Notes under the pieces: model-generated
The model's input: only the letters and a program-made list of their open reading frames with translations
The model's database searches: none
What the model was told of the DNA's origin: nothing
Position numbers and translations under genes: made by a program
DNA from: Octopus sinensis
Lineage: Eukaryota
Length of the DNA: 22,660 bases
Assembly: GCF_006345805.1 (NCBI RefSeq)
Contig: NW_021823987.1
Location: forward strand, 1 to 22,660
Direction: 5' to 3'
Part shown: one piece after another, positions 1 through 22,660 of the stretch
How the letters are laid out: the number at the start of each line of letters is the position of its first letter
Position numbering within the stretch: position 1 is the first letter of the stretch

Positions 1-412
1 ACGATACAATAAACACCTGACAAGACATTCGAACCCTCAGTCTTCAGTCAAGAACCGGATCATCGTAGTAATTTCGCTGATTAATCTTGGATTACCAGAT
101 CACGGCCAGCCCTCCAAGAAAAACTAAGCAACGAGCATTAGAAAAACTAAGCTAGGAGCGTAGATTTCCTGAAGAAGGATCGATGCATACGGACAACCAG
201 GACAGCAAAAGGGACGAATATAAAAAAAACAAAAAATAATGGAATACAGAAACATGAAATACAGAAGCATTAACGGTGAAAACAACAACAATTGTCTTAC
301 GACTGATAACAAGCAACAAAAATTTTTTCTCTGGCGCAAGGAAGGAGCCTTATCGGCGATGCCTATAGCGGCGGACGAAAAACAACGATGTTAACACGAC
401 GCTGGTCACATA
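1..412 (-). mobile_element. Unclassified interspersed repeat 'family X' (structured-RNA-like), copy A; may continue past the window edge
   Basis: Reverse complement of 20-150 matches 4519-4660 and 13420-13560 (GCTTAGTTTTT..GGCTGGCC..CAGC(C)GAAAT..GAT(C/T)CGGT..TGACTGAAGA..TTCGAATG). 260-410 shows patchy similarity to 13215-13330 (GTCGTA.GACAA, CACCGTTA, CGCCAG, GACCA). Confidence 0.75.
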
Positions 413-597
413 TGACTATATATATACTTAATCTATGTATTTAGACATGCAACGATTCCCATCCCACGCCCTAATTCCAGTGAAGAAGCCCCACCCCCCC
501 CACCTCACATACCTTCATCCCCACACACCTTCTCCAAACCATCCACTGCTGCTGAATGTGCTGCTGTTGCTTCGTTCTTCCCTGCAACATGTAGAAC

Positions 598-740
598 TGC
601 ACACGCGCACGCACGCACGCACGCACGCATATGCGACACATATCCCAAACGCGCAGACTACAACACGCCCTCGCTCCTACCACACACACACACACACACA
701 CACAACACACACACACAACACATATACACACACACGCACT
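598..740. repeat. (CA)n/(CACG)n compound microsatellite
   Basis: Direct inspection. Confidence 0.9.
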
Positions 741-930
741 TATACTGGCCATTGATCTTGCCAGTTAGTAGAATGTGAACCAATTTAGATTCCATATCGA
801 CCCAAAACTGTATTCTTCACTGAACAGCCAACTTCCCAATGTACTCCACATGAACTAATCATCGAGTCTCTGACATAGTCGCACAGTTTGCTAGAAAGAG
901 CAGCCAAATCTTTCTGAAATTAAAGATTAC

Positions 931-1094
931 CTATTTCTTTACTACCCACAAGGGGCTAAACACAGAAGGGACAAACAAGGACAGACAAAGGGATTAAGTC
1001 GATTATATCGACCCCAGTGCGTAACTGCTACTTATTTAATCGACCCCGAAAGGATGAAAGGCAAAGTCGACCTCGGCGGAATTTGAACTCAGAA
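931..1094 (-). mobile_element. tRNA-derived SINE (family 1, Meta/MESC-like core), 5'-truncated
   Basis: Minus strand reads B-box GAGTTCAAATTCC, then GCCGAGGTCGACTTTGCCTTTCATCCTTTCGGGGTCGA, then tail ...CCCCTTGTGGGTAGTAAAGAAATAG; near-identical to copies at 4024-4435 and 8695-8927. Confidence 0.9.
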
Positions 1095-1114
1095 GATAGC
1101 GGCGGAGTCTTATT

Positions 1115-1800
1115 GTTTTACTTGTCTCCGAGATTTGACTGCGGTCATGCTGGAGCACCGCCTGGAAGATGTTTTAGTCGAATAAATCGAGTACTCATTT
1201 CTCAAGCCTAGTACTTATTCTATCGGTGTCTTTTGCCGAACCGCTATGATACCGGGACGTAAAATCACCAACACCGGTTATCAAACGGTGTAGGAGTTCA
1301 AACACAGACAAACATACACACACATACACACACACATACATATATAGGCATACATCTATCTATCTATCTCTCTCTCTCTATATATATATATATACACATA
1401 TATATATATATATATCCACACACACACATATATATATATATACACACACACATTTTTTATAATACATATATATATAAATACATATATATGTATATATATA
1501 CACACATATAACCAATATATATATATATCTATAATATATATATTATATTATATATATATATATATATAGCCACATACATAGATATACAAGTACATGTAAT
1601 ATTTACATATGTACATACATACATGCATATATACATACGATACACAGGCTTCTTTCAGTTCCCAGCAACCGAATCCACTCACAAGGCTTTGATCGGTCCC
1701 AAGCTTTAGTAGAAGACACTTGCCCAAGGTACCAAGCAATGGGATTGAACCCGGAACAATGTGGTTTGGAATTTAGGCTTTTTACCACACAGCCACGTCT
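1115..1800 (-). mobile_element. CORE-type tRNA SINE (family 2): head 1643-1800, internal (TA/CA) microsatellite about 1310-1640, 3' tail 1115-1310
   Basis: Head has A-box TGGCTGTGTGG, B-box GGGTTCAATCCC and CORE-like CCTTGGGCAAGTGTCTT (matches 22496-22660). Tail matches 12820-13055 (GGCGGTGCTCCAGCATG..CGCAGTCAAA). Confidence 0.85.
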
Positions 1801-1884
1801 ATTGATTTTGTCTTTTTTTTTTTTTTTCATATTTTAAAAATTGGAATGATACGAATTTTAAAATGTAGGCAGATATAAGATATG

Positions 1885-1968
1885 TCTAAAACATGTGAGG
1901 TGGTCACTGCTGGAAAGTCTTTGATCATAGGTCTGCCAGATCAATACTGACCTGGGGTTCAATAACAG
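1885..1968 (-). repeat. Degenerate fragment of an interspersed repeat (possibly related fragments at 885-930, 14745-14800, 20675-20860)
   Basis: TTGCTAGAAA..CAGCCA is shared by 885-930 and 14745-14765. The link to 1885-1968 and 20675-20860 rests on weak similarity and recollection of an octopus repeat. Confidence 0.35.
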
Positions 1969-2259
1969 TACCATAAACACCACATCCAGCACCAACAAGA
2001 ACCACAACATCAATGACGATGATGACTACGACGACGTCATTAAATCTTTATCAGTCAGTGTTGCCTCGTATCTGCCTTTTCCGCGTCGTTTTTCTAAACA
2101 GACGTAATGCGATTTTCTTACATCGTTTGTTTCATAAGGAGCAGGAACGACGCCATTTTCTTCCTCGTTAAGTTTTAATTGTGCCTCTGTGTGTGTAGGT
2201 GCGGTTGAAGGCATTTCCAGATATCTTTTGCCCAAAGAGCGGAGTTCTCACATCGTCTA

Positions 2260-2283
2260 TCAATCTCTCTATCAATCAATCAG

Positions 2284-2362
<79 letters not shown>
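2260..2362. repeat. (ATCT)n tetranucleotide microsatellite
   Basis: Direct inspection. Confidence 0.95.
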
Positions 2363-2364
<2 letters not shown>

Positions 2365-2496
2365 GCTTTATTTAAAGCAGCAGAAAATTCAAAAAAACCT
2401 GTTACTCTGAGTTTCCCGTTGCCGTTCATCGGACAGTTTTTGCTAGAATGGAACCCATATGTCAACTCTATTTTCTGCTGCTTTAAATAAAGCATA
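2362..2496 (-). mobile_element. Small inverted-repeat element with a hammerhead-like motif in its loop
   Basis: Perfect 27-bp inverted repeat, 2362-2388 (TATGCTTTATTTAAAGCAGCAGAAAAT) and 2470-2496, flanked by (ATCT)n tracts. Confidence 0.75.
2395..2440 (-). ncRNA. Type I minimal hammerhead ribozyme-like motif (variant or degenerate)
   Basis: Minus strand: AAAACUGU-CCGAUGA-ACG-GCAA-CGG-GAAAC-UCAGA-GUA-ACAGGUUU. Stem I CUGU/ACAG, GNRA-capped stem II (first pair A-G mismatch), quasi-palindromic stem III ACUC-A-GAGU, cleavage triplet GUA. Core has U4->C. Confidence 0.65.
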
Positions 2497-2565
2497 TTAC
2501 TCTACCACTGGTATCTGAGTACTCTTTTTTCCACCTTGTTTCACATTTATGTGTTTACTACTACG

Positions 2566-2566
2566 G

Positions 2567-2642
<76 letters not shown>

Positions 2643-2652
2643 ATATATATCT

Positions 2653-2695
<43 letters not shown>
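2566..2695. repeat. (ATCT)n-(TA)n microsatellite
   Basis: Direct inspection. Confidence 0.95.
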
Positions 2696-2699
<4 letters not shown>

Positions 2700-2779
2700 G
2701 ATATTATTATACACGTAACTACACGTGGGAAGTTTACATCCTTCTCTTTATCTCTCTCTATACATACATATATATGTTG

Positions 2780-2962
2780 AAAACCGGTGTTGGTGGGTTT
2801 ACGTCCCTGAAACTTAATGGTTCACCAAAAATACCGATGGAATAAGTACCAGGCTTTACAAAAAAAAAAGAAATAAGTATTGGGTTCGATAAGTTCGACC
2901 AAAATTCTTCAAGGCATTACCCCAGCATGGTCGCAGTTTAATGACTGATATAGGTAACAAAA
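2780..2962 (+). mobile_element. Family 2 SINE 3' tail, diverged
   Basis: TTTACGTCCCTGAAACTTA..ACCGATGGAATAAGTACCAGGC..CCAGCATGGTCGCAGTTTAATGACTGA matches the reverse complement of 12850-13000. Confidence 0.8.
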
Positions 2963-3042
2963 AAATCGTTATTTGCACCGTGTAGAATCTGAAACATTTA
3001 TTTACATATTTATGTTTGATAGATTCAGGCGCAAAATATGGT

Positions 3043-3290
3043 GTTTGCCGTAGTATATATATCATAACAGAATAACTTCTCCCCTTTTACGTCGACAATG
3101 TTTTCGACACACTTGGTTCATTGGCGCACAGGATTCTATGAGTAAGGGGGTGCTTCTGACTGACGAGACATAACATGTCGAAAAACTAGTGTCCAAGAAT
3201 CCCGTGCGCCCACGAGCCGAGCGTGTTGAACACATTCACGTCGCAAAAGGGAGAAGTTATTTTCTTTGGATATACATTGCAACGACCAAC
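3043..3290 (+). mobile_element. Long imperfect inverted-repeat (hairpin) element with a hammerhead core in the loop
   Basis: Arm 3071-3137 pairs with 3196-3261 (AATAACTTCTCCC../..GGGAGAAGTTATT; GGCGCACAGGATTCT/AGAATCCCGTGCGCC). Weaker extension to about 3043/3290. Confidence 0.75.
3153..3200 (+). ncRNA. Type I hammerhead ribozyme-like motif (degenerate stems I and III)
   Basis: CUGACGA (3160-3166)-GACAU-AAC-AUGUC-GAAA-A-ACUAGU (palindrome)-GUC (3191-3193). Perfect stem II; position 15.2 is A rather than C; stem I imperfect. Confidence 0.65.
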
Positions 3291-3665
3291 TTATTCTACG
3301 TCTGAACCAGCTCTACAAGCATGTATGTATGTATGTCATCGTTCAGTTTTATTTCAAGATTTCTTGCCAATAAAGAACCGGTTTCTAACCTAGATTCAAG
3401 GCTCCTTCACTGGAATCTCAACACCAACAACACGATATTTTTTGTATGTATGTATGTGTGTAGATTTGTATGTTTTGCTTTATGTATGAATTCGCATTCA
3501 TATAGTTGCATATCTAGGCATGCTCATATATATTTAAACGATAAATTTCTGGAAAGTTTTACAGATTTTTATAGTTCCAGTAGTAGATTGGATTTGTAGT
3601 CTTTAAATTAGCTTTCTCCTTTCTGGTTTTGAGAAGCCTAATTTCTCAAGATTGGCATTTTGGCA

Positions 3666-3666
<1 letters not shown>

Positions 3667-3697
<31 letters not shown>
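3667..3697. repeat. (TG)n microsatellite
   Basis: Direct inspection. Confidence 0.95.
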
Positions 3698-3701
<4 letters not shown>

Positions 3702-3869
3702 TAGATAGATATAGTATATGTGTGCAGTCTAGCGATGGGTTAGCTGGCTGAAACTTCGAAGTCACTCTCAATAATATTCGTAAGAATAATATAATATGCA
3801 TACATGTGTGTGTATGTGTATAAATTTGTTGATAGAAACACTGATTGATATAGATATATAGACATATAC

Positions 3870-4436
3870 AGTCGATCAGATCGACCCCAGTACGCGACTG
3901 GTACTTAAATTTATCGACCCCGAAAGGATGAAAGGCAAATTCGACCTCGGCGGAATTTGAACTCAGAACGTAAAGACACACGAAATGTCGCTATGCATTT
4001 CGCCCGGCGTGCTAACGTTTCTTATTTCTTTATTACCCACAAGGGGCTAAACATAGAAGGGACAAACAAGGATAGACAAAGGGATTAAGTCGATTACATC
4101 GACCCCAGTGCATAACTGGTACTTTATTTATCGACCCCGAAAGGATGAAAGGCAAAGTCGACCTCGGCGGAATTTGAACTCAGAGCATAAAGACAGGCGA
4201 AATACCTATTTCTTTATTACCCACAAGGAGCTAAACACAGAGGGGACAAACAAGGACAGACATAGGCATTAAGTCGATTACATCGACCCCAGTGCGTAAC
4301 TGGTAGTTAATTTATCGACCCCGAAAGGATGAAAGGCAAAGTCGACCTCGGCGGAATTTGAACTCAGAGCATAAAGACAGACAAAATACCGCTAAGCATT
4401 TCGCCCGGTATGTAACGCTTCTGCCAGCTCGCCGCC
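3870..4436 (-). mobile_element. Family 1 SINE, three head-to-tail units (about 3870-4020, 4024-4205, 4206-4436)
   Basis: Three copies of ATCGACCCCGAAAGGATGAAAGGCAAA.TCGACCTCGGCGGAATTTGAACTCAGA; tRNA-like head GGCGGCGAGCTGGCAGAAGCGTTA at about 4413-4436. Confidence 0.92.
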
Positions 4437-4518
4437 TTTTCCAGATATACATATATTTATATAAGCATGTGTACGCGTGTACATATAAGTGCGTATATGC
4501 GAATATATATATATATAT

Positions 4519-4710
4519 TCCAAGAAATCTAATGCTCGTAGCTTAGTTTTTCCTTGGGGCTGGCCGGATCGGAGCGATCTCAAGATTAATCAGCCGAAAT
4601 TGCGAGGATGATCCGGTTCTTGACTGAAGATTAGAAGCTTCGAATGACCCGTCCGATTTTTGTGTTGTCTATTTGAATGTTTTGCGTTCTTGTCCCATTT
4701 TGTATTTCTA
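4519..4710 (+). mobile_element. Family X repeat, copy B
   Basis: Homologous to 1-150 (minus strand) and 13420-13590. Confidence 0.75.
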
Positions 4711-4734
4711 TATATATTTTTTATATATACATAT

Positions 4735-4777
<43 letters not shown>

Positions 4778-4850
4778 AATTAATAAATAAAACATATGCA
4801 TATTACATACATATATGTTACGTACCTACCTCTACATGTATATATACATG
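4710..4850. repeat. (TA)n-rich low-complexity tract
   Basis: Direct inspection. Confidence 0.9.
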
Positions 4851-5024
4851 CGGGTACAGGACTCAAAAAAGACGTCGAACACAATGAGAAACGAAAACAT
4901 AAACACAAAACCAGGGAACTGAACATTTTTCTTAAACAACGAAAAAATAGAGTACAGGACAAATAACTCAAGGAAAATTCCCCTTCTTCAGCCGCCATGG
5001 TTTCATCTACTCTACGTTCGAAGG

Positions 5025-5430
5025 TCAGATCATCCCATAAGTTCTATCTGAATTTTGAATAAAGAAAACAAGTGATCAAAGGTTATATTTAATTGAAATT
5101 TTATCATCAATGTACTTTCCCTGTTTATCTATTACTTCCTTCCATCTATTTACAAGCTTTTTAATCCCATCAATGTAAAACTCTTTCGGTTTCAAAGCGA
5201 AGAACTCTGAAATGTCAGTTTTGACCAACTCCTGGCTTGCGAAAGTTATGTCCCCCAAATGATTCTGTAAACTACGAAACAAATGGTAGTCTGAAGGAGT
5301 AAGGTCGGGAGAATAAGGTGGACAAGCTTTTTAATCCCATCAATGTAAAACTCTTTTGGTTTCAAAGCGAAGAACTCTGAAATGTCAGTTTCGATCTTCT
5401 CCTGGCTTGCGAAAGTTATGTCCCCCAAAT
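5025..5430 (-). mobile_element. Mariner (Tc1/mariner) DNA transposon relic: transposase C-terminus and probable 3' terminal region, with internal 109-bp duplication
   Basis: 5321->5076 translates PPYSPDLTPSDYHLFRSLQNHL...FFALKPKEFYIDGIKKLVNRWKEVIDKQGKYIDD, containing the mariner YSPDL(A)PSD motif and typical C-terminus. TIR-like AACTTATGGGATGATCTGA near 5025-5043. Confidence 0.9.
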
Positions 5431-5575
5431 ACACATACACACACACACACACACACATATGCTTTTATGCATATGTACCCGTGTGTATTTATGTATATGT
5501 TTATACATAGATTTATACAAACATACATACATATGGTTTAGTATAATATATATACGTGTGTGTGTGTGTGTGTGT
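5431..5575. repeat. (CA)n/(TA)n/(TG)n compound microsatellites
   Basis: Direct inspection. Confidence 0.85.
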
Positions 5576-5760
5576 ATTTTTCCCTTGTTTACAATTAACA
5601 TGGAAAAAATAGATAAACACTTTCCAGGGTAGCAAAAAATTACACAAATAATAAGGCCGTAACACCTTGTTTTTAAAGGTAGAAACTCTGGGTTTATGTG
5701 AAATATTTTGTATAATATATATAAATAAATAAATGGAGTTAAACGCGGGTGTTATTCAAA

Positions 5761-5860
5761 TTCTTTTACTTCCGACACATGTTTCAAAGATAACATTGTT
5801 ATTATTCCAAAGGAATAAAGTGGTGTAAAACAACGTAATCTTCTCTTCGGGGAAAAAAAG
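5761..5860 (-). ncRNA. Type I hammerhead ribozyme-like motif with long stem II (variant or degenerate)
   Basis: Minus strand: UUUUCC-CCGAAGA (5850-5844)-GAAGAUUACGUUGUU..AACAAUGUUAUCUUU-GAAAC (5785-5781)-AUGU-GUC-GGAAG. Palindrome ACAUGU in stem III; inner hairpin UUAUUCC/GGAAUAA. Confidence 0.7.
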
Positions 5861-6044
5861 AAATAAAACAAACTCGTCAATAAGACATTTTAACAGAATA
5901 TGATGGATATGTATAATGATGAACGGAACACTATTAAGTTTTTTTTTTTTTTAAATGTTTGAGGATATAACCTCAAAGGTAGCCTGAAGAAAGAAGAGGG
6001 GTAAAGGAAAGAAAAAAAGCAGGAACCAAATAAATGAGAAATAT

Positions 6045-6049
6045 GTTTG

Positions 6050-6101
<52 letters not shown>

Positions 6102-6346
6102 TGTGTGTGTGTATGTATGTATGTATGTATGTAAGTGTGCCAGTATCTTTCTATATATTATACATATTATGTTTGTATGTTTCCATGTCAGTATGTATAT
6201 ATGTGTACGCTTGTATATATGAAGATATGTAAGATATGTAGCGGGTATGTATTTATATATCGATATATAAGCATAAGTGTAGCTATGTGTGTAAGTATTA
6301 CGAATGATGAAGATGTGTGTCTGTGTGTGTGTGTGTGTGTGTGTGC
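6045..6346. repeat. (TA)n/(TG)n/(TATG)n compound microsatellite region
   Basis: Direct inspection; explains the ORFs at 5973-6436. Confidence 0.9.
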
Positions 6347-7074
6347 GAAGCATTTATCCTTGGTGTGACTTTCAATTGCATCTAGTGGTGGAATCCTGGT
6401 TAGAGAGTTCGCGGCTTTTGACGAGTTTGGAATCACTTCTTAACCATTATTGTTCCCAGGGCTACTCTGAACTGCGCTAGTAGCATATGTCAGGGTCCCG
6501 GCTATGGGTTGATTAGCATATTAGGGCTCGCCTAGCTATGCATGTAATAATAGATCAAGCACGCTCTGTTGAAGAAACCTTCATGGTTCAACGGAGAGAA
6601 AGGTGGCTGCAGCAACGGATTGTGGAGCGCAGAGAGCAATACGAGACTAGTAAGGACACCTTACTCATTCACTGTATCTGTCTCCATCTTCAGTCGTCCT
6701 GACTTGGTCTTAACATGGACTTGAAGTTGATCACAGATGAGAGAGTGAGGTTAATGCTGCACAACACTTCATCACCTTAAACAAAGTCACCGCTCAAGTC
6801 ACTAGCCATACTTAAGTATGACCAGACGGTCCTCTTCGCTCCGACGGACGAACGTGTGTGAATATATATGTTTGAGTTTCAGTATGTTCCAGTGTATGTA
6901 TTATGTAAGTGTGTGTAATGCTTACATGTTACTGGAGACACCGTTCGTTACGCAAAACGATTTCTGTTCGAAAAATTATTCGTAAATCGTCTAAATACAC
7001 ACAGAAATATCTACATAACTCACTCAACTTTCATACTGGTCAAAATGGATAAGCCTCCTTCTGTTGCGCATCCA

Positions 7075-7225
7075 TTAATGCTACATCGCCTGAAGAAATG
7101 AATCCATGAAGATTATCTACATGATGCCCACGAATGCTACAGACTACACTGTTATCATCCCAAGAATACGGACTGTGGTCTTAAGTGACATGTGATTTGT
7201 GGAAACGCGCGTAGTGTTGCATTAA
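7075..7225 (+). ncRNA. Type I hammerhead ribozyme-like motif with intact core, palindromic stem III and large stem II insertion
   Basis: UUAAUGC..CGC-CUGAAGA (7090-7096)-AAUGAAUCCAUG...CAUGUGAUUUGUG-GAAAC (7202-7206)-GCGC-GUA (7211-7213)-GUG-UU-GCAUUAA. Palindrome ACGCGCGU; internal hairpin AGACUACA/UGUGGUCU (7141-7181). Confidence 0.7.
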
Positions 7226-7440
7226 AATGCTTATAAATTCCATCCAAGGATTATTGTCATTATTACTATATTTATCTTACATTATATCAGTACAGCTCGG
7301 TGCAACCCCAAAAAACTGGTTCACCAGTAAGCATCATTAGACCATGGTCAGCCTAAGAGTATAGGAGTTTTATTTGTATATTTAAAACGTTTCCTAACTT
7401 AACTAACTTAAAAATATATATATATATATATATATATATT

Positions 7441-7552
7441 GGCCTGCTCGCCTAGCCAGCGGGGTGGTGTCATTGAAGGCTAAAACAATGCATTGTGACA
7501 AGCGATGTGTAGCAACATCTGCTGGACTGGTCAGTCACGTGATCACGTGTGA
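7441..7552 (+). mobile_element. 3' fragment of a third SINE-like family (also about 9340-9502)
   Basis: GCATTGTGAC(A/C)AGCGATGTGTA(G/A)CAACATC..CTGGT is shared between about 7490-7532 and 9448-9489. Confidence 0.6.
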
Positions 7553-7671
7553 TATATATATATATATATTATATACACACACACACACACACATGCATGC
7601 ATACATACATACATACATATGTGTACGTGTGTGTGTGTTTGTACGCACGTATATATATATATATGTATATA

Positions 7672-7738
<67 letters not shown>

Positions 7739-7865
7739 CATGTGTGTATGTATGTATGCAATATGTATGAATGTCTGTATGTGTACGCGCTCAAGTGCGT
7801 GTATGTGTGTGTTTGTGCGAGTGTGTGTGTTGTGTGTGTAGTGGTGTGTGTGTGTGTGTGTATAC
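7552..7865. repeat. (TA)n/(CA)n/(TG)n compound microsatellite
   Basis: Direct inspection. Confidence 0.95.
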
Positions 7866-8107
7866 ATGTCAATTATTCAAAGTTGTGATTGCGTGAGCGG
7901 TAAATCAGGGTTTTAGGTTTCCACCTTAATCAGTTGAAGATCCGTCCATCCTGAAATGTTACTTCAAACAAACAGTCAGTCGCCTATCTTCCTCTGGATC
8001 GGTTAACGTTGGAGACAACTTGGGTGGGACCTACTGGTTAGAAACGTGCCAGTGTCAGAGAGATCGGAGCGCTTAAACTGAAAGGCAATAGAATGAACAC
8101 GAATAAG

Positions 8108-8128
8108 TAGAGGAAGGTGGGAGAGAAG

Positions 8129-8179
<51 letters not shown>

Positions 8180-8280
8180 AGAGAGGGAAGCTATAGAAAA
8201 GAAGAAGAAAAATAAATGACAAGAAAAATGAAGAATACGAACGGGGGAGGATTGAAATAAATAAATAAATAAATAATGAA
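8108..8280. repeat. (GA)n / purine-rich tract and (AAAT)n
   Basis: Direct inspection. Confidence 0.9.
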
Positions 8281-8414
8281 TTATAGGCGAACCAACCTGG
8301 ACAGGAATGGCAGCAAGGGGAAGAGGGGTCTGTAAGGGAAGGGAGACTATGGTAGGATATAAGGAATTTTGGACGAACAGTTAAAAAGTTAGAATAATAG
8401 TAATTTCAGATGCA

Positions 8415-9310
8415 AGGCAGGGAACTGTGGCAGAAACGTTGGCACGCTGGGTAAAGTGTTTAGCGGCATTTCGCCCGCCTTTACGTCCTGAGTTCAAATG
8501 CCTCGGTGGTTAGCTTTCAGGGCCGATGAAATAAGTACAAGTTGAACATTGGGGACACTGTAATCGACTTACTTACGTACCCGCGAAATTGTCGGCCTTG
8601 GGTCAAAGTCTGAAACTGATATTAGTAATTTTAAATACAAAGGTATGGAGCTGGCAGAATTATTAGGGCGTCGGCAAGGTGCGCTAATAGAAAGGCCGCG
8701 AGCTGGCAGAAACGTCAGCACGCCGGGCGAAATGCTTAGCGGTGTTTCGTCTGCCGTTACGTTCTGAGTTCAAATTCCGCCGAGGTCAACTTTGCCTTTC
8801 ATCCTTTCGGGGTCGATTAAATAAGTACCAGTTACGCACTGGGGTCGATATAATCGACTTAATCCGTTTGTCTGTCCTTGTTTGTTCCCTCTGTGTTTAG
8901 CCCCATGTGGGTAGTAAAGAAATAGGTACTTTGTCTGTCTTTACGTACTAAGTTCGAATTCTACAGAGGTCGACTTTGCCTTTCATCCTTTCGGGGTCGA
9001 TAAATTAAGTATCAATTACGCACTGTGGTCGATGTAATCGACTTAATCCTTTTGCTTGTCCTTGTTTGTCCCCTCTGTGTTTAGCCCCTTGTGGGCAATA
9101 AAGAAATTGTAGGAAATAAAGAATTATTAGCGCTTCGGAGAAAATGTTAAGAGGGATTTCTTCCGGCTGTTTAGGTTCTGAGTTCAAATCCTACGGAGGT
9201 CAGATTTGCCTTTAACCCTTTTGTGATCGATACAAAAAAGGTAGCAATCAATTACTGGGGTCGGTGTAATCGATTGAACTCTCTCCCCTTAACTTTGTGG
9301 TCTCGTGGCT
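8415..9310 (+). mobile_element. Cluster of family 1 SINEs: diverged 8415-8630, young 8695-8927 joined to 8928-9107, diverged 9120-9310
   Basis: A-box-like GCTGGCAGAAACG, B-box GAGTTCAAATTCC, core GGTCGACTTTGCCTTTCATCCTTTCGGGGTCGAT, tail TTAGCCCCTTGTGGG..AAAGAAAT. Confidence 0.9.
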
Positions 9311-9597
9311 CTGTTAGCAAAATTATTAGGATTACGTGTGAAGCTGCGGGGCAAAATCATGTTTTCGATTCCAGGGACGGGTAGTGCATTGTGTTCTTGT
9401 CCACTCAGATGCAAAGTGATCAAAACCTTAAATAATGAGAGGAAGTGCATTGTGACCAGCGATGTGTAACAACATCCGATAGTCTGGTTGATGCAGTGAT
9501 AAGGATTATCTACCATTTCTGAAAAGATGAGGAAGGGGTTGAGGATTATTGCATATCTTATTTCCTTGACTCCTCCACACATCTACACGAACACATC

Positions 9598-9613
9598 ATA
9601 CATGTGTGTGTGT

Positions 9614-9646
<33 letters not shown>

Positions 9647-9833
9647 GAAAATACTCTCACACACATACATGTACACATAGATCTAAGTAAATGCACACAT
9701 GTGTGTGTACGCGCGTGTGTAATTGTGTAGAGAGGGAGAGATATAAATATAATACAACCACACATAAACATATATTTATACATACATAAATGCATGTGTA
9801 TAAAATATAAATTACACTTGATACGTACATGTG

Positions 9834-9881
<48 letters not shown>

Positions 9882-10108
9882 CACATATAAACATGCGTGT
9901 GTATGTGTGTATAAAGAGAGAGAGGGGGAGAGAGACAGAAATATATGTAAATATCTACACTACAAACGTTTTATGAATCACTGCCCCAGTGTGGGCGCCG
10001 TAGAGTTGCTGAAATAGGTTTATGTGTATGTACTTATACACAGATACATGCACTCACACACACATACACACACATGCATTTTAAATACATTGTATAACAT
10101 ATGTATAT

Positions 10109-10144
<36 letters not shown>

Positions 10145-10212
10145 ATAATATTATATATATATATATATCGTACATAGACACCACACACGCACACACACAT
10201 ACACACACACTA
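9598..10212. repeat. Compound (TA)n/(CA)n/(GA)n microsatellite region
   Basis: Direct inspection. Confidence 0.9.
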
Positions 10213-10269
10213 CGTCAACAGATTCTCCTATCAAAGAATGAAGTCTTACAAATCCATTCTAATGAACTC

Positions 10270-10345
10270 GTCATTTGATTGGTTAATTATTACCTCCATT
10301 TAGCAGGACAGCGCTTTGATATCGATGACGTCACTTCCGTTTTAG
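10270..10345. promoter_or_regulatory. Candidate cis-regulatory island: reverse CCAAT box plus overlapping CRE/ETS composite site
   Basis: GATTGG at 10277-10282; TGACGTCACTTCCG at 10326-10339 (perfect CRE overlapping ETS CGGAAGT on the minus strand); DRE-like TATCGAT at 10320-10326. Confidence 0.45.
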
Positions 10346-10419
10346 TATCGTTGATCTTTCGAAATTACTCATGCTTAATAGCGCAGAGCTTGCTTCAATC
10401 GGCGCGTGCCAGTATGCGT

Positions 10420-10451
10420 ACGTGCGTGTGTGTATGTGTGTGTGTGTGTGT

Positions 10452-10495
<44 letters not shown>

Positions 10496-10775
10496 GACGG
10501 GGTGTTTACTGTTTTTGTTTGAGCGACTGAAAGTGTGGAGTGTGGGTGTTATGTTTGCACTTTGTTTTAGGTGTGTTTGTGTGTGTGTCTATGTGTGTAA
10601 GTGTGTTATGTGAATACACACCCACATACATACGAATATATACGAGCACACATATATATATATACATATATATGTACACACACACACACACACACATATA
10701 TGTATACGTTCACAGACATACGCACATTTCCTAATATAACTATACATATACATATATATATTTATATTTGTTATA

Positions 10776-10822
<47 letters not shown>

Positions 10823-11260
10823 CATATATATACAGACATACATACACATATATAAACATATATATGTAGGCATATATACACACATAGATGTATATCTATG
10901 CATGTATATTTATGCATATATATATATATATATTTATATATATACATATAAACTGATATATAGATATATATATGTACATATGTGCGTGTATCTGTGTTTG
11001 TGTGTGTGTGTATGCGTGTTTGTGTGTATGTATGTGCGTGTTTGTGTGTGTGTGTGTGTGTATTTGTGTGTGTGTGTGTGTAGTCGGGGAAAAATCCATA
11101 TTTCATTGATGACTAATTAGACGAACCTACAAAGAAACGCCCACATACTCCCACAGATATACTCATAGAGGCACCTAGGTATACATACAGATACAGCTTC
11201 TTACACGTACGCACACTTACACAGACACCCACACACACACACACACGTGATACATATATT
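10420..11260. repeat. Long compound (TG)n/(TA)n/(CA)n microsatellite region
   Basis: Direct inspection. Confidence 0.9.
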
Positions 11261-11538
11261 ATCTTGTTTGTTTTTATGTCATGTCATATATGAAAACAAC
11301 TTAACATTACACTTTTAAGAGTTAGTCAATATTTTTTTAGTATAGTAATAGTATACCAGGGGCAATTGTGACTTCGAAGTATCGACCTGGTATTCTTCTT
11401 CAGAGAGTCCGAATATGACTCTCAATTCCATACACACATATACATACATACATCGATACTTACATACATACATACATACAGACAGACAGACGTAAATACA
11501 TAGATATATATACACACATGCACATATACATACATATA

Positions 11539-11606
11539 GACTAATCCGTTTGTCTGTCCTTGTTTGTCCCGTCTATGTTTAACCCCTTGTGGGTAATAAA
11601 GAAATA
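11539..11606 (+). mobile_element. Family 1 SINE 3' tail fragment
   Basis: AATCCGTTTGTCTGTCCTTGTTTGTCCC..CCCCTTGTGGGTAATAAAGAAATA matches 8861-8925. Confidence 0.85.
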
Positions 11607-11735
11607 CATACATATAGACACGTAACAAAATGTTGGAGCTCAGTAATAGATTTGTCACTCCTCTCCTGTATCAAATGTAATTCAACGAGGGACATCAAAC
11701 CACGGGATGGGCAAGCGGGCGAAATACGAGCCACG

Positions 11736-11772
<37 letters not shown>

Positions 11773-12414
11773 TAATATATAACATTATACATATGTGCGT
11801 AAATACACACACACACACACACACAAACATATACATATAGGCACACGAGTGGGTGGAGAAACGATAGTAAGTCGTACTTAACGCATGTAGTAGTTATTAC
11901 ATTCATTACGATTTAAAAACTGTTTTGTTCGGCTCATGCGACTTAAAATTTCGCAGGCTTGTTACTAGAACCTAACTCGATCACTTGTGCCCAACGGTCA
12001 AGGTTTCTGCGAGGAGCCTAGAAAACTTTTAGTCTCATGAAACTGAATCAAACTGTATAATGACACATACATACATACATACATACATACATACATACAT
12101 ACACATACATACATATGTGTGTGACCAGGTTGCGGTTTCAAAGCGACGAAAATATTTTCGTAAATTAAATTTAAATGTTGAAGTGATTCTAACAGTGTTT
12201 GTGTGTATTTTAAATGACTTATAAACACCTTCCCCGCTGCAATTGTTTTTGCTTCAGCACACGATCTCAGATCAGGTCACTTGCTATGCGAGTACATCTC
12301 CGTAATATATATATATATATATATACATACACATATACATACACATATACACACGCATACTCATACGCGCGCACTCACACACGCACATATAAATATATAT
12401 ACATATATACCTTT

Positions 12415-12605
12415 AACTCTTTCAGTCATTAGACTGCGGTCATTCTGGGGCACCACCTTCTATGCAGTACTTAGAGTTCAACAGTGTTTATAACACTAGC
12501 CTTACTCAGCTGTAGTTTTCTTTAAAACACTACTTGTTTTAAACCCGCTATTTATTCTATCGTTCTCTTGTGCCGGACCGCTATGTTACAGGGATGCAAG
12601 CAAGC
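12415..12605 (-). mobile_element. Family 2 SINE 3' tail, diverged
   Basis: TTCAGTCATTAGACTGCGGTCAT.CTGGGGCACCACC..TTATTCTATCG..GCCGGACCGCTA matches 12850-12970 and 1135-1260. Confidence 0.75.
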
Positions 12606-12819
12606 GCGCGCACACACACACATCGGGAGTACAGATGTACAAATAGAAATGCAAAAACAACGAAATAATAAATTGAAAGTTTAGTAATTGCGTTTATTTC
12701 CACCACGCAACACTTATGAGATCAACGGGTTGTCTATAGAAAGAGTTCTCTTTGGTACAAGTAAATGCCGATGGAATCATTTCAAACCTTTCCGATTTCC
12801 CTTATCAAAACGACTAGAA

Positions 12820-13740
12820 CTTACTCTTTACTCTTTTACTCTTTTACTTGTTTCAGTCATTTGACTGTGGCCATGCTGGAGCACCGCCTTTAGTCGATCG
12901 AACAAATCGATCCCAGGACTTATTCTTTGTTAGCCTAGTACTTATTCTATCGTTAAGTTACGGGAACGTAAACACACCAGCATCACTTGTCAAACGATGT
13001 TGGGGGGATGGGACAAACACAGACACACAAACATACACACACATACACACACATATATATCCTCTTCCTCCCATCCTCCTTAATCCCTTCTTTCTCCTTT
13101 TCTCTTGGTCACTGATTCTGTCCCCTGCCTTCCACCCTCTTTGATTCCCTCTCTCTCTGTCTCTCTTCTCTCTCTCCTGCGACCTGCTGCTTCTTAAACC
13201 ATTCTGTTGCCTTCGTATCTCGACCAACATGTGTCCCGCTACCGAAACGGTAATTATTTCTACGCCAGCTATGTTGTTGTTGTTGTTTTTGTCTCATTTG
13301 GTCTAAAGTCGTATGACAACCACCGTTATATATATTTTGTTTATTCATTACTGTTTTCAATTTCGTTTTCGTCTCTTGTATTCACATCCGTCTTGTGCGT
13401 TTCACATTCCTGTCTTCTACCAAGAAATCTAATGCTTACAGCTTAGTTTTTTTTCTTGGGCTGGCCGAGTTGGAGCAAATATCAGAATTGAACAGCCGAA
13501 ATTTGCTATGATGATTCGGTGTCTGACTGAAGATTGAAGGCTTCGAATGATTTGTCTGTGTTCCGTGTTCGTCCCTTCCTGTATTTCACGTTCATTATAT
13601 ATAAAAACATTCATTCTTCACAAAGCTTTGGTCGACCCGAGGCTATAGTAGAAGACACTTGCCCAAGGTGCCACGCAGTGGGACTAAACCCGGAACCATG
13701 TGGTTGGTGAGCAAGCTACTTACCACACAGCCACTCCTAC
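12820..13740 (-). mobile_element. Family 2 CORE-type SINE (tail 12820-13055, head 13612-13740) interrupted by a family X copy
   Basis: Head: GAGTGGCTGTGTGGTAAG..GGCACCTTGGGCAAGTGTCTTC. Tail ends in (AGTAAAAG)-type repeats at 12820-12850. Confidence 0.85.
13200..13610 (+). mobile_element. Family X repeat, copy C
   Basis: Homologous to 1-412 (minus strand) and 4519-4710. Confidence 0.7.
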
Positions 13741-14595
13741 GATTATGTGCAACAATCTGACATATAAGTTACTGTCACCCGGGAAAGAGGATTTTTTATG
13801 CTCAAGAGAGTGTATTTGATAGAAATTGTTGAAATACATATGTATTTCATATGAGTAGCAAATCGTGGAAGATGATATTCACTGTACTTGGATCTAGTTA
13901 GTTTGAGTCACAAAATGACGTAAAATAATCTGAAAATTTGTCATATCAAACATCCATTTCTTATTCAGGATCTTATTCAGGATTTTGTTTCATTCACAAA
14001 ATCTCCATTTTTTTTAAAAGGAAGTAAAAAATCTGAAAATTGCTTATCTTGATGCCATGAACTACTGGAGAAAAAAATTGACACAATTTTTTTTTTTTTT
14101 TATAATTCATAGTTTTAAAATACACACAATCCGAATCTACTATTCGCTTCTCTTTATAATTTCCAAAATAAATTTTTAACTACTTCAAAATCAAAATTGC
14201 GTAAATATGTCTGCCAGAAACTAGTTAAAAATTAAGGATATAGATTTTTGGGAGCTCTCTTATTATGACTGACTTTTATTCCATTTATCTAATATCTTCA
14301 GAAACTTATGCATATACATGTGTAAAGGCATACAGAAAGATACAAATATATATACACACGCACACATACATTTTTACAGAGTTAGTTTTCTATACATCCT
14401 TGTACATATATAAATATTTCGGTATATCTACACAATTGGGCCCCAAAGATATGCTTCTTCATAACTTTGAGAAAATTAAATATTTCTTTTCTACAAATAT
14501 GCTTTAGATCGTGTAGATTCCGATTAAATTGGAATTCATTGTGAAAACCGTTTGTCTTTAAAGGAGTTTTAGAAAATTCACACCATTAGGCTTTG

Positions 14596-14596
<1 letters not shown>

Positions 14597-14666
<70 letters not shown>
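14597..14666. repeat. Perfect (TG)n microsatellite
   Basis: Direct inspection. Confidence 0.97.
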
Positions 14667-14668
<2 letters not shown>

Positions 14669-15474
14669 AGTGTCTGTTTTTTCTTTAGTTTTTGTTTACT
14701 TATACACATCAACAAATAAAGTACTCTTTGTGTGGTTGTTCAATTTGCTAGAAATAACAGCCAGATATCACTCATACTATCCTCTTGTTAGTATTAAGGA
14801 AAGGGAAAATGTTTACTCCTCTCCATCATTACGACTAAAATTAATATTTTTGATTTTGTTTGGCTCTATGAATTTAGATTTTTTTAATGCTTCCGTCCAT
14901 TGCTTGATACAGAAAATCCTGACCAAAACGGAGAAATTCTAACTTAACAAAAAATATAGAGAGAGAAGGAAAAGTTTCTGTTTCCCAAAGCCAAAAGATG
15001 TGTTTTTAGCTGAGGTGTAATTTTATAATTCAAAATTTAGATTTCAGAACATAAGACTTACCACGTTATCTGGTGTATGGCCACAGTTCAAATGGGTACA
15101 AAACCTAAAATAAATGTGTGTGGTTGGGTCTTTAATAGCCAGGGGTCATTTTAAGTTCAGTCGCAGAAAGGAATTCAAAACGGCAACACACGCGATCATA
15201 CAAACATACCCATACATACGCATACACAAATACATACTAATCAACAACTCTCAAAAGCCAGTTTGATCCAAAATTCTGATCACCATTCTTTATATAATTT
15301 ACACACAAACACACATAAAGACACATTCAGCTTTTCGCTTTTATTCATTACTTTTTTTCTTTTAATCGTCTGTCACTATTCATCCGTTTTTAGTTTTTGT
15401 TTTTGATTTGGGAGTTTCACCTCAGCGACACCAGTTACACATGGTGTCATCAAAGCGGAAAAAGTGTTTTTTAA

Positions 15475-15625
15475 GTTTTTGAAAAGACGTTTTTTTTTTT
15501 TAAACTGACTGTCGCAGACGTGTAATTTCAAATGAAACTTACCATAGTTGAGGGTCTTCCAGCGGAATGAAAATATGCTGTCTTCGAAACAGGTGTCGAG
15601 AGTAAAGGAATTTTGTTAACATCTT
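15475..15625 (+). ncRNA. Degenerate relic related to the 5761-5860 hammerhead-like motif
   Basis: GTCTTC-GAAAC-AGGT-GTC-GAGAGTAAAGGAATTTTGTTAAC (15580-15620) parallels ATCTTT-GAAAC-ATGT-GTC-GGAAGTAAAAGAATTTGAATAAC. The CUGANGA half is eroded (TTGAAAAGAC near 15480). Confidence 0.4.
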
Positions 15626-15644
15626 CGTTCGACCCCATTCTTCA

Positions 15645-15693
<49 letters not shown>

Positions 15694-15716
15694 ATATATA
15701 TATATAAATTACACAA

Positions 15717-15873
15717 CGAGCTTTTCAGTTTCCGTCTACCAAATCCACTCACAAGGCTTTAGTCGGCCCGAGGATTAGTTGAAGAACGCTTGCCCAAGAT
15801 GTCATGCAGTGGGACTGAACCCGGAATCATATGGTTAGGAAACAAGCTTCTTATCACAGCCACGCTTGCGCCT
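15717..15873 (-). mobile_element. Family 2 CORE-type SINE head, followed by (TA)n at 15647-15706
   Basis: Matches the reverse complement of 22496-22660. Confidence 0.88.
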
Positions 15874-15999
15874 GATAAAATTGTTGATAAAATTTATATG
15901 CCACAAATTGGTTATACTTCCTTCCACAATACACGAGATATTTTAAGTTTTTTTTCTATAATATTATTTAATTATAATAATTATAATAATATTTAATTA

Positions 16000-16373
16000 T
16001 TATTTCTACTCTAGGCACAAGGCCTTGAAAATTACATCGACCTCAGTGAATAACTGGTACTTATTTCCTCGTCCCCGAGAGGATCAAAGGCAAAGTCGAC
16101 CTCGGCATAATTTGAAATCAGAACTTAGCGGTAGACGAAATACTTATTTCTTTACTACCCATAAGGGGCTAAACACAGAAGTGACAAACAAGGACAGACA
16201 AACGGATTAAGTCGATTAAATCGACCCCAGTGCGTAACTGGTACTTAATTTATCGACCCCAAAAGGATGAAAGGCAAAGTCAACCTCGGCGGAATTTGAA
16301 CTCAGAACGTAACGGCAGACGAAATACGGCTATGCATTTCGCCCGGCTTGCTAACGTTTCTGCCAGCTCGCCG
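16000..16373 (-). mobile_element. Family 1 SINE, two head-to-tail units
   Basis: Head GGCGAGCTGGCAGAAACGTTAGC at about 16350-16372; junction AAAGAAATAAGTATTTCGTC near 16135-16153; alternative tail GGCCTTGTGCCTAGAGTAGAAA near 16003-16024. Confidence 0.9.
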
Positions 16374-17517
16374 ATTTTTAAAATAATATTTAACTATAAA
16401 AATGCAATAGGCTTGTTTTACAAAGTATAGTTCACAGGTGATCTAAACAATTAGGTATGCTAGGTAAGTGCTAGTGAAAGGCAACGGAGATCCAGTAAAC
16501 TAAAATAGGAACCAAAGGACCTATAGGCAAAAAATTGTTACAAACCGCATGTGTAAACCTTTATCGGCCCTGACAGAGCCTACTTATGATTTAAAAGGGT
16601 CTGTGACCATCTTGCAGATGGTGTTGAAAGTTTCGTAAAAATAAAAGTATTTTCGATAAATACAATTATTTTTTGAAATCTTCACTTGACTAGTTGAGTG
16701 TGATAAACGTAAAACTCCTTAAAGTTATTAATCATCGCTTCGATTTTCATATCAATAACCATCAATATCAATCATTCTGCTGGAAATTTATAGAACCATG
16801 TAATGCGTGTGTGGCGAGAAGATAAAGCAGAAATTTAAAAGAAATAAGGTTGGACGTGTTAGAAGATGCAAAGGTAATGTGCAGATGTATTGATCCTTTT
16901 ACTGCGGAAATCAGATATATCCGTTCAAAATTTCTTTACTCTTAACTGCGGAAAGCAATTCTATATACCAACCTATCTTTCGTTGAATGTCATGTTTAAA
17001 ACTGATTTTTGTTCAGATATAGCGAATTTGTTGAGGCAACGTGACTTGCAGGAAATATTAATGATATTTTGAGAGCAGATATTTAACATCATTACTGAAA
17101 TTACCATGTAGTTTAATTTCACAGTTAAAGAGTTAAACAACGAAAGGTTTATTTTTCCTTCGTTCATTTTTTAATAATGTTCACTACTTTTCAACTCATC
17201 GGAAAAATCATCTGCTCTCAACGTTTCGATTCTTAATGTCCTCCTCGTATTTTTGTTTAAGACTACAGGACAAGATTGGAGCGAGGTTAAGTACAATGTT
17301 TCATAGCTCCAGCAACCATGAAGAGGCTCACTCGACACTCGAAGCCACATGTATGTCTGGTCAATGTATATCATTGATAGTAACTAAGCCAGACTCACCA
17401 CAGACAAATTTAAGAACAGGTATACTTAGCAGACACCCACTCGTTTAGATTAATAACTCTATCTACTTTTCCACTGGTTGATATATCCAGTTGTATAGCA
17501 AGGTAGTTTTATACCAA

Positions 17518-17536
17518 CATCATCATCATCATCATC

Positions 17537-17613
<77 letters not shown>

Positions 17614-17637
17614 CATTATTACTATTATTATTATTAC

Positions 17638-17668
<31 letters not shown>

Positions 17669-17670
17669 TA
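17518..17670. repeat. (CAT)n-(TAT)n microsatellite ((TAA)n on the minus strand)
   Basis: Direct inspection; explains the poly-H/poly-Y ORF. Confidence 0.95.
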
Positions 17671-18242
17671 CTTTTAATCTGCATGTTTGTTACAATCACC
17701 TGCTGAGACATACCCAACGTCCTATGGCGAGTGAAGATAAGAGATGTTACAGTATAAGTGAAAGCTTGGGGAGGGGAAGTGGCAGGGGCAGCAGCGAAAT
17801 ATCTTCATGTAATACAACACAGACATTTAAACTGATAGTGTTTTTCTAAGGATGAGGGCAGCACTTGTGAACACAATCTTTTGGATTTCTCTGAGACATG
17901 GTTCTCCTGAGATATTATCTAGATGTTTCTGATATCCCTTTCTTATCATGCCTGCGGCGCTCACAATAACAGGAACAGTTCTCGCTTTAAGATGCCACAT
18001 CTTTTATAATTCAATTTCCAGGTCCTTATATTTACTTAAATTGTCAAATATATTTTTATCGGTGGGAACACTTACATCTCTTAGTCTTCAAGTATTTTTC
18101 CCTGCCTTTAATGACTAAGTCTGGTAATTTAGCCTGGAACGTTCTGTTGGTGCTGACTGGAAAATCCCAGAGGATAGTGACATTTTTATCTTCAGCGACT
18201 GGAGCAATAAGCAGGAGTGCTGATTTTGTAGTGTTTGCATAC
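17670..18242 (-). mobile_element. 5'-truncated R4/Dong-clade non-LTR retrotransposon: disrupted restriction-like endonuclease C-terminus plus 3' UTR
   Basis: Manual translation across frameshifts and a stop: CKHYKI..VTILWDFPVSTNRTFQAKLPDLVIK..DVSVPTDKNI..SKYKDLEIEL*KMWHLKARTVPVIVSAAGMI..EIQKIVFTSAALILRKTLSV* (stop 17827-17829). This is the PD..D..KY pattern typical of R4/Dong elements. Confidence 0.85.
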
Positions 18243-18760
18243 TATTATCATCATTGAGTGAGAGAGCAGCTCATGCTTTCAAAGTGACACTGAGGTAAAA
18301 TATACGAAGCCCAGTATACCCATCATGACTACCTGTTTGATAAGGGTACACTAGGCACATGCATCACAACCATATGTGCACGATATGGGGATCTTATATC
18401 AAGATAAACAGCACATGACCTTGCAGGTGGGGTCCAGTTAGATTTCTCTTCAGGTCGAGTAGCCCATCCCGCTCAAAAGATGCCTGAATAAGGGTTGTTT
18501 AAGGATGTTGAACGAAACACCCATGTTTCCAGAGGTGAATTATTCAAACCCCAAATAATTCCTCTCAACATATGGCTATGATGCTCCTCCACTACTTCTG
18601 CTCGTGATCAGAGATGCACACATCGTCAGTCACTAAGGGACATGCTCAACTGGTTATGGTCTAACAACTGACAAGAAAATCTGTGGTATTGAGCAGAATA
18701 TTTGCTGAAACCCATCTTTCATACTAAGACAAAGCAATGTACATGATAACACATCCAATT
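18243..18760 (-). mobile_element. Interspersed repeat (LINE 3'-end-like, unclassified); second copy at 22147-22493
   Basis: 18483-18760 aligns with 22211-22483 (CCTGAATAAGGGTTGTTT..CAGTCACTAAGGGACATG.TCAACTGGTTATGGTC). The minus-strand end runs into a short AAT/GAT tail. Confidence 0.7.
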
Positions 18761-18774
18761 ATTATCATTATTTA

Positions 18775-19912
18775 AGGCGGCGTGCCGGTAGAATCGTTAG
18801 CGCGATGAACGAGATGTTTAGCAGTATTTCGCCTGTCGCTACTTTCAGAGTTCAAATTCCGCCGAGGTCGACTTTGCCTTTCATCCTTTCGGGTCGATGA
18901 ATTAACTACCAGTGTTACACTAGTGTCGATGTAATCGACTTGCCCCCCTCCTCCAACTTTCAGTCCTTGTGCCTATAGTAGAAAAGATTATTTAAGGTTT
19001 CGAACTGGCAGAATCGTTAGCACGCCGGGCAAAATTCTTAGCGGTATTTTGTCTATCGCTACGTTCTGAGTTCAAATTCCGCCGAGGTCGACTTTGCCTT
19101 TCATTCTTTCGGGGCCAATTAAGTAAGTACCAGTTGAGTACTGGGGTCGATGTAATTGACTTAATCCCTTCCTCAGCATTTCAGACCTTGTCCCTACTGT
19201 CGAAAAGATTATCATTATATGCTGGGTGACGGAATCGTTAGCACGCCGGACAAAATGCTTAGCGACATTTCATCCGTCTTTACATTCTGACTTCAAATTC
19301 TGAAGAGGCCAACTTTGCTTTTCCTCTTCTCGGGGTTGATATAATGAATACCAGTCAAGTACTAGGAGCAATAAAATTGACTAAACCCACTCACCCAAAA
19401 TTTCAGGCTTGTGAGCTGGCAGAATCGTTAGCACACCAGGCAAAATGCTTAGCGAAATTTCGTCTGTCACTATGTTCTGAGTTCAAATTCTGTCGAGGTC
19501 GACTTTGCTTTTCATCTTTTCGGGAGTCAATAAAATAAGTACCAGTTGAGAACTAGTGGCGGGGCGAAATGCGTAGCGGTATTTCGCCTGTCTTTACGTT
19601 CCGAGTTCAAATTCCGCCGAGGTCGACTTTGCCTTTCATCCTTTCGGGGTCGATAAATTAAGTACCAGTTACGCACTGGGGTCGATGTAATCGACTTAAT
19701 CTGTTTGTCTGTCCTTGTTTGTCCTCTCTGTGTTTAGCCCCTTGTGGGTAGTAAAGAAATAGGTACTTCGTCTGCCGCTACGTTCTGATTTCAAATTCCG
19801 CCGAGATCGACTTTTCCTTTCATCCTTTCGGGGTCGATAAATTAAGTACCTGTTAAACGCTGGGGTCGGTGTGATCGACTAGTCCCCACCCCCAAAATTT
19901 CAGGCCTTCTGC
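18775..19912 (+). mobile_element. Tandem array of about six family 1 SINE units of mixed divergence
   Basis: Units start near 18775, 18995, 19222, 19413, 19561 and 19762, each with a TTCAAATTC B-box and a GGTCGACTTTGCCTTTCATC-like core. Confidence 0.92.
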
Positions 19913-20179
19913 TTTTACCTTGGTTTTTCTGCTACTTTTCTCTCAGCTATTCAAAATATTGAACACTGATCAATAATTGTTTACCAGGTCAAAATTTTGA
20001 TGATGAGAGAATAAAAATTCGTTTTCTATAATTAAGAATATCTCCTTTCCGTGATGTCATCAGTATCGATTTGATAATAGCCTACATCGATTTGCGATTT
20101 CCTTATTGATTTTATTTATATCATCAAAGATACGGTATTCGCTTTTTTAATTTTTTTTACACAGGTTAACAGGAATGAT

Positions 20180-20470
20180 GCAATCAGTCAATGACAGACT
20201 CCAGTTAAAAATCTCAGATTTCCTGACTAAACGGTTGACTTTCTGATTAGATTGAACGATTTGTGACTTGGTGGCAGACTTTCTCACGAAATTATAAACT
20301 TTCTCACTAAATAGCAAAATCTAAGAGTAAAATAGTGGGCGTTTTGATTTAACGGAAGATGTTCTGGCTCAGTGGCAGACATTTTAACTATATAGCAGGT
20401 TTCCCCGACTAATTGGCAAGGATTTTGACTAAATGAAAGAACTTTTGAGCAAAAGATAGAATTTCTGATA
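20180..20470. repeat. Degenerate ~20-bp tandem repeat, about 13-14 units (consensus ~TTTCTGACTAAATGGCAGAC)
   Basis: Units such as TTTCTGATTAGATTGAACGA, TTTGTGACTTGGTGGCAGAC, TTTCTCACTAAATAGCAAAA and GTTCTGGCTCAGTGGCAGAC recur at 20-21 bp spacing. Confidence 0.65.
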
Positions 20471-20904
20471 CCCTGAATAAGAAATATTAAATACTTTCAA
20501 CATTACAATGGTACTTTTCCTTTCCTAGGGGACAGAATCTGGTCTCCATACCATTTATTTTATGCTTTTTATTCTTTTACAAGAACCCCGCATTCCTTAA
20601 TATTCCAAACGACGTGGATATATTTGTATAGAACCTATAGTGGTATTTTTGTGGTTGTTGTTTTTGTTGTTGTTGCTTAACCTTAGTCCGAACTTTCTCC
20701 AGCATTTCTAATGGTCAAAAACACTCCAGCCACGTTTAATCCACCTTTATTTTTTCTCATGGTATTTTGTATTACATTATCCGAACTGTTCCCGTCTTTA
20801 TGAAAAGCAAGAGTCTGTAATTGGAAGGGAACGGAGTTTAGTTGCTATTTCTAGGGGATCAAGTGACATCAGACAGCCTCATTGGCTGGCTCTTGTATAG
20901 GATT

Positions 20905-21690
20905 AATGGTAGTGGTGCACTGGTATTGTCATGGTGATGGTTGTAGTAGAGGTAGTGATAGTAACAGTAGAAGTATTGGTGGTAGTATTTTCAGCAGAAG
21001 TGGTTGAGGTCTTGATGGTAACGGTTATAGTGGTGGTTGAGGTGATTATAGTGAAAGCGATGGTTGAAGTTGGGGGAACTCTGGTGGTGGTGATGGTGAT
21101 GGTGGTTGCAGTTAAGACAGAGGAATTATTATAGATGCGGTAATTGTGGTGGTGGCAGAGGTTGTGGTAGTGATAACGATTGCAGTGGTGATGGTTGTGG
21201 TAGCAGGTAGTTTTGGTGGAGGTGGTGGTGGTAGTGGTAGTGATAACAATTGCAGTGGTGATGGTTGTGGTAGTAGGTAGATTTGGCGGTGGTGATGGTG
21301 GTGGTGGTGGTTGTAAGTAGTGATAGTGATAGTGTGATTATGCAACTGGTGGTGGTGGTGGCGGCGGTGGTGGTAGTGCCGGCGGTGGGGTGGGGTGGGG
21401 GTAGTTAACGAGGATGTTATGTTGGCCGGGTGGCTGTGGTAGTGTTGGTGGAGGTAGTTGTGTGTATATGCATGTGTAAGTATGTGTGTGTGTGTCTGTG
21501 TATGCGTAGATGTATGTGTAGGCGTGTGTATATGAGTAGGCGTAAGCGAGTGTATGTACAAGTCTGCGTGTAAGTGTGTAAGTCTGTGTGCGTGTGTGTA
21601 TATATGTGTATAATTGTGTGTGAGTGTGTGTGTATACCTGTATGTATGTGTGTGTAAGAGTGTGTGTCGGGGGAGGGGGTGCATGTGTGT
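20905..21690. repeat. (GTG/GTA)n-rich low-complexity tract followed by (TG)n-rich tract
   Basis: Direct inspection; includes a 70-bp-period duplication at about 21166/21236. Confidence 0.9.
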
Positions 21691-21829
21691 TGTCATTAAA
21701 TCTCTGAGTTATGGCTGCTCTTTCAGATCGCTACCTACTTCCGGTCTTGAAACATCCTCGGATCTAACATTGACCATAATGACCGGAAACAGATGTTGGC
21801 CACGTTCTACAAACCTCCACCCGATACAA

Positions 21830-22190
21830 AGCACCCCTCCTCCCCCTCTACCTCATCCTTCTTCTTGCTCACACTCACCGCTGCATCCTCTGTTCAATGC
21901 CAGCACTACCACCGTCGCCACCACCACTTCAACCAAGATCAACAGCAACGAACCACCCCCTCCAACACCACCCATCACTACACCTCCCACTTCACCCATT
22001 TCTCTATAAACTCCCTATACCAATGTCCTCCTCCCTCGCCGTACTTTCTCTCACTGTTCGTGATCTGTGACCTTCTTCTTCTTCTCCTCCTCCTCCTCCT
22101 CCTTCTTCTTCTCCTCCTTCTTCTTCTCCTCCTCCTTCTTCTTCAGCATCATTATCATATTATTAAGAGAGAGAGTGAGAGTGAGAGAGA
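21830..22190. repeat. (CAC)n, (CTT/CTC)n and (GA)n low-complexity tracts
   Basis: Direct inspection. Confidence 0.85.
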
Positions 22191-22493
22191 AAGAGCAACT
22201 CATGCCATCCCTGAATAAGGGTTGTTTTAGGATGTTGAACAAATCACCCGTTTCCAGAGGTGAGTTATTCAAACCCCAAAGAATCCCTCTCAACACAGGG
22301 CTATGATGCTCCCCAAATACTCATGCTAGTGGACAGAGATGCATATCACGTCAGTCACTAAGGGACATGGTCAACTGGTTATGGTCACGTAACTGGTAAA
22401 CAAGTCTGTGGTATTGAACTAAATATTTGTTGTAATCCATCTTTTACACGAAGAAGAAACATGTTCAAGTTAACACTTCCAATCAGTTAAGAT
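22147..22493 (-). mobile_element. Internally deleted copy of the 18243-18760 repeat
   Basis: GAGCAACTCATGCCATC is joined directly to CCTGAATAAGG, lacking about 200 bp present in the other copy. Confidence 0.7.
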
Positions 22494-22495
22494 TA

Positions 22496-22660
22496 GGCGA
22501 AAGAGTGGCTGTGTGGTAAGTAGCTTGCTTTCCAACCACATGGTTCCGGGTTCGGTCCACTGCGTGGCACCTTGGGCAAGTGTCTTCTACTATAGCCACG
22601 GGCCGACCAAAACCTTGTGAGTGGATTTGGTAGACAGAAACTTAAAGAACCCGTCGTGTA
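22496..22660 (+). mobile_element. Family 2 CORE-type tRNA SINE head (runs off the window)
   Basis: A-box TGGCTGTGTGG (22506-22516), B-box-like GGGTTCGGTCC, CORE-like GGCACCTTGGGCAAGTGTCTTCTACTATAGCC. Confidence 0.9.

What the first reader, a model, noticed from the sequence alone, without database searches (positions are those of the whole stretch)
2362..7225. Four sequence-unrelated hammerhead-like motifs with palindromic stem III within 5 kb: a diverse set of ribozyme-bearing non-autonomous elements
Seen: motifs at 2395-2440(-), 3153-3200(+), 5761-5860(-) and 7075-7225(+) all follow type I order (stem I, CYGANGA, stem II, GAAA, tiny stem III, GUH, stem I'). Each has a self-complementary stem III/loop (ACUC-A-GAGU, ACUAGU, ACAUGU, ACGCGCGU), yet they share no other sequence. 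Known: minimal type I hammerheads with palindromic stem III occur in Penelope-like element pseudo-LTRs and metazoan retrozymes and cleave as dimers. Inference: several independent non-coding PLE-derived or retrozyme-like families populate this genome. No PLE RT or GIY-YIG coding sequence is visible in the window.
Basis: partly seen in the sequence, partly recalled or inferred. Interest (0 to 1): 0.8.

Follow-up and report, generated by a model that had tools for sequence, protein, structure and literature searches.

The report
Penelope retroelement ends carrying hammerhead ribozymes
The four hammerhead-shaped motifs are real: three are the truncated tail ends of protein-coding Penelope-like retrotransposons and one belongs to a 320-base non-coding repeat that likely spread as a circular RNA using Penelope enzymes, so this is a new example of known elements, not a new kind.

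Summary
All four motifs are real type I hammerhead folds (4 hits versus 0.008 in shuffles). Each is the 3' end of a separate multicopy family. They are not four non-coding families. Motif 1 ends an autonomous 3.35-kb Penelope-like element with a 711-aa ORF: 30 of 30 ORF-selected loci carry it. Motifs 3 and 4 end related coding families; motif 4's is decayed. Their proteins show Hydra-clade motifs, and hammerheads in Hydra elements are published, one of them from Octopus. Only motif 2 is non-coding: a 324-nt unit whose end runs into its own start in 20 of 29 loci, with no Penelope-type protein match, i.e. an old retrozyme-like family. Some of its copies have the head-to-head 5' inversions typical of Penelope insertions. 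Such motifs occur about once per 31 kb genome-wide, so the cluster is dense but needs no special cause. Smaller novelties: helix II inserts of 58 and 105 nt (compensatory changes in the 58-nt one), and a U4C core change in a very young intact subfamily. Self-cleavage and circular RNA are untested.

The parts
2366..2471 (-). m1 sense piece: last ~105 nt of an autonomous Hydra-type PLE. Hammerhead: helix I CUGU/ACAG extended to ~15 bp, core CCGAUGA, 2-bp helix II with GCAA loop, stem III ACUCAGAGU, predicted cut 2403/2402
2470..2559 (+). m1 inverted 5' piece: last ~27 nt of the element plus the ~67-nt tail; makes the copy look like a MITE with terminal inverted repeats; flanked by (TCTA)n/(TA)n
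3148..3320 (+). m2 sense piece: hammerhead (6-bp helix I, 4-5-bp helix II, decayed 10-nt palindrome; predicted cut 3193/3194) plus ~125 nt of a 324-nt non-coding unit; the window copy has C15.2>A and mismatches in helix I
3021..3137 (-). m2 inverted 5' piece (same unit, head-to-head with the sense piece)
5730..6044 (-). m3: 5'-truncated 3' end of a second Hydra-type PLE; core CCGAAGA at 5850, 58-nt extended helix II, stem III ACAUGUGU, predicted cut 5774/5773
5569..5729 (-). m3 tail (in full elements this sequence leads to the ORF start of the next unit)
6991..7275 (+). m4: 5'-truncated 3' end of a third, decayed Hydra-type PLE; core CUGAAGA at 7090, 105-nt helix II insert folding as one interrupted hairpin, stem III ACGCGCGU, predicted cut 7213/7214
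7276..7412 (+). m4 tail, ending at (TA)n

Best explanation
Three of the four motifs are hammerhead folds at the 3' ends of 5'-truncated copies of protein-coding Penelope-like retrotransposons with Hydra-clade protein motifs, and the fourth marks a 324-nt non-coding unit that closes on itself and was likely copied from a circular RNA by Penelope enzymes. Shown: family membership, linkage to the ORFs, fixed 3' ends, tails, 5' inversions, (TA)n flanks for m1 and m3, and end-to-start continuity for m2. Inferred, from published models: an element bounded by two pseudo-LTRs is transcribed; its two hammerheads pair through the palindromic stem III and cut out a unit-length RNA; the RNA is ligated into a circle; the endonuclease nicks (TA)n DNA and the RT starts about 40 nt 3' of the cut site (about 150 nt for m2), copies across that site, and usually stops early, leaving short 3' ends like these four. 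The single truncated copies in this window are most likely inert.
For: m1: 30 of 30 loci chosen by the ORF carry the m1 end downstream; L197 has hammerhead-ORF(711 aa)-hammerhead with a 3353-nt period. m3: L270 and L271 carry m3 (87%) next to 415-417-aa open frames that match the m1 protein (E 1e-42, 2e-37); a related subfamily (77% over the hammerhead region) has intact ~774-aa ORFs. m4: upstream DNA matches the m1 protein (E 3e-20); 22 of 30 loci chosen by its endonuclease stretch carry the m4 end. Hydra motifs as defined in PMC8557442 are seen. The m1 helix I and stem III match Hydra-2_aMil in that paper's File S2, apart from the loop base. m1 ends cluster at +30-49 (38 of 86) and +100-119 (38 of 86), and 72 of 86 are followed by TATA/ATAT, against 1125 of 10000 random positions. 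Inverted pairs: m1 14 of 56 loci, m3 6 of 30, m2 7 of 26 and 5 of 29. m2: end-to-start continuity in 20 of 29 loci, several copies longer than one unit, no PLE-protein hit in 30+29 loci. m3 helix II: 4 of 11 pairs change on both sides across 10 chosen variants, 95.5% of cells paired; the whole structure drops from 91% to 32-49% paired when slid.
Against: No cleavage or circular RNA was observed. Copies that cross the cut site fit an uncut tandem transcript as well as a circle. Pfam gave no hit for the m1 and m3 proteins, so the RT/endonuclease call rests on motif comparison with the published Hydra alignment rows and on homologs; no tree was built. The Cys linker is altered in m1 (CxFx5C) and absent in the m3-related ORF. 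m2 shows little (TA)n flank (12 of 63), matches none of the 11 PLE loci tested, and showed no long tandem array, so its partner is unidentified. m1 has only a 2-bp helix II and no G10.1-C11.1 pair. U4C is reported to lower activity considerably in vitro (PMC3088659). The 10 m3 variants were hand-picked and related; pairs changed on both sides were reached by 59 of 500 shuffles.
Confidence: 0.87

Rival explanations
1. All four are separate non-autonomous, non-coding ribozyme elements.
For: No coding sequence in the window; most held copies are short; the four share no DNA similarity; true for m2.
Against: m1, m3 and m4 extend upstream by variable lengths into related PLE ORFs.
Confidence: 0.03
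2. The element anatomy is as described, but the hammerheads in these lineages cut poorly or not at all. They act as folded signals for the element's protein or ride along, and the RT template is an uncut tandem transcript.
For: U4C cores: 36 of 84 complete m1 cores and 18 of 57 complete m3 cores among held copies, and in the youngest intact m3-related elements (99.4-99.8% identical). m1 has a 2-bp helix II. Metazoan PLE hammerheads cut weakly in vitro even as dimers (PMC4209133). In a 2026 preprint 8 of 9 predicted frog retrozyme dimers showed no cleavage. Naiads spread without canonical hammerheads.
Against: Core boxes, the palindrome and the cleavage triplet are kept across families with no other similarity. 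U4C still allows viroid infectivity, and 2-bp or mismatch-started stems II occur in natural hammerheads. The young m1 subfamily has the canonical U4.
Confidence: 0.3
3. m2 is not a retrozyme but the pseudo-LTR or a deletion derivative of an unfound autonomous PLE, spread from linear RNA or by DNA duplication.
For: It has PLE-type inversions and a preferred 3' end; only 1-2 units per locus were seen; the searches scored only 40 candidates each.
Against: In 20 of 29 loci the unit's end runs into its own start; copies longer than one unit continue cyclically (L315, L317, L324, L325, L331); no PLE protein hit in 59 loci. A deletion derivative that spreads as a closed unit is in effect a retrozyme.
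Confidence: 0.12
4. m1 and m2 are MITE-like DNA transposons, because the window copies show terminal inverted repeats.
For: 27-bp and ~80-bp inverted ends in the window.
Against: The inversion point varies between copies, most copies lack it, the arms end at two different fixed points (core end and tail end), and m1 is joined to an RT-type ORF.
Confidence: 0.02
5. The motifs are chance matches in AT-rich, microsatellite-rich DNA.
Against: 13 hits in an unbiased 400 kb against 0.35 in shuffles; each motif sits at a fixed distance from a family's 3' end.
Confidence: 0.01

Closest known systems
Hydra clade of endonuclease-bearing Penelope-like elements (Craig et al. 2021, PMC8557442), incl. Hydra-1_Obim and Hydra-2_aMil
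   Same: Single ORF with RT and C-terminal GIY-YIG-type domain; RWK, DKT, no CCHH, CxxC and CxH around the conserved E and N; (TA)n insertion; type I hammerhead near the 3' end. m1 helix I (CUGU/ACAG) and stem III (ACUC-x-GAGU) equal those of Hydra-2_aMil.
   Different: These are other families (Hydra-1_Obim has a different hammerhead). The m1 unit is 3.35 kb with a ~1-kb 3' UTR, against generally under 3 kb. Helix II regions of 58 nt (m3) and 105 nt (m4) are longer than any Hydra entry in File S2 (up to about 25 nt by my count). The linker is altered (m1) or missing (m3 relative). U4C cores occur.
Minimal type I hammerheads of metazoan PLE pseudo-LTRs (Cervera and de la Pena 2014, PMC4209133)
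   Same: Palindromic stem III, weak as a monomer; mostly single motifs from truncated copies; pairs on opposite strands 100-700 bp apart; many sequence families per genome.
   Different: m1 and m4 lack the G10.1-C11.1 pair that the paper found highly conserved; the extra nucleotide after A9 is absent in m2 and m3; helix II is much shorter (m1) or much longer (m3, m4).
Metazoan non-LTR retrozymes (Cervera and de la Pena 2020, PMC7229834; Li, Clavereau and Pollet 2026 preprint 10.64898/2026.07.22.740005)
   Same: m2: 324-nt non-coding unit, 42% GC, hammerhead with 6-bp helix I and 4-bp helix II, head-to-tail continuity, in a genome that also holds autonomous PLEs.
   Different: An old family (63-82% identity between copies), dispersed as 1-2 units; no long arrays seen; expression not shown. 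It carries head-to-head 5' inversions and a preferred 3' end. The 2020 paper has no occurrence of 'inverted' and the preprint has it only in a reference. Neither text mentions octopus.

Membership tests
Type I hammerhead ribozyme | Core boxes CUGANGA, GAAA, UH in type I order with helices I-III | tested here: met
   complete core (U4 or C4) in 84 of 87 m1, 57 of 75 m3, 40 of 54 m4 and 6 of 26 decayed m2 copies. Window m1 and m3 carry U4C.
Type I hammerhead ribozyme | Helices kept by compensatory change | tested here: inconclusive
   Met for m3 across subfamilies (hand-picked, related rows). Not testable for m1, m2, m4, whose copies differ mostly by neutral decay.
Type I hammerhead ribozyme | Site-specific self-cleavage | not testable with these tools
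   Needs a transcription assay.
PLE (m1, m3, m4) | Single ORF with RT and GIY-YIG-type endonuclease upstream of the hammerhead end | tested here: met
   m1 intact; m3 broken, with an intact relative; m4 broken only. Pfam silent; identification by motifs and homologs.
PLE (m1, m3, m4) | Pseudo-LTR / partial tandem, 5' truncation, inverted 5' copy, tail | tested here: met
Hydra clade | RWK, DKT, CCHH absent, CxxC and CxH near the C-terminus | tested here: met
   m1: RWK, DKT in 6 of 8 proteins printed, CKLC/CRLC, CRH. m3 relative: RWL, DKT, CLLC, CKH. m4: C-terminal motifs only, from broken frames.
Hydra clade | CxCX5C linker | tested here: inconclusive
   Present in one m4 copy (L246); second Cys replaced by Phe in m1; absent in the m3-related ORF.
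Hydra clade | (TA)n insertion preference | tested here: met
   m1 72 of 86 ends, m3 21 of 43, background 11%; the m4 count was unusable.
Hydra clade | Phylogenetic placement with reference Hydra RTs | not tested
   No tree with reference sequences was built.
Non-LTR retrozyme (m2) | 170-400-nt non-coding head-to-tail unit with a type I hammerhead | tested here: met
   324-nt unit; end-to-start in 20 of 29 loci; two hammerheads in tandem in L038/L041, L040, L059; no PLE protein hit.
Non-LTR retrozyme (m2) | Multimeric tandem arrays | tested here: inconclusive
   At most about two units in the loci seen; only 40 candidates were scored per search.
Non-LTR retrozyme (m2) | Expressed as circular RNA | not tested
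Non-autonomous element (m1, m3, m4) | Family lacks coding capacity | tested here: not met

The most novel reading that the evidence does not exclude
This genome gives structural evidence that a retrozyme was mobilised by Penelope machinery from a circular template: m2 copies cross the ribozyme cut site, exceed unit length, and carry PLE-type head-to-head 5' inversions and a preferred 3' end. At the same time, Hydra PLEs here expanded recently with hammerheads that break the usual rules (58-105-nt helix II, 2-bp helix II, U4C in elements more than 99% identical). These form a natural series in which to test whether PLEs need ribozyme cleavage at all.
Probability: 0.5. Interest if true: 0.55.

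Novelty: new member of a known kind. Interest (0 to 1): 0.3.

Why it matters
As a catalogue entry it is ordinary: hammerheads at PLE ends, Hydra PLEs in an octopus and retrozymes in a mollusc are all in print. Its value is as test material for two open questions, what PLE hammerheads do and what moves animal retrozymes. The genome holds near-identical intact elements with canonical cores (m1 young subfamily) and with U4C cores and long helix II (m3 relative), and a retrozyme-like family with PLE insertion marks. Descriptors with short helix II limits would miss m3- and m4-type motifs: 4 of the 13 unbiased hits had 45 nt or more between the core boxes, so published counts may be low.

Tried and rejected
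Rfam scan: only microsatellite-driven miRNA-type hits in the rows shown, no hammerhead. Pfam: no hit for the m1 or m3 proteins. A GIY-YIG family search pulled mostly a different PLE group that has the CCHH motif; m1 pieces near 3 of those 30 loci look like independent insertions. MITE reading rejected. An upstream CUGANGA-like box at 5880 (UUGACGA) was rejected as the m3 core; 5850 gives the full helices. Sequencing runs: no RNA holder listed. Contigs of four guessed-RNA runs laid on L197 showed high summed depth over the hammerhead/tail bins and loose ends at the same two 3' end points; contigs cannot show ends, strand or expression and the pattern also follows genomic copy number, so it is not used. 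Default alignment folding of decayed m2 and m4 copies gave no structure. With a lower penalty m4 folded, but m2 gave a non-hammerhead pairing of only -1.6 kcal/mol, so the m2 helices rest on column counts. m4 end counts were spoiled by unrelated repeats in the reference. No autonomous partner was found for m2 among 11 PLE loci or for the repeat at 4518-4705. No intact m4 ORF: the longest open frame among the best 30 hits is 205 aa. Lunse et al. 2016 on dimer cleavage was not held; it is known here only through a review. Two look-ups in earlier scan notes returned nothing.
Full report
Setting. The window is a whole 22.7-kb contig of a 2.72-Gb animal genome, rich in microsatellites and dispersed repeats. 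It is probably an octopus. That rests on my recall of the 184-bp repeat at 3882-4408 and on the likeness of its PLE proteins to Hydra-1_Obim; it was not tested.

Observation. All four motifs are present in type I order, with cores at 2432(-), 3160(+), 5850(-) and 7090(+). The first descriptor found 4 hits in 2362-7225 against a shuffled mean of 0.16; m1 passed only its looser setting, and a weak extra hit at 4991 was among the four. A second descriptor, written after seeing the motifs, found exactly the four against 0.008. Because it was tuned, I also ran it on 40 stretches of 10 kb taken at round coordinates: 13 hits against 0.35 in 20 shuffles, at most 2 per stretch. That scales to about 88,000 motifs in the genome (95% range 47,000-151,000), and about 14 (1-108) five-kb windows with four or more by chance alone. 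The cluster is dense but needs no special cause. The four elements share no DNA similarity, and the window has no PLE protein match. The stem III segments form self-duplexes and no monomer hairpin.

Families. Each motif is multicopy: 756, 70, 3611 and 1593 candidates, of which 40 were scored per search. Copies share a 3' end and vary in 5' extent.

m1. The longest copies run into the end of an ORF. A search with that frame gave 118 matches, several with open frames of 721-728 aa, and 30 of 30 fetched loci carry the m1 end downstream (L167 and L168 look like duplicates). L197 is a whole element: hammerhead, 711-aa ORF, ~1-kb 3' UTR, hammerhead, with a 3353-nt period. Such elements are 98.6% identical to each other. 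3' ends fall at about +40 and +110 from the predicted cut (38 and 38 of 86 pieces), the second including a tail; 72 of 86 are followed by TA repeats, against 11% background; 14 of 56 loci have a head-to-head inverted piece. The window copy is a ~105-nt end plus an inverted tail. The young subfamily has CUGAUGA; the window's subfamily has CCGAUGA with A11.1 changed to G.

m3. Upstream DNA encodes a homologous protein. L270 and L271 hold m3 at 87% identity next to 415-417-aa open frames. A related subfamily (77% over the hammerhead region) has intact ~774-aa ORFs, 40% identical to the m1 protein over residues 1-466. Its elements are 99.4-99.8% identical and carry CCGAAGA. The 58-nt region between the core boxes is an extended helix II (6 bp, 5 bp, distal hairpin). 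Across 10 hand-picked variants, 95.5% of its proximal cells pair and 4 of 11 pairs change on both sides; slid controls for the whole structure fall to 32-49%. The rows are related, and one of the five measures was reached by 59 of 500 shuffles and another by 171 of 500, so this is support, not proof.

m4. Longer copies extend more than 1 kb upstream into broken frames that match the m1 protein (E 3e-20). 22 of 30 loci chosen by its endonuclease stretch carry the m4 end. No intact copy was found. The 105-nt insert folds in the family as one long interrupted hairpin.

m2. No PLE protein match in 30 and then 29 loci. The sequence upstream of the hammerhead is the end of the same 324-nt unit. In a second set, chosen by the far side of the unit, 20 of 29 loci run end-to-start across the cut site, several exceed one unit, 5 of 29 have inverted pieces, and the 23 measured 3' ends fall at +130 to +192. 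Copies are 63-82% identical, so the family is old. TA flanks are not clearly enriched (12 of 63), and no partner PLE was found.

Clade. PMC8557442 defines Hydra by RWK, DKT, loss of CCHH, a CxCX5C linker, CxxC and CxH motifs, (TA)n targets and canonical hammerheads (section 11 read whole; passages; supplement searches and part 2). It lists Hydra-1_Obim from Octopus bimaculoides. The m1 and m3-related proteins show these motifs except the linker. Pfam is silent on both; 1076 homologs exist, the best 120 at 41-57% identity and almost all unnamed. No tree was built. In File S2 several Hydra hammerheads have a U facing a U at the base of helix II, so the mismatches in m1 and m4 have a precedent; none has a helix II region as long as m3 or m4.

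Mechanism. Shown: anatomy and linkage. Inferred: dimeric cleavage through the palindrome and circularisation, as proposed in PMC4209133 (parts 1-2 of 4 read), then priming at a nick in (TA)n. Genomic copies end downstream of the cut site and cross it unbroken, so the template was either a circle or an uncut multimer; a cut linear monomer is excluded if the cut site is as predicted. Whether these ribozymes cut is open. U4C lowers activity in vitro but permits viroid infectivity (PMC3088659, passages), and 8 of 9 frog retrozyme dimers did not cut in a 2026 preprint (parts 1-3 of 5 read; its supplements were not seen).

Prior art and verdict. Retrozymes of 170-400 nt are known in a mussel, and PLEs were proposed as their movers (PMC7229834, passages and section 14). 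The preprint argues that they derive from PLE pseudo-LTRs. Searches for hammerhead with octopus or cephalopod, for retrozyme with inverted and for long helix II in PLEs found no description of these families or of such long helices; the library lacks most subscription papers, and Lunse et al. 2016 was seen only through a review (passages). Interest 0.3.

Noticed in passing
window 4518-4720 (+) and 13420-13600 (+): A fifth repeat family inside the finding's range: young (96-98% identity, 2800 candidates), variable 5' end, fixed 3' end at (TA)n with an occasional ~35-nt tail, and a hammerhead-like core with GAAU in place of GAAA. Probably another PLE-type end; no ORF link found.
   Followed up: partly
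window 15557-15650 (+): 3' half of a hammerhead from an m3-related subfamily (86-88% to L162, L270, L083), truncated before the first core box and ending at (TA)n.
   Followed up: partly
window 5076-5420 (-): Duplicated fragment translating to PPYSPDLTPSDYHLFRSLQN, which I recall as a mariner transposase C-terminus; Pfam gave no meaningful hit.
   Followed up: no
window 3882-4408, 8691-9107, 16031-16378, 18774-19889: Abundant 184-221-bp tandem/dispersed repeat in both orientations; recalled as an octopus SINE-like repeat, not tested.
   Followed up: no
L263-L265 ORF; L197 ORF: The Cys linker proposed to guide (TA)n targeting is missing in the young m3-related ORF and altered in m1, yet their copies still end at (TA)n.
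   Followed up: partly
m1 family, core positions 4 and 11.1: The two m1 subfamilies differ together at U4/C4 and A11.1/G11.1, which keeps a possible alternative pairing (UCU/AGA against UCC/GGA) that would block the active fold; a single event, so only a hint.
   Followed up: no
L073, L176, L097, L123, L311, L281: Further hammerhead families with long AT-rich helix II regions (45-87 nt) whose length varies within a family.
   Followed up: no
L160, L161, L162, L164: Intact 775-781-aa PLE ORFs of a second group (RT plus GIY-YIG with CxxC and His residues; Neptune-like by my recall), some near-identical across chromosomes, with their own short hammerheads at L161 and L162.
   Followed up: partly
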